Positions 1 through 64,000 of a stretch of 64,000 nucleotides of DNA are shown one piece after another; the first letter of the stretch is position 1, and each line of letters opens with the position of its first letter. The stretch covers positions 130,555-194,554 of the forward strand of contig CAVVUL010000008.1 in the NCBI GenBank assembly GCA_963751445.1, in the 5' to 3' direction. The notes beneath the pieces were generated by a model. That model was not told the origin of the DNA, did not search any database, and worked only from the letters and a program-made list of their open reading frames with translations. This DNA is from an uncultured Acidobacteriota bacterium. Its GTDB lineage: Bacteria > Acidobacteriota > Vicinamibacteria > Vicinamibacterales > SCN-69-37. The position numbers were made by a program, and so were the translations under genes.

Positions 1-147
1 GGGGTTGCGGATCACGCGGGCACCCGAAGAGAACACTCCGCACGGAGGCACGGAGCGGCGGAGGCGCGGAGTCTTCTTTTTGGGGTTGCGGATCACGCGG
101 GCACCCGAAGAGAACACTCCGCGCCTCCGACGCTCCGTGCCTCCGTG
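1..147. repeat. Composite intergenic repeat at the window edge: a 41-bp direct repeat (1-41, 82-122), each copy followed by one arm of a 25-bp inverted repeat (41-65 / 123-147)
   Basis: Seen directly. GGGGTTGCGGATCACGCGGGCACCCGAAGAGAACACTCCGC occurs twice with period 81. Copy 1 is followed by CACGGAGGCACGGAGCGGCGGAGGC, then GCGGAGTCTTCTTTTT. Copy 2 is followed by the reverse complement of that 25-mer with 1 mismatch. ORF 5-262 over it is low-complexity read-through, not coding. The element may continue beyond the window. Confidence 0.8.
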
Positions 148-167
148 TGACCTGACTGTCCCGGCGG

Positions 168-1347
168 CTACGCGCGGCCAACCTTCGCCCCCGGCCCGAG
201 CACGATGCGGCGGAACGATGCGTGGCCGAGGAGCGCGATGGCGGCCTTGCGGTGCCAGTTGAACGACGCGGTCCGCTGGAGGATCGGCACGACGCCGTTG
301 GCGCGGCCCAATTCAACGAGCGCATCAATCGATTCATCGGTGAGCGTTTCGGCGACGCGGCGAAACGCGATGCCCATCCTGATCTCGGCACCGAGCCGTT
401 GCCGCCAGCGGGTCTCGTATTTCTTCAGATCCGGGCTCGCCAGGCGGTCGCGCTGCAGGCATTCGCCCAGCGCGTCGGCGGCGAACTGTCCGCTCAGCAT
501 GCCGTAGTAGATGCCGCCGCCGGTGGTCGGCTTCACCAGGCCCGCGGCATCGCCGACGGCGACCACCCGGTCCGCGTAGGTGCGATCGATGGGCCCCAGC
601 GGCAGGATCTTCAACCGTGGCTCCGGTGCCGGATGCGGATTCCAGCCCGTGCGGGCTGATAGTGTCCGAACGAACGCCGCGAAGCGATCGCGCGCCCGCG
701 ACTGGCTCATCAGGCCGACGCGCGCGCGGGACTCGCCGTCGCGCACGAACGGCACCAGCCACGCGAAGCCTGCCGGCGCCACGTCGCGGCCGAACTGTAC
801 TTCGATCTCGTTCATGGCCGGGAACGGCGTGTCGAGCTGCGCGCTCTGCAGGAACAGGTCCGGGCGTGCCAAGGCCGAGCGACTTGTGGAACCGGTAATT
901 GGCGCCGGCGGCGAGCACGCACGCGCGCGCGAGGACTGCCGGACCTCCGCGCGTCGTCACCGTGACGCCGCGCTGACCGATCTGGATCGCCTCGACGCGA
1001 CTGCCCCGCCGGATCTCCGCGCCGGCCCCCGCCGCGCGCTCGGCCAGCAACCGGTCCAGCGCTGCGCGATCGATGATGGCGGCGCGCACGTCATGGCTCG
1101 CGCTCGAGACGCTGAACGACCGCCCGCTGGCACCCCAGAACCGCGCGGCGCCCGCATGCCCGTGGGCCAGCGATCGCGGCAGGTCGAATTCGTCGAACGC
1201 GTCCTCACCGAGCAGGCCGGTGCAGTGCACGGGCAGGCCGACATCCGCGTGCTCCTCGAGCACGACGACATCGTGGCCCATCTCCGCGAGCCGCGCCGCC
1301 GCGATGGACCCCGCGGGCCCGGCGCCGATGACGACTACGTCGCGCAC
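168..1347 (-). CDS. Geranylgeranyl reductase family FAD-dependent oxidoreductase (one frame break near 870-900)
   Basis: GTG start at 1347 preceded by GGAG. N-terminal dinucleotide-binding motif VVVIGAGPAGS. The N-terminal half lies in the frame of ORF 334-1347 and the C-terminal half (GDAAGLVKPTTGGGIYYGM...) in ORF 168-872. The gene starts 10 nt after the stop of the sugar transferase. Confidence 0.7.
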
Positions 1348-1357
1348 GAGATCTCCG

Positions 1358-1969
1358 TCAGAACTTCCGTCCCCTGGCTTCCCAAGTCCCTCGGAAGGTA
1401 ATCCAGAACGACAGGATTATCAAACGGAGATCGAGGCCGAACGACTGTTTCCGGATGTAGAGCAGGTCGTAGCGGAACTTCTGGCGCCGGGGAATGTCGC
1501 GTGGCGCATAGACCTGGGCGACGCCCGTGAGCCCCGGCGTGACGGAACAGCGGCGCGCGAAGCCGGGCACGTCCTCGAGTGCCTCGGGTGCACCGCTGCC
1601 CTTCACTTCGATCTCGCCCGGCCGGAGCGCGCGCGGACCGACGAAGCTCATGTCGCCGCGGAAGATGCTCAGGAGTTGCGGCAGCTCGTCCATCGCCGTC
1701 GCCCGCAGCCAGCGGCCGACGCGCGTGGTCCGCGGATCGCCCTCCGACGCCTGCCGGGGGCCCGACACGGCCTCCGCATCCGGCACCATCGACCGGAACT
1801 TCAGCACACGAAAGACACGACCGCCCTTCCCCACCCGCTCCTGCGCAAAGAACACCGGGCCGCCATCGTCTATCTTGATCGCGAGCGCGATGAGCCCCCA
1901 AAGCGGCACCGACACCACGATGCCGACGCCGCTGAGCAGGATGTCGAGCGCGCGCTTCATCTGCCTCAT
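1358..1969 (-). CDS. Polyprenyl-phosphate sugar transferase (bacterial sugar transferase family, priming enzyme)
   Basis: Last 203 aa of ORF 1358-2509, starting MRQMKRALD. One TM helix is followed by KFRSM, DELPQL, GDMSFVGPRA and PGLTG signature blocks. Its ATG forms an ATGA overlap with the upstream GT stop (1966-1969). Confidence 0.85.
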   Translation of the reverse strand: MRQMKRALDILLSGVGIVVSVPLWGLIALAIKIDDGGPVFFAQERVGKGGRVFRVLKFRSMVPDAEAVSGPRQASEGDPRTTRVGRWLRATAMDELPQLLSIFRGDMSFVGPRALRPGEIEVKGSGAPEALEDVPGFARRCSVTPGLTGVAQVYAPRDIPRRQKFRYDLLYIRKQSFGLDLRLIILSFWITFRGTWEARGRKF

Positions 1970-3197
1970 TGCCGCGCGACCTTCGTGAACAGATCCATGT
2001 ACTTCGCCACCTGGGCGCGCCGATCGAAGCCGAGGCCGGCGGCGCGCGCATTCGCGCCGAATCGCGTCCTCAGGTCCCGGTCGGCGTAGAACGTACGAAT
2101 GCGCTCCGCCAGCGCCGCGGCGTCGCCCGGTTCGGCCACAAGGCCGCACTGGCGCGTCGTCGTCAGGCTCGCCACTTCGCACGTCTCTTCTACTGCCGCG
2201 ACGTACGGACGACCCGCGGCCAGAATGCCATACAGCTTGCTGGGCACGATGTATCCCGCCAGGCCCCGCTGGAGCGACACGACGAACACGTCGGCCGACG
2301 CAAACGACTCGCCGAGCCGCTCTTTCGGCGTGAACGGCAGGAAGAGTCACGTTCGTCAGGCCGAGCATCTGCACCTGTGCCTGAAGTTCGGCTTTCTTCA
2401 CGCCCTCGCCGACGAACACGACTTTGAGATCCGGCAGGTCCTTCAGCAGTGCGGCGGCGCTGACGATGGTCTCGAGGTTCTGGGAGAGGCCCATGTTGCC
2501 GGAATGCATGACGACGAACGCGTCGGCGAGTCCGTGCGCTTCCGAGAACGGATTGCGCTTCGGCCCTGGCGCGATGGCCGTGGTGTCCGCCCAGTCCGCA
2601 GATGACCGTCGTCTTCTCCGGCGGCGCGCCCTTGTTCTCGATCAGCCGCTGCCGCATCGTGTCGCCAATCGCGACGTTCATGGCCGCGCGGCGCACGAGA
2701 AAGCGGTTGACCCGCTGCAGGAGGCCGTTGATGGTCTCGCTGTGGAAGTCCGGCAGCAGCACCGCGACTTCGGGAAACAGATCCTTGAACGCCATGACCA
2801 GCGGCGCACCGGAATGCGTTTGCCGGCGAGCCCGCGGACAGGCCGATGATCGGCGGATCGGTCAGCGCCACGACGACGTCCGGGCGATCGAGGCGCAGGC
2901 CGGCCCAGCGTGGCGGACAGGAAATACGTCACGTAGTTCGTCGCGCGGCCGGCGAAGCGGCGTTTGTCGAAGCGCGTGCCGCGCGCGCGGCGAATCTCGA
3001 CGCCGTGTGTGGTCCTCGCGCCGGCGGGCGTTGACGCGCAACCGCTCCGCGCCGGCCACCGGCACGAGCGGAGGCCCGGCCACCACCGACACGCGGCAGC
3101 CGTACTCGCGGACCAGATCCTCGCAGAGGTCGGTCAGCAACTGGCCCGTCGCCGTCGTGTCCGGATAGTAGGACCGGTTGAAGAACGCGATATGCAC
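1966..3197 (-). CDS. GT-B (GT4-like) glycosyltransferase, read across at least 4 frame breaks
   Basis: GTG at 3197 with GGAG 5 nt upstream. Fragments seen: VHIAFFNRSYYPDTTATGQL (frame of ORF 2862-3776), FKDLFPEVAVLL..RFLVRRA (2190-2795), MHSGNMGLSQNLE..KVVFVGEG (1358-2509 frame) and VPSKLYGILAAGRPYVA (1966-2289). Confidence 0.7.
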
Positions 3198-3255
3198 GAT
3201 GTCTCCAGTGTGCCGCAGTAGTCGGCGGCCTTCAGGCGCCGACTCGAGCGCTTCT

Positions 3256-3283
3256 CCGGCGGGCTGAAGCCCGCCGGCTACTG
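3256..3283 (-). repeat. REP-type hairpin family 1, copy a (CAGTAG + CCGGCGGGC-TTCA-GCCCGCCGG on the minus strand)
   Basis: Plus strand reads CCGGCGGGCTGAAGCCCGCCGGCTACTG: a 9-bp perfect stem with a 4-nt loop. The TAG inside CAGTAG is the stop codon of the carbamoyltransferase (3278-3280). Confidence 0.8.
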
Positions 3284-5046
3284 CGGTACGCCCTTCACGA
3301 TCGCCGTATTCCCCATTACCAGCACGTCCATCCGCGTGCGCAGGAAGCAATCGAGCGCTTCGGCGGGCTGGAGGACGATCGGTTCGTTCTCGTTGAACGA
3401 GGTGTTCAGGACGACGGGACGCCCGTTTCGCCGCTCGAACGCGCGGATGAGCGCCCAGTAGCGGCGGATTGCCGTCTCTGTCGACCGTCTGCAGGCGTCC
3501 GATGCCATCCACGTGGGTTACCGCCGGAATGACGGCCCGCTTGTCGGCCCGCACCGGATAGACCTGCATCATGAACGGGTCCGGCACCGCGCCCTCGAAG
3601 TAGTCGGCCCGTGACTCCTCGACGCACCGATGGCGCGAACGGGCGGAACTTCTCGCGGAACTTGATCTTCGTGTTGATGATCTCGCGCATGTCGGCGCGG
3701 CGGGGATCGGCCAGGATGCTGCGATTGCCCGAGCGCCCGCGCGCCCCACTCCATGCCGGCCCTGGAACCAGCCCACGACCTGGCCCTCCGCGATGTAGCG
3801 AGCCGTCCAGGTCGCAGGTCGTCATCGCTGGTGAACGGCAACGTCTGGCACCGCGCGGCGCAGAGGTCGTCGCCGCGCGCCTCAGGGCGGCATCGACTGT
3901 CGGCCGCCGAGAACTCCGGCCCCCAGTAGCCGTGCGCATCGACGAAGCCGCGCGGCTGCCCGAGCACCTGATTCCAGACCCAGTAGGCCGCGCCGAGCGC
4001 CGTGCCGTTGTCGCCGGCCGCCGGCTGGATGTAGACCTCCCGGAACGGCGTGCGCTCGCGGATCTTGCCGTTGGCGACGCTGTTCATCGCGCAGCCGCCC
4101 GCCAGACAGAGACGCGGCGACGGCATGCGCGCGTGCAGGCCGTTCAGGACATGGAACGCGGCGTCCTCGAACACGGCCTGCAGCGACGCGGCGATGGCCT
4201 CGTGCGCGCGCCGTCAGCGGCGCGTCCCCGGCGCGCGCGGGTCCGAGCATGCGTCTCGAGCTTCGGCGCTGAACACGCGCTCGAGCTTCGGCTCCCCATC
4301 GTCCCACGTCATGCCCGCGCCACCGGACCAGTGCGGAGAAGTACGAGAGGTCGAGCTCGAACAGGCCGCCCGGTTTCAGCCGAATCAGATGGCCGAATCT
4401 CGCGCGCGAACTCCGGCCGGCCGTACGGCGCAAGGCCCATCACCTTGAATTCGTCGCCGAACTTCGTGAAGCCGAGGTACTGCGTGAGCGCCAGATACAG
4501 GACGCCCAGCGAGTGCGGATAGAACGTGCGGTGCACGACGTCGAGCGACCGGTCATGGCCGTGCGCCCACGAGGTGGACACGAAGTCGCCGAAGCCGTCG
4601 ATCGCGCAGACCGCCGCCTCCTCGAACGGCGACACGAAGAAGGCGCTCGCCAGATGCGCCGGGTGGTGCTCGACCCAGTGCACGTGCGGACGCGGGTCGG
4701 ATCCGGACAAGCCGAGCACGCCGGCGAGCGTGTCCGGGATTTCGCCGACGCGCCGATAGTTCGCGGCGCGATCGCGCACGAGCCCGGCGCCCGGCCGGTG
4801 GGTCGCGGCGAAGAGAACCTTTCGCCACAGATGCGCGCGCGGATTCCGTGAGACGCCGACGTGATGCACATCGCGGCCTGATATGCCGCCCTCGCGCAGG
4901 CATTCGAGGATGGCCCGCTCCGGAAATCCCGCGACGTGCTTGATGCGCCGGAAGCGCTCTTCCTCGACGGCGGCTACCAGCTCGCCGTCGCGCACGAGCA
5001 CCGCGGAGACGTCACCGTGATACGCGTTGATGCCGAGGATGTTCAT
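3278..5046 (-). CDS. Carbamoyltransferase (NodU/CmcH family), at least 4 frame breaks
   Basis: N-terminus MNILGINAYHGDVSAVLVRDGELVAAVEEERFRRIKH (tail of ORF 4309-5799). Internal fragments in ORFs 3882-4433, 3569-4174 and 3406-3939. C-terminus VVLNTSFNENEPIV (ORF 3278-3508). ATGA overlap with the asnB-family stop at 5043-5046. Confidence 0.8.
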
Positions 5047-6995
5047 GACGCGCGCACGCCCTGCCGATCGAGCCACGCGTTCAGCGCGACCAGGACCCAC
5101 ACCCGGCTCCACGTCACGCCCGCCTCGCGGCGCAGGAATCGCGCCCACAGCCCAGACGCGGCGCCCGGCCTGAGGATGCCGCGGCCATCCAGTCCGCGGT
5201 CGCCCAGCTGCGCGTCGCAGAACGTCCGCAACGGTCCGCGCATCCATGTGTCGAACGGCAGCGCGAAGCCGCGTTTCGGCTGGTGGACGATGGCCCCGGG
5301 CAGCGGCCGTTCGAGACTCTTCACCAGCAGCGATTTCGGCGTGACCCCGCCCGACTTGAGTGCGTCCGGCAGCGACACCACGTACGACGCCAGGCGATGG
5401 TCCAGCAGCGGCACACGCACCTCGAGGCCGTGCGCCATGCTCATCTGATCCGTGTCCCGCAGCAGCACGTCGTGCATGTAGGCGGCCGACTCGGCGTACG
5501 AAATGCGCGCCCACAATCCGGCGTCGCTGAATTCCTCGAACGCCTGCGCGAGCATGGCCACGTAGGTATTGGCCGCGGCCTCGTCTGGCACGTCGCGCGC
5601 GAGCAGCACATCGCGCCGATCGCCGGCGGACAGCACCTGCCGCGTGAGCGGCCAGATTTCCGCGAGCGAGCCGTCGGTTTCGAGGACCGCCGCGGCTTTC
5701 TCGGCGGCCACGCCGCCCCGGCTGGCTCTTCGCAGCATCTTCGCGGCGGCCTGGCGCATGACGACCGGCGACTGGCTCATGCGGCGCGCGGCCGGCCACA
5801 GGCGGCTCAGTCGCTGGAAGGACGGATACCCGCCGAAGATCTCGTCGCCGCCCAGACCGGACAGCGCCACCTTCAGGCCGCGGTCGTGCGCGGCCTTCGA
5901 CACGACGAACGTGTTGAGGCCGTCACCGCTCGGATGATCGACGGCCGACAGCGCGCCGGGCAGCATGCCCACGATGTCCGATCCGCGCAGGCGGATCTCG
6001 GCGTGGTCGGTGCCGAACGCCTCGGCGACCGCGCGCGCCGCCGCGGATTCGTCGGCCGCCGCATCCTCGTCGAGCCCGACTGTGAATGTACGAGGCGTGA
6101 CGCCCAGCGACCGCAGCGTGGACACGAGCGCGCCGGAATCGATGCCGCCGGACAGGAACACGCCGACCGGCACGTCGCTCACGAGGTGCGACTGGACGGC
6201 CTCACGCAGGAGGTCGCCCACGCGGCTCAGCGCCGCGGGCTCGGACACCGGGCCTTTACTTTCTTGGATTTCGCTGGGGCCGCGCGACTCGCGCGTGTCG
6301 CCCGCCAGCAGCGACCAATATCGCCGCGTCGTCATCTGCCCGCGCGCGCTCACGTCCATCACGTGGCCGGGCTCGAGCATGCGGACGTCGCGCAGCAGCG
6401 TCGTTGGCGTCGGCGCGGTCTGATGGCCGAGGTAGTGCCACAGGCTGCCCGTGTCCAGATCCGGCCGAACGAGACCGGACGCGAGGAGCGCGCGCACTTC
6501 AGAGGCAAACACGAAGTGCTGCGGGCCGCGATGGTAGTACAGCGGCTTGATGCCGAACCGGTCGCGCGCCAGCAGCAACCGGTCCTGCGCCGCGTCCCAC
6601 AGGCCGAACGCAAACATTCCGTCGAGGTGATCGACGACCGATGGGCCCCAGTGCTGGTAGCCGGCGAGCAGCACTTCGGTGTCCGACTCGGACGTGAACG
6701 CCGCGCCGTGCTCGCGCAGCCGACTTCGCAACGCGCGGTAGTTGTAGATCTCGCCGTTGTACGACACCGCCGTGCGATCGCGCGCCATCGGCTGTCGTCC
6801 GCCGTCTGACAGATCGATGATGGCGAGCCTGGTGTGGCCGAGCGCGACGACACTGCCCGAGGCCGTCGATGCGTGCCACTGCCCTTCGCCGTCCGGACCG
6901 CGATGCTTCAGCGCGGGCAGCATCGCCTCCACGACACGCCGCGCCGGCGCGTCCTCCGCCGAATCGAACATCAGCACGCCCGCGATGCCGCACAT
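5043..6995 (-). CDS. Asparagine synthase family glutamine amidotransferase (AsnB/WbpS-like), intact 650 aa
   Basis: MCGIAG Ntn-amidotransferase N-terminus and the SGGIDS PP-loop motif. Uninterrupted ORF. Confidence 0.9.
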   Translation of the reverse strand: MCGIAGVLMFDSAEDAPARRVVEAMLPALKHRGPDGEGQWHASTASGSVVALGHTRLAIIDLSDGGRQPMARDRTAVSYNGEIYNYRALRSRLREHGAAFTSESDTEVLLAGYQHWGPSVVDHLDGMFAFGLWDAAQDRLLLARDRFGIKPLYYHRGPQHFVFASEVRALLASGLVRPDLDTGSLWHYLGHQTAPTPTTLLRDVRMLEPGHVMDVSARGQMTTRRYWSLLAGDTRESRGPSEIQESKGPVSEPAALSRVGDLLREAVQSHLVSDVPVGVFLSGGIDSGALVSTLRSLGVTPRTFTVGLDEDAAADESAAARAVAEAFGTDHAEIRLRGSDIVGMLPGALSAVDHPSGDGLNTFVVSKAAHDRGLKVALSGLGGDEIFGGYPSFQRLSRLWPAARRMSQSPVVMRQAAAKMLRRASRGGVAAEKAAAVLETDGSLAEIWPLTRQVLSAGDRRDVLLARDVPDEAAANTYVAMLAQAFEEFSDAGLWARISYAESAAYMHDVLLRDTDQMSMAHGLEVRVPLLDHRLASYVVSLPDALKSGGVTPKSLLVKSLERPLPGAIVHQPKRGFALPFDTWMRGPLRTFCDAQLGDRGLDGRGILRPGAASGLWARFLRREAGVTWSRVWVLVALNAWLDRQGVRAS

Positions 6996-6997
6996 GG

Positions 6998-8158
6998 CTA
7001 CGGTCGTCCTCCCACCGGCACTGCGCGGAGGGACCGGTACAGGCGCTCGAGTTGCGCGGCGGTCTCGGCCCAGGTGAAACGCGCGGCCAGCGCGCGCGCG
7101 GCCTGCGATCGCGCCTCGCGATCGGCCGCGTCGCGCATCGCCATCAGCAGGGCGTCGCGCAGCTCAGCCTCATCTGGTCCGACGACCCAGCCGGCACGAG
7201 CCGACGCCACCAGCGGCGCGAGGTTGACGCCGCGCGACACGATCGCCGGCACACCGCGCGCGAGCGCTTCGACCAGGCTCAGTCCGAAGTTCTCCTGGTG
7301 GGACGGCATGGCGAAGACGGCGGCCCGGCTCAGCCACTCGCGCTTCAGGTCCCCGGCCAGCCACCCCACGAAGGCGATGCGATCGGCCGCCGGCCCGGAC
7401 GCCGCGAGGCGCTGGAGTTCGGCGCGATGGTCCGCGTCGCCGTCTCCGGCAATCGCGAGGCGCCATGCTCGACAATCCGGCGCGGACGCCGTCGCGTGGA
7501 ACGCGCGGATGAGCACGTCGAGCCGCTTGATGGGATGCAGGCGCGTGAGCGCCACCACCAGGCGGTCGCGCTGCCCGGCCGGCACGACGGGCTCCGACAG
7601 ATACCGGTCGTCGACGCCGGAGGGAATGACGACGCTCGCGACCAATCCCGTCAGCGGCGCCGCGAGCCGCTGTTCCTCCTCCGTCACGAAATGCAGGGCC
7701 GCCGCGCCGGCGATCAGGTGTTTGACCGCCGTGCCGAGCAGCACGCGCTTCTTCCACGCGCCCTGCGACAGCGCGAACGGGTCGAGCGAGCCCAGCGGGC
7801 GTACGACGTAGGGCACGCGGTCGCGCCGGCACACGCGGCCCGCCGCGAGGCTCGAGTGCGAGAACACCGCATGGATGTGGACCGCGTCGAAGTCGCGAAC
7901 CGCGTCGCGCAGCCAGCGGGCCAGCCCGCCGGAATACTTGAACCGCTCGCCCAGCCGCGGAAACAGCATCGCGTTCACGCCCTCGAACGTCGTCATTTCG
8001 CCGGTCCGGACAGACAGCACGCCGTCGCCATCGGCGTTGGTCGTGGCCATCACGGTCCGGACGCCGCGCGCGTCGAGCGCGCGGCACATGCCGACGACGG
8101 CCTCGCTCGGCCCGCCGTAGCGGGAGGCGACCGACGGAATGACGTGCAACACCCGCAC
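6998..8158 (-). CDS. GT4 family glycosyltransferase, intact
   Basis: GTG at 8158 (VRVLHVIPSVASRYGGP). C-terminal sugar-donor motif PSHQENFGLSLVEALARGVPAIVS. The longer ORF-track start (8608) runs through the upstream gene. Confidence 0.85.
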   Translation of the reverse strand: MRVLHVIPSVASRYGGPSEAVVGMCRALDARGVRTVMATTNADGDGVLSVRTGEMTTFEGVNAMLFPRLGERFKYSGGLARWLRDAVRDFDAVHIHAVFSHSSLAAGRVCRRDRVPYVVRPLGSLDPFALSQGAWKKRVLLGTAVKHLIAGAAALHFVTEEEQRLAAPLTGLVASVVIPSGVDDRYLSEPVVPAGQRDRLVVALTRLHPIKRLDVLIRAFHATASAPDCRAWRLAIAGDGDADHRAELQRLAASGPAADRIAFVGWLAGDLKREWLSRAAVFAMPSHQENFGLSLVEALARGVPAIVSRGVNLAPLVASARAGWVVGPDEAELRDALLMAMRDAADREARSQAARALAARFTWAETAAQLERLYRSLRAVPVGGRP

Positions 8159-8159
8159 G

Positions 8160-9251
8160 CTACGCTCCGCCCATCCCAGGAAACCCGGCGCGCAGGAGAT
8201 CCACGATCTGCTGCCGGAACCGGCCGTACTGATACACCTCCGCCACGCGCGCGCGGCCCGCTTCGCCCAGCGCCCACCGCCGGTCGGGCGACTCGAGCAG
8301 ATCGGCAATGCGGCGGCCGAGTGTCGCGACGTCATCCGGATCGACGAGCACGCCGGTCGTGCCGTCTTCGATGACCTCGGACGCGGCGTCGTGCGGCGAC
8401 CCCACGCACGCCAGGCCGTGCGCCATCGCCTCGAGATACACCAGGCCGAATCCCTCGCCGCGGCTCGGCAGGGCGAACAGTGCCGCCTGCGCGTACTCCG
8501 CGTCGAGCGCCCGTTTCGGCAGGAATCCCGTGAACCGCACCGAGCCGCCGGCTGGGCTGTCCGCCGCGAGTCGCGCCAGCCGTGGGGCGTCGTCGCCCTC
8601 GCCGGCAATCACCAATCGCGCGTCGGGCACGCGCGCCACGACGCCGGGCCAGGCGCGGATGAGCTGTTCGTGCCCCTTGTACCGTTCGCTGGCGGACAGG
8701 CGTCCGACCATGAGCACGGTTCGGCCGTTTCGCGCACGGGCGGCTTCGGGCGCCGGCAGCGCCATGCCCTTCGGCAACGCGGGAGGGCAAATCACGATGT
8801 CGCCCACGGCGGGATTCGCCGCCGCGACCGCGCGTGCGGTGAACCGGGAATTCGCGATGCGCAAGGAGGCCCCGCGCACGGCTGCCATCTCTGCCCGCGT
8901 CAGAGGCTTCCAGGCTTCGATGCCGTGCAGGAACACGGCATACGGCGCGCGCAAACCGACGGGCAGGTAGCCCTCGACCCGCGCCAGCCCCAAATGTGAG
9001 AACAGCGTCCAGGCCGGCCGCGCGCCCAGGCGCCGCCGTGCGAGCGCCGCGCCAAACCGGATCTTGTCCGCGACGTGCGGCAACACGTGACCGTTGCCCA
9101 CCAGCGTCACCAGGTCGACGCTGGACGGCCACGTGTCGCGCATCGCGTCCCACAGCAGCTCCGAGACGCGCCCGATGCCGCCGCCCCGCTCGCCCAGCAT
9201 GGGCGCCGCCAGCACACGCCGGCGAGTCGATGCCGCGGGCATCGTGCTCAT
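8160..9251 (-). CDS. GT4 family glycosyltransferase, intact
   Basis: ATG at 9251 (MSTMPAAS). Motif PSRGEGFGLVYLEAMAHGLACVGS. The 845-aa ORF 8160-10697 is a read-through fusion with the upstream membrane protein. ATGA overlap at 9248-9251. Confidence 0.85.
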   Translation of the reverse strand: MSTMPAASTRRRVLAAPMLGERGGGIGRVSELLWDAMRDTWPSSVDLVTLVGNGHVLPHVADKIRFGAALARRRLGARPAWTLFSHLGLARVEGYLPVGLRAPYAVFLHGIEAWKPLTRAEMAAVRGASLRIANSRFTARAVAAANPAVGDIVICPPALPKGMALPAPEAARARNGRTVLMVGRLSASERYKGHEQLIRAWPGVVARVPDARLVIAGEGDDAPRLARLAADSPAGGSVRFTGFLPKRALDAEYAQAALFALPSRGEGFGLVYLEAMAHGLACVGSPHDAASEVIEDGTTGVLVDPDDVATLGRRIADLLESPDRRWALGEAGRARVAEVYQYGRFRQQIVDLLRAGFPGMGGA

Positions 9252-10697
9252 GGCGCCGGCGCTCCCATCGGCGCGGCGGCGGCAGGTCTGGCGGGTGTCT
9301 CGGGCTCCGTGCCCGTCAGCCAGGCCAGTTGCGGCCGGAGGATGAACAGCAGCGCCAGCGTCACGATGGCGTTCAGGTTGAGCGCCGCGAAGCCCTTGAT
9401 GAACTGGTGCTCGAAGTCCGCCACGGCCAGCAGGACGACGACCATCGCCCCGTAGCGCAGGGCCGGTACGGCCGTCCACGCGCGCACGGCGCCCGCAATG
9501 AGCCCCATCCAGCACCCGTACGCGAACACGGACGCGAACATCCCGGCCAGGCCCCAATCCGCATAGAACTCGGCCATGTAGCCGATGCTGATGGACGTCT
9601 GTCCTTCCGCGACCTGAATGCCGGTGAACCGGCGCGTGTAGTACCGAATCGGACGGCAGTTCCGGCTTGTCGGGGTTCAGCAGCCGCGGCACGAACGCAT
9701 TCAGCATCGCCATCCGCAGCAGTTCGCCATGCGCGTACGGTTCCCGGTCCGGCACGTGCTCGAGCACGCGGGAGAAGAACGTAATGTAGGACACGCGCTC
9801 CACCAGTGCCTGGACGTACGGCTCGGGGTGCTCGAGGAGCGCCGGCAGTTCGCTGCGGAAATTCTCGACGAAGAAACTGATGTGCTGCGAGGGGTCGGCG
9901 CCGATGGCGCCGGCATCGTGCGCCATGCGCGTGTTCCGCTTGAGGCCGCCCTGCCAGATCAGCAGCAGGATGAGCAGGGCCGCGGCAAACGGCGCGCCCT
10001 TGAGCAGCGCCACGATGCTGCGCGGCCACCACCTGGACTCCCACGGCCGCCACGACGCCGCGAGCACCAGCAGCATGAGCACGATCGGGCTCTTGAAGTC
10101 CGAGTAGTACGTGCCCAGGCGCGGGATCACCGCCCAGGCGAACGACACAAAGAGCAGGAACACGTGCCGACGCGACCGGAGGATTTCCAGCCAGAGCGTG
10201 ACCAGGAGCACCTGACGGAACTCGAGCACCCGCTGCACGAACGACGCGATGCCGCCGAACTCGCGCGCGTTCAGCGTGTACACGTAATCCACGGCATAGC
10301 ACGCCATCACGACGACGAAGAGCGGCCAGACGCGGGAGTCGGGCCCTTCGACGGCAGGCCCTTCGGCAGCGCGCCCGCGGCCCCCCGCCCACTGCGAGGT
10401 CAGGCGGGCGCCAACCGCGAGCACGAGCAATCCCGTCAACGCGATCGTCATCGTGCGCTCGACGTCGCCCGGCACGTAGTAACCCGGGAAGGTACCGAAC
10501 CACGAGGCGTACCAGTGGCCGGCGGTCACGGACAGCCACTGCAGGCCAATGATGAACGGCAGGACGGGCGGGTCGTCTTTTCGCCACAGCAGGCCCGTAC
10601 CCGCAATCAGCACGAACACCGCGTACGCCGTGTTGAGGTCGTCCGCAATCACGCCGGCGAGCGTGCCCAGCACCAGGGCCACGCTGGGCCCGAGCAC
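9248..10697 (-). CDS. Wzy-like polysaccharide polymerase / O-antigen-ligase-like polytopic membrane protein (one frame break near 9600-9650)
   Basis: About 480 aa, almost entirely hydrophobic helices (10 or more), with no soluble domain, embedded among GTs. The C-terminal 109 aa are in ORF 9248-9577. The function is inferred from topology and context only. Confidence 0.55.
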
Positions 10698-10721
10698 GGT
10701 CAGCGGGTATCGTCCAGATGA

Positions 10722-11947
10722 CTACGCATCGGGCACCGTGATCCGAGCCTCGACGCCGGTCGTGGTGCGCTGGCAGACGACGTCCAGCGCGGCCAGCGTG
10801 CCGGACACGGCCCCGTCGCAGGAATACCGCGCCACGCGCGCGACCACGGCTCGCCGCGTCTCCGGCTGACGATCGAAGTGGCGCGACGCCACGTCGCGCA
10901 TCACCTGGATCAGTGGCGCGACCTCGCCGGCCGGATACGTGAATCCCGTGCAGCCCTCGTCGATCAGGTCCGGCGCGCAGCCCACCCCGTCGCTGACGAT
11001 CGCCGGAATACCGGCGGCCATCGCTTCGTTGACGACCAGTCCCCAGGTCTCCCGTGTGGACGACACCACCAGGCAATTCGCCGCGGCGTAGCGCGCGGCC
11101 ATCTGCGTCTGGTTCTGGAATCCGTCGAACGCGACCGGCGCGCCGTTCGCCACCGCGCGCGCGCGCAGCGCGCTCTCCTCGGGTCCCGAACCCACGATCA
11201 CACCGCGAATGTTCGCCCCTTCCGCCGCGAGCGCGGCGACCGCGTCGATGAGTTCGCCGGCACGCTTCAGCGGGATCAGCTTTCCCGCCAACAGAAATAC
11301 GGTGGTCTCTTCGCCCGCGCCCCAGCCATGGCGAAGCCGAGCGGCCTCGCCGTTCTGCCGTGCGCGTGCCGCGTCGGCGGCGAACCGGTCGTTGTCCACG
11401 AAGTGCGGCGCGAAGAACAGCCGCTCCGGCCGCACGCCGTAATGCCGCAGGTACGCGAGATTGGCCTCGCCGACGTACAGGTGCGCGTCGATCTGCTGCA
11501 GGAACCAGCGATACGGCACGTGCTTGGCGATCGAGATGAAGCGGCGCTTCGGCCCTGTCAGCGTCGAGTCGCCGCGTACCGAGCACCGGCACGCGAAGGG
11601 CGCGGCACGCGCGCATCGCCTGCAGATAGCTCTTCAGGTACCAGCCGCTCACGATGCACGCGTCAAAGGCGCCGGCCTCGAGCCGCGAGGCCATCCCGGG
11701 CGTGTCGCACCCGCCGAATCGCTCCACACCCGGATGCGCCGCCACGTTGTCCAGCCACTCGTGCGTGTAGCCCTCGAGCAGGGGCACGTCCCAGTCGAAC
11801 GGCGTCCCGAACCCCGCGCGCGCCTGCCCGTCGGCATCCTGCCGATGGCAGAAGAACACCGTCAGGTCGCACACGCGGGCCAGCGCTCGGAACCAGGGCG
11901 CCTGGTACATGAATCGGGTGACTCGTGACCACCGCTACTCGATGCAT
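10722..11947 (-). CDS. GT4 family glycosyltransferase (two frame breaks, near 11907-11911 and 11520-11560)
   Basis: MHRVAVVTSHPI (ORF 11663-11947) joins YQAPWFRAL if one T is removed, giving HPIQYQAPWF. C-terminal half is in ORF 10722-11519 with SSTRETWGLVVNEAMAAGIPAIVSD. Confidence 0.8.
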
Positions 11948-13245
11948 GGCACCCCCTGCGGGGCCGCATGGCGCACGGCGGCGTCGAAGGACTCACACTG
12001 GCGCCGCGTCTGCTCGCGCGCGTCCACCGAGGCGATCACCGAGGCGGACGCCGGCACCGGCGTGTGCGCGCGTTCGAGCACCCAGCGCAGGTCATCGGCG
12101 AGACGGGCGGCGATCGCATCCCGGTCGGCGGCGTCTCCGTACGTGGCCACCACGCCGGCGCCGCTCTGCCGCAACAGCGGCACGACCGGGCTGGCTTCGT
12201 GCAGCACCGCCACGAACGGCCGGCCGGTCCGGAGATACGGATAGACCTTCGAGGGGCTGTAGGCCGGGTCGTCTGAACCCAGAATCACGCAGAAGTGCGA
12301 GTCTGACAACAGCCGAAGTCCTTGCAGGTACGGCACGCGCGCCGGCCATTCCTGGACCATCGACCCCATGCCGGCCGCGGCAGCGACCGGCTCGATCGTT
12401 CGGCGCGGCGCGTCATGCGCGTAATCGGTGCCGACGAAGGTCAGCCGGATGCGATCCGGCGAGGCGTCCCGCTCGTCGCGCAGCCGGGCGGCCGTGAAGA
12501 GGATCGCCGCGGCTCCGGCGACATCGGCGCCGCCGCGGCCAACCGAGACGCCATGCACGTGACCGTCTTCACGGTCGAACATGGCATTGCGCCAGGACAG
12601 GCGCCCGGCCGTCTCGAAATCCGCGGCGCTCGTGCCGAACGGGATCGTCGCGCACATCGCCGGCTGAATCCACGGATATCTGGATTGCAGCACGTCGGTG
12701 TAGGCCGTGGACACACTGATCAGTCCGTCGACGTGGCGCATCGCGAACGGCTCGAGCCGCGCGTGCATCGCGCGCGCCGCGCCGGCCTTCGGGCCGCGCT
12801 GCAATCCGGCGCCGCGATAGTCCGTCTTCCACGGATCCTGCATGTCGATCACGTAGGGCGTGCCGAAGCGCGCCTTCCACACCCGCCCCAGCACCAACAC
12901 CGGAAATGCCGTGGTCGAGAAGTACACCAGGTCGATCGCATGACGACGAATCAGCGATGCGCCGGCGGCATAGAGGTGCGGCAGCGCCCGCAAGCCGACC
13001 GCGTTGATGCCCGCGAGCCTGGTCAGGGCCGCGGGGACCGCGCCACACCGGGTCACCTCGACGTCGTCGGGCACGGTGGCGAGCAGCTCTGGCTCGCGCA
13101 GGCCGCCATGCGCATCCGGGTCCACGGCGAGCACGAACGGCTGCCACCCGAAATCACGATAGAACGGCAGGCTCATGCGCACGCGGTGCATGTCCGCGCT
13201 GCTGATCGGCGGAAAGCTGGGCGACACCACCAGCACCCGCTTCAT
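11935..13245 (-). CDS. Glycosyltransferase (GT-B fold, GT4-like), intact 436 aa
   Basis: ATG at 13245 (MKRVLVVSPSFPP) in an ATGA overlap with the upstream stop. The overall pattern fits a Rossmann-like N-terminal GT-B domain. The family call is weaker than for the EX7E-containing GTs. Confidence 0.6.
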   Translation of the reverse strand: MKRVLVVSPSFPPISSADMHRVRMSLPFYRDFGWQPFVLAVDPDAHGGLREPELLATVPDDVEVTRCGAVPAALTRLAGINAVGLRALPHLYAAGASLIRRHAIDLVYFSTTAFPVLVLGRVWKARFGTPYVIDMQDPWKTDYRGAGLQRGPKAGAARAMHARLEPFAMRHVDGLISVSTAYTDVLQSRYPWIQPAMCATIPFGTSAADFETAGRLSWRNAMFDREDGHVHGVSVGRGGADVAGAAAILFTAARLRDERDASPDRIRLTFVGTDYAHDAPRRTIEPVAAAAGMGSMVQEWPARVPYLQGLRLLSDSHFCVILGSDDPAYSPSKVYPYLRTGRPFVAVLHEASPVVPLLRQSGAGVVATYGDAADRDAIAARLADDLRWVLERAHTPVPASASVIASVDAREQTRRQCESFDAAVRHAAPQGVPCIE

Positions 13246-14513
13246 GACGCCAGCCCCCGCAGGTCCCGCGCAGGCCGGCTCCCGTCGCGCACCGTCGTCC
13301 GCACGGCATCGAGGAACTTCACCTGCTCGAGATCCCAGTTGTACCGCGTCGTGCCCAACTGCCAGGCCGCCTGTCGCGCGGCCGCGAGTTCGGCGGGCCG
13401 CTCGATCCATCCACGCAAGGCCGACGCGATCGCCTGCGCATCGCCCACGGGCGCGAGTGCCGCCGCGTCGCCAAACGCCGGCGCGAGTTCCGCCTGCGCG
13501 GTCGTGGCCGTGGCCAGGACCGGCACGCCCGCGAGCAGGTACGTGAAGATCTTGTTCGACAACGCGAGGTCGGCATTCTCGGTGTGCCCGGGTTCGGTCG
13601 CGAGGCCCACGTCGAACTCAGCCGCCAGCCGGACCATCTCTCCCGGCGCCGCGGGGTCGTGACGGACCACGCGTTCCCAGGGCGCGCCGGCCACGTGCGC
13701 CACCGCCTGCAGCGTCGACGCAAATCCCGGCGGCCAGACGCCCCTCAGGTGCAGTTCGATCGGAAGCGGCGCGAGCACCCCCATCGCGCGGATTACCGCT
13801 TCGATGCCGCGGTCGCGCCCAATCGTCTGCGAGAACCAGTACAGACGGAGCGGCCCGCCGCGCGACGGCACGGGGGCGGCCGGCCAATCGGCCAGCGGAC
13901 ACACGTTCAGCACGACCAGCGGCCGTGTTCGAGACAGTCCGGCGTAGGCCTCGGCAATGCCCGGCGATGCCGCCGTCACGTAGTCACACTCCGGCAGGTA
14001 CCGCTCCTCACACGCGGCCGCCAGCGCACGCGCCGCGGTGTCGCCCTTCGGCGCCTGGCCGCGGTGATAGTCCTCGGCATCGAATCCGAGTCGCGCGCCG
14101 TGGCGCCGTGCCGCCGCCGCGGCCGCCGGCAGCGCGCCCAGATTGTGCGCGATGTACAGATCGGCCGGCCACGCCACCGCGGCCGCGGTGAGTTCCGGCG
14201 TCAGCCGCCCCACAGCGGCATCGCGCACCTCGGCCGCCGTGATGCCACTCGCGAACGCGGCCCGCGCCCCGAAGTGCCGGGCGCGCGTCTTCCAGAACAG
14301 CCACGGCGCACTCGCCTCCCGCCAGTCGATCACCTGCGCCGACCACGAACGGTCCGCCAGCAACGCGACGTCGGCGCGGTCCGCCCAGTCGGCCCAGTGC
14401 GCGCCGATGACGTGCACGTCGAACCCGTTCGCCGCCAGCGCGTCGGCTTCCTTCACCAGACGCGGGTTCGTCGACGGCTGACCGGTGCTCACCAGGCAGA
14501 CGCGGGCGCTCAT
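13242..14513 (-). CDS. Glycosyltransferase (GT-B fold), intact 423 aa
   Basis: ATG at 14513 (MSARVCLVSTGQPSTNPRLVKEADALAANGFDVHV). C-terminal LATEPGHTENADLALSNKIFTYLLAGVPVLAT resembles a GT-B donor-binding half. ATGA overlaps at both ends. Confidence 0.6.
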   Translation of the reverse strand: MSARVCLVSTGQPSTNPRLVKEADALAANGFDVHVIGAHWADWADRADVALLADRSWSAQVIDWREASAPWLFWKTRARHFGARAAFASGITAAEVRDAAVGRLTPELTAAAVAWPADLYIAHNLGALPAAAAAARRHGARLGFDAEDYHRGQAPKGDTAARALAAACEERYLPECDYVTAASPGIAEAYAGLSRTRPLVVLNVCPLADWPAAPVPSRGGPLRLYWFSQTIGRDRGIEAVIRAMGVLAPLPIELHLRGVWPPGFASTLQAVAHVAGAPWERVVRHDPAAPGEMVRLAAEFDVGLATEPGHTENADLALSNKIFTYLLAGVPVLATATTAQAELAPAFGDAAALAPVGDAQAIASALRGWIERPAELAAARQAAWQLGTTRYNWDLEQVKFLDAVRTTVRDGSRPARDLRGLAS

Positions 14514-15548
14514 CGGCCGGCCCCCGCGGCGGAGACTCCGCGATAGAGCGCCTCGTAGGCGTCGACCAACGCGTGCTGGCTGAATCGCGCCTCGGCCACT
14601 TGCCGGCACGCGCCACGATTGAAGCTGGACGATCCGCTCCACCGCCCGGACCAGCCCCTCCTCGTCTGCGCACACCGCGCCCGTCACGCCGTCGTCGACG
14701 ACTTCCGGCACGGCGCCGCGCGTGAGGCCAATCACCGGCGTGCCGCACGCGAGCGCCTCGGCCATGACGATGCCGAAGGGTTCCTCCCAGAGAATCGGCA
14801 TCAACAGGGCCGCCGCGCCTGCCAGCAACTCACTCTTCGCGGCATCGTCCACCGGGCCGAGGTACGTCACGCGATCGCCGTTCACGTGCGGCTTGATGTG
14901 TCGATCGAAGTACGCGCGATGTTCGTCCGGCACGTTGCCGGCGATCACCAATCTCCGGCCGGCTCGCCTGGCGACGTCGATCGCCACATGGGGACCCTTG
15001 ATGTGCTCGACGCGCCCCAGAAACACGAGCGGCGCGTCGGCCGCCACGGTTGGCGCGAATCGGTAGCGCGCGGTGTCCACGGCATTGGGAATCACGCGCC
15101 AGGGCGCCAGATCGCGCACACCTTCGAGCATGCGGTCGCTGCACGCCGTGAAGGAGAGCCGGCCGAAGCTGAGCCGCCGGCCCCACGTCACGCTGCGCGG
15201 GGTGATGGCGCGCTGATACGACATGATCTTCGGCGTGCGCGTCGGGAAGACGCCGGCGAGCGACGCCAGGCGGCCGAAGCTGTGGATCACCTGCGGACGG
15301 GCGCGGCGCGCCGCGCGCGCGATCGCGGCGCCGTTGGCCGCCACCGACATCGCCCGGCTGTCTGCTCGCCCATAGGGCGCCAGCCGGCCGGCCGTGACGG
15401 AATCCCGATGCGCCACGAGCGTCACCTCGTGGCCGCGCGCCACCAGGCCGTCCACCAGCAGCGCAATCACGCGCTCGATGCCGCCGTACAGCCGCGGCGG
15501 GACCGGCAGTTCCGGGTCCGCCGTCACGAGGATGCGGAGGGGCGTCAT
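14510..15548 (-). CDS. GT4 family glycosyltransferase (one frame break near 14620)
   Basis: MTPLRILVTADPELPVPPRLYGGIERV and ILWEEPFGIVMAEALACGTPVIG. The true C-terminus NRGACRQVAEARFSQHALVDAYEALYRGVSAAGAGR-stop appears after a -1 shift and ends in an ATGA overlap at 14510-14513. Confidence 0.8.
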
Positions 15549-17024
15549 GTCGACGCCGCCCCCGCGGAAAGCCGCAGCCATCGGCTGAGTCGCGCCGACT
15601 GCGGCAGGTACCTCACCAGTTCCGCCAGCGGACGGGCAAAGAGGACCCGCAGCGTCAGCACATAGACGACGCCGAACATCGTGCCTTGCGCGACCAGAGA
15701 CGGCCCGCCCAGCAGCAGGGCGATTCCGGACGCCAGCGCGGCCGCGGCCGCCGGCGGCCCAATCGCCTGCGCGATCGCTCCCGCGGTCACCCCACGGCCT
15801 CGCCACAACATCGTCGCCACCAGGCCGAACGACACGACGTGCATGCCGCACAGGGCTTGCAGGTACGTGCGCGCGCCGCCCGGCAGGAACAGCGCGAGGG
15901 CCAGCAGCGTCGCGGCCAGCTTCCACGCGTCGGCCACCAGGCATTGCTTCTGGCGTCCGTACGCGAGGAGCAACGTGTAGCCCGTGTGCACGAGCGCGCC
16001 CAGCGCGGCCGCGGCCACCGCCGCCGGCACGAGGGGGATTGCGTCAACCCACGTGCGGCCCGTAGATCAGCGTGACGATGGGGCCGGCGAGCATCGCGGT
16101 GAGCACGGCCAGCGGAATGGCCGTCCAGCCGATCGTCCGCAGGAACATCGCGCTGGCGCGCCTGAACGAGTCCGTATCCGGCGTCAGCTTCGTGAGCACC
16201 GGATAAACGGACAACGACAGCAAGCCGGCCACGCGGCCGCACAGCAACTGCGACAGGCCGACCGCTCGTCCGAAAATGCCGAACGAGGCGAACCCGAGCG
16301 CGCGCGTCATCCACGTGGACTCGGACACCGTCGCCAGCGCGACGAAGCTGACCGTGGCGATCCGCACCCAGCCGAACGTCCAGGCCGGCCGGAACCGGTC
16401 CCAGCTGAAGGCCCAGGTGGGCCGCCATCGCGCGCGCACGAACAGGTCGTACACGAATGGCAGCGGCACCAGCAGCGTCGGCAGAATCAGCGCCGACACC
16501 TTCGCCCCGGCCAGCGCCATCGCCACCGACACCAGCCCGCCGGCGACGAAGCCCACGGCCTGCAACGCGCGCAACCGCCGCCAATCGAGGTCGCGCTCCA
16601 GCATCCGCACGCGGAACTCGGACGGCAGATCGATCAGGAACAGCACCGACATCACGTGCAGCACCGGACTGAGCGGCGCGTAGCCGGGCACGAATCGAAA
16701 ACCGATCGCGACGACGTTGACGACGGCGACGATCAGGACCTGGATCACCGCGCCCGCGGTGAAGTGATCCTGGTAGTGCACCGCCTCCCCGTTCCGCACC
16801 TGCAGGGTGTGGCCGAGGAACTCGCGAAATGAATACAGCGTGAAGAAGCCGAGGATCGTGGTGAGGAAGCCGAACTGGCCGTACGCATCCGCGGGCAGGA
16901 GCCGGGCGAGGGTGACCGTCAGGCCGAACTGGACGAGGTCACGAAAGAACTGGAACCCGGCGCCCCACGCCACGGCGAGCCGGGCGCGTTGGGCGACCTC
17001 CGCATCTGGCACGTCCACCATCAC
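15545..17024 (-). CDS. Wzx-type flippase (MOP/polysaccharide biosynthesis protein family), one frame break near 16035
   Basis: ORF 16044-17024 plus ORF 15545-16030 together give about 490 aa of 12 or more hydrophobic helices. The N-terminal pattern is typical of PST flippases (GAGFQFFRDLVQFGLTVTLARLL). Confidence 0.7.
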
Positions 17025-17061
17025 CGCCCAGGGTCCGTTCGGGCCGTTCCGCTGGCCCGGG

Positions 17062-19242
17062 TCACCGGGTCCGAACGTACGCCCGGGTGTAGTCCTTGCG
17101 GTAATACTGCGCGTAGTAGTACGCGTGCCGATCGACGTGGACCCGGTTGAGCACGACGCCGATGATCTTCGCGCGCGCCGCGATCAACTGGTCGACCGCG
17201 ACCTGCGCCGTCTGCCGGGGCGTCATCTCGGCCCCCACGACGAAGACGACGCCGCCGACGCCGTTCGAGACGACCGCCGCGTCCGTCACCGCCATCACCG
17301 GCGGCGCGTCCACGATGATCCAGTCGTACTCCTTGCCGAGTTCGGCGAGCATGTTCAGGTACTTCTTCGAGCCGAGCAACTCGGCCGGGTTCGGCGGAAT
17401 GAGTCCGGCCGGCAGCACGGAGAGGAACGGATTGCCGGTCTTGCGGATCGCGGTCTGCAACGACACCGACCCCACCAGCACGTTCGACAAGCCCGGCTCC
17501 TGCGAGAACCCGAATGTCTCGTGGATGCGCGGCCGGCGCAGGTCGCCGTCGATGATCAAGGTGCGTTGCTCAGCCTGCGCCATGGCCTCGGCCAGATTGC
17601 TGGCCACGACCGTCTTGCCCTCGCTCGGCGCCGTGCTCGTGATCATGACGCTGCGCGCGCCTTCCGCCGCCGTCGAGAAGATGACCGCCGTCCGCAGGCC
17701 GCGGATCGCTTCCGAGAACGAGGCGGGCACGCCGCGCTCCAGCAGCGGCGAGGGCCCCTTGATCTGCTTCGGCTTGACGGCCGGAATCATGCCGAGGAAC
17801 GGCAGGCCCAGATGCGTCTTGATGTCATCGGGCGTCTTGATGCGGCTGTCGATGTACTCCAGACCGAACGCGAGACCGAGCGCCAGCAGGAACCCCGTCA
17901 TGAGGGCGAAGAGCACGTCGCGTTCGTGATTCGGCAGCACCGGCACGCGCGGGATCTCCGCGGCATCGATGACCTGGACGTTCGTGCCCTTGTACTCGCC
18001 CGTCACGCCCGTGACCTTCGCCCGCTGCATCAGGTCGTCGAACAGCTGCCGGTTGCTGACGACGTCACGCTCGAGCTCCAGGTAGCCAATCGCAACGCTG
18101 TCCTGGTTGAGCGACTCGTTCTTCTGGGCGCGGAGCTGGTCGTTCAGCGCGTCTTCACGCGCCTTGGCCATCTGGTATTCGCTGCCGATCGACTCGACGA
18201 CCTTGTTGACCTGCGATTCGAGGTCGGCCTGCTTCGTCGTGAGGCTCTGCGCGATGTCACGCCGCTTCTGGTAGGCCGGCCCGAAATCGGCCGCCAGCAC
18301 GGCGTCCTGGCTCCTGAGCTCGGCGATCTCCTTGCTGAGCGCCTGGATCGACGCGTTCGACATGATGGCGGGGAACGTGGCCAGCTTGGCCGGGTCGGCG
18401 CGAAGGCTGGTCAACGTCCGGAACAGTTGTTCTTTCTCCAGGCGTTGACTGCGCGCACGTGTGAGTTCCGCGCTGATGTCCGCCAGCCGCTGGACGATGA
18501 TGTTGTTCCGGGGATCGGTCAGCGCGACCGCGCCGTGCTGGACCTTGAAGGCCTGCAGCGCCTGCTCGCTCTGCTCGAGTTTCTGCTTCTGCTCTTCGAG
18601 TTGCGCGCTGAGGAAGTTGTTGGCGTCCTGGGAGACCAGCGCGCGGAAGCTGAGGCCCTGCGCAATGTACGCCTGCGCGACCGCGTTCGCCGCGCGCGAG
18701 GCAAACGCCGGATCGGCGGACCGGTAATGGATCTTCACCAGGCGGCTGTTCCGGACCGGCTCGATCGTCAGCCCGCTGAGGAAGCTGTCGAGACGCGCCG
18801 ACTGCCAGCCGGTTTCGTTGCCGGCGGGCGGCACCATTGCTTTCGGCGCGCCGAGCAGCGTGGCGACCTGTCCGAGCCAGCCGCCCTGGCTGGCGCGCGC
18901 GGTGGCCTCCGCGATGTCCTGCCGCTCCGCTTCGGACGGCGGCTGCCCCATCCCGAGCGACTCAATCGTGCGCCATGCGAGCGCCCGGCTCTGCATCATC
19001 CGGTACTGCGTCTGGTAGAAGTCGTCGTCGAACCACCCGTCCTGCTCCTGCAGCAGCGAATTGAGGGGCGTGCGGTGCGCGTCTTTCTCGATGAGGAGCT
19101 GGGTGGTCGCTTCGTAAATCGGGGTTTTGCGCAGGCTCGTCGTCGCCGCAGTCAGGAAGACCAGCAGGAACGCCGAGCCGGCGACCCAGCGCCGCTTGTA
19201 GATCACCCGCAGGTAGTCGGTCAGATGGCGCGGATGGGTCAT
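17062..19242 (-). CDS. Polysaccharide co-polymerase / BY-tyrosine kinase (Wzc/GumC-like), intact 726 aa
   Basis: N-terminal Wzz-type TM plus a coiled-coil periplasmic region. Walker A STAPSEGKT, then DGDLRRP. C-terminal Tyr cluster HAYYYAQYYRKDYTRAY. Confidence 0.9.
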   Translation of the reverse strand: MTHPRHLTDYLRVIYKRRWVAGSAFLLVFLTAATTSLRKTPIYEATTQLLIEKDAHRTPLNSLLQEQDGWFDDDFYQTQYRMMQSRALAWRTIESLGMGQPPSEAERQDIAEATARASQGGWLGQVATLLGAPKAMVPPAGNETGWQSARLDSFLSGLTIEPVRNSRLVKIHYRSADPAFASRAANAVAQAYIAQGLSFRALVSQDANNFLSAQLEEQKQKLEQSEQALQAFKVQHGAVALTDPRNNIIVQRLADISAELTRARSQRLEKEQLFRTLTSLRADPAKLATFPAIMSNASIQALSKEIAELRSQDAVLAADFGPAYQKRRDIAQSLTTKQADLESQVNKVVESIGSEYQMAKAREDALNDQLRAQKNESLNQDSVAIGYLELERDVVSNRQLFDDLMQRAKVTGVTGEYKGTNVQVIDAAEIPRVPVLPNHERDVLFALMTGFLLALGLAFGLEYIDSRIKTPDDIKTHLGLPFLGMIPAVKPKQIKGPSPLLERGVPASFSEAIRGLRTAVIFSTAAEGARSVMITSTAPSEGKTVVASNLAEAMAQAEQRTLIIDGDLRRPRIHETFGFSQEPGLSNVLVGSVSLQTAIRKTGNPFLSVLPAGLIPPNPAELLGSKKYLNMLAELGKEYDWIIVDAPPVMAVTDAAVVSNGVGGVVFVVGAEMTPRQTAQVAVDQLIAARAKIIGVVLNRVHVDRHAYYYAQYYRKDYTRAYVRTR

Positions 19243-20051
19243 ACGATCCTCGCTCCGACCTTGATGATGTCGCCGGGCTTCACGACGTCCGTCATCTTCA
19301 CGTTCTTGAGCGTCACGGTCTTGCCGTCCACCTTGCGGATGATCTCGATCCGCTTGGGCGACCCGCGATCGGTGAACCCGCCGGCCAGCGCGAGCGCCTG
19401 CTCGACGGTGGACCCGGACTCGACGTTGTACACGCCGACGTTGCGCACCTGGCCGGTGATCGTCACGGCCTGCGCCTTCTTCACGAACACCGTGTCACCG
19501 TCCTGCAGCACGAGGTTCTTCGCGAGCGCGCCGCTTTCCAGTTCGCGGACGTCCACTTCAATCACGGCGCCCGCGTCGCCGCTCTGCAGCGACGCGGCCC
19601 GGACCACCACGACGACGTCCGACGCCTCCGGCAGGCGCCCGCCGGCGCGCAGAAGCGCTTCGAGCAGCGTCAGCTCGCCCGCAAATGCCACGGCGCCCTG
19701 CGTGCGCACGGCGCCGTTCACCAGCACTCTCTTGGTCGGCGTCTGTTCGAGTTCGACCGTCACCTGCGGGTTGAGGACGATGTCCGCTTCCTTCAAGCGC
19801 CGGGCGACCAAATCGCCGACCTCGCGCGCCGTCAGGCCGGACACTTTCAGCCGGCCCACTTGCGGAAACTCAATCGCCCCGTCGATACCAACGGGATATT
19901 TGCCCGTGAACTGCGCGACGCCGACCACCGTGATGGCGAGCTGATCGTGCGGCGCGATCTTCGGATTCGCCTGCCCGGTCACGACCAGGGCTCCGCCCAC
20001 GAGCAGGCACGCCACCAGGGCGCCCACGCGCGACAGGAACCTACCGGCCAT
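19239..20051 (-). CDS. Short outer-membrane polysaccharide export (OPX) protein: PES/SLBB domains only, 270 aa
   Basis: Signal-like N-terminus, polysaccharide-export motif region and two SLBB-like beta-grasp repeats. It ends GDIIKVGARIV, directly after the last SLBB, so there is no Wza-type C-terminal amphipathic helix. ATGA overlap with the PCP gene. Confidence 0.75.
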   Translation of the reverse strand: MAGRFLSRVGALVACLLVGGALVVTGQANPKIAPHDQLAITVVGVAQFTGKYPVGIDGAIEFPQVGRLKVSGLTAREVGDLVARRLKEADIVLNPQVTVELEQTPTKRVLVNGAVRTQGAVAFAGELTLLEALLRAGGRLPEASDVVVVVRAASLQSGDAGAVIEVDVRELESGALAKNLVLQDGDTVFVKKAQAVTITGQVRNVGVYNVESGSTVEQALALAGGFTDRGSPKRIEIIRKVDGKTVTLKNVKMTDVVKPGDIIKVGARIV

Positions 20052-21247
20052 AGACGAACGACCCTCCCATGCGAAGACCCTCGTACTCGCGCAACGGCAG
20101 CGGCGACGTCCGCCGTACGTAGTTTACGTCCAGGCCGACGCGAATCTGGTCACCAATCCGGCGGCCGATGCCGGCGCCGATCAGGTCGACGTAGTCGACC
20201 CGGCCCAGCCGCAGGTCTCCCACCGGCGGGTACGTCAGGGAACCATGGCTGAAGCGGCCCACGACGTCCCAGCTGAGGCCGATGACCTCCATCGCCTGCG
20301 CGCCCACCGTGGCGGTGACGTAGTAGGGCTCGGCCAGAATCCAGCGAGTAGTCCACGTCCCGCTTCACGATGCCGGACAGCCGGAACCAATCCATGGCGA
20401 CGTAGGTCAGGTCCACGTCCGCGACCCAGCCCGTGTAGTCCGGCTGGTCGGGGCTGATCGTCATGAAGCGCCGCACGCCCACGTAGGCGCTCCCGGAGAT
20501 CAGGGCGAAGGGCTTGAAGATCACGCCAGGCATCACCCGGACGCTGTCGCTGTCCCGTTCGGGTGTGTAGACGAATCGATCCCGAATCCAGTCGGTGCGA
20601 ATTGCGAAGCTGGTGAGCGGGGTCAGTTCGAACTTGCCGGTCAGATTGATCTCGTCGCTGTCCCGGTTCAAGGCGTTCGCCACGAACGCATCGCCATAGG
20701 TGCCCTGCAGGTAGTCGTAGCGCGTGCGCCTCACGTCCACATCGGCGTCCACCCGGCTGGCCACGTGCAGCATGGCGCCCACCTCGGCGCCGGTGCGCAG
20801 CTCCTGCACCCGCAGATCGATTTCGGCGTTCGGCCGGCGCCGCATGTTGGAATAGACGCCCGCCACGCGCGGGGTCACGCGCGCCAGATCGATATCGACG
20901 CGCAGGTCTTCGCCGTAGCTGAACGATCGTTGCGTGGCCGTCTGTCTGTAGTACAGCCAGTCCGTCGTCGTCTTGCTCGAGATGAGCGCGCGGCCGACCT
21001 GCAGCCATACGTCCGCGCCGGGCAGCACGCTCATCGTCGTGTCGCGGATCGGATTCAGCGGCGCGAGGAACACGTTCGTGTCCACGCCGAGGTTCTGGAT
21101 CGCCAGCCGGGGCGTCACCGCCAGCGGGCCGAAATGGAACATCGCGCTCTGCGACGCTTCCAGCGCCTGGCCCCACGCGAGCGCCGGCATCGCCAGCATG
21201 GCGCAGGCCAGCGGGATCAGTCGGCGGCCGAGTTGTCTCCACTCCAC
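20041..21247 (-). CDS. Predicted outer-membrane beta-barrel protein (one frame break near 20310-20330)
   Basis: GTG at 21247. Signal peptide LACAMLAMPALAWGQ. Long run of alternating hydrophobic/polar strands rich in Y, D, R and T (ORF 20150-21247), continued by ORF 20041-20307. It overlaps the OPX gene start by 11 nt. Confidence 0.6.
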
Positions 21248-21273
21248 CAGGTCGCTACCTTTTATCCGGGAAT

Positions 21274-21294
21274 GGCCCGCCGATCTGGCGGGCC
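21274..21294 (-). terminator. GC hairpin (GGCCCGCC-GATCT-GGCGGGCC) between the small tail-anchored protein gene and the beta-barrel gene
   Basis: Seen directly: 8-bp perfect stem, 5-nt loop, no clear U-tract. Candidate attenuator or pause site. Confidence 0.35.
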
Positions 21295-21301
21295 GCGAAA
21301 C

Positions 21302-21754
21302 CTACTTGCTGTTGCTCCGCTTGACGATCACGATCGCCGCCGCGGCGCCGGCCGCCAGCAGCCAGAGCGCGAGCGGGGCCTTGCCGCAACTGACGTTCAC
21401 ATCAAGCCTGCTGGGCACGGCCGTCGTCAGGGCGTAGGGCCCCTCGGTGCACACGATCTTCTTCTCTTTGACCTGCACGAGTTCGATCAGGTAGGTCCCG
21501 GGGACCGTCGATTTGAGGAAGCTGAATTGACCCTGCGGGTCGAGGGGCTGCGTGTTCGCGACCACGCCGCTGGCCACGTCGCGCAACTGGACCACGTAGT
21601 CCGCGTACGGCTTCTTGGCCTCGTCTGTCGCCTTGCCGGCAATCGTGCCCGGCGCGGCCTGGCCGAACGCCGGTTGGACGCCGGCCGCAAGACACACCAC
21701 AAGCAGGGCGGCCACGACCCGGTTGACGCGGTGGGTTGGGACGGTCTGCCTCAC
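21302..21754 (-). CDS. Small exported protein with a carboxypeptidase-regulatory-like beta-sandwich and a C-terminal TM helix plus basic tail
   Basis: I chose GTG 21754 (GAAGGGAAG upstream) over the ORF-track start 21829. Signal peptide VVAALLVVCLAAGVQPAFGQA. Middle pattern GxIxGKxxD...GQFSF..VPGTYLIEL. It ends GKAPLALWLLAAGAAAAIVIVKRSNSK. Confidence 0.55.
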   Translation of the reverse strand: MRQTVPTHRVNRVVAALLVVCLAAGVQPAFGQAAPGTIAGKATDEAKKPYADYVVQLRDVASGVVANTQPLDPQGQFSFLKSTVPGTYLIELVQVKEKKIVCTEGPYALTTAVPSRLDVNVSCGKAPLALWLLAAGAAAAIVIVKRSNSK

Positions 21755-21839
21755 GACTTCCCTTCTGCCTTCTGCTCGGACCCTGCCGTCCCTTTCATCT
21801 TCCGGCCGGCCCGAGCGGGTGTCAAGCACGCCACCACGC

Positions 21840-21881
21840 CTGTATCGTTTCAGCGACAGCGGCGTACCCGTTTCGATACAG
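21840..21881 (-). promoter_or_regulatory. Inverted repeat CTGTATCG-N26-CGATACAG abutting the stop codon of the EBP-like gene
   Basis: Seen directly: plus strand CTGTATCG at 21840-21847 and CGATACAG at 21874-21881. Either a weak terminator or a protein-binding palindrome upstream of the 21754 gene. Confidence 0.3.
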
Positions 21882-23337
21882 CTACTTCCGAGGCGACAGC
21901 AGCGCGCGCGACACGTTCAGCTGCCGCACCTTTCGATAGAGATTCGTCCGCTGAAGCCCCAGCGCCTTGGCGGCATCACCCACGCGGCCGCTGTGCCGGA
22001 TGAGCGTGGCGCTGATGCACTCGCGCTCGAAGCGCGCGCGGGCTTCCCGCAGCGTCATCGCGCCGCCGGCGGGCTCGCTGGGCCCGGCGTCGAGGCTCAC
22101 GTGCTCCAGCACGTTCTCGAGCTGGATGACGGGCTGTGACGTGGCCTTCACGGCCGCGGTGACCGCGTCGCGCAACTCTCTCGCGTTCCCCCGCCACGGC
22201 AGCGCGGCCAGCAGGGCCAGCGCCAATCGGCTGAAGCGTTTCGAATCCGCCGCCTTCCGTGTCGCACGCGCGCTTGAGGAAGTACGCCGCCAGCAGCGGC
22301 ACGTCCTCGCGCCGGCGCCGCAGCGGCGGCATGTCGACGCGCACCTGGGCGAGCCGCTCGAACAAGTCGCGGCGCAGGCGCCCGTCCGCCATCGCCTCGT
22401 CCACATCCGGCCCGGCGACCGCAATCGGCCGGAAGTCGAGCGGAATCGTTTCCTGCAGGTCGACGGAGAACACTTCCCTGTCGCGCAGCAGTTGCGCCAG
22501 GCGCGTCTGAATCCTCGCGGGGGCGTCCACGACGTTGAGAAGGAGCAGCGAACCGCCCTGCGCCGCGATCACGGCGCTCGTTCGCGTCGCCTGCACGGCC
22601 AGCCCGGACGCCGCATCGTGGTCGGTGACGGCGCCGAACAGGCGCCGTTCGAGTTCATTCGGCCCTTCGGCGGCGCAGTCCACCATGGCGAGCGGCCGGG
22701 TCACGTAATCATGATCGCGCTCGTGCAGCGTGCGGGCCACGAGCTGCCGGCCGGAACCGTCTTCGCCGCTGATCAGGACAGCGGTCCGGCGCGATGCGGC
22801 GGACTTCAGTCCCGCGGAGACCATCCGCATCGACGCGGAATACTCGAACAGGCGTTCCGTCGCGCCCGGCGCCGCCGGCGACGGGTCAACCGCGACGGCA
22901 TCCCGGGCCGCCGCAAACACGATGGCCACGTCCCGCTCGTCGAACGGCCACGGCAACAGGTCGGTCGCGCCGGCATAGATGGCTTCGCTCGCGACCAGCG
23001 GCTGCGTGGTGTCCATCAAGCCGATGACCGGCACGGCCGGGAACTGCGCGCAGATGAGCCGGACCGCGGCAATCGAGGTGCGCTCGGTCGCCAGGTCCAC
23101 GACGACGAGGCCGAATCGCCGCGCGCCCAGCGCCTGCAGCGCACCCGGCACGTCGTCGGCCACGGTCACGAGGGCGCCTGCCTTGGTCAGGCGATCGCGA
23201 ACCAGGACGCGATCGCGGACACGAGCCGGCAGATAGAGCACCGCCAACGGCGACTGTCCGTCCGCATGGGTGGACGGTGCGTCCTGACCGGGTAGCCGGA
23301 CGCGTCTCAAGAAGGGCTGGGGATTCGCTGCCATCAA
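21882..23337 (-). CDS. NtrC-family-like regulator (receiver-like / AAA+ / HTH) with degenerate catalytic motifs; one frame break near 22260
   Basis: ORF 21976-23337 plus ORF 21882-22424. It carries PPLRRRREDVPLLAAYFL, ALPWRGNARELRDAV and a C-terminal HTH (GDAAKALGLQRTNLYRKVRQL). However, Walker A reads GEDGSGRQ, the sigma-54 contact loop reads GAVTDH and Walker B reads LLLLNVVD. Confidence 0.8.
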
Positions 23338-23948
23338 CGTTTTGCTTTCGGAGTAGGCACGGGTTGGAAGACGCCGTCGCCGTCTGGATCGGATTCCACG
23401 GCCGTCACGTGACCGGCCGCGTCGTACCGCAGCCGCTGCGTCGGGCGGCCCTTACCGAGCAGGTCCAGGTCCACCTGGGCCAGCACGCCTCGCTCGTAGG
23501 TTTCCCACTTGTCGGGACGCCCATCCGCATCGGTGTCGTCCACGACGCGCTGGATCGCGCCGTCCACGTAGAATTCGCGCCGCGTGATCGTCTGGCCGGC
23601 GCCGTTCGCCTCGTCGGCGTGATCGATGAGGTTCGAGGCCGGAGCCGCGCCGCTGGCGGGTGACGAACCGTAGTATTCCCAACGGTCCGGCCGTCCATCG
23701 CCGTTACGGTCGATTTCGATGTATTTGATGACTGCGCCATCCATGAACGCCCGCGTCTCGTTGCGGCCGTCGTGATCGCGGTCCGACAGCAGCTGTTCGA
23801 GCCAACCTGTTTGCTGGTTGTAGACAGGCGAAATGCCGTTGGCCGCCAACTGGTCGCCCGGGCGGCTGGATCCGCACGCCGCCGCCGCAACCAGCGCGGC
23901 GGCTGTGAGCACCACGTCTGCGATGCGCCGAAGACTCGTCACGGACAT
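23334..23948 (-). CDS. Lipoprotein with four DxDxDG (EF-hand-like) loops, intact 204 aa
   Basis: Lipobox AAAACGS after a signal peptide. Loops are DRDHDGRNE, DRNGDGRPDRWE, DTDADGRPDKWE and DPDGDGVFQ. Two have Glu at loop position 12. ATGA overlap with the regulator gene (23334-23337). Confidence 0.7.
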   Translation of the reverse strand: MSVTSLRRIADVVLTAAALVAAAACGSSRPGDQLAANGISPVYNQQTGWLEQLLSDRDHDGRNETRAFMDGAVIKYIEIDRNGDGRPDRWEYYGSSPASGAAPASNLIDHADEANGAGQTITRREFYVDGAIQRVVDDTDADGRPDKWETYERGVLAQVDLDLLGKGRPTQRLRYDAAGHVTAVESDPDGDGVFQPVPTPKAKR

Positions 23949-24009
23949 GTGATTACCTGACCAGGCGCGGAGGATTCCGCATGTGGCTTCGCCCCGTCAC
24001 TTACAGGGC

Positions 24010-24055
24010 GCGTCGCGCGAGCGACGCGTCCGCCGAAGCCTCGCGCGAAGGCGGA
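24010..24055 (-). terminator. Two adjacent GC-rich hairpins in the spacer between the NusG paralog and the lipoprotein gene
   Basis: Seen directly: GCGTCGC-GCGA-GCGACGC (24010-24027) and TCCGCC-N15-GGCGGA (24029-24055), followed by REP family 1 copy b. Confidence 0.35.
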
Positions 24056-24077
24056 CGGCCGACTACGTGCACTGCTT

Positions 24078-24105
24078 CCGGCGGGCTAAAGCCCGCCGGC
24101 TACTG
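24078..24105 (-). repeat. REP-type hairpin family 1, copy b
   Basis: Plus strand CCGGCGGGCTAAAGCCCGCCGGCTACTG, with flanking CGG(C/T)ACG shared with copy a. It lies 12 nt downstream of the NusG-paralog stop. Confidence 0.8.
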
Positions 24106-24117
24106 CGGCACGAGATC

Positions 24118-24687
24118 CTAGTACGCCCGCACGTCGGCGGCGTCGACTTCCACGCTGACGCCCTGGCCAATCAATCCGACGCTCAGCACCAGCCGCGCGT
24201 GGGCGCCTTTGCGCACGAGCTTTCCGACGACGCCCTTCAGGACGCCCGACACGACTTCCACCTGGCTGCCCTCATTGAGCAGCGGGCACGGGTCGAACTG
24301 CAGGTCGCTCATGACCAGCGTCCGAATGGCGTCAATCTCTTCTTCTGGAATCGTCGCGGCGCGGCCGTCAAACGACACGACGTTGGCCACCCCCGCGCAG
24401 CTCAGCACCGCCCGGAACTGCTCGACGTGCAGCCGCGCGAAGCAATAGCCTTGAAACAGCGGCCAGTCGATCCGCTTGCGGCGGTCCTTCCACCGGCTCC
24501 ACCTCGGAATCGTGGGCAAAAAGGCTTCGAGGCCCTTCCGCGTCAACTGGTCCCGCACCGTCGCTTCGTGGCGGGACTTGGTCCGAATCGCGAACCACCC
24601 GACGGTCTGGTCCAGGGATTCGCTGGCGGCTCCCCGTGAAAGGCCGGTCGAGGCCGGCGTGTGCGGGTCGAAGGAATTGGTATCCAT
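24118..24687 (-). CDS. NusG paralog (NGN + KOW; UpxY/RfaH/LoaP-type specialised antiterminator candidate)
   Basis: WFAIRTKSRHEATVRDQL..GLEAFLP...WPLFQGYCFARL matches the NGN domain. GSQVEVVSGVLKGVVGKLV matches KOW. Start moved to ATG 24687 because the ORF-track GTG 24717 sits inside the sigma-54 promoter spacer. Confidence 0.8.
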   Translation of the reverse strand: MDTNSFDPHTPASTGLSRGAASESLDQTVGWFAIRTKSRHEATVRDQLTRKGLEAFLPTIPRWSRWKDRRKRIDWPLFQGYCFARLHVEQFRAVLSCAGVANVVSFDGRAATIPEEEIDAIRTLVMSDLQFDPCPLLNEGSQVEVVSGVLKGVVGKLVRKGAHARLVLSVGLIGQGVSVEVDAADVRAY

Positions 24688-24708
24688 CGTGGGCCATCGA
24701 TGAGAGAG

Positions 24709-24723
24709 GCAACCCACGTGCCA
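24709..24723 (-). promoter_or_regulatory. Sigma-54 (-24/-12) promoter TGGCACG-N4-TTGC
   Basis: Minus strand reads TGGCACGTGGGTTGC, a full match to the consensus core. It is intergenic, with the -12 element ending 21 nt upstream of ATG 24687. Confidence 0.75.
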
Positions 24724-24829
24724 GAACGGGGCGGCATGACCGCCAGAGCTGCCGTGTCTCCAACTACTTGCGTCGTAACGTGTTTGATACGGGGGGCGGT
24801 ATCCGTTTCGTCTCGGCCGCGCGCTCGCC

Positions 24830-24867
24830 CTGACACCGAAAGCCGGACGGCATGTCAGATTTGTCAG
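24830..24867 (-). promoter_or_regulatory. Candidate upstream activator sequence: three copies of hexamer CTGACA/TGTCAG
   Basis: Plus strand CTGACA 24830-24835, TGTCAG 24853-24858 and TGTCAG 24862-24867. These form an inverted repeat with N17 plus a direct repeat with N3, about 105-145 bp upstream of the -24 element. Confidence 0.4.
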
Positions 24868-24893
24868 CCGCGCAACAATTTGGCGAGGAGACC

Positions 24894-25619
24894 TTACACG
24901 ACGTCTCCGGGGCCGGTTGGCTCGTCATCCGGTTGCGGCCCCTTGCTTCGGGCGTAGAGATAGGAGGCCAGGAAGATCACGCCGATCACCACAAGGGAGA
25001 CGTTTCTCGGCATTTCCCAGCCGATCCAGTGCTCCGCGTGCGCGTATTCGAGCAGCAGTTTCGCGCCCACCCACGCAATGATGATGAAGGCGCCGTCCAC
25101 GATCGCGGGATACCGGCGAATCAAGGCGATCAACTTCCCCGCCACCACGCGCATCGCGATGATGCCGAGGATGCCGCCGGTCACGACGACCGCGATCTTG
25201 GGTGACAGGGCGACGGCCACGAGGATCGAATCGACCGAGAAGGCGATGTTGATGAATTCGACGCGGACGATCGTCGCCCAGAACGCCGAGAGGCCCCACA
25301 TCGGCCTCGCCGCGGCGATGGGCCTTCCCGACTCGCCGGCGTCCCCATGCCGGAAGTGCTGCACGGCCAGATACAAGAGGTAGGCGCCGCCCGCGAGTTT
25401 GACCCAGGCGGCCTGAATGAGGACCGCCGCGAGCAGGACGGCGATGAATCGGAAAATGAACGCGGCGACGAGACCGTAGCGGAGCGCGCGGCTTTGCTGC
25501 GGTCGGGGCAGGCCCATGACCAGAATGGCCATGACCAGCGCGTTGTCCGCGCTCAGGAGGCCTTCCAGCAGCACCAGCAGGCCGATGGTCGGGAGGTCGC
25601 TCAGGGCAATGTCGAACAC
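24894..25619 (-). CDS. TerC family integral membrane protein
   Basis: LLEGLLSADNALVMAILV and repeated hydrophobic helices. I prefer GTG 25619 (GGAGG 8 nt upstream) to the ORF-track start 25709. Confidence 0.8.
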   Translation of the reverse strand: MFDIALSDLPTIGLLVLLEGLLSADNALVMAILVMGLPRPQQSRALRYGLVAAFIFRFIAVLLAAVLIQAAWVKLAGGAYLLYLAVQHFRHGDAGESGRPIAAARPMWGLSAFWATIVRVEFINIAFSVDSILVAVALSPKIAVVVTGGILGIIAMRVVAGKLIALIRRYPAIVDGAFIIIAWVGAKLLLEYAHAEHWIGWEMPRNVSLVVIGVIFLASYLYARSKGPQPDDEPTGPGDVV

Positions 25620-25689
25620 GTTCGGCGCCTCCAAGTATGGGCGCAGTGCCCCGCTCGTGTCATGCGCGGCCCGGCGCGCGGAACACGAC

Positions 25690-25710
25690 CTTGACACGTT
25701 CCGTATCAAT
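25690..25710 (+). promoter_or_regulatory. HAIR-like inverted repeat CTTGACA-N7-TATCAAT overlapping the -35 element
   Basis: The core TTGA-N11-TCAA has the same spacing as the HspR operator consensus CTTGAGT-N7-ACTCAAG. It matches 5/7 and 4/7 positions in the two arms. Confidence 0.4.
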
Positions 25711-25719
25711 GCCTATATT
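25691..25719 (+). promoter_or_regulatory. Sigma-70-type promoter TTGACA-N17-TATATT for hspR
   Basis: Seen directly: TTGACA at 25691-25696 and TATATT at 25714-25719 with a 17-nt spacer, in an AT-rich island of a GC-rich genome. The ATG at 25731 is only about 5 nt beyond the expected transcription start. Confidence 0.65.
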
Positions 25720-25730
25720 CGGATCAGCGT

Positions 25731-26089
25731 ATGGATCGACGGACGCCCGACTGGGTTTTGATCAGCATGGCCGCCGAACTGCTGGAGATGCATCCGCAGA
25801 CGCTGCGGAAGTACGAGCGGCTCGGCCTCGTGCGCCCGCCCCGCACGCTCGGCAGCATGCGCGTGTATTCGCGCCACGAACTCGACCGCCTGCGCCTGAT
25901 CAAGATCGCTGGTCGATGACGCCGGGATCAATCTGGCGGGCGTCCGGCGGCTGCTGTCGATCGTGGACATCGCCGAACGGATGCGGCCGCTCGTGCGGCG
26001 GCCGAAGCGGCGATCGGACGCCCAGGATCAGCTCGATCCGGGAGGTCCAGGAGTTGTGCCGCCTGCTGGGCCTGGAGGACGCGCGCTAG
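25731..26089 (+). CDS. hspR: MerR-family heat-shock regulator HspR (at least 2 frame breaks)
   Basis: ISMAAELLEMHPQTLRKYERLGLVRPPRT.GSMRVYSRHELDRLRLIK is the MerR/HspR HTH. It continues as LVDDAGINLAGVRRLLSIVDIAERM in another frame and ends EVQELCRLLGLEDAR-stop at 26089. Confidence 0.75.
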
Positions 26090-26101
26090 CGCGGCTCCCG
26101 C

Positions 26102-27095
26102 ATGGACTACAAGGACTACTACGCGGTGCTCGGCGTCGCCAAGACGGCGACCGACGAAGAGATCAAACGCGCGTACCGGAAGCTGGCGCGCAAGCACCAT
26201 CCCGATTTGAATCCGGGCGACAAGTCCGCGGAGACGAAGTTCAAGGAAATCAACGAGGCCAACGAGGTGCTCGGCGATCCGGAGAAGCGCCGCAAGTACG
26301 ACGAACTCGGGGCCAACTGGCGCCAGTACGAGCAGCAGGCGGCCGCCGGCCGCCCCGGCGGCTTCCCGGGCGGCGGTTTCGGACCGGGCAGCCAGGGCGG
26401 CTATCGCACGGTGAGCCCGGAAGAGATGGAGCAGATGTTCGGCGGCGGCGGCGAGCAGTCGCCGTTCTCCGACTTCTTCTCGACGTTCTTCGGCGGCAGT
26501 GGCGAGCCGGCCGCGCCGGGGCGCCGCGGCCGATCGGGGCGCGCCCGCCGCGGTCAGGACGTCGAGGCGCAAGCGGAGCTGACGCTCGAAGAAGCGTTCG
26601 CCGGCACGACGCGGAAAGTCGCACTGGCCCGGAACGGCAAGGACCACACCGTCGAGGTGCGCATTCCGGCCGGCATCAAGGACGCCGCGCGGATTCGGGC
26701 GGCTGGCGAGGGCGGCCGCGCCAGCGGCCAGGGGTCCGCAGGGGATCTGTTCCTGTCCGTGCGCGTGCTGCCGCACGCCGCGGTTCGAACGGCGCGGGCT
26801 GGACCTGCATACGCGGGCGCGCGTGCCGGTGACGACCGCCGTGCTGGGCGGCGAGATTGCCGTGCCGGCCCTGTCCGGATCCACGCTGCGCCTGAAGATT
26901 CCGGAAATGACCACCGCGGGCCGCGTGTTCCGCCTGCGCGGTCACGGCATGCCCACCGTGGGGAAACCAGAAGACCGCGGCGACCTGTACGTGGCGGTGG
27001 ACATCGAGATTCCGTCGCAGGTGTCACCCGAGGAACGCACGCACTACGAAGCGCTGCAGGCCCTCGCCGGCGCCAGAAAGGAAGGTTCGTCGTGA
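26102..27095 (+). CDS. cbpA: J-domain co-chaperone without zinc finger (CbpA/class II DnaJ), one frame break near 26780
   Basis: J domain DYYAVLGV...[10 protein letters not shown], a G/F-rich linker, no CxxCxGxG repeats, and C-terminal substrate-binding domains (ORF 26823-27095). Confidence 0.8.
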
Positions 27096-27097
27096 AC

Positions 27098-29725
27098 ATG
27101 AATCGCTACACCGAAAAGGCGCAGGAAGCCGTCATCGGCGCCCAGCAGCTCGCCGAGCGCGCCGGCAATCCTGAGGTCCTGCCCGAACATGTGCTGCTCG
27201 CGCTGATCGCGCAGCGCGACGGCGTCGTGCCGGCCGTCCTCGGCAAGATGCAGATCGACGCGGATGCGCTCGCGACCTGAGGTCCAGGGCCTCGCTCGAA
27301 CCGGCTGCCGAAGCGTGCACGGCGGCGCGCAGCCGGGCCTGTCCGCCCGCCTGCGGCAGGTCCTGACGCACGGCGGAGACCGAGGCTGAAGCGCTCAAGG
27401 ACGAATTCACCAGCACCGAGCATCTGTTCCTGGCGATCGCGTCGGAGGCCGGCCGCTCCCCCGCCGCCCAGGCCGCTCAAGCAGCGCGGCGTCACGCGCG
27501 ACGCCATCCTGCAGGCGCTCACCGCGGTGCGCGGCTCGCAGCGCGTCACCGATCAGAACCCCGAGGGCAAGTACCAGGCGCTCGAACGCTACGGCCGCGA
27601 CCTCACCGAGATCGCCCGCAAGGGCAAGCTCGATCCGGTCATCGGCCGCGACGACGAGATCCGCCGCGTCATCCAGGTGCTGGCGCGCCGGACGAAGAAC
27701 AATCCGGTGCTCATCGGCGAGCCGGGCGTCGGCAAGACCGCCATCGTGGAAGGCCTCGCCCAGCGCATCGTGCGCGGCGACGTGCCCGAAGGCCTGAAGC
27801 AACAAGCGGATCGTCGCGCTCGACATGGGCGCGCTCGTCGCCGGCGCCAAGTATCGCGGCGAGTTCGAGGAACGGCTGAAGGCCGTCCTCAAGGAAGTGG
27901 CCGACGCCCAGGGCCAGGTCGTGCTGTTCATCGACGAGCTGCACACCGTCGTCGGCGCCGGCGCGGCGGAAGGGTCGATCGACGCGTCCAACCTGCTCAA
28001 GCCGATGCTCGCGCGCGGCGAGCTGCACACGATTGGCGCCACGACGCTGGACGAATACCGCAAGCACATCGAGAAGGATGCCGCGCTCGAACGCCGCTTC
28101 CAGCCGGTGCAGGTCGGCGAGCCGACCGTCGAGGACACGATCAGCATCCTGCGCGGACTGCGCGAGCGCTATGAGATCCACCACGGCGTCAAGTTCAAGG
28201 ACTGCGGCGCTCGTCGCCGCGGCCGTGCTGTCGAACCGCTACATCGCGGACCGGTTCCTGCCCGACAAGGCGATCGATCTGGTCGACGAAGCCGCGTCAC
28301 GGCTGCGCATGGAGATCGACTCGATGCCGGCGGAACTGGACGAGGTCAGCGTCGCATCATGCAGCTCGAGATCGAACGGGAGGCGCTGCGGAAGGAATCC
28401 GACAAGGCGTCGCGCGAGCGTCTCGGCAGGCTCGAGAAGGAACTGGCCGACCTCAAGGAGACGCAGACGCGCCTGAGCGCGCAGTGGCAGCACGAGAAGC
28501 AGGCGATTCAGGACGTGCGCACAGCAGAAGGAAGAACTGGAGCGCATCCGCCAGGAGGCCGACCGCGCGCAGCGGTCCGGCGACTACGCGAAGGCCTCCG
28601 AGCTGCAGTACGGCCGCATCCCGGAGCTCGAACGCCAGATTCTCGCGCACGAGCAAGGCGCCGCCGCGGCCGGCGCCGGGCCGCGCCGCGCATGCTGAAG
28701 GAACAGGTCGACGAGGAGGACATCGCCGAAGTCGTCGCGCGCTGGACGCACATTCCCGTGTCGCAAGCTGATGGAGGGCGAGGTCCAGAAGCTGATTCAC
28801 ATGGAGGAGCGGCTCCACCAGCGTGTGGTCGGACAGGACGACGCGGTCGACCGCCGTCGCCAACGCGATCCGGCGCGCCCGCGCCGGCCTGCAGGATCCG
28901 AACCGCCCGCTCGGCAGCTTCATCTTCCTGGGCCCCACGGGCGTCGGCAAGACCGAACTCGCCCGCGCGCTCGCGGAGTTCCTGTTCGACGACGAGCAGG
29001 CCATGGTGCGGATCGACATGTCGGAGTACCAGGAGAAGCACACCGTGTCCCGGCTGATCGGCGCGCCCCCGGGATACGTCGGCTACGAGGAGGCCGGACA
29101 ATTGACCGAAGCCGTCCGCCGCCGGCCGTACGCCGTCGTGCTGTTCGACGAAATCGAAAAGGCGCATCCGGAAGTGCTGAACGTGATGCTGCAGCTGCTC
29201 GACGACGGCCGCCTGACCGACGGACAGGGCCGGACGGTGGATTTCCGCAACGGCGTCATCATCATGACGTCGAACGTCGGCAGCCACTTCATCGCGGAGC
29301 GGGCGATGCTCGGAGACACGACGCTCGACGAGGACACGCGCCGGCAGTTGCTGGACGCGCTGCGCCAGCACTTCAAGCCGGAGTTCCTGAACCGCATCGA
29401 CGACGTGATCTTCTTCCACGCGCTCGGCCGCGCGGACATCCGGACAGATCATCGATATTCAGCTCGGGCGCTGCTCCGCCGGCTGGAGGATCGGAAGATC
29501 CGCCTCGAGCTGACCGACAAAGCGCGCGACATCCTCATCGAGGAAGGATACGATCCGGTCTATGGCGCCCGGCCGCTCAAGCGGATGATTCAGCGGCGCC
29601 TCCTCGATCCGCTGGCGCTCGGGGTGTTGCAGGGCCAGTTTGGCGAAGGGGACGTGGTGACGGCTGAGGCCAGCAAGGACGGACTGATGTTGACGCGCGC
29701 GGTTGCCGCGCGGAAGCGGGGCACG
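27098..29725 (+). CDS. clpB: ClpB disaggregase (many frame breaks; C-terminal end unresolved)
   Basis: [19 protein letters not shown], both AAA+ modules ([15 protein letters not shown]; [17 protein letters not shown]), the coiled-coil middle domain and [18 protein letters not shown]. No in-frame stop precedes the ftsH ATG in the final frame. Confidence 0.8.
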
Positions 29726-31605
29726 ATGACACCGACCGATCAGGACAAACGCCCGGGCGGCCCTCGCCGCCCCACCATGCCGGGTGGCCGCTCGTTCTCG
29801 CCGCTCTGGCTCGCCGCGGGCCTGCTGCTGCTGATGGTGCTCGCCAACGGCGTCCGCGCCATCGTCGGTCCGGGCGAAGAGCTGCAGGTACTCGCAGTTC
29901 AAGTCGCTGATCGGCGAGGGGCGCATCTCCGATGTCGTCATCACGCCCGATCGGATCGACGGCACGTACCAGAACGCGTCCAAGGCGATCGTGCCGTTCT
30001 ACACCGTCCCGGTGGACGGATCCGAAGCTGCTCGAGCTGCTGGAGCCAAGAACGTCCGTATCAGGCGAGGGTGGAGAGCCGCTGGGTGGCGGAACTGCTG
30101 TCATGGGTCCTGCCGGTGGCGCTGATCGTCGCGCGTGTGGCTGTTTTTCTTCCGGCGCATGAGCGGCACGGAGGGCGGCATCATGTCGTTCGGCCGCAGC
30201 CGCGCGAAGATTTTCGCGGAAGACGACGTCAAGGTGAGTTTCGCGGATGTGGCGGGGGTCGACGAAGCGGCGCAGGAACTGCGCGAGATCGTCGACTTTC
30301 TGAAGACACCCGAAGAAATACACGACGCTGGGCGGCCGCATCCCGAAGGGCGTGCTGCTCGTCGGGCCTCCCGGCACCGGCAAGACGCTGCTGGCGCGGG
30401 CCGTCGCCGGCGAAGCCAAGGTCCCCTTCTTCAGCCTGAGCGGATCGGACTTCGTCGAGATGTTCGTGGGCGTCGGCGCGGCGCGCGTGCGCGATCTCTT
30501 CCGGCAGGCGGAGACCAAGGCGCCGTGCATCGTGTTCATCGACGAACTCGACGCGCTCGGCAAGGTCCGCATGCAGTCGCCGATGGGCGGACACGAGGAG
30601 CGGGAGCAGACGCTCAATCAGTTGCTGTCGGAGATGGACGGGTTCGACTCGAAAAAGGGCGTCATCATCATGGCCGCCACGAACCGGCCCGAGGTGCTCG
30701 ACCCGGCGCTGCTCCGGCCCGGCCGCTTCGATCGGCAGGTGCTGGTGGACAAGCCCGACGTGAAGGGGCGCGAAGCCATTCTTCGCATCCATGCGCGAGC
30801 GGTGAAGCTGGACGGCGACCTGGATCTCGCGGTGATTGCCGCGCGGACGGCGGGCTTGCGGGCGCGGACCTGGCGAATCTCGTGAACGAAGCCGCGCTGC
30901 TGGCCGCCCGGCGCGAGAAGGCGGCGGTGGGCGCCTCGGAATTCGAGGAGGCCATCGACCGGGTCGTGGCCGGCCTCGAGAAGAAGCGCGCGATGAACCC
31001 GCGCGTGCGCCGCATCGTCGCCGTGCACGAATCCGGACACGCGATCGTCGCCACGGTGCTGCCCGGCGGCGACCCGGTGCACAAGGTGTCGATCGTGCAG
31101 CGCGGATTCGGCGCGCTCGGCTACACGATGCAGTTGCCGCTCGAGGATCGCTATCTCCTCACGCGCGGCGAGCTCGAGAACCAGCTGGCGGTGCTGCTGG
31201 CCGGCCGCACGGCCGAGTTGCTCGAGTTCAACGAATTCTCCACCGGCGCGCAGAACGACCTGCTGCGGGCCACCGACATCGCGCGCGCGATGGTGACGGA
31301 ATTCGGCATGAGCCCGGCGATCGGGCCGATCAATCACGAGGGCCGGCGGCGCGGCACGTTCGTCGACACGCCGTTCATGCCTGAGCGCGGCGCGTACGCC
31401 GAGGACACCGCGCGCGTCATCGACGCCGAGGTCAAACGCATCGTGACCGACGCGGAAGACCTCCGCGCGCCGCATCCTCGAATCGCATCACGAGAACTTG
31501 CTGAAGCTGACGGACAAACTGCTCGAGCAGGAAGTCGTCGACGGCGACCAGCTGCGCGAGATGCTCGGCCCGAAGGCGAAGCGAGCCCGCCAGAGCGGCC
31601 AGTAG
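29726..31605 (+). CDS. ftsH: ATP-dependent zinc metalloprotease FtsH (about 7 frame breaks)
   Basis: TM-containing N-terminus, [22 protein letters not shown], the second region of homology, the HEXXH site (VHESGHAIV), and a tail ...[13 protein letters not shown] ending at 31605. Confidence 0.85.
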
Positions 31606-31627
31606 CCGGCGGGCTTCAGCCCGCCGG
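31600..31627 (+). repeat. REP-type hairpin family 1, copy c
   Basis: CAGTAGCCGGCGGGCTTCAGCCCGCCGG. The TAG inside it is the ftsH stop codon. Confidence 0.8.
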
Positions 31628-31768
31628 ACAGGCCAGGACTGTAATCGCAGTGCGCCAGGCAAGACCGTAATCCGCGGCGCTCTGACACGTTGGTGAGAGC
31701 GTTTCCGATTGTGGTGCCCCTGCGCCCTCTCGCCCGGCTTCTATTCAGCCACCGTCGCGCAGTCAGTA

Positions 31769-31784
31769 CGGCATCCGCCTTGCA
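31769..31784 (+). promoter_or_regulatory. Sigma-54-like promoter CGGCAT-N5-TTGCA upstream of the pilin-like operon
   Basis: The GG and GC dinucleotides have exact -24/-12 spacing and TTGCA matches fully. Overall 9 of 11 core positions match. It ends 18 nt upstream of ATG 31803. Confidence 0.5.
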
Positions 31785-31802
31785 GCCTCCAGGTCTATCC
31801 GT

Positions 31803-32405
31803 ATGGCTCTCGACCCAGGCGCGCGCGCCGAATCCGATGCCGGATTCTCGTTGATGGAGTTGCTCCTCGTCTGCGCGTTGACGATTACGGTCAGCGCGAT
31901 AGCGGCGGGATTCTTCCGCAACGCCCGCGCGTCGGTGGCCGGGAACGCCAATATCAGAAGAGTCGAGGCGCTGCTCAAGCTGGCCAGAGAAACGGCGATC
32001 AACGAACGACGCGCGGTGGTCGTGACGTTTGCGGCACCGAATCAAGTCACCCTGACGCGCCTCAACCTGCCGAATGGCGCGACGCTGGTCGGGTCAGGCT
32101 ACCTCGAGAACAACATGAGCTTCATGCTCTTCGCCGGCCTGCCGGATACGCCCGATGCGTTCGGGCGCACGGCTGCGGTCGATTTTGGACCGGCCACCCA
32201 AATCATGTTTACGGCCGACGGCACGCTGACCGACCAGGCCGGGACGTCCGTGAACGGCACGGTGTTTCTGGGCCAGCCCGGCTCACCCATGACGGCGCGC
32301 GCGCTCACGGTCTTCGGGCCGACCGCCACGCTGCGGTTCGTACCGGTGGAACGGTTCGAGTTGGAGCCATTGAGATGGACCAGCGACGCGCGGCCGAACC
32401 GCTGA
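31803..32405 (+). CDS. Prepilin-type minor pilin/pseudopilin (GspH/FimT-like), intact 200 aa
   Basis: Class III signal ...SDAG/FSLMELLLV with Glu at +5, followed by a hydrophobic helix. Confidence 0.75.
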   Translation: MALDPGARAESDAGFSLMELLLVCALTITVSAIAAGFFRNARASVAGNANIRRVEALLKLARETAINERRAVVVTFAAPNQVTLTRLNLPNGATLVGSGYLENNMSFMLFAGLPDTPDAFGRTAAVDFGPATQIMFTADGTLTDQAGTSVNGTVFLGQPGSPMTARALTVFGPTATLRFVPVERFELEPLRWTSDARPNR

Positions 32406-32934
32406 CGACACCCGGTGACGCCGGTTTCGGCCTCGTCGAGGTGCTGGTCGCCATGTTGCTCATCATCGCCGCCACCCTGCCGCTGATGACGGCCACCGCG
32501 CTCTCCGCGCGCCGGCTGATCGCGTCGCAGGACCAGTTCATCGCCAGCCAGCGCGCGGCCGAAGCCGTGGAGAGCGTCTTCAAGGCCCGCGACAATCGCG
32601 TGCTGACCTGGGCGCAGATTCGCAACGTCAACGGCGCGTCCGGCAGCGACGGCGGGGTGTTTCTGACGGCCCCCGCGACGTGCGCGATCCGGGCGCGGAC
32701 GGCCTCGTCAACACGGCTGACGACGGGGCGCTGGCGCAGGTCATCATGCCGGGGCCGGACGGCCTCCTCGGCACGGCGGACGACCAGGCGCAGGCGCTCT
32801 TCGGATTCACCCGCGAGATCGAGATTCGGAGCCTCAGCACGACGCTCCGCCAGATTCGCGTGATTGTGCGGTACCGATCCGCCAGCGGACTGGGTCGATA
32901 CGTCCTCACCACGTATCTGTCGACCTATGCGTAG
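32375..32934 (+). CDS. Prepilin-type minor pilin (PilV/GspI-like), one frame break near 32680
   Basis: GDAG/FGLVEVLVAMLLI. The C-terminal part (ORF 32680-32934) carries two G(A/P)DGL(V/L)(N/G)TADD repeats. Confidence 0.7.
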
Positions 32935-33938
32935 AAATGATTCCGGCTTCACGCTCGGCGAGGCGCTGATCGCCATGGCCCTGACGCTCGTCGTCCTCAC
33001 GGCCGCCATGAACGCCTTCCGGCGGTCGCTGGAGATCGCGGACACGGCCCGGTTGATCGGGGACACGAATCACGCGATGCAGGCCGCCATGAGCATGATG
33101 ACGCGCGACTTCCTGCAGACGGGCCAGGGCATTCCGAAGGGCGGTATCCCGATTCCGTCGGGCACGCCGTCGACTCTGATCGTGCGCCCGGCCCCCGCGG
33201 GCGCGGGCCTCACGCTCGATGCGACCGCGGTGACGCTGCCGGCCGTCTGGACCGGCGGGAGCCTCGGGCCCTCGGTGCTTGGGGTGCGGACCGACATGGT
33301 GTCGCTGCTCTATGCGGACGCGACCCTGCCGCTGAACCAGTTTCCGCTGGCGGCGATGCCGCGAACGGTGTGACGATGACGGTCAACGCCGGCACCCCGC
33401 TCGGCGGCGCCGATGGCCTCAAGGTCGGCGACCTCGTCCTCTTCACCAACGCGCTTGGCAGCGCGATCCAGGCCGTCACGGCGGTCAGTGGCCAGGTGGC
33501 GACGTTCGGGGCGGGCATCCGCTGCGCTTCAACCAGCGCACCGCGCCGCAGGGCACGATCCTGCAGTTGCAGTCGAGCGCGGGCGTCTACCCGCTGACCA
33601 CGGCCATGCGGGTCTGGCTGGTGAGCTACTACATCGACTCGACCACCGACCCCCAGGTGCCGCGCCTGATTCGGCAGGTCAACGCCGGCTCGCGTCTGGC
33701 GATCGCACTCGGCGTGGAGAACCTGCAATTTACCTACGACCTGATCGACGGGATCACGAACCCGAGCAACGTGGAGACCCCGGTGAGCCCGCTGAGTCCG
33801 AATCAAATCCGCAAAGCCAACCTGTTCCTGGCCGCGCGGTCGCTCGACAAGAGCCTGCCCAGCAACCAGTACCTGCGCAACTCGATGGCCAGCAGCGTGG
33901 GCCTGCGAAGCCTGTCGTTCGTCGATCGTTACCGTTGA
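32927..33938 (+). CDS. Prepilin-type minor pilin (PilW/GspJ-like), two frame breaks (about 33365 and 33525)
   Basis: NDSG/FTLGEALIAMALTLVVL. The C-terminal portion is in ORF 33567-33938 (VWLVSYYID...LQFTYDL...ANLFLAARS). It overlaps the previous stop by 8 nt. Confidence 0.7.
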
Positions 33939-36486
33939 TGCCTGAGGGACGAACCATGCCGGATCCACACACACACCGCGACGGCGAAGCGGGCGCGGCA
34001 CTCATCAGCGCCATGATGGTCGTCGTGCTGATGGCCGGCCTCACGGCCGGTATCATCTCGCTCGTGATTGTCGATACCCAGGTGCGGAGCCTGGACGGCA
34101 CGCGCACGCAGGCGTTCTACGTGGCGCACGCGGGGCTCGAGAAACTGACGGCCGACCTGGGCGATCTCTTCTCCGTGAATTTCGCACCGACGGGCGCGCA
34201 AGTCAACGCGCTCACGACGACGCCACCCAGTCTCGGCGCCACCTGGCAGCGGCCGGACGGCACAACGGCTACGGCATACGTTCCCTCCTGACGCGTCCGG
34301 CAACCCGCAAGCGAGCACGATGACGGTCATGTCGGGGCCGTTCCAGGGCTTGATTGGCCTGGCCACCCCGTATCAGGTGAACGTGACGGGCCGTTTGGCG
34401 GACGGATCCGAAGTGAATCTGACGCGCACGCTGCAGACGGTCGCCATCCCGGTGTTCCAGTTCGGCTATTTCTCCGAGAACGACCTCAGCTTCTTCGCCG
34501 GGCCGAACTTCAATTTCGGCGGGCGCGTGCACTCCAACTCCACGCTCTACTTCGCGAGCGGCGACGGGAGCACGCTGACGCTGGCTGACCGTGTGACGGC
34601 CGTCGGCGAAGTCATCCGCACCAACCTCTCGAACGGATGGAACACGTCAACGAACTATCAGGGCACGGTCAACGTGATCCGCGCGCCGGCGTGTATCGCA
34701 GCCTGGCGCGGACCGAGGGCAGCCTCACCGGCACGCTCGGGCAGCGCGACCAACGAGCCGACGTGGACGAACCTGTCCACGGGCACCTACAACCACAACA
34801 TCGTGAACGGCCGCACCGGCGCCAAGCGGCTCGACCTGCCGATTACGGCCTTTGGAGCGTCCCCCATCGACCTGATTCGACGGCCGGTGGCGAACGAGAA
34901 CGCGACCAATCCGCAGGTACTGGCCGAACGGTTCTACTCGATGGCCAGCCTGCGCATCCTGCTCTCCGACTCGGCTGCGGACATCATGGCGCTGCCGGGC
35001 GTGACGGCGACGGCGCCGGTCGAACTGGGCATCAACGAGCCCTACGTCGTGTCGTCGGCGCCGCCGCGCCCGCCGTTCGCGCAGTCGCCCGGCACCGGCA
35101 CGACGGGGGTCAAGACGGCCGACACCACGCCGCTCCTGGGCGGCTACATCAAGATTGAGAAGCAGACCGCGCCTGGCACGTGGGTGGACGTGACGCTCGA
35201 GATCCTGAACCTCGGCATCAACAGTCCCCAACTGCCCAGCGCCAACACGGGGGCCGCGTCCTGCACGGACTTCACGCCCAATGCGATCCTTCGCCTGCAG
35301 CGCCCCTGGGACAACGGCGGCACGTGCTACACCCTCTCGCAGATCACGACGGGCGCGGCGAATGCGACCGTCGCGCGCCTCTACGTGGATAACACGCTCT
35401 ATGACCCGCGCGAGGCGCTCCTGCGCGACTCGGCGCCCTCGTCCATGCAACTCGGCGGCATCATGCACTACATCGAACTGGACGCGCGCAACCTGTCGCG
35501 CTGGTTCCAGGGCACGATCCGCTAGGCAGCTGCCCGATCACCTGCACGGGCGGCGACGCGCTCAACGTCAACGGCTACACCGTGGACTCTCCGACCGCCG
35601 CGGCAACCGCAATGGCTCCAGCCAGGAGACCGGGGAGTTCGGTTTCGAAGATCTCGTGAATCCGCTTTCCGGCAGCGGAACGCCCAATGGCCTCCTCGAT
35701 ACGGGCGAGGACTTCAACGGCAACGGGGCGCTCGACGCCTACGGGGAGACCCCGCGGTTCCCCTACGGCATCAACTGCTGGTCCGGTTGCGCCGAAATCA
35801 TGACCGCGCCGTTTGGCGCCTCCGTCCGCCCGTGGACGACGATCGGCACGACGAATCAGATGGAGATCGCCCGGCGCAACCCGCCGGTCTTCTTCCGCCG
35901 CGCCTTGAAGCTCACCAATGGCGCCCTCGGCAACCTGGTCGCCCCGGGCCTCACGATCGCTTCGGAGAATCCCGTCTACATCCAGGGTAACTGGAACGCC
36001 AACGGCTCGGGGTTCGGCAACCCGCACGTCGCGACGTCGGTCCTGGCGGACGCGGTGACGCTGCTGTCGAACAACTGGAATGACCGCAACAGCTTCGTCA
36101 ATCCGCACAGCCATGACAGCAGCAGCGCCCGGAACGCCACGACGACCTGGTACCGGCTGGCGGTGATCGCCGGCAAGGGCCTGTCGTTTCCGCAGCCGAG
36201 CGGCACGCCGCAGGACTTCGGCACCGACGGCGGCGCCCACAACTTCCTCCGCTACATCGAGGACTGGGGCGGTGACACATTGAATTTCCGCGGCTCGATC
36301 GTCAGCTTCTTCGTGAGCCGGCAGGCCACGGGCACCTACAAGTGCTGCACGACGGTGTACTCGCCGCCGACCCGCGGGTACAACTTCGACACCGATTTCC
36401 TGACACCCAGCCTGTTGCCACCACGCACGCCGATGTTCCGCGACCTGAACGCGACCGGGTTCGCGCAGATCATCCGCCCGCAGTAA
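33938..36486 (+). CDS. Giant PilX-N-terminal-domain pilus protein (about 849 aa; at least 3 frame breaks)
   Basis: N-terminus GEAGAALISAMMVVVLMAGL (PilX/GspK-like, no Glu+5). The rest is an Asn/Gly/Thr-rich predicted beta-rich body in ORFs 34320-35525 and 35281-36486. EF-hand-like loop DFNGNGALDAYGE. TGATG overlap with the upstream gene. Confidence 0.6.
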
Positions 36487-36522
36487 CGCGCCACTGACCT
36501 GTTCGTGTCAGAATGTCGACCC

Positions 36523-37215
36523 ATGAAGAAGGTCTATCCGGACGCCACAGCCGCCGTCGAAGGCGTGATGAGCAATATGACGCTCATCCTCGGCGGCTTC
36601 GGTCTGTGCGGCATCCCTGAGAACTGCATCGACGCGCTGGCGGAATTGAACGTCACCGGGTTGACGTGCGTGTCCAACAACGCCGGCGTGGACGGCTTTG
36701 GCATCGGCATCCTGCTGGAGAAGCGGATGGTCAAAGCCATGGTCTCCAGCTACGTCGGCGAGAACGCCCTGTTCGAGAAGCTGCTGCTGAGCGGCGAACT
36801 GCAGGTGGAGCTGACCCCGCAGGGCACGCTGGCCGAACGGCTGCGCGCGGGCGGCGCCGGCATCCCGGGCTTCTACACCCCGACCGGCGTGGGCACCGCC
36901 ATCGCCGAGGGCAAGGAGGTCAAGGTGTTCGACGGCCGCGAGTACATCCTCGAGCGCGGCATCGTCGGCGACTTCGCGTTCGTCAAGGCGTGGAAGGGCG
37001 ACGCCTACGGCAACCTGATCTACCGGAAGACCGCGAGGAACTTCAATCCGATGGTGGCGACGGCCGGGAAGATCACCGTGGCCGAGGTCGAGCATCTGGT
37101 GCCGGTCGGCGAACTCGAGCCCGATCAGGTCATGACGCCCGGGATCTACGTCCAGCGCATCTTCCAGGGCCGCAACTACCAGAAGCGCATCGAAAACCGC
37201 ACGGTCTCGAAGTAG
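36523..37215 (+). CDS. scoA: 3-oxoacid CoA-transferase subunit A
   Basis: MKKVYPDATAAVEGV..LILGGFGLCGIPE and full-length family resemblance. Intact. Confidence 0.85.
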   Translation: MKKVYPDATAAVEGVMSNMTLILGGFGLCGIPENCIDALAELNVTGLTCVSNNAGVDGFGIGILLEKRMVKAMVSSYVGENALFEKLLLSGELQVELTPQGTLAERLRAGGAGIPGFYTPTGVGTAIAEGKEVKVFDGREYILERGIVGDFAFVKAWKGDAYGNLIYRKTARNFNPMVATAGKITVAEVEHLVPVGELEPDQVMTPGIYVQRIFQGRNYQKRIENRTVSK

Positions 37216-37225
37216 GAGCTGCCCA

Positions 37226-37882
<657 letters not shown>

Positions 37883-37895
37883 AGGTACGTGGCAC

Positions 37896-37990
37896 ATGTA
37901 GGCCGGGGCTTCAGCCCCGGCGGGCAGGCCGCCATGTAGGCCGGGGCTTCAGCCCCGGCGGGCGCGCCGGCCCTGAAGGGCCGGCCTACA
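37896..37990. repeat. REP/BIME-like family 2 cluster: two tandem ATGTAGGCCGGGGCTTCAGCCCCGGCGGGC units plus a GCCGGCCCTGAAGGGCCGGC hairpin
   Basis: Seen directly: units at 37896-37925, 37934-37963 and 37966-37985. Located in the convergent scoB/rho spacer. Confidence 0.85.
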
Positions 37991-38003
37991 CCGAATACGG
38001 AAC

Positions 38004-38040
38004 GGGGACGGGTCCGCTTACGCGAGCGGGACCCGTCCCC
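38004..38040. terminator. Strong GC hairpin (GGGGACGGGTCCGC...GCGGGACCCGTCCCC) between convergent scoB and rho
   Basis: Seen directly: about a 14-bp stem with one bulge, 6 nt from the rho stop codon. Confidence 0.6.
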
Positions 38041-38046
38041 ATCTAT

Positions 38047-39276
38047 CTAGCCCATCTTCTGCATCGCGTTGAGGAAGTCGGCGTTGGTCTTCGTCTTCCC
38101 GAGCTTGTCGAGCAGCAGTTCCATCGCTTCCACCGGCGAGAGCGGCGCGAGCACCTTGCGCAGCACCCAGATGCGGTTGAGGTCCTCCTTCGGGAGCAGC
38201 AACTCTTCCTTGCGGGTGCCGCTCTTGAGGATGTCGATGGCCGGAAACACGCGCTTGTCCACGAGCTTCCGGTCCAGATGGATTTCCATGTTGCCGGTGC
38301 CCTTGAACTCCTCGAAGATCACGTCGTCCATGCGCGAGCCGGTGTCGATGAGCGCCGTGGACATGATCGTGATGGAGCCGCCCTCCTCGATGTTCCGCGC
38401 GGCGCCGAAGAAGCGCTTCGGCTTCTGCAGCGCGTTGGAATCGAGACCGCCGGACAGGACCTTGCCCGACGGCGGCGCCACGGTGTTGTAGGCGCGGGCC
38501 AGGCGCGTGATCGAGTCGAGCAGAATGACGACGTCCTTCTTGTGCTCGACCAGGCGCTTGGCCTTCTCGATGACCATCTCGGCCACCTGCACGTGGCGCT
38601 GCGCCGGCTCGTCGAACGTGGACGAGATGACCTCGCCGCGCACCGAGCGCTGCATGTCCGTGACTTCCTCGGGCCGCTCGTCGATGAGCAGCACGATGAG
38701 GTAGACCTCGGGGTGGTTGGTCGTGATCGACTGCGCGATGCTCTGCAGCAGCATCGTCTTGCCGGTGCGCGGCGGCGCGACGATCAGGCCGCGCTGGCCC
38801 TTGCCGATCGGCGTCATCAGGTCCATGACGCGCCCGGAGAGGTCGTCCGCCGTCGTTTCGAGCCGCAGCCGCTCCTGCGGGTACAGCGGCGTCAGGTTCT
38901 CGAAGAACAGCTTGTTGCGCGCCTGATCGGGCGACTCGAAGTTGACCGCCTCGACCTTGATCAGCGCGAAATAGCGCTCCCCGTCCTTCGGCGGCCGCAC
39001 CTGGCCGGACACGGTGTCGCCGGTCTGCAGGTCGAACTTGCGAATCTGCGACGGCGACACATAGATGTCGTCCGGGCCCGGCAGGTAGTTGTAGTCGGGC
39101 GCGCGCAGGAACCCGAAGCCGTCGGGCAGCACTTCCAGCACGCCCTCGGAGAACATGAACCCGCTCATCTCGGTCTGCGCCTTCAGAATCTGGAAGATCA
39201 GATCCTGCTTGCGCATGCCGGTGGCGCCGGCCACGCTCAGGTCCTTGGCGACCTGGGTGAGCTTCTGGATGCTCAT
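38047..39276 (-). CDS. rho: Transcription termination factor Rho (core intact; true start lies upstream of 39276)
   Basis: Full-length Rho pattern ([13 protein letters not shown]-fold, Walker A PPRTGKT, Q and R loops). Conserved N-terminal residues LNINDLKD continue in frame upstream of the first ATG. Confidence 0.9.
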
Positions 39277-39628
39277 GTCCTTCAGGTCATTGATGTTGAG
39301 TGCGGGAGCGGGCTTGGGCTGCGGCTTGGACGCGTCGGGTGCGGCAGCCGGCGTGCCGGTGCGCGGGGCGCCGCGGCCTGGCCGCCATGGTGTTGCCGTT
39401 GGCGTTGCCGTTCTCGGCGGGCTGGGCTGGGGTGTTCGGTCGACGGCGTCTCAGCGGCTGCCGGGTCGGCAGGCTGACGCCCTGAGTGAGCGTTTCTGTT
39501 GATTGGCCATAGAGGTTGGAGCGGTGCACGTTGGGTTCTGACTGTGTTGATGTACCGAGGTTGTAACGGAACTGGCGGCCCTGAACACGACCGCCGGCGG
39601 ACGAACACAAAAAGCATACCACAGGTCT

Positions 39629-39684
39629 GTGAGGCCGGCCCTTCAGGGCCGGCGGGCGCGCCGGGGCTGAAGCCCCGGCCCACA
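39629..39684. repeat. REP/BIME-like family 2, double hairpin in inverted orientation relative to 37934-37990
   Basis: GTGAGGCCGGCCCTTCAGGGCCGGCGGGCGCGCCGGGGCTGAAGCCCCGGCCCAC, seen directly. Confidence 0.85.
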
Positions 39685-39698
39685 TTCGCAACGTGCTC

Positions 39699-41085
39699 TT
39701 AGAAAATCTTCCCGGGATTCAGGATCCCGGTGGGGTCGAACGCCTGCTTGACCGCCCGCATCATCGCGATGGTCTCGGGCGACAGCTCCATGGACAGATA
39801 CGGCGCCTTCACGAACCCGATGCCATGCTCGCCGCTGATCGAGCCCTCGAGGGCCAGGACCCCCTCGAACAGCCGCCGCTCGGCCAGCGTGCGCGCGCTG
39901 GATCTCCGCCTCGTCGCCCGGCGTGACCATGATGTTGACGTGGATGTTCCCGTCGCCCACGTGGCCGAAACACGGGATCCTCAGGCTCAGCGTCCGCCGG
40001 ATGTCCTCCACCAGGTCGAACAGCTCCGGCACCCGGGCCTTCGGCACCACGATGTCGTGATTGAACTTCAGGGGCGTGATGACCTTGAGCGAAGGCGAAA
40101 TCTCGCGACGCACCTGCCAGAGCGCCTCTCGTTCGTCTTCGCCCGCGGCCCGCAGCACTTCCCCGGCGCCGGCCTCCCGGCACGCCGCCACCACCCGAGC
40201 GGCCTCGGCTTCGACCTGTTCCGGCAACCCATCCACCTCGATGAGGAGCAGCGCCCCGGTGCCGGCCGGGGCCAGGGCCCGCCCGCCGAGGTACGCCGAC
40301 ACCGCGCGCAGGCTCTCGGCATCGATCAGCTCGAGCGCCGCAGGTACGACGCGCGCGGCCACCAGCCGCGTCACCGCCTGCACCGCTTCCGGCACGCCCG
40401 CGAACGTCGCGCGCAGTGTCGCGCGCGCCGGCGGCTTCGGAATCAGCCGCAGAACGATCTTCGTCAGAATGGCCAAGGTCCCTTCCGACCCCACCAGCAG
40501 CTGCGTGAGGTCGTATCCGACCACGTTCTTCACGACCTTGCCGCCCGTGCGGATCACATCGCCGTTGGCCAACACGGCCTCGAGACCCAGGACGTACTGC
40601 CGCGTGACGCCGTACTTGAACGCGCGCGGGCCGCCGGCGTTTTCCGCCACGTTGCCGCCGACGACCGACTTCCGCAGGCTCGCGGGATCCGGCGGATAGA
40701 ACAGACCGACGCGTTCCACCGCGTCCTGCAAATCGCCCGTGACCACGTTCGGCTCGACGATGGCCAGCAGGTTGCCCTCGTCGATTTCAAGGATGCGGTT
40801 GAGGCGCTCGAGGCTGAGCACGACGCCGCCGCGCACGGGCACGGCGCCGCCGGTGTAGCCCGTGCCGCCGCCGCGCGGCACGAGTGGCGTCGAGCGTGTC
40901 GTAACACACGCGCGCGATGCCGGACACCTCGCGCGTGTCGGCCGGGAACACGACCACGTCCGCCGGCTGTCCCGCGGTTGAGCGCGTCGGTGCCGTAGGC
41001 GAGGCACGACTCCGCATCGGTCCGGACGTGTTCCGGCGCCGACGACAGCGCGGAGACGATCCAGCACGAGGCGGTCAAGTCCCAC
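39699..41085 (-). CDS. FAD-linked oxidase (GlcD / D-lactate dehydrogenase-like), several frame breaks
   Basis: PRGGGTGYTGGAVP, VVGYDLTQLLVGSEGTLAILTKIVLRL and CFGHVGDGNIHVNI. True C-terminus ...GILNPGKIF-TAA at 39699. Confidence 0.75.
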
Positions 41086-41094
41086 GGAAGATGA

Positions 41095-42295
41095 TCAGAC
41101 GGTCAGGCCGCGGGCGAATCGGAGCAGTCGCATGAGGCCTTCGTCGAGTCGCTCCATCGACGCGGCGTACGACAGCCGGATGAACCCCGGCGCGTCGAAC
41201 GCCTCCCCGGCCGTCGTCACGACGTACTCGTCCTTCAGCAGGCCGTCAGCGAAGTCCAGCGAGGTGCGTGTCCCGTTCGGCGAGAGGAACGCGGAGATGT
41301 CTGGAAAGACGTAGAAGGCGCCCTGGGGCACGGCGCAGCGGATGCGCGGCTCCGCGGCCAGCCCGCGCAGCACATGGTCGCGGCGGCGCTTGTACTCGGC
41401 CAGCATGTCGGCCACGCACGTCTGCGATCCCGTGAGCGCCGCGACCGCCGCGCGCTGCGTGATGGAACTGACGTTGGAGGTCGAGTGGCTCTGCAGCGCA
41501 TTGGCGGCCCCGACCACGGCTTTCGGCCCCGCCATCCAGCCGCACCGCCAGCCGGTCATGGCGTACGACTTGGACGTCGAGCCGGCGATCACGAGCCGGT
41601 CGCGCATCTCGTCGCCGAAAATCTTCGGCAGATTGTGCGATACGCCGTCGTAGATCAGGAACTCGTAGCAGAGATCGATGATCACCCACAGGCCCCGCCG
41701 CGCCGCTTCCCTGGCCAGCGTCCCGGCTTCGGCCTCTGACAGGAGCGCGCCCGTCGGATTGCCCGGCGAATTAAGCACGATCGCCCGGGTGTTCGGCGTG
41801 ACCGCGTCGAGGAACAGGTCGGCGGTCAGCGCAAAGCCCGACTCCGCGCTGGTGCGCACCACGATCGGGCGCGCGCCCGCGAGCTTGATCTGTTCGACGA
41901 TCGTGGGCCAGCCCGGCGCGTGCGTGATGACGTCGTCGCCGGGCCCGCACAGCGCGAGCGCGGCATGGAACAGCGCCTGCTTGCCGCCCGCGGTGATGAT
42001 GACCTCGTCCGGTTTGTAGGTCACGCCGTAGTGGGCCTGGTAGCAGACGTCCGACGGCCTCGCGTAATTCGACGATGCCGGCGTTGGCGGTGTACTTGGT
42101 GAACTGTTGATCGATGGCCTGCCGCGCGGCGGCGGAGACGTGCTCGGGGGTCGGGAAATCGGGCTCGCCGGCGCCGAGGTCCACCACGTCCACACCCTGG
42201 CGGCGCAAGCGCTCCGCCTCCACGGTCCCCTTCATCGTCGGAGACATGCCGATGTGGCTCATCCGATCTGCGAGTCGAAGCGCGTCTGTGGTCAT
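41095..42295 (-). CDS. Class I/II pyridoxal-phosphate aminotransferase (aspartate aminotransferase-like), one frame break near 42060
   Basis: DLGAGEPDFPTPEHV, LNSPGNPTG and the PLP-Lys motif GSTSKSYAMTGWRCGW. Confidence 0.8.
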
Positions 42296-42801
42296 AGGTC
42301 TGCGGTCCTTGCTGGGGTTGAGCGGCGGGCGATCCAGGTTTCGACGGCCGGCGGCACGAGGCCCCGCACCGATCCGCCGAGCGCGGTGATTTCGCGAACC
42401 AGGGACGAACTCACGTGGCCGAATTCCGCCGACGGCAGCAGCAGCACCGTGTCCAGGTCCGTGTTGAGATGCCGATTGGTCAGCGCCATCTGGCGCTCGT
42501 AGTCAAGGTCGGCGGCGCTGCGAATGCCCCGCACCACGACCGATGCGCTCCGCGCGCGCACGTAATCCGCGAGCAGGCCCTGGAACGCATCGACCTCAAT
42601 CCCCGAACGGCCCGCAAACACGTCACGCAGGATGGCGAGCCGATCCTCGAGCGTGAACAGCGGCTGCTTGCCCGTATTGCGGAGGACCGCGACGATGACG
42701 CGATCGAACAGGCGCGTCGCGCGCACGATCAAATCCAGATGGCCGTTGGTCAGCGGGTCGAACGACCCGGGAAACACCGCGATGCGTGGCGAAGCGGCCA
42801 T
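42292..42801 (-). CDS. coaD: Phosphopantetheine adenylyltransferase
   Basis: IAVFPGSFDPLTNGHLDLI...VRGIR...SSSLVREI. Intact 169 aa. Confidence 0.9.
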   Translation of the reverse strand: MAASPRIAVFPGSFDPLTNGHLDLIVRATRLFDRVIVAVLRNTGKQPLFTLEDRLAILRDVFAGRSGIEVDAFQGLLADYVRARSASVVVRGIRSAADLDYERQMALTNRHLNTDLDTVLLLPSAEFGHVSSSLVREITALGGSVRGLVPPAVETWIARRSTPARTADL

Positions 42802-42821
42802 GGGTGCACTCCGTGGACGGA

Positions 42822-43358
42822 TCAGGCGGGCGGTCCGTAGAACGACAGGGCGCTGTCGCCCGCCACCAGCACACGATACCGCATGAGGCTCCCCGCCTGC
42901 TCAGGGGACGCGCGCCGCCGGCCATGCTCGAGCACCAGCCGTCCGGCCGGCGCGGCCCATTCGGCACCCCGGTTCACCGTGGCCTGCAGGTCTTCCAGGG
43001 CGTATGGCGGATCGAGCAGCACCAGATCGAAGCGGGCTGGCTCCACGCGCGACGTCTGAAAATCGCCGCGGATGATCGCACACGCCTCGTCGACGCCGCA
43101 GGCACGCACGTTCGACTCCAGCGCGCGCAGGGCGCCCGGATCCCGTTCGATGAACACGACGGAGGCCGCGCCGCGCGACCAGGCCTCGAGTCCCAGCGCG
43201 CCCGTGCCCGCGAATCCGTCGAGCACGCGCGCGCCCTCGACGGAGTCCGCCAGCACGTTGAACAGTGTTTCCCGCAACCGATCGGATGTCGGCCGCACGT
43301 CGAGACCCGCCGGAGCCGTGAGCCGCCGGCCCTTCAGCCGGCCCGCGATGATGCGCAT
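42822..43358 (-). CDS. rsmD: 16S rRNA (guanine966-N2)-methyltransferase RsmD
   Basis: MRIIAGRLKGRRL..RPTSDRLRETLFN..VLDGFAGTGALGLEA..DPPY. ATG at 43358. Confidence 0.85.
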   Translation of the reverse strand: MRIIAGRLKGRRLTAPAGLDVRPTSDRLRETLFNVLADSVEGARVLDGFAGTGALGLEAWSRGAASVVFIERDPGALRALESNVRACGVDEACAIIRGDFQTSRVEPARFDLVLLDPPYALEDLQATVNRGAEWAAPAGRLVLEHGRRRASPEQAGSLMRYRVLVAGDSALSFYGPPA

Positions 43359-43363
43359 GCGGC

Positions 43364-45473
43364 CTACCCGACCCCGGCCAGGCCGAACCGTTCGGCCCAG
43401 GCGCCCGACAGATACGTCACGAGCGCCGTCGACGTCGGCTGGTCCAGCCATGCGGCGGCCTCCCGCCGCGCCTCCTCCATGACAGCGTGGTCCCGCATCA
43501 GATCGCCGGCGCGCAGCATCGGCAATCCGGATTGCCGCGTCCCGAAGAAGTCGCCGGGCCCGCGCAGCGCGAGGTCGCGCTCGGCAATCACGAACCCGTC
43601 CGTCGTCTCCACCAGCGCGTCGAGCCGGGCGCGCCCCGCCTCGGTGAGCGGCGCGTGGTACAGCAGCACACAGGTCGACGCGTGGCTGCCGCGTCCGACC
43701 CGCCCGCGCAGTTGGTGCAGCTGCGAGAGGCCGAATCGTTCGGCGTGTTCCACCAGCATGACGGTGGCGTTGGGCACATCGACGCCGACCTCCACGACCG
43801 TGGTCGATACGAGCACGTGCACGTCGCCACGCGCGAACGACGCCATCACCCGGTCCTTCTCGTCCGCCTTCAGCCGGCCGTGCAGCAAGGCGACCGTGTA
43901 TTCCGGAAAGACTTCCTGGCTCAGCTGATCGGCCATCTCCGTCGCGGCGCGCAGGTCCACTTTCTCCGATTCCTCGACCAGCGGATAGATCACGTAGACC
44001 TGGCGCCCCGCCTCGAGCGCGCGACGCGCGATCCGATAGACCTCTTCGCGGCGCGATTCCGATTTCGCCACCGTCGTGATCGGCTGCCGCCCCGGCGGCA
44101 GGTCCCGGATCACCGACACGTCCAGGTCGCCAAAGGCCGTCAGCCCCAGCGTGCGCGGAATCGGCGTGGCCGTCATGACCAGCACGTCCGGCCGCACGCC
44201 CTTGGCGCGCAGCGTCGCGCGCTGCTCCACGCCAAACCGGTGCTGCTCATCGATGATGACCAACCCCAGCGCGCGGAAGGCGACGGCCTCTTCCGCCAGC
44301 GCATGCGTGCCGACGACCAGGTTCGCGGCGCCGCTCGCGACCTCCGCCAGCACGTCGCGCCGCCGCGCGGCCGTCACGCTGCCGGTCAGCGACGCCACGC
44401 GGAACCGCGATCGATCCAGCAACCGACGCAACGTCAGGTAGTGCTGGTCCGCCAGGATTTCCGTCGGCGCCATGAACGCGACCTGCAGGCCGTTTTCCAT
44501 CGCGACGACGGCGGCCAGCAGCGCGACGACGGTTTTGCCGGCGCCCACGTCGCCCTGCAGCAGCCGGTTCATGGGCTGCGGGCGCTGCATGTCCATCACG
44601 ATCTCGCGCAGCGCCTGCTTCTGACCGGCCGTGAGCGTGAACGGCAGCACCTGCCGGGCGGAGTCGCGGATGCGGTCGTCCACGACCACGGCACGCGGCT
44701 TGCGGTCCGCGGCGTGCCGCCGCTTTCTCAGCAGCATCCCGGCCTGAAACAGGAAGCACTCTTCGAAGATCAGCCGGCGCTGCGCCGGCGTGTCGCGCGC
44801 GTTGAGCGCGTCCATGTTCGTGCCCGCCGCCGGGAAGTGCACGTCCGCCAGCGCCTCGCGCCGGCCCGGCAAGCCGTGCCGCGCGAGAATCGGCGCCGGC
44901 ACCGGATCGGGGATCGCCTCCGGCATCTCCGCCAACAGGCGATGGACCAGCGTCCGCTGCAGGCGCGGCGTCATCGATCCGGCCTTCTCGTACACCGGCA
45001 CGATGCGCCCCGTGTGGATCGTGCTGTCCTCGTCTTCGGCCTCGCCGCGGACGACCTCGGTACTCGGGGTTCGAGAACTGCAGGCCGCCGGTGCCGCGGA
45101 ATTCCACCGGGCCGTGCAGCACGATCAGTTGGCCGGGATGAAACACGTCGCGCAGAAACGCCTGATTGGGAAACACGGCCCGGACCGGGCCGGTCGCGTC
45201 TTTGAGGATCAGTTCAAACAACCGGAAGCCGGGGCGTCTCGTGCTGCGCACGCCGCTCGACAGCACCTCCGCCGCGACGGTGGCGGTCGTGCCGGGCTTC
45301 AGCCGCGCGATCGTGATGAGGTCCGCGCGGTTCTCGTACCGCAGCGGAAATCGAAACAGCAGATCGTCGATGGTGCGCAGGCCCACCCGCTCGAGGTCCT
45401 TCGCCCGGCGCGGGCCCACGCCCTTGACGAACTGCAGGGGCGTCTCGAGCCAGCCCGGCCGCGCGGCGGTCAC
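43364..45473 (-). CDS. recG: ATP-dependent DNA helicase RecG (one frame break near 45050)
   Basis: Wedge-domain N-terminus (ORF 44247-45473), helicase motifs LQGDVGAGKTVVA, DEQHRFGV, TATPIPRT and QLHQLRGRVGRG (ORF 43364-45001). Confidence 0.85.
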
Positions 45474-46072
45474 TGCACGATGACGGCAGAGCCGCGATGA
45501 AGCTCGACCTGCCGAATCTTCTGCGGCAGATTGAACGGCTGATCGAGCGTGAATCCCCCGGGGGAATCCGGCGTCCTTGAGTAGAAGTACACGATCTCCT
45601 GGAGCAGCGCCTTGGGGATGGGCACACCGCCGAGTGTCGCCGACTCCAGCACGAAGGTGCCCCTGCCGTTGGCGCCGCGAAGCCAGCCCGCGGCCTTCAG
45701 TTCCAGCGACCCGCTCACATAGGCCAGCGGGTCCGCCCAGCCGCGCTCCTTCGAACTTCGCACGGCATCGAGGTCCACCGTGGCGACGCCGGCCACCCTG
45801 CCGGCCTCCGGGATCGTGATGGTGGGATTGACGACGCCGACCGGCAGTTGCGCGGCGCCCTGGAACTTGAGGTACGCGTTGACTTCGCGATCCGTGACGA
45901 CGGTGCGCAGCGGCTTCGCCGCCGCGTCCTCCACGGCGCCGCGCTCGAGCAGCGCAGTCAGCTTCTGCTCGAGGGTGTCGGCGTCACGCTTCGTCAAGGC
46001 CTGCTGGGCGCCGGTCTGCGCGACCACAGCGAGCACGCAGATCGCCGTCGTCCAGGAGAGCCGGGGAAGCAT
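45470..46072 (-). CDS. Hypothetical exported protein (about 200 aa)
   Basis: ATG 46072 gives signal peptide MLPRLSWTTAICVLAVVAQTGAQQ. No motif recognised. GTGA overlap with the recG start. Confidence 0.5.
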   Translation of the reverse strand: MLPRLSWTTAICVLAVVAQTGAQQALTKRDADTLEQKLTALLERGAVEDAAAKPLRTVVTDREVNAYLKFQGAAQLPVGVVNPTITIPEAGRVAGVATVDLDAVRSSKERGWADPLAYVSGSLELKAAGWLRGANGRGTFVLESATLGGVPIPKALLQEIVYFYSRTPDSPGGFTLDQPFNLPQKIRQVELHRGSAVIVQ

Positions 46073-46090
46073 GGATCCATGGTAGCGCGG

Positions 46091-46165
46091 GTAAAAGTCC
46101 AATCCGGGATTCTTTTTTTCGTCCCTCAGGCCCGTCGAAAAAAGAATCCCGGATTCGACTTTTAC
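46091..46165 (-). terminator. AT-rich long hairpin (28-nt arms, 1 mismatch, 18-nt loop) after the Spy-like gene
   Basis: GTAAAAGTCCAATCCGGGATTCTTTTTTT...AAAAAAGAATCCCGGATTCGACTTTTAC. The stop codon 46162-46164 lies in the outer part of the right arm. The minus-strand 3-prime arm ends in UUUU. Confidence 0.55.
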
Positions 46166-46737
46166 TTGCCGCTGCCGATCTTGGCGAGCAGTTCGACCTT
46201 GCGTCGCTCGAGCTGCTCCTCGAACGTCCGGAAACGCCCGCGCTGCCACGGCGTAAGCACGGCATCCAGGTCCTGGTAGGCCTTGCGCACCTCGTTGGCC
46301 GTTCGCAGCGCGCCCTCGTCCAGCGCCGAGACGCGCGCCGTGATGGCCTCGTCCCGGCCGGCCTCTGTGCCCTGGAGCAGTCCGCCCAACTCGGTCAGAA
46401 TCCGCCGGCGCTCACCCATCTGCCGGCGCCGCACCTCCTGCAGCCGGCGCAGGCGCGCGACGAAGTTCGGATACTGCTCCGCCGTCAGCACCAGTTCTTT
46501 CTCGGCCTGAACCAGCGCGTAGGCGTCCATGTACGCCTGCAGCTGCTGCTGGTTCATGTTCGGCGTGATCGGCGGCAGCGCCGCCCGCCCGCCTCCGCGA
46601 GGCCCTCGCCCGACTTGAGCCTGCTGTCCGGCCGGCGGCGGGGTCGGCGTCTGGGCGAACGCCGCCGCACTGGCGGACACCATCGCGGCCACGGCCACGC
46701 TCACACACCACATGCGCTGTGCACGAATCGTCATCAC
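46162..46737 (-). CDS. Periplasmic Spy/CpxP-like LTxxQ-motif protein
   Basis: Signal peptide ending AAAFAQ, two LTxxQ motifs (LTAEQ, LTPWQ) and a helical Arg/Glu-rich body. Intact 191 aa. Confidence 0.6.
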   Translation of the reverse strand: MMTIRAQRMWCVSVAVAAMVSASAAAFAQTPTPPPAGQQAQVGRGPRGGGRAALPPITPNMNQQQLQAYMDAYALVQAEKELVLTAEQYPNFVARLRRLQEVRRRQMGERRRILTELGGLLQGTEAGRDEAITARVSALDEGALRTANEVRKAYQDLDAVLTPWQRGRFRTFEEQLERRKVELLAKIGSGK

Positions 46738-47285
46738 CGCTCACCTATGTCTTCCTGGAGCCAACGCACGAGCGCACCGCGCTGCGCCGCGGTCAGCTCT
46801 TCGATCATGGCGTCCGCGGTCCCCTCGGCCGGCTTCGCCGCTTCGCGCACGTCGGCCGCGTCCAGTTCCGACGCGAGGCCGATCACCAGTCCCCACTCGC
46901 CGTTGTCCGCCAGCGCGGCCACGCTCGCCGCCGGGCGATCCGACGGTACGACCGCGGGCGGCGCCGGGCGCCACACCGCCACCAACGCCACCGCGCCTGC
47001 CGCCGCGGCCAGCATGCCCAGCGGACGCACCCACGCGTGCCACCACGCCGACGCGGAGGGTACCGCTTCGCCGGCCGTGGCCTGCCGCACGCGCTCGCTG
47101 AAGTGATCCCAGAACAGCGGCGATGGCGTTGGCATCTCCAGGTGCTCGACTTCCCGCAGCATCGACCGCACGCGCGCCAGTTCCTCGCGGCACGACTCGC
47201 ACGACGTGACGTGCGCCAGCCGCGACAACGCCAGCGTGTCGTCGAGCGCGTCGATCAGCTCTTCGTGCCGAAGATGCTCACTCAT
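46734..47285 (-). CDS. Anti-sigma factor (zinc-finger HxxxCxxC type) with one TM
   Basis: MSEHLRHEEL...HVTSCESCREEL, followed by a TM (LGMLAAAAGAVALVAV). ATGA overlap with the sigma gene stop. Confidence 0.7.
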   Translation of the reverse strand: MSEHLRHEELIDALDDTLALSRLAHVTSCESCREELARVRSMLREVEHLEMPTPSPLFWDHFSERVRQATAGEAVPSASAWWHAWVRPLGMLAAAAGAVALVAVWRPAPPAVVPSDRPAASVAALADNGEWGLVIGLASELDAADVREAAKPAEGTADAMIEELTAAQRGALVRWLQEDIGER

Positions 47286-47873
47286 AACGTCTTCAAGATC
47301 CGCCTCAGGTTTCCCAAGGCATGAAACAAGTTGGCCTTCGCCGCGCCCACCGTGCTGCCGAGCGCGACGGCGATCTCCTCGTGCGAGCATTCCTGATAGA
47401 CGCGCAACATCAGCGTCGCGCGTTGCTTCGGCGGCAACTGCGCGATTGCGCGCGCGCACCGCGTCCGCGCGCTCGCCGCGGAGCACCTCGTCCAGCGGGC
47501 TGCTGGCCCGCGTGTCCACATCGGCCGCCGCATCCAGCGGCGCGGCGTCCGGCTTCTTCGCCGCGACGCGATTCAAGCTCGCGTTCACGGCGACGCGATA
47601 CAGCCACGTCGCCAGCGAGGCGTCGCCCTTGAAGTTCACGAGCCCCTTGAACGCGCGCACGAACACGTCCTGCGCCAGGTCGGACGCATCTTCGTGATTG
47701 TTCACGAACCGGTAGCAGAGTTGGTACACCTGGCGACGGTGGCGCACGACGATCACGTCGAACGCCTCGCGGCGGCCCGAGCGGAAGGCCTGCACCAGCG
47801 TGCGGTCGTCGGCCTCCGCCAGATCGGCCGCCGGCGCGGGGGCGTCCGAGGCACTGGGTCTAGGCGGCGTCAT
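47282..47873 (-). CDS. ECF (group IV) RNA polymerase sigma factor, one frame break near 47460-47530
   Basis: Region 2 (FDVIVVRHRRQVYQLCYRFVNNHEDASDLAQDVFVRAF..ATWLYRVAVN) and region 4 (LPPKQRATLMLRVYQECSHEEIAVALGSTVGAAKANLFHAL, ORF 47282-47533). Confidence 0.85.
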
Positions 47874-48092
47874 CCCTGGAATCCCACGCGGGCACCCGCC
47901 ACGCCACCCGAATTGCGTTTTCGCCGACTCGCATCTCCTGCGCTCCAGCCCGCCGGGCGGGGTTTCCCGGCTTCCACCCGTCCTGATTGCTTAGACTCGG
48001 CCGACCGCCCCACCGTTACACCCCGCCCCTAAGCCGCGCCGGCACCTCGGCCGGAACGGGCAGGGCCGCCTGGGCTCCGAGGGCGCGGCAAC

Positions 48093-48975
48093 TCAGGACC
48101 CGCCACCAGGTTGGCATCCGCCATCAAGTACCTCCGAGATCTGGGTCCGGCCGCCGTGCCGGAGAGCCAACTGGCTCGCGAATCCCGCCCGAAAAGCATC
48201 CCCGGCCCCGGTCGTATCGACCACCGCTACCGCCGCGGCCGGCACGGGAACTCCATGTCCCCGGCACCACGCCAGCGCGCCCTCGATGCCCAGGGTCGCG
48301 ATGACCGCCGCGGCACCGCAGGCCGCGCCCGATTCCCGCCAGTGCCTCCCCGAGTCCGCCGGCCCCCGCGAGCGCCGTCGCCAGGGATTCCGGGACCACC
48401 ACCACGTCGATGCTCCGCAGGAGCTCCTCGATCTCCGGACCGGCACGGTCCACGTCCACCAGGCGTCCGGACGCCGGCTGCCCGGCCGCGCGCGCCGCGT
48501 GCTGCGCCTGTGCCGGGTCGCTCCCATCGACCAAGAGCACGCGGGTGTTCGTGAACACGTCGTCCGGCAGCTCGCCCGGACGCAGATTCAGCGCCGGATC
48601 GCGGTGTTCGAGCACGGTCCGGTCGCCCGTCGCCTCGTCGACAATGACCACGGCGCGCCGCGTGCGGACGCCGCGCGTGTGACCACGCAGAGCGTCCACG
48701 CCGTCGCGCGCTGAGTGCGGCCCGCGAGCCTCCTGAGCCGCGCGCGTCGTCACCCATGGCGCCCGCGTACCGGCTGCGCCACCCAGCCTCGCACAGGCGA
48801 CCGCCGCCGTGGCCGCCTGGCCCCCGGGCATTCGACGAGGGCCGTCAGGGCATCCTTCGTTCCGGCGCGCCAGCGAATCGGCCCGCGCGCCACGTGTCGA
48901 GGCTGTTCTCACCCAGCGGCCATGAAATCCACGCCGCCCGGCGTCCGCCGCCGGACCGCAGGATCCCAGTTTCAC
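48093..48975 (-). CDS. PfkB-family carbohydrate kinase (several frame breaks; start uncertain)
   Basis: PGGQAATAAVACARLG near the N-terminus and the PfkB signature VVDTTGAGDAFRAGF near the C-terminus (ORF 48093-48527). Confidence 0.6.
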
Positions 48976-48994
48976 AGGGTTTCCGTGACATTGG

Positions 48995-49023
48995 TTGATT
49001 TTCGCCTTTTCTTTGCGTATAGT
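48995..49023 (+). promoter_or_regulatory. Sigma-70-type promoter TTGATT-N17-TATAGT upstream of lexA
   Basis: Seen directly in an AT-rich island, 38 nt upstream of the lexA GTG. Confidence 0.55.
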
Positions 49024-49060
49024 CGCGGCCCAGTTTCGCCCACTTCTTGCGGAGCGACAA

Positions 49061-49668
49061 GTGCAGCCACTGACCAAACGCCAACGCGAGATTCTGGACT
49101 ACCTTCGAGAATTCATCCAGCAGCACGGGTACGCGCCCAGCCTGGAGGAAATCGGGCGCCGGTTCAGCCTGTCGTCGCTCGCGACCGTGCACAAACACCT
49201 GACCAATCTCGAAGAGAAGGGCTTCATCCGCCGCGTCCTGGAACCGCAGCCGGTCGGTGGAACTGCTCTCGGCGCGCACGGGCCACCGCGCGATCGAATT
49301 GCCCCTGCTGGGCTACGTGGCGGCGGGCGCGCCCGATCGAGGCGATCGCCACCGAACGAGACGATCGCCGTGCCGCAAGATCTCGTCGGCAAGAGGACAC
49401 CTACGTCCTGCGCGTCAGGGGCGACTCGATGATCGACGAGCAGATTCGCGACGGCGACTTCGTCATCGTCGAGGATCGCAAGCACCGCCGACAACGGGGA
49501 GATGGTGATCGCCCTGGTCGGCGGCACGGACGTCACCCTCAAGAAGTTCTACCGCGAGCACGGGCCGCATCCGCTGCAGCCCGCCAACCCGGCCATGCAG
49601 CCGATCTTCTCGACCCGTCGCAAGTGCAGATCCAGGGCGTGGTCGTCGGCGTCATGAGAAAATACTGA
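49061..49668 (+). CDS. lexA: LexA repressor (at least 4 frame breaks)
   Basis: LTKRQREILDYLREFIQQHGYAPSLEEIGRRFSLSSLATVHKHLTNLEEKGFIRR, cleavage region LPLLGYVAAGAPIEA, catalytic GDSM and final GVVVGVMRKY. Confidence 0.85.
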
Positions 49669-49672
49669 CGTC

Positions 49673-49994
49673 ATGTCCAAGCAGATCAACTTCACGATCG
49701 TGCCGGACGACGGTCGGAATCGCGGCCAGATGCCGAGTGACTACGCGAACTTCTGCGCCGTCGCGCACACGCCGTTCGACCTGACGCTGACGTTCTGCGA
49801 CGTCCGGCCGCTGTCGGAACGGACGATCTGCAAGACCGCCGAGCAGTCCAGGTCGTGAGGGCGCCGTCGTGGCGCAGCATCGCGCTGCCGTTCGGCGTCG
49901 TGCCCGGGCTCGATCGCCGCGCTGCAGGAACAGATGCGCGCGTCCAGGAAGCCCAGCGCAGAACGCCGGCTGGCCGAAGGGCCCGCTGCACTGA
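49673..49994 (+). CDS. DUF3467-like small protein (one or two frame breaks)
   Basis: MSKQINFTIVPDDGRNRGQMPSDYANFCAVAHTPFDLTLTF resembles the DUF3467 N-terminal pattern. It starts 4 nt after the lexA stop. Confidence 0.5.
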
Positions 49995-50025
49995 CCCAAG
50001 GGCTCGCGCTCGCACTGCCGCGCAG

Positions 50026-50760
50026 ATGCCGCCCGCGCTGCCGACGCCAGCCGCGCATCCTCGATCGGCTCGAAGCCAGCATCCCGAACGCCGTGGACCG
50101 AACTGCATTTCTCGCAACGCCCTTCGAACTGCTCGTCGCCACGATCCTGTCCGCGCAGTGCACGGACGCAGCGCGTGAATCAGGTGACGCCCGCGCTCTT
50201 CGCTCGCTACCCGACGCCCGCGCGCGCTCGCGAAGCGCCGACGCCGGAAGAACTCGAGCCGCAGATTCAACCGACCGGCTTCTTCCGCGTAAGGCCCGCA
50301 GCTTGATCGGCATGGCGCAGGCCGTCGTCGACGAAGCACGGCGGCGACGTGCCGGCGACATGGACGCGCTCGTCGCGCTGCCCGGCGTCGGACGCAAGAC
50401 GGCGAACGTCGTGCGCGGCCACGCGTTCGGCCTGCCCGGCCTGCCGGTCGATCGCCACGTGCTCCGCGTCGCCAACCGCATCGGCCTGGCGCAGTCCGAC
50501 GATCCGGAGAAGGTCGGAGACGGCGCTGGGCGCGCTGCTGCCGGCCGACGCGCTGGACCCGCGCGTCGGACACGCTGATCCTGCACGGCCGCCGCGTCTG
50601 CAAGCCGAAGCCGCTCTGCGATCGCTGCCAGGTGCGCGCGGACTGCGCCTTATTTCAAGACCGGCGGGCTCAGCCAGACGGTGGACGCGGGCGACAGCGA
50701 CCCGACTCGCGCGTCCGGCGGGCGAAGCAGCGCAGAATGCGACCGACAGAGGCCCGATGA
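50026..50760 (+). CDS. nth: Endonuclease III (several frame breaks)
   Basis: TPFELLVATILSAQCTD, HhH-GPD LPGVGRKTANVV, and a 4Fe-4S Cys ladder HGRRVCKPKPLCDRCQVRADC. ATGA overlap with the next gene. Confidence 0.8.
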
Positions 50761-51146
50761 CACGCGACGAATTCCAGCAGCTGGTCGACGAAGCGCTGGC
50801 CACCATTCCCGATGACTTCCGTGACGCGCATGCAGAACATCGCGATCGTCGTCGAAGACGAACCGACGCCCGCGCAGCTGGCGGAGGTGGACCTCGAACC
50901 GCCCGACACGCTGCTCGGCCTGTACGAAGGCACGCCGCTGACCGAGCGGCAGTGGGCGCACGGCAACGCCCTGCCCGACAAGATCACGCTGTTCCAGGCG
51001 GCCGCATCGAAGAGGCCATCCGACGACGAGAGGACACGATCGTCGCGATTGGCGAAACACTCATCCACGAGATCGGCCACTACTTCGGCCTGTCCGAAGA
51101 GGAGATCGAGGAGATCGAAGACAGTATGGCGAAGACACGACGGTGA
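50757..51146 (+). CDS. Zincin-like metallopeptidase family protein (DUF1025-type), two or more frame breaks; may extend to 51228
   Basis: MTRDEFQQLVDEALATIPDDF..NIAIVVEDEP...TLIHEIGHYFGLSEEEIEEIE. An acidic tail in the alternative frame ends at 51228, overlapping the rsmA start. Confidence 0.6.
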   Translation: MTRDEFQQLVDEALATIPDDFRDAHAEHRDRRRRRTDARAAGGGGPRTARHAARPVRRHAADRAAVGARQRPARQDHAVPGGRIEEAIRRREDTIVAIGETLIHEIGHYFGLSEEEIEEIEDSMAKTRR

Positions 51147-51224
51147 CGACGCGACGAAGAAGACGGCGAACGACGAAGATGAGGACGGCCTCGAGGACGA
51201 CGGCAACGAGGGGGGCGAGAAGCC

Positions 51225-52097
51225 GTGATGACTCGCGGGCCTCTTCGCATCGGCCGCGGAAGCGGTTCGGCCAGCATTTTCTCGAGCGGCGCCGTGGGCG
51301 CGGAAGGTCGTCGCCGCCATCGCGCCGAAGCCGGGGGATGTCTTCCTCGAGATCGGCCCGGGCTCGGGCGCGCTGACGTTCCCGCTCGCCGAGAGCGGCG
51401 CGCCAATTCTCGCCGTGGAAATCGATCGCGACCTGGTCGCCGGCCTGGCGCCCCGGCTGCCGCCGAACGTCACGGTGATTTCGGGCGACGTTCTCGAGAC
51501 CGACGTCGCTGCCCTATCTGGGCGGCCTCGAAACGCAGCGGCCCGCCGGGGCCAGCGCGGCGCCCGCGCGCCGGGTCCGGGTGGTCGGCAATCTCCCCTA
51601 CAACCTGTCCACGCCGATTCTGTTTCGGCTGATCGAACTGCAGCGACAGCACGGCGTGTTCGCCGACGCGACGATCATGCTGCAGCGCGAGGTCGCTGAC
51701 CGGCTCGTCGCCTCTCCCGGGCGCAAGGACTACGGCGTCGCTGACCGTCCTGCTCGGTCTGCATGCCTCCGTCACCCGGCTCCTCGACCTTCCGCCGGGC
51801 GCCTTTCGGCCGCCGCCGAAGGTCCGATCGGCGGTCGTCCGGCTGGAATTCCGCACGGCCGCGCGTCCGCATCGCCGACCCGGTCGCTGTTCGAGACCAT
51901 GGTCAAGCGGCATCTTCAGCCAGCGGCGCAAGACGCTCGCGAATACCCTCAAGGGACTGGTCCCGGCGGCGCCGCGAGGCCGTCCTGCAGTCGGGGCCGG
52001 CATCGATCCGAGGCGCCGGCCCGAGACACTGGACCTCGCGGAGCTGTCGGGGCTGGCCGACGCCGTGGCTGCGGCGCGGCGGCCGGCTGTGCTATAG
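51225..52097 (+). CDS. rsmA: 16S rRNA (adenine1518/1519-N6)-dimethyltransferase RsmA/KsgA (several frame breaks)
   Basis: [40 protein letters not shown] and [14 protein letters not shown]. Confidence 0.85.
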
Positions 52098-52280
52098 TTT
52101 TGCCAGTTTTCCCGCCTGTTTTTGGGTCTTCCCAGGGACCCACGCGCCGGGCACTGCCGGCCTCCCGTGTCGGCGCCCCGCGGCGCGGACGGTCGCAACG
52201 ATTGCGGTCGGCGGACGCCGTGGGCGTCGCACCGGCCGGGTGTCCGTTGGCTTGAGACTCGAGTGAATTGAGGTCGAGCG

Positions 52281-53958
52281 TTGCAGAGCGATCCGTCCGC
52301 AGCCGCGGAAGCGATTGACGTGATCCCGATTGGCGGGGTCGGCGAGTTCGGCATGAACATGCTGCTCGTCGTCTGCGGGGAGACCGCCGTCCTCGTCGAT
52401 GCCGGCGTGATGTTTCCGGAGCCGGAACTGTTCGGCGTCGATCTGGTCATCCCCGATCTCTCGGTGCTCGATGCCTACAAGGGCCGCATCAAGGCGCTCG
52501 TGCTGACGCACGGGCACGAGGATCACATCGGCGCCATCGCTCACGTCATCGACCGGATCGACGGTCCGGTGCTCGCGACGCGGTTCACGCTCGCGCTGGT
52601 CGAACCCAAACTCGAGGAGCACGGCATCGACGCCCGCGGCCGGCTGGTGGCCGTCACGCCGCGTCAGCGCGTGCCCGATCGGCCCGCTCGACGCTCGAAT
52701 TCCTCCGCATGACGCACAGCATGCCGGACTGCGTGGCGGTGGCCATCCACACGCCGGCCGGCGTGATCGTGCACACCGGCGACTTCAAGATCGATCAGAC
52801 GCCGCTCGACGGCGAGCCGTGCGACCTGCACCGGCTGGCCGAACTCGGGTCCGCCGGCGTGCTGGCGCTGCTCTCCGACAGCACCAACGCGGATCGTCGC
52901 GGCTACACGGGATCCGAACGCGACGTCGTTGAAGGCTTCGAGGAGATCTTCAGCAGCGCGCCCGGCAAGATCGTCGTGACGACGTTCTCGACGTCAGCAT
53001 CTACCGGCTGCAACTGCTGGCAGACCTGGCCGAGCAGTTCGACCGCAAGGTCGCGTTCGTCGGTCGCGGGATGCAGCAGAACTCGCAGATTGCCAAGCGG
53101 CTGGGCGCGCTCAAGGTGCCGCCGGGCGTCCAGATCCGCGACAGCGAGGTCCGGGACTACCCCGCCCAGGACGTGGTGTGCCTCTGCACCGGGTCGCAGG
53201 GGGAAGCCCTGGCGGCCCTGCCGCGCATCGCCATCGACGACCACCGCCACGTCCGGCTCGGCCCCGGCGACATCGTGGCCTTTTCGGCCCGGAACATCCC
53301 CGGCAACGAGAAGGCCATCGGCCGGGTCATGAACCACGTCGCCCGCCGCGGCGCCGAGGTGGTGACCGACGCCGATCGGCACATCCACGTGTCCGGGCAT
53401 GGCAGCGCCGAGGAACTGAAGCTGGTGCTGTCCCTGGTCAGGCCGCGCGTGTTCGTGCCGATACATGGGGAGTACCGGCAACTGGCTCGGCACGGCCGCA
53501 TGGCCCAGACCGTCTGCCCCGAGGCAACGTCATGATGGGCAGGACGGCGATGTGCTCCGCTTCGACGCCGACGGTGCCCGGGTGCGGACCGCCTGGCCGC
53601 CGGCCGCGTGCTGATCGATGGCACCCGGACTGGGGAGATCGGCGACGAGGTCCTGCGCGACCGGAGGCACCTGGCCGGCGACGGCCTGGTCGTGGCCGAT
53701 CGTGGCCATCAACGCCCAGACCGGCGCGGTCGAGCAGGTGCCGTCATCATCACGCGCGGGCTGGCGACGGACGCCCGGCACGAGGCGATGCTGCGGGAGG
53801 CGCCGCGATCGCTGACCCGAGCGATCGAGTCGGCGCCGCGCGAGGAGCGGTCGGATCCGGGCTGCTCAAGGAGCGGATCCGGGTCAGGAAATGCAGCGGA
53901 TGTTCCGGAAGCGGGCGGGCCGCCGGCCGCTGGTGCTGCCCGTCGTGATGGAAGTCTG
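52281..53958 (+). CDS. rnj: Ribonuclease J (several frame breaks)
   Basis: Metallo-beta-lactamase motif [11 protein letters not shown], beta-CASP fragments ([10 protein letters not shown]; [12 protein letters not shown]; PIHGEYR) and a C-terminal domain ending VVMEV-TGA. Confidence 0.8.
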
Positions 53959-53969
53959 AGGAGCACTGC

Positions 53970-56311
53970 GTGGCCGCAAACTGCCCTGTCTCGTCGTGTC
54001 AGCGAGTTCGCCGGCGTCGCGCTGTTCGCGATCGCCCTGCTGTGGCTCGTCGCGCTCGTCAGCACAACGCGAAGCGACCCGGCGTGGTTCTTCAACAGCG
54101 GCGCGCGGGACCACCGCCAACTTCGCCGGCCCGATCGGCGCGTTCCTGCCGGAGATGGCGCTCCAGCTGTCGGCTATGCCGCCTTCCTGATTCCCGTGTT
54201 CTTCGGCTACCTCGCCTGGCACTACTTCTGGTGCCAGAACGATCGACGCGGGATACACCAAGCTCGTGGGCGCGGCGCTGCTGTTCGTCAGCGCGGCCGC
54301 GCTGCTCTCGCTCGCGTTCAGCGCGTTCGAAAGCCCGGTCCCGCACTTCACGCGGGCGGGCTGCATCGGCACGGCGATCGCCGATCGTGATGCTCGGCTA
54401 CCTCAACGGCACCGGCGCGGCGATCCTGCTGCTCACGCTGCTGGCGTTTTCCGTCGATTCTCGCCACGCAGTTCTCGTTCGGCGCAGGCCTTCTGCGGCC
54501 TGTGCGGAGCGGCTGCGCGACGCGGCCGCGCCTGCTCGACACGCTTCGGCGCGTGGCGCGACGAACGCCAGCGCAATCGAGAGCGGCAGCAGATCGTCGA
54601 GAAGCACGTGAAGAAGGCCGGCCGCGACAAGCGCGCCCGAAATCGCGACGAAGGCCGCCGACGCGGCCGCCAAGACTCAAGACCGCGCGCGCCCGCGCCG
54701 CGATGACGCGGACGACGAAGACGAGTGCCGAGCCGCGCGCGGCGTCGGCGCGCGCGGCGGTCCGCGGCGATCGCAAGCGCGCCGGGCCCGCCGCGCCCGT
54801 CGCTGCCGCTCGAGGCCGCGGGACCCGAGGCGCCGGCCGAGCGCCGCAAGGGCGCCTACGTGCTCCCGCCGCTCACGCTCCTCGACAGCGCCGAAGGACC
54901 AGCAGAAGATCGACGAGCGCGAGTTGATGGACGCCGCGCGGCTGCTCGAAGAGAAGTGCCGCGAGTTCTCCGTCGAAGGCACCGTCGTCCAGATCCACCC
55001 GGGCCCGGTCGTCACCACCTACGAGTTCAAGCCGGACGCCGGCGTGAAGTACAGCCGCATCACCGGCCTGGCCGACGACCTCTGCCTGGCGATGAAGGCC
55101 GAGTCGGTGCTGATCGATCGCATCCCCGGCAAGTCGACCGTCGGCATCCAGATTCCCAACCCGCATCGCGAAGCCGATCACGCTGCGGGAGCTGCTCGAA
55201 TCGGACACCTACACGCGCGCCCAGTCGCAAGCTCACCATGGCGCTCGGCAAGACCATTCACGGCGAGCCGTTCGTCAGCGACCTGGCCACGATGCCGCAC
55301 CTGCTCATCGCCGGATCGACGGGCGCCGGCAAGTCGGTGAGCGTCAACGCGATGATCAGCAGCATGCTCTTCCGCTGCACGCCGGATGACGTGCGCTTCA
55401 TCATGATCGACCCGAAGCGCCTCGAACTCGGGATGTACGAGGACATCCCGCACCTGCTCACGCCGGTCGTCGTCGATCCCAAGCAGGCGTCGAACGCGCT
55501 GCGCTGGGGCGTGCGCGAGATGGAAGAGCGCTACAAGACGCTCGCCGCCACCGGCGTGCGCAACATCGAGCAGTACAACCGCAACGTGCGCGCCGCGATG
55601 GCCGAGCAGCCCGGCCGGCAGCGACGACGGCCAGGAACTCGAAGACGATGCCCTACATCGTCGTCATCATCGACGAGCTGGCCGACCTGATGATGGCGGC
55701 GAGCAAGGAAGTCGAAGAGTCGATCGCGCGCATCGCGCAGATGGCGCGCGCCGTCGGCATCCATCTGATTCTGGCCACGCAGCGCCCGTCGGTCGACGTC
55801 ATCACGGGCCTCATCAAGGCCAACCTGCCGGCGCGCATCGCGTTCCGCGTCGCCTCGAAGGTCGACTCGCGGACGATTCTCGACGGCAACGGCGCGGAGC
55901 AGCTGCTCGGCAAGGGCGACATGCTCTACCTGCCGCCGGCCTCATCGCGCTTTATGCGCATTCACGGCCCGTACATCTCCGAGCAGGAAACGGCCCGGCT
56001 GTGCAGCTTCCTCCGAAAGCAGGGCAAGCCGGTGTACGACCGGACGATCACGGCCGAAGAGAAGACGGCCGCCGAGAAGCATGGAATTCGAGAAGGACGA
56101 CCTCTACGACGAAGCGGCGCGCATCGTCGTGTCGACCGGCCAGGCGTCCATCTCCTACCTGCAGCGCCGGCTGCGCATCGGCTTCAGCCGCGCCGCGCGC
56201 CTCATCGACATGATGGAGATGGACGGCGTCGTCTCGCCGGCCGCCGGCGGCAAGCGCGAGGTCCTCGTCGATCAGAATTATTTCGCCGAAGTGGATGCCC
56301 AGCTGAAGTGA
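53970..56311 (+). CDS. ftsK: DNA translocase FtsK/SpoIIIE (many frame breaks)
   Basis: N-terminal TM segments, a basic linker, motor domain [22 protein letters not shown] and [25 protein letters not shown], and a gamma winged-helix ([22 protein letters not shown]). Confidence 0.85.
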
Positions 56312-56341
56312 TCTTATGCCACTGACCATCGACCCAGTCGC

Positions 56342-58200
56342 GTGATTCGTCGCGCGTGCCAACCCGGCCCGTGCTGGTCATCCTGTGTTTCGCCGCGTGA
56401 TCGCCGGCGCTCGCGCCGCGCGCCCGATCCCGCGGCGCAGACGACGGCGCACGGCCGCCACGTTGTACGAGCGCGCGCAGGCGCAGGCCGTGCGCGCGAT
56501 GCCGAACGGCGCGCACGCGACTGGGCGCCGCGCGCACGCCCGACGGTCGCGCTTCGCGCCGCCAGCGGCGTACCGACAACGCCCGTGCGACGCGGCTCGC
56601 TGATGCAGCGGCGTTCGAGATGAGCGCTGAGGCGGCCGACGCCACCTGCTCGAACGCGCCTGGCCAACCGCGAATAGCCGGGCAGCAGCCATCGGCGACA
56701 GCCCGGCCGCGCGCGACGCCGCTGCGGCCGGCACGACGACCGCGACGCCCGCGCCGGCAAGCCCGAGACCTCCGCCGCGGCGACGCCCGTGCGCCGCCGA
56801 TCGCGCCACGGATGGCGCCGAACGACCGCGCCGACGCGGGCGTCGCGTGGCGCCGCTCCGGCCGCCCAGCGCCGGCAAGCGCCTCGCTGGGGCGATCCAA
56901 TGTGACGCGCACAGCCCCTGCCCCGCGGCGACCGCCGTCACGCATCGAATTCAGCCGACGAGGTGACGGTTACCTGCGCGAGCGCGTCGCGAATCCCGAC
57001 GCCGTCTTCCTCGATTTCTTGAACGCTGCGAGCGCCGTCGGCGCTGGCCGAACAGTGTGCGCGCACTCCAGAGCCGTCTCATCAAGACCGTGCGCATCGG
57101 CTCGCCAAGCCGCGGCGTGACGCGGGTCGTGCATCGAGTGATCGGCGCGCCGCGCTATCAGCTCCTTCCCGATGTACGGGCCGTTCCGTGTCGGTCGTCG
57201 ACGTCGAGACGAGGTGGCGCCGGCGCCCGGACGGCAACGACGGCAGCGGCCGCGATGCCGGCCGCCGGCCGCGTCAGCGCCATCGCCGCCGCCAGTCGCC
57301 ACCCCGGCCACCGCCACCCCTTCGGCTCCAGCGACACCGGTCGCCGTCACGCCGCCCACGCCGACGCCGACGCCAACCCGCGCCGCCGCGATCGCCGACG
57401 CCGCCCACATCGCGCCAACGCCGCGCCGATTCGTCGCCCGCTCCGGCCGCCCTCCAGCACCGGGCGCGGCGGACTACTCGCTGGCGCGGCAACTGGGGCT
57501 TGCGCGTCGCCCGATCGTCATCGATCCCGGCCATGGCGGGCACGATCCCGGCGCGCATGCCAATGGCGTCACGGAGGCGGAACTGGTCCTCGACGTCGCG
57601 CTGCGATTGCGAGAAACTGCTCAAGACAAGCCGGGCATGGAGGTCGTGCTGACCCGCCGCACCAACGAGTTCATCCCGCTCGAGGAACGCACGGCCATCG
57701 CGAATCGCGAGAACGCCGACCTCTTCCTCTCGATCCACGCCAACGCCCATCGGCAATCGGCGGTCAGCGGCGTGGAAACCTACTTCCTGAATTTCGCCAG
57801 CAATCCAGAAGCCGAAGCCGTGGCCGCGCGCGAGAATGCGCGAGCGGTCAGACGATGGGCACGCTGCCGGCGATCGTGAAGGCCATCGCGCTGAACAACA
57901 AGCTCGACGGAATCCCGCGAGTTCGCCGGCATGATTCAAACCCAGCTCGCCCGACGCCTGCGCGCGACAGCACCGGCGCGTGAAGGATCTCGGCGTCAAG
58001 CAGGCGCCGTTCGTCGTGCTGATTGGCGCGCAGATGCCGAGCGTGCTGGCGAGATTGCCTTCCTGACGAACCGATCCGAGGCCAGCCTGCTGAAGCAGGG
58101 CGCCTATCGGCAGCACATCGCCCAGGCCCTGCGCGACGCCATCGTGACGCTACCGGATTCCCTGAAACGAAGTCGCACTCACTGCCGTGGCGACCCGTGA
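56342..58200 (+). CDS. N-acetylmuramoyl-L-alanine amidase (AmiC-like: N-terminal helical/AMIN region + Amidase_3), heavily frame-broken; start uncertain
   Basis: Amidase_3 core IVIDPGHGGHDPGA..ELVLDVAL..DLFLSIHANA..SGVETYFLN..EIAFLTN. AMIN-like fragments appear at 56900-57200. Confidence 0.65.
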
Positions 58201-58432
58201 TGCTGCGACGGTAGACTGGGATCGTCGTGCAGGAAAAGCCGCCGGACGCCTTCATCGTCACCGTCATCCGCGAGCCCGCGACGGAGATCGACCGTCGCGC
58301 GACCTGATCATCGGCTCGCTGGGCATGGCCGGCGCGCTGCTGGTGCTGGCCTGGCGCTGGCGTGGTGGCCGGGCGGGTTGCTGCGTGATTTGGCACCGGT
58401 CTCGCCCGGCGGCCTGGCGATCATGCCGGCGG

Positions 58433-59975
58433 TCAGCCCTCGTTCCCGGACGCCGGACTCCCCCCGTCATCCCAAGTGCGATAAGCGTCCGGACCGCGAC
58501 GCCGGTCGGCGCCCTTCGGCTGATAGGCTCCTTCGACTCCGCCCAGGCCGTGCCCGCGATGTCGAGATGCGCCCACGGCAACGTCCTCGCAAACTCGCGG
58601 AGGAATGCGGCCGCCGTCACGGCGCCGCCGGCGCGACCGGCCGAGTTGATCAAGTCCGCGATCTCGCTGCGCAGTTGGTCGCGCGTTTCGTCGTAGATCG
58701 GCATCGGCCACACGCGATCGCCCGCCTGCTCGGCGGCGGCGTGCGACGGTCGTCCACCCAGGACTCCGGCTGGCCGAATAGCGCCGGAGACGATGACGGC
58801 CCAGCGCCATCATGCAGGCGCCGGTCAGCGTGGCGACATCCACCAGGTGCGTCACACCCGAGTTGCTGCGCGTACCACAGCGCATCGCCGAGGATCAGAC
58901 GGCCCTCGGCGTCGGTATTGATCGATCTCGACCGTCTTGCCGCTGGCGCCGCGGATGACGTCGCCCGGGCGCATCGCGCGACCGCCCACCATGTTCTCCG
59001 CGGTCGGCGATGACGCCGACGGCCCGGTAGCGGCGCCTTCAGCCGCGCGAGCGCCAGCATCGCGCCCGCGCACCGCCGCGCCCCCGGCCATGTCGTCCTT
59101 CATCCGCTCCATGCCTTCGGCCGGCTTGATCGACACGCCGCCCGTGTCGAAGGTGATGCCTTTGCCCACCAGGCCCGAGCACGGGCGTCGCCGGCGCCTT
59201 CGGCGGCTCGTGGCGAAGCACGATGACGCGCGGCGGCAGCGCGCTGCCCTGCGCCGACGCCGAGCAGCAGCCGCATGCCCAGTTCCGCGATGCGCGCGTC
59301 ATCGAGGACGTCCACGCCGAGGCCGACCTCGCCCGCCGCCGCCGCCACGCGATCCGCGAATTCCGCCGGCGTGAGCACGTTGGCCGGCTCGTTGGCCAGC
59401 CCGCGCGTGAGTTCGCGCACTCGGCGATCACGCGGCCGCGGCGGACCGCGGCGGCGAGCGCTGCACGGTCCCTTCCGGCGCGATGACGACCACGCGCGAC
59501 AGCGCCGACGGCTGGGCGCCTTCGCGCGCCCGGTAGACGGCGCCGTCGAAATCCGCAGCCGACAACCCATCGGCGATCGACTGCGCCGCCGCGATGGCGT
59601 CGGGCGCGCCGCGGATCAGAAACCCACACGACGCCGCGCCAAACCGCCGCGCGGCGTAGCCGCAGACGAGGCGACGCGCCGCCAGCGCTCCGGCGTGCGT
59701 TCGGCGGCGTCGCCGGCGCCAACGAGCGCGATGCGCCGCGCCTGGCACCCCGTTCACCACCGGCGTGGCGAACACATCGAACAACCGCCCCCGAAACTCG
59801 GCCGACGCGCGTGCGCGGGCGATCTCGCCACGCGTGACTGCGTCGATCCACGCGACGTCCGCCAGCGCATCGTCCGGTCCGGCACCGGCACGAACAGCAC
59901 GTCCACCGCGATCGTCGTCGCGTCCGCCGCCACGCCCTGATAGTCCGGCTGCCCGGATGTCGATTGTTGAGCCAC
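58433..59975 (-). CDS. pepA: Leucyl aminopeptidase (M17), many frame breaks
   Basis: [10 protein letters not shown], the [14 protein letters not shown] signature and [11 protein letters not shown] start at 59975. A C6 homopolymer at 58460-58465 sits at the last frame change. Confidence 0.8.
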
Positions 59976-59990
59976 GCGTCGAATCCCCTT

Positions 59991-60466
59991 TCAGGAAACC
60001 ACCGATGATAACTCACCGTGCGCGCGGGCGGCGCGTGCTGAAACGGGACGCCATCCAGCGGATGCGCACGCGACGATCGGCCGTCCGGTGACGATTCTGT
60101 ACGCGCGCACGGACCGGCCTGCGGACCCCACGATCACGAACAGCCACTCCGGATAGTGGGCTTCGGCGACATCACGCGCCGACGGCACCGCCGGGCTCGC
60201 CGGATGCGAGTGATACACCCCGACGATGTCGAGCGTGCGGCGCCATCTGGCGCAACACCCGGCGCGCCGCCAGGTGCTCCGACGGGTCTGACGCGGAAGC
60301 CGGTGCGCGGACGCGCATCGACATTCGTCATCGGCAGCGAGAAGTGCACACGGGTGTTCCGGCCGATCAGCAACCCGCAGCACTCGTCGGGGGCATCGCG
60401 GCGCGCGTGCGCCACCATGGCGCGCCGCACGGCGGCCGGGATCGATGCCTGTCGGGGCCGGGCCAT
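59991..60466 (-). CDS. JAMM/MPN+ (Mov34) metalloprotease family protein (frame-broken; 3-prime end uncertain)
   Basis: DECCGLLIG and an intact JAMM motif YHSHPASPAVPSARD (HxH-x7-S-xx-D). Confidence 0.7.
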
Positions 60467-60488
60467 GTCCGCGGTTCGACGAGGGCGC

Positions 60489-61550
60489 CTAGCGGCTCCA
60501 GCCGCGGCGCGCAACCGATTCCACGCAGATACTGCGCCCAATCGCGGGCGCGATGATGCGCAACTCGGCCATCAGGCGATCGAACTGCGCCGGGAACAAC
60601 GACTGGGCGCCGTCGGAGCGGGCGCGATCCGGATCCAGTGCACCTCGATCAGCAGCCCGTCGGCGCCGGCAGCCACCGCCGCGCGCGCCATCGGCGCCAC
60701 CTTGTCGCGGCGACCCGTCCCGTGGCTGGGATCGACGACCACGGGCAGGTGACTCAACTGCTGCACCACGGGAATCGCGGAAATGTCGAGCGTGTTGCGC
60801 GTGTAGCTCTCGAACGTCCGGATGCCCCGCTCGCAAAGGATGACGTTCTTGTTGCCGCCGGCAAGCACGTACTCCGCCGACAGCAGCCATTCCTCAATCG
60901 TCGCGGAAATCCCGCGCTTGAGCAGCACGGGCTTTTGCGCGCGTGCCCGAGCTCGCGCAGCAGCGAAAAGTTCTGCATGTTGCGCGCGCCCACCTGCAGG
61001 ATGTCGCGCGTACTGCTCGATCAACGTCGATCTGGCTCGACCTCCATCACCTCGGTGATGAGCTTGAGGTCGTGCCGATCCGCCGCGGCCCGCAGCATGC
61101 GCAGCCCGGCTTCACCCAGCCCCTGAAAACTGTACGGGGAGCTCCGCGGTTTGAAGGCTCCGCCGCGTAGGATCTTCGCGCCCGCGCGTTTGACGGCCGC
61201 CGCCGAGGCTTCCACCTGCTCTTCGGATTCGGCCGAGCACGGGCCGGCCATCACGATCACTTCCTCGCCGCCAATGCGGACATCGCCAATCGCGACGACC
61301 GTGTTCTCCGGCTTGAACGTGCGACTCGCCAACTTGTAGGGCTCGGTGATCCGCAGGACTTCCTGCACGCCGTCTTGAATGGCGAGCAACTGCGTGTCGC
61401 CATCCCCGTGACCGACGGCGCCGATCACGGTCGCGATTGGCGCCACGCGACCGGTGCACGTCGAATCCCATCTCGAGGAGCTGGGCGACGACGGCCTCAA
61501 CCTGGGCCTCGGTCGCCCGCTCCTTCATGACAATGACCATACGGCTCCTG
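60489..61550 (-). CDS. aroF: 3-deoxy-7-phosphoheptulonate (DAHP) synthase, type I-beta with N-terminal ACT-like domain (frame-broken)
   Basis: [73 protein letters not shown] and [12 protein letters not shown]. Confidence 0.8.
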
Positions 61551-61559
61551 CAGTCCTCG

Positions 61560-62421
61560 ATGACTGCGCGCTCGGCGCGCCAGAACGATTCTACAGCGAG
61601 CCCGGCGCACCGGTGGCACCAGGAACGCCCGTCGACCTTCAGCCAGCGCACGAACCGCTCCACCGCCGGCCGGCGGCCGTCCCGCCGCGGCATCGCCGCA
61701 ATCACCTCCACGATGGCGCTGCCCACCACCGCCGCATCGGCGTACGCGCCAACTCCGCGACGTGCTCGGGCTGACTGACGCCGAACCCCAGCGCCACGGG
61801 CAGCGCCGCGTGCCGGCGGAGCGGGCGACCAGCGGCGCCGCAGTCGCCGCGACGGCGTGGCGCGCGCCGGTCACACCCAGTCGCGAGATGGCGTACAGGA
61901 ATCCGCGGCCCAGCGCGGCCCGCCTCCGCCAGCCGCGCCGTCCGTCGTCGTGGGGCTGACCAGGAAGATCTGATCGAGGCCGCGCGCGCCGAGCGCGTCG
62001 CGCATCCCGGCCGATTCCTCAATCGGCAGGTCGAGCAGGAGCACGCCGTCCACGCCGGCCTCGGCGCGTCGCGCGACGAACGCCTCCGGCCCCATCCGCA
62101 ACACCGGATTGACGTAGGTGAAGAGCACGATCGGCGCGGACACGTCGCCGCGCGACGTCCGCGATCAATCGAGCGAACGGTCCAGTGTGCCGCCCGCCGC
62201 GAGCGACGCGCTCCGATCGCCCGCTGAATCGACCGGGCCGTCGGCGATCGGATCGGAGAACGGCACGCCGACTTCAATGAGGTCCGCGCCGCCGCGCTCC
62301 AAGGCGCCGCAGGATGTCTTCGGACGCCGCGAGGTCCGGATCGCCGGCCGTCACGTAGGTCACCAGCCCGCGCGCTCCCGGCGAACGCATCGCCGTCAAA
62401 GCGCGCCGTCAATGCGCCCAT
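61560..62421 (-). CDS. trpA: Tryptophan synthase alpha chain (frame-broken; stop not resolved, frame runs into aroF)
   Basis: [53 protein letters not shown] and [12 protein letters not shown]. Confidence 0.8.
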
Positions 62422-63674
62422 CGATGCTCTCCCTCGGCCTCCCCGCCGTGCCCGGCGTCTCGCGCCTGGAGCAGGCCGCGCACGTGTCCACGTCCTTGTC
62501 GCCGCGGCCGGAGACATTCACGAGCATCACCGTTCCGCCCGGCAGGCGCGGCAGTTCGCGCTCGCGCCCACGCCAGCGCATGCGCCGACTCCAGCGCGGG
62601 CAGGATGCCTTCATGCTTCGCCAGCCACTCGAATCCCTCGAGCGCCGCGGCGTCATCGATCCACGCGTATTCCGTTCGACCGCGAGACGCGAGCCAGGCG
62701 TGCTCCGGCCCCACGGACGCGTAGTCGAGGCCCGGCTGATACCGAATGCGTCGGCAGGATGTTCCCGGAGTCGTCCTGCAGCACGAGGCTGCGGGTGCCG
62801 TGCAGCACGCCGGTCGCGCCGCCGGCAAAGCGGGCCGCGTGGTCGCCCGGCCTGATGCCGCGCCCGCCGGCTTCCACACCGACGAGCCGCACCGCGGCAT
62901 CATCGATGAAGGCGTCGAAGATGCCCATCGCATTGCTGCCGCCGCCGACGCACGCGACCACCAGATCGGGCAGCCGGCCGGCGGCCTCGAGAATCTGCGG
63001 CCGGGCTTCCTGTCCGATGACGGACTGGAACTCGCGAACCATGAGCGGATACGGATGCGGCCCCAGGACCGACCCGAGGAGGTAGTAGGTCGTGTCGGCG
63101 TTCGCGACCCAGTCGCGCAACGCTTCGTTGATGGCGTCTTTCAGCGTGCGGCTGCCGCTGTGCACGGCCTCGACCGTCGCGCCGAGCACCTGCATGCGAA
63201 AGACATTCAGCGCCTGGCGCGCCATGTCCTCGGCGCCCATGTAGACGACGCACTCCAGGCCGAGCAGCGCGCAGACCGTCGCCGTCGCCACGCCGTGCTG
63301 GCCGGCGCCGGTCTCGGCCACGATGCGCTGCTTCCCCATCCGCGCCGCCAGCAGCGCCTGGCCGAGCGCGTTGTTGATCTTGTGCGCGCCGGTATGCGCG
63401 AGGTCCTCGCGCTTGAGAAACAGCCGCGCGCCACGCTCGCCCGCCGCGCCGCGCGCCTCATGCAGCGGCGTCGGCCGGCCGACGTACGTCGCCAGCAGGT
63501 GGCGCAGCCGCGCGATGAACGCCGGATCCTGGCGCGCCTCGAAGTACGCCGGCCTCGAGCGCGTCGACGGGCGCCATCAGCGTCTCCGGCACATAGCGGC
63601 CGCCGAACTCGCCGAAGTAGCCCGCGGCGATCCGGATCCCGGCGCCCGAAGACCGGACCCGCTCCCGTGGTCAC
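62396..63674 (-). CDS. trpB: Tryptophan synthase beta chain (frame-broken)
   Basis: [29 protein letters not shown] (PLP Lys), [22 protein letters not shown] and [10 protein letters not shown]. Confidence 0.85.
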
Positions 63675-64000
63675 GCCCGGTCACGACGGCTCTCCCGATC
63701 GGCGCGCGCCACCGCCGCCATGAGCGCCGCGATCTTCGCGTCGCTCTTCAGGCCCGGCCGCAGTTCCACGCCAGACGACACATCAATCCCCCACGGCCTC
63801 ACGGCCCGAATCGCGTCGCGCACATTGGTCGGCGTTCGAGTCCGCCGGCGAGCAGGATCGGACGACCCGCCGCGAGCGACCGAGCCATCGCCCAATTGGC
63901 GAGCTGGCCCGTGCCGCCCCGGCGCGCGGCATCGCCGGCGTCGACGAGCACGGTCACGTCCGCCTGCCAGGCCCGCGCTCGTCGCAGGTCCGCCGCGTCG
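63671..64000 (-). CDS. trpF: Phosphoribosylanthranilate isomerase, 3-prime part (continues beyond the window; one frame break)
   Basis: LAGGL..NVRDAIRAVRPWGIDVSSGVE..PGLKSDAKIAALMAAV. GTGA overlap with the trpB start. Confidence 0.7.
   Translation of the reverse strand, partial: RRGGPATSAGLAGGRDRARRRRRCRAPGRHGPARQLGDGSVARGGSSDPARRRTRTPTNVRDAIRAVRPWGIDVSSGVELRPGLKSDAKIAALMAAVARADRESRRDRA

Follow-up and report, generated by a model that had tools for sequence, protein, structure and literature searches.

The window (the whole 64-kb stretch of DNA analysed) holds a regulator gene, REG, whose product is built like an NtrC-type EBP and has degenerate ATPase and sigma-54-contact motifs. A sigma-54 promoter stands at the head of the REG operon, raising the question of what such a protein does at this locus. 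The answer that we favour, with a probability of roughly 0.55, is that REG is an atypical EBP acting independently of sigma-54, a box-binding regulator of the export operon at sigma-70-type promoters.

The regulator gene and its neighbours

REG is split over two open reading frames (21976-23337 and 21882-22424), and its orthologues are intact and about 480 aa long. Comparison of its length with the orthologue consensus suggests one surplus G in GGCGGCGG as the source of the frameshift near 22245-22262. The beta-barrel gene adjoining REG also carries a frameshift, so the break in REG fits assembly indel noise; taken alone, it could be either an artefact or a strain-specific lesion. Translation more likely begins at the ATG at 23334, since M2 is nearly invariant among orthologues; this ATG shares bases with the stop codon that ends the lipoprotein gene upstream (TGATG).

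The order lipoprotein, REG, (small protein), BBP2, Wza and Wzc is kept in about 34 of 45 related loci, while L001 and L005 have REG without adjacent export genes. In the window, a flippase and glycosyltransferases come after the Wzc-like gene. No match to the partner lipoprotein was found in Pfam, NCBIfam or PDB, nor any Rfam match in 21000-26000, and on the minus strand of 19000-25000 we found no promoter-like or terminator-like site beyond those listed in Table 1.

Table 1. Positions of REG, its motifs and the surrounding features in the window
Feature	Position	Strand	Basis or remark
Sigma-54 -24/-12 element TGGCACGTGGGTTGC	24709..24723	-	Heads upxY-lipoprotein-REG; equivalents in L001, L003 and L004
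P1 boxes GATAC-N8-GTATC-N18-GTAGT, candidate REG operators	24763..24803	-	44-80 nt upstream of the -24 element
Gene for UpxY-family NusG-like antiterminator	24118..24687	-	NF033644, 114 bits vs cut-off of 100; Pfam NusG match
Conserved leader element GTAAGTGACGGGGCGAAGC	23986..24004	-	31/47 related loci, sense strand only
Lipoprotein gene, conserved upstream partner of REG	23334..23948	-	ORF list, synteny
REG	21882..23334	-	About 484 aa once frameshift corrected; pseudo-receiver, degenerate AAA+ and Fis-type HTH; ORFs, Pfam, orthologues, AF2
Pseudo-receiver domain, residues about 30-147	22897..23250	-	Response_reg below cut-off; column counts; strand positions
AAA+ (Sigma54_activat) domain, degenerate catalytic and sigma-54-contact motifs	22140..22860	-	Pfam, alignments
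Walker A GEDGSGRQ, Lys to Arg	22744..22767	-	62/63 aligned, 116/120 best homologues
L1 loop at GAFTGA position, reads GAVTDHDAASGLA	22597..22635	-	Length and sequence variable in family
Walker B position SLLLLNVVD	22525..22551	-	Alignments to ZraR, FleQ and NtrX
Arginine-finger block RLRRDLFERL, retained	22351..22380	-	Columns nearly invariant in family
Frameshift zone in REG	22240..22262	-	Probably one extra G in GGCGGCGG, assembly indel; orthologue length
HTH_8 DNA-binding motif (…AAKALGLQRTNLYRKVRQL)	21918..21989	-	HTH_8 38.9 bits; QRTNLYRK in family
P2, internal promoter-like region: GTATC, then GATAC-N16-TTGACA-N17-GAAGAT	21797..21875	-	Just past REG stop
Export genes: small secreted protein, BBP2_2 beta-barrel (frameshifted), Wza-like, Wzc-like	17062..21754	-	Profiles, synteny; downstream of REG

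Domain structure and motif losses across the family

Pfam profiles match REG in the order Response_reg, Sigma54_activat, AAA_lid_14 and HTH_8, in agreement with the receiver-like, AAA+ and HTH order proposed in an earlier sequence-only reading of this DNA. Sigma54_activat (PF00158) scores 88.4 bits against a cut-off of 20.2, placing REG in the AAA+ sigma-54 interaction fold, and Response_reg (PF00072) stays under its threshold at 26.4 against 30.2 bits. In the AF2 model (pLDDT 86) the receiver fold is confidently predicted and pLDDT falls at the L1 loop. The top structural match in Foldseek is NtrX 5m7p, and the target-normalised TM-score of the model to the AAA+ domains of NtrC1, ZraR and PspF is about 0.8. 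The best NCBIfam match is likewise NtrX (NF051870), and its 194.5 bits against a 600-bit cut-off rule out REG as an NtrX equivalog. Assignment to the PEP-CTERM-box response regulator PrsR (TIGR02915; 173.5 against 502.6 bits) or to TyrR (100 against 576 bits) was rejected as well.

We counted motifs in the best 120 database relatives of REG and, as a second set, in a 63-sequence alignment. Each degenerate motif quoted in the sequence-only reading was found in its place. At the Lys position of Walker A, Arg is found in 116/120 best homologues (Lys in 1/120) and in 62/63 aligned sequences. Residues L267-N268 match the catalytic Asp-Glu of Walker B in alignments to ZraR, FleQ and NtrX; none of the 120 best homologues has the Asp-Glu pair, and the Glu column of the family reads N in 46, H in 9 and G in 7 of 63 sequences. 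A GAFTGA-like motif is likewise absent from all 120. We additionally identified a loss that had not been listed before, that of the sensor I Thr-Asn (ATN), which is V-A-G in REG. In the 63-sequence alignment the sensor I Asn is gone and the RRDLxERL block is near-invariant; REG has the sensor II Arg (GNxRE), which only 22/63 family members share. The HTH motif QRTNLYRK is unchanged in 119/120 best homologues.

The receiver keeps only the phospho-acceptor among the residues of a phosphorylatable domain, D81, which lies at the end of beta-3 by the AF2 strand positions. The acidic pair is P-A (P-A/S/G/T in the family, from the NtrX alignment and the 63-sequence columns), the Thr/Ser position is hydrophobic (M/I/V in the family), and the Lys is replaced by W130, with Trp in 103/120 best homologues and 58/63 aligned sequences. 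Judged from these residues, the domain cannot be phosphorylated in the usual manner.

These substitutions are family-wide in 120 homologues and thus go beyond chance or noise. The GAFTGA loop, the Walker B Asp-Glu, the sensor I Asn and the Walker A Lys are needed for ATP hydrolysis and sigma-54 remodelling. Because the contact loop and all of these residues are lost, and the losses are fixed throughout the family, a role of REG as a sigma-54 activator is almost certainly ruled out on sequence grounds, which upholds the earlier suggestion that it probably cannot fire the sigma-54 promoter.

By its sequence, REG is a member of a conserved family of atypical EBPs in Vicinamibacteria and other Acidobacteriota, which forms at least 120 clusters at the 90% identity level, from Acidobacteriota of soils and sediments. 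Short relatives are without the receiver, the P-loop or the L1 region, and have the same HTH and the same boxes nearby. Literature searches found neither a description of this family nor studies of gene regulation in Vicinamibacteria.

Boxes and promoter classes at related loci

We recognised GTATC/GATAC boxes by reading aligned promoters; a search of the regions upstream of the lipoprotein and upxY genes for exact 5-mer inverted repeats gave none shared across loci. The P1 pattern, GTATC-N14-20-GTATT-N2-8-TTGACA, was found on the sense strand at 18 loci, and it was found neither on the antisense strand (0) nor in the NtrX control loci (0/29). The P2 pattern, GATAC-N14-22-TTGA[CT], occurs at most 240 nt past the REG stop codon in 15/42 loci, and elsewhere yields 10 matches in about 1 Mb (~0.01 per kb); its copy in the window lies at 21821-21846. 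Each strict pattern is matched by only about one third to one half of loci, and the sigma-70-type promoter calls use an E. coli-like consensus that may not hold for Acidobacteriota. In the window, P1 is the only paired-box site apart from P2, and its -35 element is degenerate. NtrC-type HTHs usually bind inverted repeats, whereas the repeats in many P1 sites are direct.

The boxes are also enriched upstream of sigma-54-type promoters (24 observed against 5.0 +/- 2.2 in shuffles). The sigma-54 promoter of the window, which the sequence-only reading had called, recurs as -24/-12 elements at the equal position in the TerC-linked loci L001, L003 and L004. From these alignments we regard it as real but restricted to part of the lineages, above all the TerC-linked lineage to which the window belongs. 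A recognisable -24/-12 element is present in about 12-13 of 43 loci, among them a close group (L008, L010, L013, L016 and L045) in which it directly follows a sigma-70-type promoter and is ambiguous. A sigma-54 promoter paired with a catalytically dead EBP is thus no general trait of the family, 18 loci being of the sigma-70 type.

The earlier suggestion that the true activator is encoded elsewhere receives support of an indirect kind. Canonical NtrC-type EBPs (GETGTGK, GAFTGA, LFLDE) are encoded within about 6 kb of REG in 15 related loci, but tblastn found none besides REG in the 64-kb window. These neighbours share the three-domain architecture of REG at 28-32% identity and, unlike REG, have GETGTGK, GAFTGA, LFLDE, a full receiver and the HTH LNLKRTTLVEKLKRL.

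We dropped the CTGACA sites (24830-24867) as REG operators. They had been proposed as its targets, but they are not conserved: they form a loose block resembling aTCACA-n-TTCCGTaaGC in the TerC-linked relatives and are absent elsewhere, and the conserved boxes are GTATC/GATAC. The CTGACA sites could be an enhancer for a separate canonical EBP.

Proposed role, alternatives and known systems

REG is the sole DNA-binding protein common to all related loci, and we infer that it is most likely the protein that binds the GTATC/GATAC boxes at P1, upstream of its own operon. It would also bind those at P2, right after its own gene and before the export genes for the small protein, beta-barrel, Wza and Wzc. 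Another factor encoded elsewhere could instead bind the boxes. REG keeps the fold, the oligomerisation scaffold and the invariant Fis-type HTH, and would neither hydrolyse ATP nor contact sigma-54. Because the boxes flank a sigma-70-type -35 element at P1 and P2, it may act with the housekeeping RNA polymerase, modulating and probably activating transcription as VpsR does. In the lineage of the window, P1 is a sigma-54 promoter instead and would have to be fired by a separate canonical EBP, which suggests a cascade: the canonical EBP and sigma-54 would drive upxY-lipoprotein-REG, and REG would in turn act on the export genes at P2. Like VpsR, REG probably has its main job at sigma-70-type promoters, since a second such promoter lies just downstream of REG, in the window as well.

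Compatible with this role, though tentative in itself, is the idea that REG senses a nucleotide or second messenger, its GxxGxGR P-loop binding c-di-GMP, or ATP/ADP without hydrolysis, and that the bound ligand would act as a switch on oligomerisation or DNA binding, as in VpsR, FleQ or TyrR. Residues G191, E192, G194, G196 and R197 are invariant or nearly so in the family, and polysaccharide synthesis and export is a classic c-di-GMP output. Diguanylate cyclases are encoded within about 4 kb of REG in eight relatives: in seven loci a GGDEF gene separates the canonical EBP gene from the lipoprotein-REG pair, and an eighth (L020) lies about 3.4 kb upstream of REG; one of the neighbouring GGDEF proteins scores 169 bits on TIGR00254. 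However, tblastn with the query used found no GGDEF gene in the window, and the P-loop is missing altogether in some family members. FleQ contacts c-di-GMP through R144 (LFRS), R185, E330 and R334 (PMC10723142). The equivalent of R144 is missing in REG, because its LFEYS matches the canonical LIGxS; E330 aligns with Y352 and R334 with R356, a residue that is variable among family members; and the only conserved contact, R185 (R202 in REG), is generic to EBPs. The c-di-GMP idea of the sequence-only reading therefore loses the FleQ-type contacts (PMC10723142), leaving the GGDEF neighbours at eight loci as its support.

Somewhat less probable, and in our view unlikely, is that REG is an anti-activator exerting negative feedback on the sigma-54 promoter from which it is made, either by occupying the boxes in the enhancer region or by forming mixed rings with the canonical EBP, in which REG would be a non-catalytic subunit. 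The boxes lie at an enhancer-like distance from -24/-12 in the window, L001, L003 and L004; the trans-acting arginine-finger block is kept, in contrast to the catalytic residues that act in cis; and 15 relatives encode a canonical EBP within 6 kb. Yet most family members stand behind sigma-70-type promoters, many are without a canonical EBP nearby, and the short forms are without the P-loop and L1 region altogether.

We give still less weight to a reading in which REG is a non-catalytic EBP paralogue that modulates a sigma-54 circuit, feeding back on its enhancer and handing the export genes to a sigma-70-type promoter. Here a canonical EBP together with sigma-54 would turn on the operon containing REG, and the feedback would come either from REG sitting on the GATAC/GTATC boxes or from mixed rings that it joins by way of the arginine fingers it has kept. 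If true, the family would document a natural swap of promoter class, from sigma-70 to sigma-54 or the reverse, with the operator and HTH unchanged.

The last two explanations are very improbable. A still-working sigma-54 activator would suit the sigma-54 promoter at the head of the operon and the overall EBP fold, but runs against the loss of GAFTGA (0/120), of the Walker B Asp-Glu and sensor I Asn, and of the Walker A Lys to Arg. A decaying pseudogene or sequencing error of the contig would explain the frameshift in REG and at least one more in a neighbouring gene, but the same substitutions are present in more than 100 intact full-length orthologues from independent assemblies, with no canonical GAFTGA or DE among them, so the earlier view that they are not indel noise holds.

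Only a handful of atypical EBPs are characterised, and the REG family is large. It presents a graded decay, from a pseudo-receiver through loss of the ATPase motifs to loss of the P-loop and L1 region, throughout which the DNA-binding helix and the likely operator are fixed. The operator boxes precede sigma-70-type promoters in most lineages and a sigma-54 promoter in that of the window, making the switching of regulators and promoters between sigma classes directly testable. REG is also a candidate master regulator, with predicted sites, of exopolysaccharide export in Vicinamibacteria, which are abundant in soil and poorly cultured.

The class of atypical EBPs, which includes VpsR, NtrX, TyrR, HupR, PhhR and HsfA, is defined by an EBP-like core without a functional GAFTGA and by action with sigma-70 RNA polymerase, and it has been suggested that its members form an evolutionary bridge from regulation by sigma-54 to regulation by sigma-70 or back (PMC6158489). 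REG has such a core without a functional GAFTGA; its family is of the same kind as VpsR, NtrX and TyrR, yet belongs to none of them. The N-terminal sensory domains and regulons of TyrR, PhhR, HupR and HsfA differ from those of REG, and the combination of a pseudo-receiver, Walker A Arg for Lys and loss of Walker B and sensor I is found in none of these four as described.

NtrX of Brucella and Caulobacter is closest to REG in sequence and structure (PDB 5m7n, E 4e-40) and is likewise without GAFTGA, but it keeps the Walker A Lys and Walker B Asp-Glu (GPSGAGK, LYLDEV); REG, unlike NtrX, lies in a polysaccharide locus, and we noticed no NtrY-type kinase gene adjoining it. FleQ of Pseudomonas resembles REG in its atypical receiver and EBP core and controls the pel/psl polysaccharide genes at sigma-70 promoters, but it keeps GAFTGA, Walker A and Walker B and is still a sigma-54 activator.

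VpsR has a phosphorylatable receiver, whereas that of REG is without the acidic pair, Thr/Ser and Lys, and in REG the Walker A Lys is also replaced by Arg. A further difference is that a sigma-54 promoter drives REG in the lineage of the window, and c-di-GMP binding by REG is hypothetical. The two match weakly in sequence (AAA+ domain, E 2e-17), and VpsR structures are significant fold matches to REG (7v2b). VpsR of Vibrio cholerae is without GAFTGA, has N-D at Walker B and activates a sigma-70 promoter (PMC6158489). REG has the same REC, AAA+ and HTH order, is likewise without GAFTGA and has the Walker B Asp-Glu replaced; VpsR controls exopolysaccharide genes (vps) at sigma-70 promoters, and the candidate sites of REG adjoin sigma-70-type -35 elements.

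Domain architecture and motif loss in the regulator family

The regulator gene (REG) is split over two overlapping minus-strand ORFs by a single frameshift, and the two together encode one NtrC-like protein with receiver-like, AAA+ and Fis-type HTH domains. Orthologues recovered by protein search are unbroken, at ~480 aa, and because our first merge of the two ORFs exceeded their consensus by one residue, the sequences suggest one surplus G in GGCGGCGG as the source of the frameshift. The likely explanation is indel noise in the assembly, because the adjacent BBP2_2 beta-barrel gene carries a frameshift too (a switch from tblastn frame -1 to -2), which makes two indels within 3 kb. In its public annotation, the source contig has only a truncated 452-aa ORF here (P0001). 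The probable start codon and the stop codon of the lipoprotein gene upstream overlap in TGATG.

The Pfam profile search proposed in the sequence-only reading identified Sigma54_activat (88.4 bits, cut-off 20.2), HTH_8 (38.9 bits, cut-off 22) and AAA_lid_14, which spans the frameshift (32.5 bits in the C-terminal ORF, cut-off 27), with Response_reg below its cut-off (26.4 versus 30.2 bits). Alignments to the structures of NtrX, ZraR, NtrC1 and FleQ supported the motif positions assigned in that reading. Walker A is GEDGSGR-Q, a non-homologous loop occupies the GAFTGA position, L267-N268 are the equivalents of the Walker B Asp-Glu pair, and the sensor I Thr-Asn, not listed previously, is also gone; the arginine-finger block RRDLFERL is kept. 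In the receiver, assigned from the NtrX alignment and strand positions in a confident AF2 model (mean pLDDT 86), D81 at the end of beta-3 is the sole surviving key residue, with Pro-Ala at the acidic pair, a hydrophobic residue at Thr/Ser and W130 at Lys. The nearest solved structure is the atypical enhancer-binding protein (EBP) NtrX.

The protein search identified more than 120 related clusters (47-75% identity), and those with a named source are Vicinamibacterales MAGs. We counted motif residues in an alignment of 63 sequences and in 120 homologues. The Walker A residue is Arg in 62/63 and 116/120, respectively (Lys in one homologue), and Trp replaces the receiver Lys in 58/63 and 103/120. 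At the Walker B Glu position, Asn (46), His (9) and Gly (7) are found in the alignment, and none of the homologues has Asp-Glu; GAFTGA is likewise absent from all 120, its loop being of variable length in the alignment. The HTH motif QRTNLYRK is invariant in the alignment and present in 119 homologues. The substitutions are thus family-wide and, as first proposed, not indel noise. A scan of species-representative genomes revealed a clean split, with all readable regulators within the polysaccharide synteny carrying GExGxGR and x-N/H/Q, except for short forms lacking the P-loop, and adjoining canonical EBPs and alphaproteobacterial NtrX carrying GxxGxGK and LDE. These short forms, of 300-350 aa and without a receiver (loci L041, L044, L051, L053, L059 and L065), have a destroyed P-loop (AExGLDx), and in L044, L051 and L065 the L1 region is missing as well; the HTH is still identical in every one of the short forms, with GTATC boxes close by. 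We additionally noted that the degenerate regulator is duplicated in tandem in L033 (6001-8138) and L047 (6001-8105), and that in the second L033 copy the Walker A Lys is replaced by His (GEPGTGH).

Genomic context

The minus-strand order in the window is terC, a sigma-54 element, UpxY-family antiterminator, lipoprotein, REG, small secreted protein, BBP2_2 beta-barrel, Wza-like, Wzc-like, flippase and glycosyltransferases. Of 45 related loci, about three quarters share its core of lipoprotein, REG, small protein, barrel, Wza and Wzc in that order. We found no second EBP within the 64-kb window. Fully canonical NtrC-type EBPs (GETGTGK, GAFTGA, LFLDE and a complete receiver) were identified at most ~6 kb away in 15 related loci, and in seven loci (L006, L008, L010, L013, L016, L040, L045) a GGDEF diguanylate cyclase gene lies between the canonical EBP and the lipoprotein-REG pair. 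The L040 cyclase (3774-5006) has an N-terminal sensory region. In L020 a GGDEF gene lies ~3.4 kb upstream of REG, and no canonical EBP was detected in that locus.

Directly after the canonical EBP gene of L012 lies a 494-aa ORF (2400-3884) with a high content of Arg, Pro and Asp and repeats of the RPxDxRDRPQ type. A peptide resembling sigma-factor region 4 (containing ESRVSQLHARAIQRLRAAL) is encoded upstream of REG in L030 (~5600-6000) and L031 (~4700-5000), and a perfect TGGCACCCACGTTGC element is located ~1.25 kb upstream of REG. The contigs of L006 and L020 are assigned to MAGs labelled Bifidobacterium breve and Bifidobacteriaceae, probably through bin contamination or mislabelling of an acidobacterial locus.

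Promoters, candidate operator boxes and leader elements

Features of the regulator locus (window positions)
Feature	Position	Strand	Sequence or remark
REG	21882-23334	-	probable start ATG at 23334
REG ORFs	21976-23337; 21882-22424	-	frameshift near 22245-22262
BBP2_2 beta-barrel gene	20047-21301	-	frameshift ~20335
P2 promoter-like region	21797-21875	-	GTATC, then GATAC-N16-TTGACA-N17-GAAGAT; between REG and next gene
Leader element	23986-24004	-	GTAAGTGAsrGGGCGRAGC; ~40 nt upstream of lipoprotein start codon
Hairpin	24078-24100	-	GCCGGCGGGC-TTTA-GCCCGCCGG; directly after upxY stop codon
Sigma-54 -24/-12 element	24709-24723	-	TGGCACGTGGGTTGC; heads upxY-lipoprotein-REG
Candidate operator boxes	24763-24803		GATAC-N8-GTATC-N18-GTAGT
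Sigma-70-type element	25691-25719	+	TTGACA-N17-TATATT; inside 5' end of terC

Loci L001, L003 and L004 contain -24/-12 elements at the homologous place, with 9-10 of 10 consensus positions, that of L001 directly in front of REG. Judged by these matches, the sigma-54 promoter recognised in the sequence-only reading is genuine for the TerC-linked lineage. Operon-head elements of this type occur in only ~12-13 of 43 loci, and those of the closely related L008, L010, L013, L016 and L045 are ambiguous, as each immediately follows a sigma-70-type promoter.

Among the promoter regions read, 18 loci carry GTATC-N14-20-GTATT-N2-8-TTGACA at the operon head (P1); about 16 nt further on there is a hexamer resembling a -10 element (TACAAT or TAGAAT, for example). 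All P1 matches are in the sense orientation, with none antisense and none in 29 NtrX control loci. The sigma-54 loci have GTATC/GATAC boxes too, placed 59-84 nt ahead of the -24 element and numbering 24 versus 5.0 +/- 2.2 in shuffles. Just past the REG stop codon, P2 is conserved as GTATC, then GATAC-N16-18-TTGAC-N17 and a -10-like hexamer, which is GAAGAT in the window, L003 and L004. GATAC-N14-22-TTGA[CT] lies within 240 nt of the REG stop codon in 15/42 loci, compared with 10 matches across ~1 Mb elsewhere and 9 across control loci totalling 691 kb. The position of P2 points to GTG 21754, and not 21829, as the start of the small secreted protein. The minus strand from 19000 to 25000 yielded no further promoter-like or terminator-like sites. 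The plus-strand element within terC, the region's best sigma-70 consensus match (11/12 positions), may be a divergent promoter.

The leader element was also identified among loci L002-L047, just upstream of lipoprotein or REG genes, on the sense strand in 31 of 47 and antisense in none, and has no Rfam match. It contains GCGAAGC, a very stable DNA mini-hairpin, and the UpxY/NusG-like antiterminator may be recruited at this element, as at an ops site. The GC-rich hairpin following upxY has no T-tract, and may be a pause or attenuator site read through by the antiterminator.

Mode of action and relation to known families

No DNA-binding protein other than REG is shared by all these loci, its recognition helix is invariant, as are the boxes, and the boxes lie upstream of the -35 elements, not across them. 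The best reading on these grounds is that REG acts as an atypical EBP at sigma-70-type promoters (called by an E. coli-like consensus, which may not be that of Acidobacteriota) that serve the export operon and its own operon; box binding and activation by REG are what we infer here. VpsR, which works at such promoters (PMC6158489), would be the model for this mode of action. For the lineage of the window we envisage a cascade in which a canonical EBP distinct from REG would fire the sigma-54 promoter and REG would act further down. What stands out is that two promoter classes share one likely operator and one HTH, most lineages having sigma-70-type promoters and that of the window a sigma-54 promoter.

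Strict conservation of the GxxGxGR loop suggests that REG still has a ligand of nucleotide type, and ligand sensing may be a rival or an addition to action at sigma-70-type promoters, although the loop is wholly absent from some relatives. An anti-activator role at the sigma-54 enhancer, as first proposed, is possible in this lineage, but cannot be the general function of the family. The suggested c-di-GMP receptor finds its only support in the neighbouring GGDEF genes, and the FleQ contacts (PMC10723142) are not conserved in REG, which fails the test for a FleQ-type receptor.

On sequence criteria, REG likewise falls outside functional EBPs and phosphorylatable receivers, and scores well below the cut-offs for NtrX (194 versus 600 bits) and PrsR (174 versus 503 bits). 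We found no published description of the family in the literature searched. REG fits the functional class of atypical EBPs comprising TyrR, HupR, HsfA, PhhR, NtrX and VpsR (PMC6158489), within which its family is distinct and uncharacterised, with a more complete loss of motifs.

Follow-up and report, generated by a model that had tools for sequence, protein, structure and literature searches.

Organization of the locus

The window, i.e. the whole stretch of 64,000 nucleotides of DNA that was analysed, comes from an uncultured soil acidobacterium, and the feature studied here is the conserved control region of an exopolysaccharide (EPS) gene cluster. The gene order is TerC-UpxY-lipoprotein-regulator-...-Wza-Wzc. 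The assembly carries indel errors, so that exact spacings within the window are slightly uncertain. The features discussed below are the following:

24867-24830, minus strand: distal hexamer cluster CTGACA-N3-CTGACA-N17-TGTCAG, at about -170 to -133
24803-24754, minus strand: conserved upstream operator region, at about -106 to -57 from the inferred transcription start
24803-24799, minus strand: GATAC, inside the upstream operator region
24790-24783, minus strand: GTATCAAA, inside the upstream operator region
24778-24775, minus strand: TTAC, a degenerate third half-site inside the upstream operator region
24763-24754, minus strand: TTGGAGACAC, inside the upstream operator region
24723-24709, minus strand: sigma-54 core TGGCACGTGGGTTGC, with -24 TGGCAC, 5 nt and -12 TTGC
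24118-24687, minus strand: upxY, a 189-aa UpxY-family NusG paralog with NGN and KOW-like C-terminal domains
24011-24105, minus strand: three G+C-rich hairpins in the interval from upxY to the ops-like element
24007-23982, minus strand: ops-like element CCTGTAAGTGACGGGGCGAAGCCACA, about 25 nt, consensus CTGTAAGTGAsrGGGCGAAGCT
23982-23953, minus strand: upstream ORF of 9 codons (MRNPPRLVR*), following the ops-like element and ahead of the lipoprotein start
23334-23948, minus strand: gene of a 204-aa lipoprotein with DxDGDG repeats, preceded by the ops-like element
21882-23337, minus strand: atypical (degenerate) NtrC-family regulator (receiver-like, Sigma54_activat and HTH_8 domains)
21841-21880, minus strand: inverted operator CTGTATCG-N26-CGATACAG
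21825-21797, minus strand: sigma-70-type internal promoter, -35 TTGACA (21825-21820), 17 nt, -10 GAAGAT (21802-21797)

For comparison, a genome collection provided 80 UpxY loci, six of them with the gene order of the window, and 19 more metagenomic loci with this order brought the same-order loci (class A) to about 25, all of them from Vicinamibacterales. All the organisms compared are uncultured and represented by metagenome-assembled genomes. UpxY homologs are very common in this order, with 476 related stretches found in a genome scan.

A conserved, probable sigma-54 promoter heads the locus

The core at 24723-24709 matches the sigma-54 pattern TGGCAC-N5-TTGC at all 10 specified positions, with the GG and GC doublets 10 bp apart. 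It is intergenic, following the stop codon of TerC (24894) and preceding the ATG of upxY (24687), with both genes on its strand, and its TTGC ends at 24709, 21 nt before this ATG. From the usual geometry of the -12 element we infer a transcription start at about 24697, which would leave upxY a leader of only about 10 nt, and no Shine-Dalgarno is visible in the sequence before the gene. Both this short predicted leader and the missing Shine-Dalgarno had been read off the sequence in the original prediction, every motif coordinate of which was confirmed.

Taken alone, the single exact match is only suggestive. The pattern occurs once in the window against 0.12 expected, at least one match was obtained in 11 of 100 shuffles, and with one mismatch allowed there are three sites against 4.3 expected, although 24723-24709 is the sole site in the window with the maximum weighted sigma-54 score. 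It is the conservation across genomes that leads us to judge the promoter genuine, as had been claimed. A match at 9 or more of the 10 positions is present upstream of UpxY in 6/6 same-order loci of the collection versus 1/74 of the others, and the approximately 25 same-order loci all keep the GG and TTGC unchanged at the corresponding position, the flanks being largely unalignable. Furthermore, in 2.5 Mb of single-strand locus sequence the relaxed pattern YGGYAY-N5-TTGC has 71 copies, nearly all of them in two fixed positional classes. The same class of motif also marks a second conserved promoter, adjoining a canonical enhancer-binding protein in the same order. Canonical proteins of this kind, with GETGTGK, GAFTGA and the Asp-Glu pair intact, are encoded in 43 related loci of the order. 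Within the window no enhancer-binding protein with GAFTGA was found, and neither the window nor the fetched loci contained an RpoN box.

In the window the antiterminator is indeed placed under the sigma-54 promoter. The promoter had been proposed to be dedicated to the NusG paralog, and this did not hold in relatives, where the same promoter precedes the ops-like element and the next gene by 27-128 nt and UpxY is found upstream of the promoter, elsewhere or not at all. Judged by these arrangements, the promoter belongs to the EPS locus and not to the antiterminator. Since the position of UpxY varies among relatives, its gating by sigma-54 would be specific to some lineages and no rule of the family.

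Boxes upstream of the promoter

The stretch 24754-24803 is the best-conserved block of the intergenic alignment and contains GATAC-N8-GTATC (24803-24786) and TATCAA-N5-TTA (24789-24776, both on the minus strand). In 19 of 25 class A loci (three of the remaining six have little or no upstream sequence) and in 9 of 15 UpxY-less loci, a GTATCR box precedes the -24 box by 57-82 nt, while the chance of finding it is about 1% per 36-nt window. The longer GTATCRAA has only two copies in the window, both at regulatory positions, one upstream of the sigma-54 promoter and the other in the inverted operator. A GTATC-box profile gave 20 matches, all in regulatory regions of EPS loci; the profile is too short to recover the window's own copies, which are supported by the count of the exact pattern. 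The GTATC box of relatives belongs to a rigid sigma-70 module, GTATCR-N25-TTGACAC-N17-TAnnnT, of which TTGGAGACAC is the remnant in the window. The conserved upstream boxes lie, as anticipated, where an activator or an architectural protein would bind.

Which box matters most has changed. The original prediction had put forward the hexamer triplet as the key upstream site and TATCAA-N5-TTA as IHF-like. The triplet turned out to be barely conserved, and the strongly conserved box is GTATCRAA, at the very place of the IHF-like stretch. An IHF site was rejected, as neither TATCAA-N5-TTA nor the CAsTTAG box fits WATCAANNNNTTR.

The clustering of the hexamers (TGTCAG at 24830-24835 on the minus strand, and at 24853-24858 and 24862-24867 on the plus strand) is real: TGTCAG/CTGACA is under-represented in the window, with 11 copies against 20.5 expected, and three of the 11 fall within 38 bp. 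Among the closest relatives the cluster is weakly conserved, and no other upstream motif is conserved less; all that about half of the class A loci share is an AAhCTGTC/CTGACA core located between -122 and -166. The cluster may be a binding site for the true enhancer-binding protein.

Another conserved sigma-54 promoter of the order carries an A-CTTAG-like box about 50 nt upstream. From the sequence, an architectural site near the sigma-54 promoter is possible.

A UpxY-family NusG paralog

The product of upxY reaches 114.4 bits with the NCBIfam UpxY model (NF033644, cut-off 100) over residues 31-184 and 64 bits with the Pfam NusG NGN domain (PF02357). It stays below the cut-offs for RfaH (TIGR01955, 70 bits against 144.5), LoaP (43 against 125) and housekeeping NusG (TIGR00922, 31 against 135.7), so its proposed assignment to the specialised NusG paralogs stands. 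Residues 1-30 form a variable, disordered N-terminal extension, and the start MDT(N/A)SF is common to the closest relatives. AlphaFold2 models the NGN domain confidently and the C-terminal domain, with moderate confidence, as beta strands. The protein has an invariant basic beta-hairpin, WSRWKDRKKRIDWP. In the window upxY is the first gene of the polysaccharide operon, a position that varies in relatives.

The ops-like element

The ops-like element, with its GCGAAGC core at 23992-23986, occurs as a single copy in the window, downstream of upxY. In 71 of 92 loci it precedes the lipoprotein gene by 200 nt or less, and elsewhere in 1.24 Mb there are only a few weak matches, one of them significant (in locus L006). 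It is always downstream of a promoter, either by 21-160 nt or after upxY. The short upstream ORF that follows it is also present in the close relative L161. The lipoprotein itself had no Pfam family and one sub-threshold NCBIfam match.

The GCGAAGC core is identical to that of the Bacteroides opsE site CTGCGAAGCATA. It largely fits the YGCGNAGCR class (PMC11685472), while the flanks do not (G before, T or C after). The likeness to opsX is one of a 7-nt core plus its context. The class B loci carry the variant GCGGAGC. With positions counted 11 nt after the GGGG run, the window has G at -10, T at -1 and G at +1, a spacing that fits a pause. No RNA hairpin was recovered in the element: there is no covariation, and the 76% of cells that pair are no different from shuffles. 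RNA structure was rejected here, since compensatory changes are absent and relatives would need different pairing registers. An Rfam scan of 20500-25500 at a permissive threshold returned one chance-level match and no family of the JUMPstart type. Both its sequence and the analogy with Bacteroides make the element a candidate pause site and the likely UpxY-loading site, although it could instead be a translational or RNA-level leader element.

A putative operator and a sigma-70-type promoter inside the locus

The region 21840-21881 had been taken for a terminator hairpin. It is better described as an operator with inverted GTATCG repeats, downstream of which lies a conserved sigma-70-type promoter. 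The operator holds two of the five TGTATCG copies of the window, besides one of the two GTATCRAA copies, and 26 of 29 relatives have GTATC boxes in this position. The promoter precedes a small CarboxypepD_reg-like gene, probably starting at GTG 21754, and the operon strand of the locus has no other match to TTGACA-N17-nAnn(A/T)T. The form TTGAC(A/T/C)-N17-(G/C)A(A/C)(G/A)AT is kept in about 15 relatives. A generic promoter and terminator scan found nothing; this promoter was missed because its -10 fits the consensus at only three of six positions, and it emerged from the cross-species comparison. Its conservation means that the 23 kb are not one simple transcription unit, which removes the single operon of about 23 kb from the original prediction.

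An NtrC-family regulator without the sigma-54 motifs

The locus regulator retains the Sigma54_activat domain (PF00158, 88 bits) and HTH_8 (39 bits), and its best solved-structure match is the atypical enhancer-binding protein NtrX (5m7n). The Walker A lysine, the GAFTGA loop and the Walker B Asp-Glu pair are all missing: the window copy reads GEDGSGR and LLLLNVVD and has no GAFTGA, ten orthologs have GExGTGR with neither GAFTGA nor the Asp-Glu pair, and alignments to ZraR and NtrX agree. The gene is split over two frames in the assembly. Since ClpB and DnaJ, elsewhere in the window, are split as well, we attribute this frameshift to a probable error of the assembly, and the alternative of a pseudogene was set aside as less likely. 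On these motifs the regulator cannot activate sigma-54, contrary to the enhancer-binding role proposed for it, since they are missing in the window copy and in all the aligned orthologs. Not being able to do so, it is the best candidate for the protein that binds the operator.

A model for the control of the locus

We consider it reasonably probable that 24687-24867 is the head control region of a Vicinamibacterales EPS locus, combining a sigma-54 promoter, upxY, an ops-like loading site and a second layer of control. According to this model, the promoter, preceded by a locus-specific operator (GATAC-N8-GTATCAAA..., 24803-24754) and a weaker distal box (24867-24830), would be silent until a true AAA+ enhancer-binding protein, encoded outside the window, opens it. 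Transcription would start about 10 nt before the upxY ATG, giving a near-leaderless message without Shine-Dalgarno. RNA polymerase would then pass upxY and the non-conserved hairpin region and reach the ops-like element, where, by analogy with Bacteroides UpxY at opsX, it would pause and load UpxY made from earlier transcripts, becoming termination-resistant. The modified polymerase would read the lipoprotein and atypical enhancer-binding protein genes and probably continue into the Wza, Wzc, flippase and glycosyltransferase genes. The second layer would be the sigma-70-type promoter (21825-21797) before the structural genes, with the same GTATCG operator. The HTH_8 regulator, as the best candidate, would couple both promoters through this operator, in the manner of VpsR or NtrX. 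What the sequences establish is that these elements exist, where they lie and that they are conserved, together with the UpxY family assignment and the degenerate state of the regulator; the dependence on sigma-54, the start site, the loading of UpxY at the element and the pairing of proteins with boxes belong to the model.

The hairpins between upxY and the ops-like element are the basis of a different scheme, the one originally predicted, in which a short upxY transcript ends at 24010-24105 and UpxY then permits read-through into a single 23-kb operon. These hairpins do exist and are highly stable, with a folding energy of -94 kcal/mol (z = -4.3) for the 177 nt of 23946-24122, and the interval from upxY to the lipoprotein gene showed no other recognisable promoter. 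Five relatives (L042, L066, L090, L114 and L115) even have a separate sigma-70-type promoter between upxY and the ops-like element, a true two-tier layout in which sigma-54 gates UpxY and the operon has its own promoter. On the other hand, the promoter and terminator scan detected no T-run at the hairpins, and they are not kept in relatives: the gap between UpxY and the ops-like element ranges from 24 to 204 nt, with folding z-scores from -3.7 to +0.9, and the hairpins are absent or tiny in such close relatives as L068 (24 nt), L162 (41 nt), L084 (43 nt) and L081 (44 nt). From their sequences they are lineage-specific and not canonical terminators. Besides, the only candidate loading site, the ops-like element, comes after them in the direction of transcription, so that a factor loaded there cannot carry RNA polymerase through them, and the conserved internal promoter is at odds with a single unit. 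The licensed read-through of 24010-24105 is accordingly dropped from our model, and we regard this scheme as quite unlikely.

Two further readings accept less of the model. The promoter could be real and the 25-nt element a leader element of the lipoprotein gene (involved for example in translational control, RNA processing or the binding of another protein), with UpxY acting through some other signal. This agrees with the position of the element, whose distance to the lipoprotein start codon is about 0-55 nt whatever the arrangement, even in loci without a nearby UpxY, and with the lack of a second copy before other operons. We nevertheless find it unlikely, because an experimentally defined UpxY site has exactly the same GCGAAGC core, the conservation is at the level of sequence without RNA covariation, as expected for DNA recognition, and the Bacteroides sites are likewise near the next start codon (+9 to +42). 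Loci without a nearby UpxY may also have one elsewhere in the genome, given how common the homologs are. The other reading is that the -24/-12 motif is conserved for another reason and that transcription comes from TerC or from a weak GTATC-associated sigma-70 promoter. TerC is co-directional with upxY with no terminator visible after it in the sequence, so read-through could contribute, and the GTATCR-N25-TTGACAC-N17-TAnnnT module of relatives has left its remnant in the window. However, there is no usable -35/-10 pair in the window and its closest relatives, the invariant positions are precisely the sigma-54 contact bases at the exact spacing, and the same motif class marks the second conserved promoter beside a canonical enhancer-binding protein, all of which makes this reading very improbable.

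Returning to the model with a sigma-54 promoter, upxY and an ops-like loading site, the arrangement is new and its component parts are already known. The complete combination, with upxY between a sigma-54 promoter and its own ops-like site, a dead regulator acting on a shared operator and a GCGAAGC code that crosses phyla, is put forward tentatively, being possible and somewhat doubtful as a whole. If true, one enhancer-dependent decision would make UpxY, which one round later would license processive transcription, amounting to a feed-forward delay. Similarly, a dead NtrC-family paralog from the same transcript would bind TGTATCRAA... at both the sigma-54 head promoter and the sigma-70 internal promoter, and GCGAAGC, common to Bacteroidota and Acidobacteriota, would point to an ancient and portable UpxY-ops recognition code. 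Vicinamibacterales are abundant in soil and almost never cultured, and polysaccharides affect soil aggregation and biofilms. To our knowledge, nothing is known about the control of their polysaccharide genes. The comparison provides short conserved DNA elements for one widespread locus, namely a sigma-54 promoter, a GTATC operator, a sigma-70-type promoter and an ops-like site.

Comparison with known systems

LoaP of Firmicutes is also a NusG paralog serving one long biosynthetic operon with a leader element. That element is a leader RNA hairpin, unlike the one described here, which has no RNA covariation, and the protein is far from the LoaP family by score. RfaH and ops in Proteobacteria similarly combine a specialised NusG paralog with a short leader element having a GCG...AGC core, and, as with rfaH, many related loci encode the factor away from its target operon. 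The RfaH C-terminal domain is an alpha-helical hairpin, while beta strands are predicted here. The RfaH ops sequence GGCGGTAGNNTG was considered and rejected, being absent from the window with matches of one mismatch or less not beyond chance, in addition to the RfaH score being under its cut-off.

The syp locus of Vibrio fischeri, with SypG, is an example of a sigma-54-controlled EPS locus. Sigma-54 control of exopolysaccharide is a general theme of Francke et al. 2011 (PMC3162934), and RpoN/BerB of Burkholderia (PMC5552954) is a further example. As in these systems, the sigma-54 promoter here heads a locus that also encodes an NtrC-family regulator. The differences are that the NtrC-family protein here appears, from its sequence, catalytically dead and unable to contact sigma-54, and that an antiterminator is the first gene; antiterminators are unmentioned in these papers. 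Actually, in the literature searched sigma-54 was never tied to a NusG paralog.

Atypical enhancer-binding proteins include VpsR, NtrX, HupR, TyrR, PhhR and HsfA (PMC6158489). VpsR and NtrX are precedents for those working with sigma-70 or as repressors, and VpsR controls a polysaccharide promoter using sigma-70 (PMC6158489). Like VpsR, the locus regulator keeps the Sigma54_activat fold and HTH_8 without GAFTGA and the Walker B Asp-Glu pair. Reading its sequence, it would go further than these proteins in lacking also the Walker A lysine and the acidic pocket of the receiver, and its candidate operator precedes both a sigma-54 and a sigma-70-type promoter. A sigma-54 promoter paired with a "dead" enhancer-binding protein encoded in the same locus bears on the evolution of the atypical members of the family.

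Another close system is the UpxY/opsX antitermination of Bacteroides capsule operons (Saba et al. 2024, PMC11685472). Both have a UpxY-family protein encoded by the first gene of a polysaccharide operon, an element some 25 nt long that has a GCG-N-AGC core and lies a few tens of nucleotides before a start codon, and a conserved basic beta-hairpin in the NGN domain, which in Bacteroides UpxY contacts DNA upstream of the pause (PMC11685472). The differences are several. The promoter is of the sigma-54 type here and an invertible sigmaA type in Bacteroides, and the candidate site is downstream of upxY rather than in a leader before it. In place of UpxZ, the second gene here encodes the lipoprotein without Pfam family, and only one site per locus was seen, with no multi-operon hierarchy. 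The position of upxY relative to promoter and site varies by lineage in these Acidobacteriota. The comparison suggests that the UpxY/ops logic of gut Bacteroides operates in a second phylum with the same 7-nt core, the promoter type and the position of the antiterminator having been shuffled between lineages.

Genomic context of the UpxY-family paralog

The regulatory finding at 24687-24867 is genuine and is best described as known parts combined anew, namely a sigma-54 promoter, an UpxY-family antiterminator, an ops-type site and an atypical enhancer-binding protein. The original prediction stood for the promoter and the NusG paralog, and failed for the regulator, for two of its three "hairpins" and for a promoter dedicated to the paralog. 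Each motif that it listed was found when the minus strand was read.

Features of the upxY region (coordinates, strand, description)
24830-24867, cluster of three hexamer copies
24803-24786, minus, GATAC-N8-GTATC
24789-24776, minus, TATCAA-N5-TTA
24723-24709, minus, sigma-54 core, TGGCACGTGGGTTGC
24118-24687, minus, upxY (ATG at 24687, 21 nt past TTGC)
24010-24105, hairpins
24007-23982, minus, ops-like element, CTGTAAGTGACGGGGCGAAGCC
23334-23948, minus, lipoprotein gene
21882-23337, minus, NtrC-family locus regulator
21825-21820 (TTGACA), 17 nt, 21802-21797 (GAAGAT), minus, internal sigma-70-type promoter, conserved in relatives

The product of upxY has 189 aa and a NusG NGN domain. It is a specialised paralog, scoring 114.4 against the NCBIfam UpxY model (cut-off 100) and below the cut-offs for RfaH, LoaP and NusG. 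AlphaFold2 predicts the NGN domain with confidence, folds the C-terminal domain into beta strands and leaves an N-terminal extension of ~26 residues disordered. In a neighbour-joining tree the UpxY proteins of locus classes A and B (see below) fall outside the SurA-linked UpxY clade. Downstream on the same strand are found first the lipoprotein, NtrC-like regulator and small CarboxypepD_reg-like genes, and further on those for a beta-barrel protein, Wza, Wzc, a flippase, several GT4 glycosyltransferases, an asparagine-synthase-like protein, a carbamoyltransferase and a priming sugar transferase. The G+C content of the window is 69%.

The closest relatives share the upstream neighbourhood (24894-30439), which contains TerC, a MerR/HspR-like gene, DnaJ, ClpB and FtsH. 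TerC is co-directional with upxY and no terminator is visible between them. ClpB, DnaJ and the locus regulator are each broken across several reading frames (DnaJ/ClpB at 26102-30439 and elsewhere; the regulator in two frames with the break at ~22300-22420), and ClpB/DnaJ are fragmented likewise in the contigs of the closest relatives, L161 and L162 (L numbers denote related Vicinamibacterales loci). The pattern suggests indels introduced by long-read assembly, so precise spacings and reading frames given for the window call for caution.

Conservation and distribution of the sigma-54 promoter

A single exact sigma-54 core is present in the 64 kb, against 0.12 in shuffled sequence; with one mismatch permitted the count is ordinary, and for this reason the lone site is by itself no more than suggestive of a promoter. 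We have compared 80 UpxY loci, each from a different species. The window order TerC-UpxY-lipoprotein-regulator-...-Wza-Wzc was common to six of them, and precisely these six had a core match of at least 9/10 positions upstream of UpxY; the other 74 had a single such match, located within a coding region. TGGYAC/CGGCAC-N5-TTGC was also present upstream of UpxY in all 19 additional same-order loci, obtained from a lipoprotein-seeded metagenome scan and the contigs of the two closest proteins. GG and TTGC are invariant among same-order loci, most of the intergenic sequence being unalignable. This retention at the equivalent position upholds the predicted promoter, which we consider functional with high confidence.

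The relaxed pattern YGGYAY-N5-TTGC has 71 copies in 2.5 Mb of single-strand sequence (all fetched loci), nearly all in two positional classes, the EPS promoter and one that lies close to another UpxY paralog and diverges from the gene of a canonical enhancer-binding protein. This second class, TGGTAYC-N4-GTTGCS, lies at ~10.1-12.3 kb in loci L008-L080, ~5 kb downstream of the SurA-linked UpxY paralog and divergent from the GAFTGA-type enhancer-binding protein gene, with its own upstream repeat CGTCAA-N4-6-TTGACG and an A-CTTAG box ~50 nt upstream. In 43 loci an enhancer-binding protein is encoded whose GETGTGK, GAFTGA and Asp-Glu motifs are intact, which clearly points to the use of sigma-54 in this order.

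An out-of-frame ATG (24697-24695, minus strand) coincides with the inferred sigma-54 start site; the upxY ATG follows 10 nt later, without a Shine-Dalgarno sequence. The leaders of the closest relatives (L081, L162) are similarly short, which suggests near-leaderless translation.

Promoter, UpxY and ops-like element were found in four arrangements.

Locus classes (arrangement; loci)
Class A: sigma-54 promoter, UpxY, conserved element, lipoprotein gene; window and ~25 loci
Class B: UpxY, then sigma-54 promoter just 27 nt before the element; L091, L098, L106, L112
Class C: no nearby UpxY, sigma-54 promoter 27-128 nt before the element; e.g. L094, L099, L100, L104, L133, L155
Class D: SurA-UpxY, 1.5-2.4 kb, sigma-70-type promoter and element, no sigma-54 promoter; L002, L004, L013, L015

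The proposal of a promoter dedicated to the paralog does not fit this distribution, as classes B and C carry the same promoter with UpxY upstream or absent nearby. The sequence directly 3' of it (TTGCY-CTAG or TTGCY-CAAT-AGGGG) is similar across classes A, B and C, which argues for a single ancestral promoter downstream of which upxY was inserted or lost. The sigma-54 promoter is a property of the EPS locus and not of UpxY.

Locus regulator, operator and internal promoter

The locus regulator had been put forward as a candidate for the enhancer-binding protein. In its window copy the Walker motifs appear as GEDGSGR and LLLLNVVD, and GAFTGA is absent. None of the ten orthologs examined has a Walker A lysine, a GAFTGA loop or a Walker B Asp-Glu pair, and alignment to ZraR and to NtrX, the regulator's best solved-structure match, confirms these losses. 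The acidic pocket of the receiver domain is also missing in the window copy and all ten orthologs. By its motifs it is an atypical enhancer-binding protein, missing the same ones as VpsR and similar proteins, which act with sigma-70 RNA polymerase or repress, at polysaccharide or other promoters (PMC6158489). Given these losses, the true activator of the sigma-54 promoter would be encoded elsewhere. Its site may be the hexamer triplet, in which three of the window's 11 copies crowd into 38 bp despite the overall under-representation of the hexamer; the triplet is weakly conserved, the recurring part being an AAhCTGTC/CTGACA core.

Upstream of the promoter, conservation peaks at GATAC-N8-GTATCAAA... 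(24803-24754). Of 25 class A loci, 19 have GTATCR at 57, 67-70 or 76-82 nt ahead of the -24 box (three of the remaining six have little or no upstream sequence), as do 9 of 15 UpxY-less loci, with a chance expectation of ~1% per 36-nt window; the distances change in steps of about one helical turn. Classes B, C and D have the same box as part of a rigid 58-60 nt module, GTATCR-N25-TTGACAC-N17-TAnnnT, which some class A loci carry between UpxY and the element; 16 of its 17 occurrences are at that EPS-locus position. It reads as a sigma-70-type promoter with an activator-like site.

The supposed hairpin at 21840-21881 is actually an inverted repeat, CTGTATCG-N26-CGATACAG (minus strand), preceding the conserved TTGACA-N17-GAAGAT. 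Operator and internal promoter (21797-21880) lie between the regulator and CarboxypepD_reg-like genes, a layout recurring in ~15 relatives. GTATCRAA has only two copies in the 64 kb, both regulatory, upstream of the sigma-54 promoter and before the internal one, and the operon strand of the locus has only one top-scoring sigma-54 site and one TTGACA-N17 promoter-like site. The two promoters probably share one locus-specific DNA-binding protein, for which the HTH_8 atypical regulator, by gene neighbourhood only, is the obvious candidate, with low to moderate confidence.

The C-terminus of the small secreted CarboxypepD_reg-like protein (21302-21754, minus strand) is a hydrophobic helix with KRSNSK behind it, which resembles a PEP-CTERM-type sorting signal but has no PEP motif. 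A G+C-rich hairpin (21274-21294) follows its stop codon, and many relatives have one at the equivalent place.

An ops-like element and its comparison with opsX

The sequence CTGTAAGTGAsrGGGCGAAGCT is found directly upstream of the lipoprotein gene, within 200 nt of its start in 71 of 92 loci and downstream of a promoter in every case. The 25-nt element is single-copy in the window even at 3 mismatches, and elsewhere in 1.24 Mb there are just a few weak matches, one of which is significant (L006). No covariation was seen in its putative RNA stem, which fits DNA-level recognition.

A 9-codon upstream ORF, MRNPPRLVR* (23953-23982, minus strand), begins in the 3' end of the element, the A and T of its start being the final two bases, and its end leaves 4 nt to the lipoprotein ATG; the ORF recurs in the close relative L161 (~6735-6765). 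A repeated hairpin, GTAGGGGAGTCCGAGGGGCGAAGCCCCTCGG, found at unrelated positions in L011 (~6552-6597), L029 (~9466-9511) and L141 (~2197-2242), looks like a REP-type or terminator-type repeat; the GGGCGAAGC that it has in common with the element was judged to be chance.

The hairpins at 24010-24105, through which UpxY had been expected to license read-through, are stable (z = -4.3 for the enclosing 177-nt region) and have no T tract. They are not conserved, the gap between UpxY and the element in relatives being 24-204 nt with folding z of -3.7 to +0.9. Lying upstream of the candidate loading site, they would not be UpxY's obstacle.

That sigma-54 controls exopolysaccharide genes is well established as a theme (Francke et al. 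2011, PMC3162934). A link between sigma-54 and a NusG paralog is absent from that work, from a 2025 cross-phylum survey of sigma-54 regulons (PMC12316311) and from the NusG-paralog papers retrieved, and our literature search turned up no account of ops-like sites in Acidobacteriota. In Bacteroides, UpxY proteins load on RNA polymerase paused at opsX, sites of ~40 bp with a non-template hairpin 5'-YGCGNAGCR located 9-42 nt before the next start codon, as in opsE, CTGCGAAGCATA (Saba et al. 2024, PMC11685472). The element has a GCGAAGC core identical to that of opsE, although its flanking bases misfit the Y and R positions, and a start codon follows it after 0-55 nt. With the pause set 11 nt after the GGGG run, the window copy has G at -10, T at -1 and G at +1. 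The basic beta-hairpin WSRWKDRKKRIDWP, invariant in the UpxY of the window and its relatives (Vicinamibacterales metagenome-assembled genomes), occupies the position of the hairpin that contacts upstream DNA in Bacteroides UpxY. From these shared properties we infer by homology, with moderate confidence, that the element is the UpxY loading site.

Follow-up and report, generated by a model that had tools for sequence, protein, structure and literature searches.

A four-gene minor-pilin operon with a giant PilX/GspK-type cap in an uncultured Acidobacteriota bacterium: most likely the starter-and-tip complex of a type IV pilus

The analysed window, a stretch of 64,000 nucleotides from the genome of an uncultured Acidobacteriota bacterium, contains a four-gene operon at positions 31803-36486, flanked by ftsH and scoAB, which encodes three Glu5-bearing prepilin-type proteins followed by a giant whose PilX/GspK-type N-terminus lacks Glu5. 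This locus raises the question of which filament these proteins serve and what the giant contributes to it. We suggest that the four-gene set most likely starts a type IV pilus and forms its tip, with a pilin-like protein of about 850 residues as the cap.

Four genes and their promoter

The genes overlap by 31, 8 and 1 nt, and these overlaps, the ftsH and scoAB flanks and three prepilin sites with Glu+5 (G/FSLMEL, G/FGLVEV and G/FTLGEA), all described in the original prediction, were reproduced from the sequence. Gene 1 (31803-32405, plus strand as are all features below) is intact and encodes a FimU/GspH-type minor pilin of 200 aa with the leader MALDPGARAESDAG/FSLMEL and Glu5. It scores above the cut-off of Pfam GspH (PF12019; 28.6 bits against 21 bits), its best NCBIfam matches are ComGD and GspH, and its orthologue in the relative G022 shares 50% identity. 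The gene 1 product is likely the adaptor to the major pilin. Gene 2 (32375-32934; G/FGLVEV) encodes a PilV/GspI-type minor pilin of about 185 aa, and the PilV profile TIGR02523 matches both the window fragment (E 2e-4) and an intact orthologue (E 3e-7) under its cut-off. The two G(A/P)DGLxxTADD repeats noticed earlier are present as the acidic repeats GADGLVNTADD (32692-32724) and GPDGLLGTADD (32752-32784), and they are conserved, with at least one strict copy of GxDGLxNTADD in 65 of 66 gene 2 orthologues; all 66 fit once the pattern is relaxed slightly. Gene 3 (32927-33938; G/FTLGEA) encodes a PilW/GspJ-type minor pilin of about 335 aa with weak matches to PilW (PF16074) and HpsC. The AlphaFold2 model of a gene 3 orthologue (pLDDT 89) finds its best fold match in the Thermus pilin TTHA1219 (5G23/5G24; probability 0.97, E 5e-4), which is cited as a PilW-class reference structure (PMC13759059).

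Gene 4 (33938-36486) encodes the giant PilX/GspK-type cap pilin of about 850 aa, as assigned from profiles (PilX_N, E 5.5e-4; GspK, E 2.8e-5) and orthologues, and its hydrophobic N-terminus, GAALISAMMVVVLMAGL, lacks Glu5 as predicted. Since relatives encode the orthologue as one unbroken ORF of 819-930 aa (862 aa in the closest relative with an intact gene), the region is one gene of about 850 codons and not several, which bears out the earlier guess. The best family matches of genes 1-4 give the order H-I-J-K, with most of the matches for genes 2-4 lying under curated cut-offs. Based on gene order together with family and fold matches, the products are most likely FimU/GspH, PilV, PilW and a PilX cap, in agreement with the original reading as a minor-pilin operon that ends in a single giant cap.

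A sigma-54-type -24/-12 element, CGGCAT-N5-TTGCA (CGGCATCCGCCTTGCA, 31769-31784; GG-N10-GC), ends 18 nt before the gene 1 ATG (31803), just as had been claimed. The 64-kb window has one copy of the strict pattern GGCAY-N5-TTGCW, where 0.32 are expected by chance, so that this single copy is weak evidence alone. Relatives carry TGGCAC-N5-TTGC-like elements at the equivalent position; a motif score of at least 9/11 was reached upstream of gene 1 at 30 of 55 loci versus 23 of 1620 random windows (1.4%), and this conservation far exceeds chance. The predicted transcription start lies about 8 nt before the ATG, which would yield a near-leaderless mRNA, and the stretch 31400-36800 showed no sigma-70-like promoter. 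Elsewhere, the window's genome carries rpoN (C8:92930-93403) and about 20 enhancer-binding proteins; a clear PilR orthologue was not found. None of these proteins could be assigned to the cassette promoter, and no upstream activator site was seen.

Conservation, neighbourhood and partner machinery

Of 41 relatives, 21 have the giant as an intact ORF. Conservation of the cassette extends through Vicinamibacterales, and the giant family counts 334 species representatives and 4,531 clusters at 50% identity. The three-prepilin architecture stands upstream of the giant at nearly all of the approximately 70 loci with enough upstream sequence. The description of the operon as an orphan holds for the window's genome and for most relatives, where it has no conserved neighbours, but not for several relatives of the same order in which it adjoins pilD. 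In one of them (G026) it lies within the pilus cluster itself, in the order pilB-pilT-pilC-pilS-pilR-pilA-...-pilD-g1-g2-g3-giant. In another (G034), pilD is the near downstream neighbour, encoded on the opposite strand, which also carries pilC-pilT-pilB 7-11 kb past the giant; in three further species pilD is directly upstream. This synteny with pilD and the pilB cluster ties the cassette to the type IVa pilus (T4aP). The phylogenetic profile singles out no particular machine: 18 of the 21 giant-bearing genomes have a T4aP PilB orthologue, as do 15 of the 20 that lack the giant.

As anticipated, pilus components and prepilin peptidases are encoded elsewhere in the window's genome. Contig C10 carries genes for PilB, PilT, PilD and a PilA-type pilin, further PilA-type genes lie on C10 and C8, and secretins on C3, C8 and C11. 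Two other minor-pilin sets were found, one on C10 after pilD and one on C11, indicating that the giant cassette is not a lone replacement but one of at least three such sets. PilY1 was not detected in this genome by a search that had no working control.

Taken together, we consider it probable that the operon is sigma-54-dependent and translationally coupled, and that it encodes the core minor-pilin complex of a type IVa pilus encoded elsewhere, serving as a conditional alternative tip. Motor, platform, secretin, peptidase and major pilin would be supplied from other loci, and the prepilin peptidase would cleave the products of genes 1-3 at G/F. The gene 2 (PilV/GspI-like) and gene 3 (PilW/GspJ-like) products would form a tip trimer with gene 4, the PilX/GspK-like cap, and since gene 4 lacks Glu5, the filament would end there, while gene 1 (FimU/GspH-like) would bridge between trimer and major pilin. 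The complex may start filament assembly, remain at the tip and expose the gene 4 head of about 750 residues, which by analogy is probably a calcium-stabilised adhesin or ligand-binding module in place of PilY1. Because the genome has at least three different minor-pilin sets, we read the cassette as an alternative tip that would be turned on conditionally via a sigma-54 activator. The tip location of the cassette, the adhesin role and calcium binding of the giant, and the identity of the activator are what we infer here.

The cassette could instead be the H-I-J-K pseudopilus tip of a universally conserved MshE-type T2SS-like cluster, acting in polysaccharide or protein secretion and not in a retractile pilus. 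This pilus-like cluster (G000 C8:56-66 kb) comprises T2SSF, an MshEN-T2SSE ATPase, PilM/N and a secretin with TPR and cohesin domains, and its only two pseudopilins are GspG-like, leaving it without minor pseudopilins of its own; it shares a contig with the cassette, and the cyanobacterial relatives HpsA-D were initially linked to polysaccharide secretion (PMC13759059). However, the cluster occurs in 39 of 41 relatives compared with 21 of 41 for the cassette, the two adjoin at no locus, and cassette synteny, where present, is with pilD and pilB-T-C-A of T4aP, which makes this role unlikely.

The giant's head and the broken reading frames

The head of the giant is a distant relative of cyanobacterial HpsA/PilX_EPS. 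The HpsA profile NF038301 matches gene 4 over three stretches (E 7e-11 and 2e-11; 42 bits against a 400-bit cut-off), and within the window's genome it matches the giant only, not the PilX-like protein of the C11 set. First, the conserved motif VAIPVFQFG (34440-34466), which lies within the invariant block TVAIPVFQFGxFSENDLxFFAGPxFxFGGRVHSN, aligns with profile positions 286-332. Second, a conserved C-terminal module, GTDGGAHNFLRYIEDW...LNFRGSI...YKCC (36220-36348), aligns with positions 1335-1403; FLRYIEDW (36244-36267) and YKCC (36337-36348) account for the Trp/Phe/Cys-containing C-terminus noted before. The body, described as Asn/Gly/Thr-rich, is only mildly so (T 10.4%, A 10.3%, G 9.8%, N 6.8%).

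A candidate calcium loop, DFNGNGALD(AYGE) (DFNGNGALDAYGE, 35710-35748), follows the pattern DxNxNGxxD and sits in the conserved acidic block ETGEYGFED...GEDFNGNGxLDxYG, in which E604, D605, N607, Y615 and G616 are invariant among 50 orthologues. It stands where a near-canonical EF-hand had been proposed, but it is a nine-residue loop of Dx[DN]x[DN]G type that falls short of a full EF-hand, and conservation does not extend to the Glu that follows. The Dx[DN]xDG class with an acidic residue two positions on is known in PilY1 and integrins (PMC3123361). The AlphaFold2 model of the giant (pLDDT 76, pTM 0.75) shows an N-terminal helix (13-76) followed by beta-sheet. The predicted head has no fold match among the solved structures of the PDB or the viral predictions of BFVD, the sequence has no PDB match, and the suggested beta-solenoid or propeller could not be shown. 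An adhesin role is therefore proposed by analogy. Replacement of PilX plus PilY1 by the giant accords with a later proposal for cyanobacterial PilX proteins, in which Synechocystis PilX caps the pilus in place of PilY1 (PMC13759059); the tip-adhesin part of the idea remains conjectural.

Invariant residues are numerous in the head and include His, Asp, Glu, Arg and Cys (e.g. H195, H714, D778, H782, E789 and C817-C818); together with a fold unlike known pilins, they would also suit a pilin-anchored enzyme or surface-released cargo, for example glycan-active or lytic, which genes 1-3 only deliver. We regard this as quite improbable, as no catalytic domain of the giant was found in Pfam or NCBIfam, PDB sequence and fold searches point to no enzyme, and its HpsA-like modules have no assigned function.

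Gene 1 is unbroken, while at least seven indels interrupt the open frame of genes 2, 3 and 4 in this assembly. Comparison with orthologues, whose intact forms in relatives measure about 180, about 340 and 820-930 aa, places the frame changes at ~32665-32674 in gene 2 (in a C5 run), at ~33349-33358 and 33519-33549 in gene 3, and at ~34267-34278, ~34686-34750 (a compensating pair) and ~35555-35590 in gene 4. Since the genome looks indel-rich, with 61% completeness on 14 contigs and with the neighbouring clpB and ftsH likewise split, the breaks are most likely assembly errors; other few-contig relatives show similarly low completeness and fragmented matches. That the cassette is here a decaying pseudogene array with real frameshifts and no functional product, as its seven frame-breaking indels within 4.7 kb and its accessory nature (missing from about half of the relatives) might suggest, is highly improbable given the same kind of break in these essential neighbours, the incomplete assembly, the indel in a homopolymer, the lack of in-frame stops in the pieces apart from frame changes, and 50-69% identity to orthologues over their whole length.

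Comparison with known minor-pilin systems

The cassette resembles Synechocystis pilA9-pilA12 and Nostoc punctiforme hpsA-D, in which FimT/GspH-, PilV- and PilW-like proteins are combined with a PilX cap that has no Glu5 and measures about 800 aa; the Synechocystis order is FimT-PilV_EPS-PilW-PilX_EPS, and PilX_EPS is HpsA-like and 799 aa long (PMC13759059). Like this EPS-type set, it has a giant that matches the HpsA profile via N-proximal and C-terminal modules, several alternative minor-pilin sets per genome and, as far as the uncontrolled search goes, an undetected PilY1. Unlike it, the giant scores far under the HpsA cut-off, a beta-solenoid could not be shown in its head, the cassette has no link to hps glycosyltransferase genes, its promoter is of sigma-54 type whereas CRP-family regulators are reported for the cyanobacterial operons, and the host belongs to the Acidobacteriota.

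As in Thermus thermophilus pilA1-pilA2-pilA3-comZ (PMC6561018), a large pilin-like tip protein closes the minor-pilin operon, and the gene 3 model best matches the Thermus pilin TTHA1219. However, neither sequence nor Foldseek comparison matched the giant to ComZ or another PDB entry, and DNA binding or competence is without support for the cassette.

The H-I-J-K order is shared with Pseudomonas aeruginosa fimU-pilVWXY1Y2E, the Myxococcus xanthus minor-pilin/PilY1 clusters and T2SS GspH-I-J-K, as are Glu5 in three subunits but not in the cap and, by analogy, the priming and tip role proposed here. Multiple minor-pilin sets in one genome are also known in Myxococcus, and the candidate Dx[DN]x[DN]G-type loop of the giant recalls the calcium site of PilY1. 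In contrast to the Pseudomonas and Myxococcus clusters, the cassette has no separate PilY1 gene; its cap is approximately four to five times the length of proteobacterial PilX or GspK, and the operon appears to be sigma-54-driven and nearly leaderless.

A stand-alone prepilin-type cassette with a giant is also seen in the Verru_Chthon cassette proteins A-D (TIGR02596, TIGR02598, TIGR02599 and TIGR02600). Matches to protein D (5e-7), protein B (0.009) and, in the C11 set, protein C were weak and all under cut-off, and protein A (TIGR02600) gave none. Since cyanobacteria and Thermus have comparable sets, the cassette of soil Acidobacteria represents a new branch of a system type already known.

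Gene structure of the minor-pilin cassette

An ORF listing together with three-frame translation revealed four co-directional, overlapping genes at 31803-36486 on the forward strand, which are flanked by ftsH upstream and by scoA/scoB downstream. Gene 1 (31803-32405, 200 aa) is intact and has the N-terminus MALDPGARAESDAG/FSLMEL, where the slash marks the cleavage site. Gene 2 starts at 32375 with the leader …PGDAG/FGLVEV and gene 3 at 32927 with the leader MRRNDSG/FTLGEA, and all three genes encode Glu5. Gene 4, which we call the giant, starts at 33938 with the N-terminus …GEAGAALISAMMVVVLMAGL; this is a hydrophobic N-terminus of the pilin type (GAALISAMMVVVLMAGL) with Ser at +5 and no Glu at that position. 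Successive genes overlap by 31, 8 and 1 nt. These overlaps and leaders, as well as the promoter element, repeats, loop and C-terminal block described in the original prediction, were all found in the places it had assigned to them. Neither a sigma-70-like promoter nor a convincing terminator was detected within or at the ends of the unit. The stop codon of the giant is separated from the start of scoA by only ~18-33 nt (36486-36520), without a terminator-like hairpin, and transcription from the sigma-54 operon could possibly read through into scoAB in this genome; the giant-scoA adjacency is not kept in relatives.

Genes 2-4 of the window have no single open frame. When we searched the window by tblastn with the intact orthologues of G022, a relative of the same order, frame changes were located at ~32665-32674 in gene 2, at ~33349-33358 and 33519-33549 in gene 3, and at ~34267-34278 and 35555-35590 in gene 4. 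Gene 4 also contains a compensating pair at ~34686-34750, where the family-conserved peptide …FRxLAxxEGSLxGTLG… is read in another frame. These indels are very probably errors of long-read assembly. First, one of the frame-change sites is a C5 run. Second, the genome is assembled in 14 contigs, yet its estimated completeness is only 61%, and other few-contig assemblies of the same family show similarly low completeness and fragmented matches with internal stops. Third, like the genes of the cassette, clpB and ftsH (27825-31670) are each spread across two or three frames. Finally, the pieces of genes 2-4 contain no in-frame stops besides the frame changes and retain 50-69% identity to their orthologues. 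Programmed frameshifting was rejected, given a total of seven indels, two of which compensate each other, and the equal breakage of the neighbouring housekeeping genes. The indel rate in the clpB-ftsH stretch is apparently about one per 0.5-1 kb, so that gene calls in the window need frame correction. That gene 4 is one gene, as originally predicted, is supported by the relatives: with its middle fragment as query, intact single ORFs of ~785-1,185 codons were found in 20 of 40 genomes of the same order (45-69% identity), and the closest intact orthologue has 862 aa.

Gene 1 matched Pfam GspH (PF12019) with 28.6 bits, over the gathering score. The best match of gene 2 was PilV (TIGR02523; 3e-7 for the intact orthologue), under the cut-off. 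Gene 2 also encodes a conserved acidic repeat region, and we do not claim these repeats as calcium sites because they do not fit the Dx[DN]xDG motif. Gene 3 gave weak matches to PilW and HpsC. Its AlphaFold2 model, based on a 61-sequence alignment, reached pLDDT 89 and pTM 0.83, and the sole significant matches in the PDB were to the Thermus thermophilus pilin TTHA1219 (5G23/5G24; probability 0.97, E 5e-4), whose structure is the reference for the PilW class (PMC13759059). The N-terminus of the giant matched PilX_N (5.5e-4) and GspK (2.8e-5), both under the cut-offs. Based on these family matches, the gene 3 fold and the N-terminal matches of gene 4, the order of the cassette is FimU/GspH, PilV/GspI, PilW/GspJ and PilX/GspK. 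Known priming complexes have this same order, and their subunit without Glu5 caps the filament.

Conservation of the cassette and its sigma-54-type promoter

A search of 5.8 billion proteins yielded more than 4,400 relatives of the giant, and when 50%-identity cluster representatives were searched with a profile, 4,531 matched at E ≤ 1e-3, 1,117 of them at E ≤ 1e-30. The named relatives came from Acidobacteriota or Vicinamibacterales MAGs and were called 'hypothetical protein' or 'pilus assembly PilX N-terminal domain-containing protein'. Among GTDB species representatives, 334 stretches encode a relative of the giant, and the best 80 of these 334 are nearly all labelled Acidobacteriota. In the GTDB-representative loci, three prepilin motifs are positioned upstream of the giant at distances of ~2.1-2.4, 1.5-1.8 and 1.0-1.2 kb, and prepilin G/F motifs with Glu5 occur at conserved offsets in 54-66 orthologous loci, where the median mature lengths of the three prepilins are 177, 170 and 334 aa. 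Since the same three motifs recur at set distances from the giant, the four-gene cassette is a conserved unit, and the relatives share the architecture that had been described for the window.

The element CGGCATCCGCCTTGCA (cGGCAt-N5-TTGCA, 31769-31784, forward strand) is located 18 nt before the ATG of gene 1. Its GG and GC are exactly ten bases apart, and it is near the TGGCAC-N5-TTGCW consensus. The strict motif has one match in the 64 kb, where 0.32 are expected, and at least one match appeared in 27 of 100 shuffles, indicating that the element alone is not significant. In an alignment of six relatives, TGGCAC/T-N5-TTGC stands amid otherwise unconserved upstream sequence, and a scan with the strict pattern matched the expected position in at least 14 of the closer loci. 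When we scored the best GG-N10-GC site within 200 nt before the cleavage-site codon of gene 1, at least 9 of 11 consensus positions were matched in 30 of 55 loci, compared with 23 of 1,620 windows of 203 nt drawn at random from these loci (1.4%). The sigma-54-type promoter proposed in the original prediction is thus at the predicted place and kept in relatives.

In close relatives, 50-58 nt separate the end of the motif from the Gly codon, and a start codon follows 13-18 nt after TTGC. Transcription from sigma-54 promoters usually starts ~11-12 nt after the GC element. Judging from these distances, the leader of the cassette mRNA would be only ~2-8 nt long and would not contain a Shine-Dalgarno sequence. 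The rpoN gene is on the same contig as the cassette, and the genome encodes ~20 enhancer-binding proteins, none of which is a clear PilR orthologue: with PilR of the relative G026 as query, several equally distant matches were obtained (42-48% identity). No enhancer-binding protein gene was found within 5 kb of the cassette in ~80 loci. In G026, pilS, pilR and pilA form a unit, with an NtrC-type sigma-54 activator, inside the T4aP cluster (locus L112, 5378-9286, on G026:C27). In four of the more distant species, a conserved NtrB-like histidine kinase gene lies directly downstream of the giant (L074, 7841-9166; L051, L079 and L111), and the analysed flanks of these loci showed neither a response regulator nor an enhancer-binding protein.

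The giant PilX/GspK-type pilin and its head

In the AlphaFold2 model of a giant orthologue (50 sequences, pLDDT 76, pTM 0.75), most of residues 310-770 are predicted with confidence. The model shows a 64-residue N-terminal helix (residues 13-76) followed by beta-sheet, and its secondary structure is mixed alpha/beta with much coil. A beta-solenoid head has been described for cyanobacterial PilX and Thermus ComZ. When we compared the model with the PDB and BFVD using Foldseek, nothing was returned at E < 0.05 (best 0.11 in the PDB and 0.076 in BFVD), neither ComZ nor a beta-helix protein was among the results, and a profile search of PDB sequences was empty. These searches give no support to a beta-solenoid or a propeller as the fold of the head, the part beyond the pilin N-terminus.

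The only family signal past the pilin part was NCBIfam HpsA (NF038301), hormogonium polysaccharide protein A, with a profile of 1,503 positions. The match (E 7e-11 and 2e-11) is confined to three short stretches; among them are the invariant TVAIPVFQFG…GGRVHSN block (profile 286-332) and, in the C-terminal part of the giant, the GTDGGAHNFLRYIE.W block (profile 1335-1403). The score was 42.3 bits against a 400-bit cut-off for full-length membership, and the relation between the giant and HpsA is one of distant modular homology, not family membership.

The head contains a strongly conserved acidic region, YFSDRRGNR…ETGEYGFED…GEDFNGNGxLDxYG in the orthologue alignment, in which E604, D605, N607, Y615 and G616 are invariant. 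Three-frame translation of the window showed both the DFNGNGALDAYGE loop and the FLRYIEDW…YKCC C-terminal block. The loop, which had been read as a near-canonical EF-hand, matches the pattern of the nine-residue Dx[DN]x[DN]G…D class, which Rigden et al. have reviewed and to which the PilY1 site (residue 851) also belongs (PMC3123361; PMC3248442). What looked like a full EF-hand is a shorter calcium-loop motif, and the Glu behind that impression is not conserved. Calcium binding by this candidate loop is plausible. PF05567, the C-terminal beta-propeller of PilY1, has no match in the giant, and the two proteins share only a Dx[DN]x[DN]G-type loop.

Partner machine and comparison with known systems

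The window's genome encodes at least seven T2SSE-type ATPases, including a PilB/PilT pair on contig C10, where a T4aP cluster comprises pilB, pilT, a PilA-type pilin gene and pilD. The genome also contains further PilA-type genes, three secretin loci (C3, C8 and C11) and two A24 peptidases, and on C11 an ATPase, a secretin and an A24 peptidase are together in a Tad-like group. The platform protein PilC was not identified in this genome. Apart from PilC, core type IV pilus genes are thus present elsewhere in the genome, as the original prediction requires. A second candidate is a compact cluster at C8:56000-66000. Its counterpart in the well-assembled G022 (L110, G022:C25:8000-27000) encodes T2SSF, an MshEN-domain T2SSE ATPase, PilM, a PilN-like protein, a secretin with TPR and cohesin domains, and two pseudopilins; the MshEN N-domain is of the c-di-GMP-binding type. 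This MshE-type cluster occurs in 39 of 41 genomes of the order, with an ATPase core that is 83-96% identical, and has no minor pseudopilins of its own. Phylogenetic profiling could not discriminate between the partner machines, since 39 of 41 genomes encode the MshE-type ATPase and 33 of 41 the T4aP PilB orthologue; the latter was found in 18 of 21 genomes with the giant versus 15 of 20 without it, which is no significant association with the cassette.

Synteny points to the type IVa pilus. In G026 the gene order is pilB-pilT-pilC-pilS-pilR-pilA-…-pilD-g1-g2-g3-giant. In G034, another relative, the cassette is closely followed by pilD and a histidine kinase gene on the opposite strand, and 7-11 kb past the giant come pilC-pilT-pilB; in three further species pilD is immediately upstream of the cassette. 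Most loci, including those of the window's family, have no conserved neighbour: any flanking family is common to at most 7 of ~80 loci. Based on these gene arrangements, the cassette is an autonomous module which, where linked, is linked to type IVa pilus genes. The term 'orphan' thus holds for the missing neighbours in most loci, and 'autonomous module' describes better a cassette that is one of several sets and T4aP-linked in some relatives. We infer that the four proteins form a filament-priming tip complex, supported by the synteny with pilD and pilB-T-C-A in relatives. As a separate observation, in three relatives (L011, 3270-6997, of G022; L012; L013) the cassette is beside a lasso-peptide-like gene set, comprising an Asn_synthase-type cyclase, PqqD, Transglut_core3 and a P-loop protein without Pfam match, together with an outer-membrane beta-barrel gene; this set is absent from the window.

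Two further minor-pilin sets are present in the window's genome. In the slot after pilD (C10:107003-109258), a compact set encodes PilV-like, PilW-like and small PilX-like (~190 aa) proteins. The last gene of the third set (C11:234238-238228) encodes a PilX-like protein of 493 aa with a high content of Gly, Ser, Thr and Asn; this protein has no HpsA match and is found in only 5 of 41 relatives. A tentative reading, which we consider possible but doubtful, is that in Vicinamibacterales interchangeable minor-pilin cassettes, of which the window's genome has at least three, would fit one T4aP machine with different tips. The cassette of the window would be put to use only upon a sigma-54 signal, with a near-leaderless transcript. 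Its head of ~750 residues would have a calcium-stabilised fold not seen before and would bind a specific environmental ligand, for which exopolysaccharide of the cell itself, polymers from minerals or plants, or other cells are conceivable, so that adhesin and cap would be fused in one pilin. Overall, the original interpretation of a minor-pilin operon with a giant cap is mostly sound, except for the orphan status and the EF-hand, and with a head fold that has no solved match.

Acidobacteria are among the most abundant soil bacteria, and to our knowledge their surface appendages are almost unstudied. The cassette gives a tangible starting point for studying the attachment of these organisms to soil surfaces or polymers, and it adds a further case for one pilus machine being specialised by alternative priming complexes. 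The giant family exceeds 4,500 sequence clusters, and every annotation in it reads hypothetical or 'PilX N-terminal domain' protein.

When we compared the cassette with known systems, no match to the proteins A-D of the Verru_Chthon cassette (TIGR02596-TIGR02600) reached its cut-off: protein D scored 30 bits (cut-off 70), B scored 16 bits (cut-off 51) and A had no match. In the HpsA/PilX_EPS design, the pilin fold is interrupted by a large beta-solenoid head (PMC13759059). Unlike that system, the cassette shows no link to hps polysaccharide genes: among the flanking families shared between the ~80 loci, none is a glycosyltransferase. Cyanobacteria have two distinct core minor-pilin sets that work on one shared machine and prime different filaments; for their large PilX, a replacement of PilY1 has been proposed (PMC13759059), and the original prediction suggested that the giant may take over from PilX plus PilY1. 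Our genome search with PF05567 gave no match, but the control genomes were equally silent, so that it is uninformative on the absence of PilY1. Multiple minor-pilin/PilY1 clusters are also described for Myxococcus, according to a passage citing them in PMC8833165, and the window's genome resembles both cyanobacteria and Myxococcus in having several minor-pilin sets. The giant family shows that the giant-cap minor-pilin design of Thermus and cyanobacteria is widespread in Vicinamibacterales, under a sigma-54 control of its own and with a head domain that lacks a solved structural relative. Distinctive in this branch are the confidently predicted head, which has no structural relative in the PDB or BFVD, the conserved acidic repeats of the PilV-like protein, and the conserved, near-leaderless sigma-54 control.
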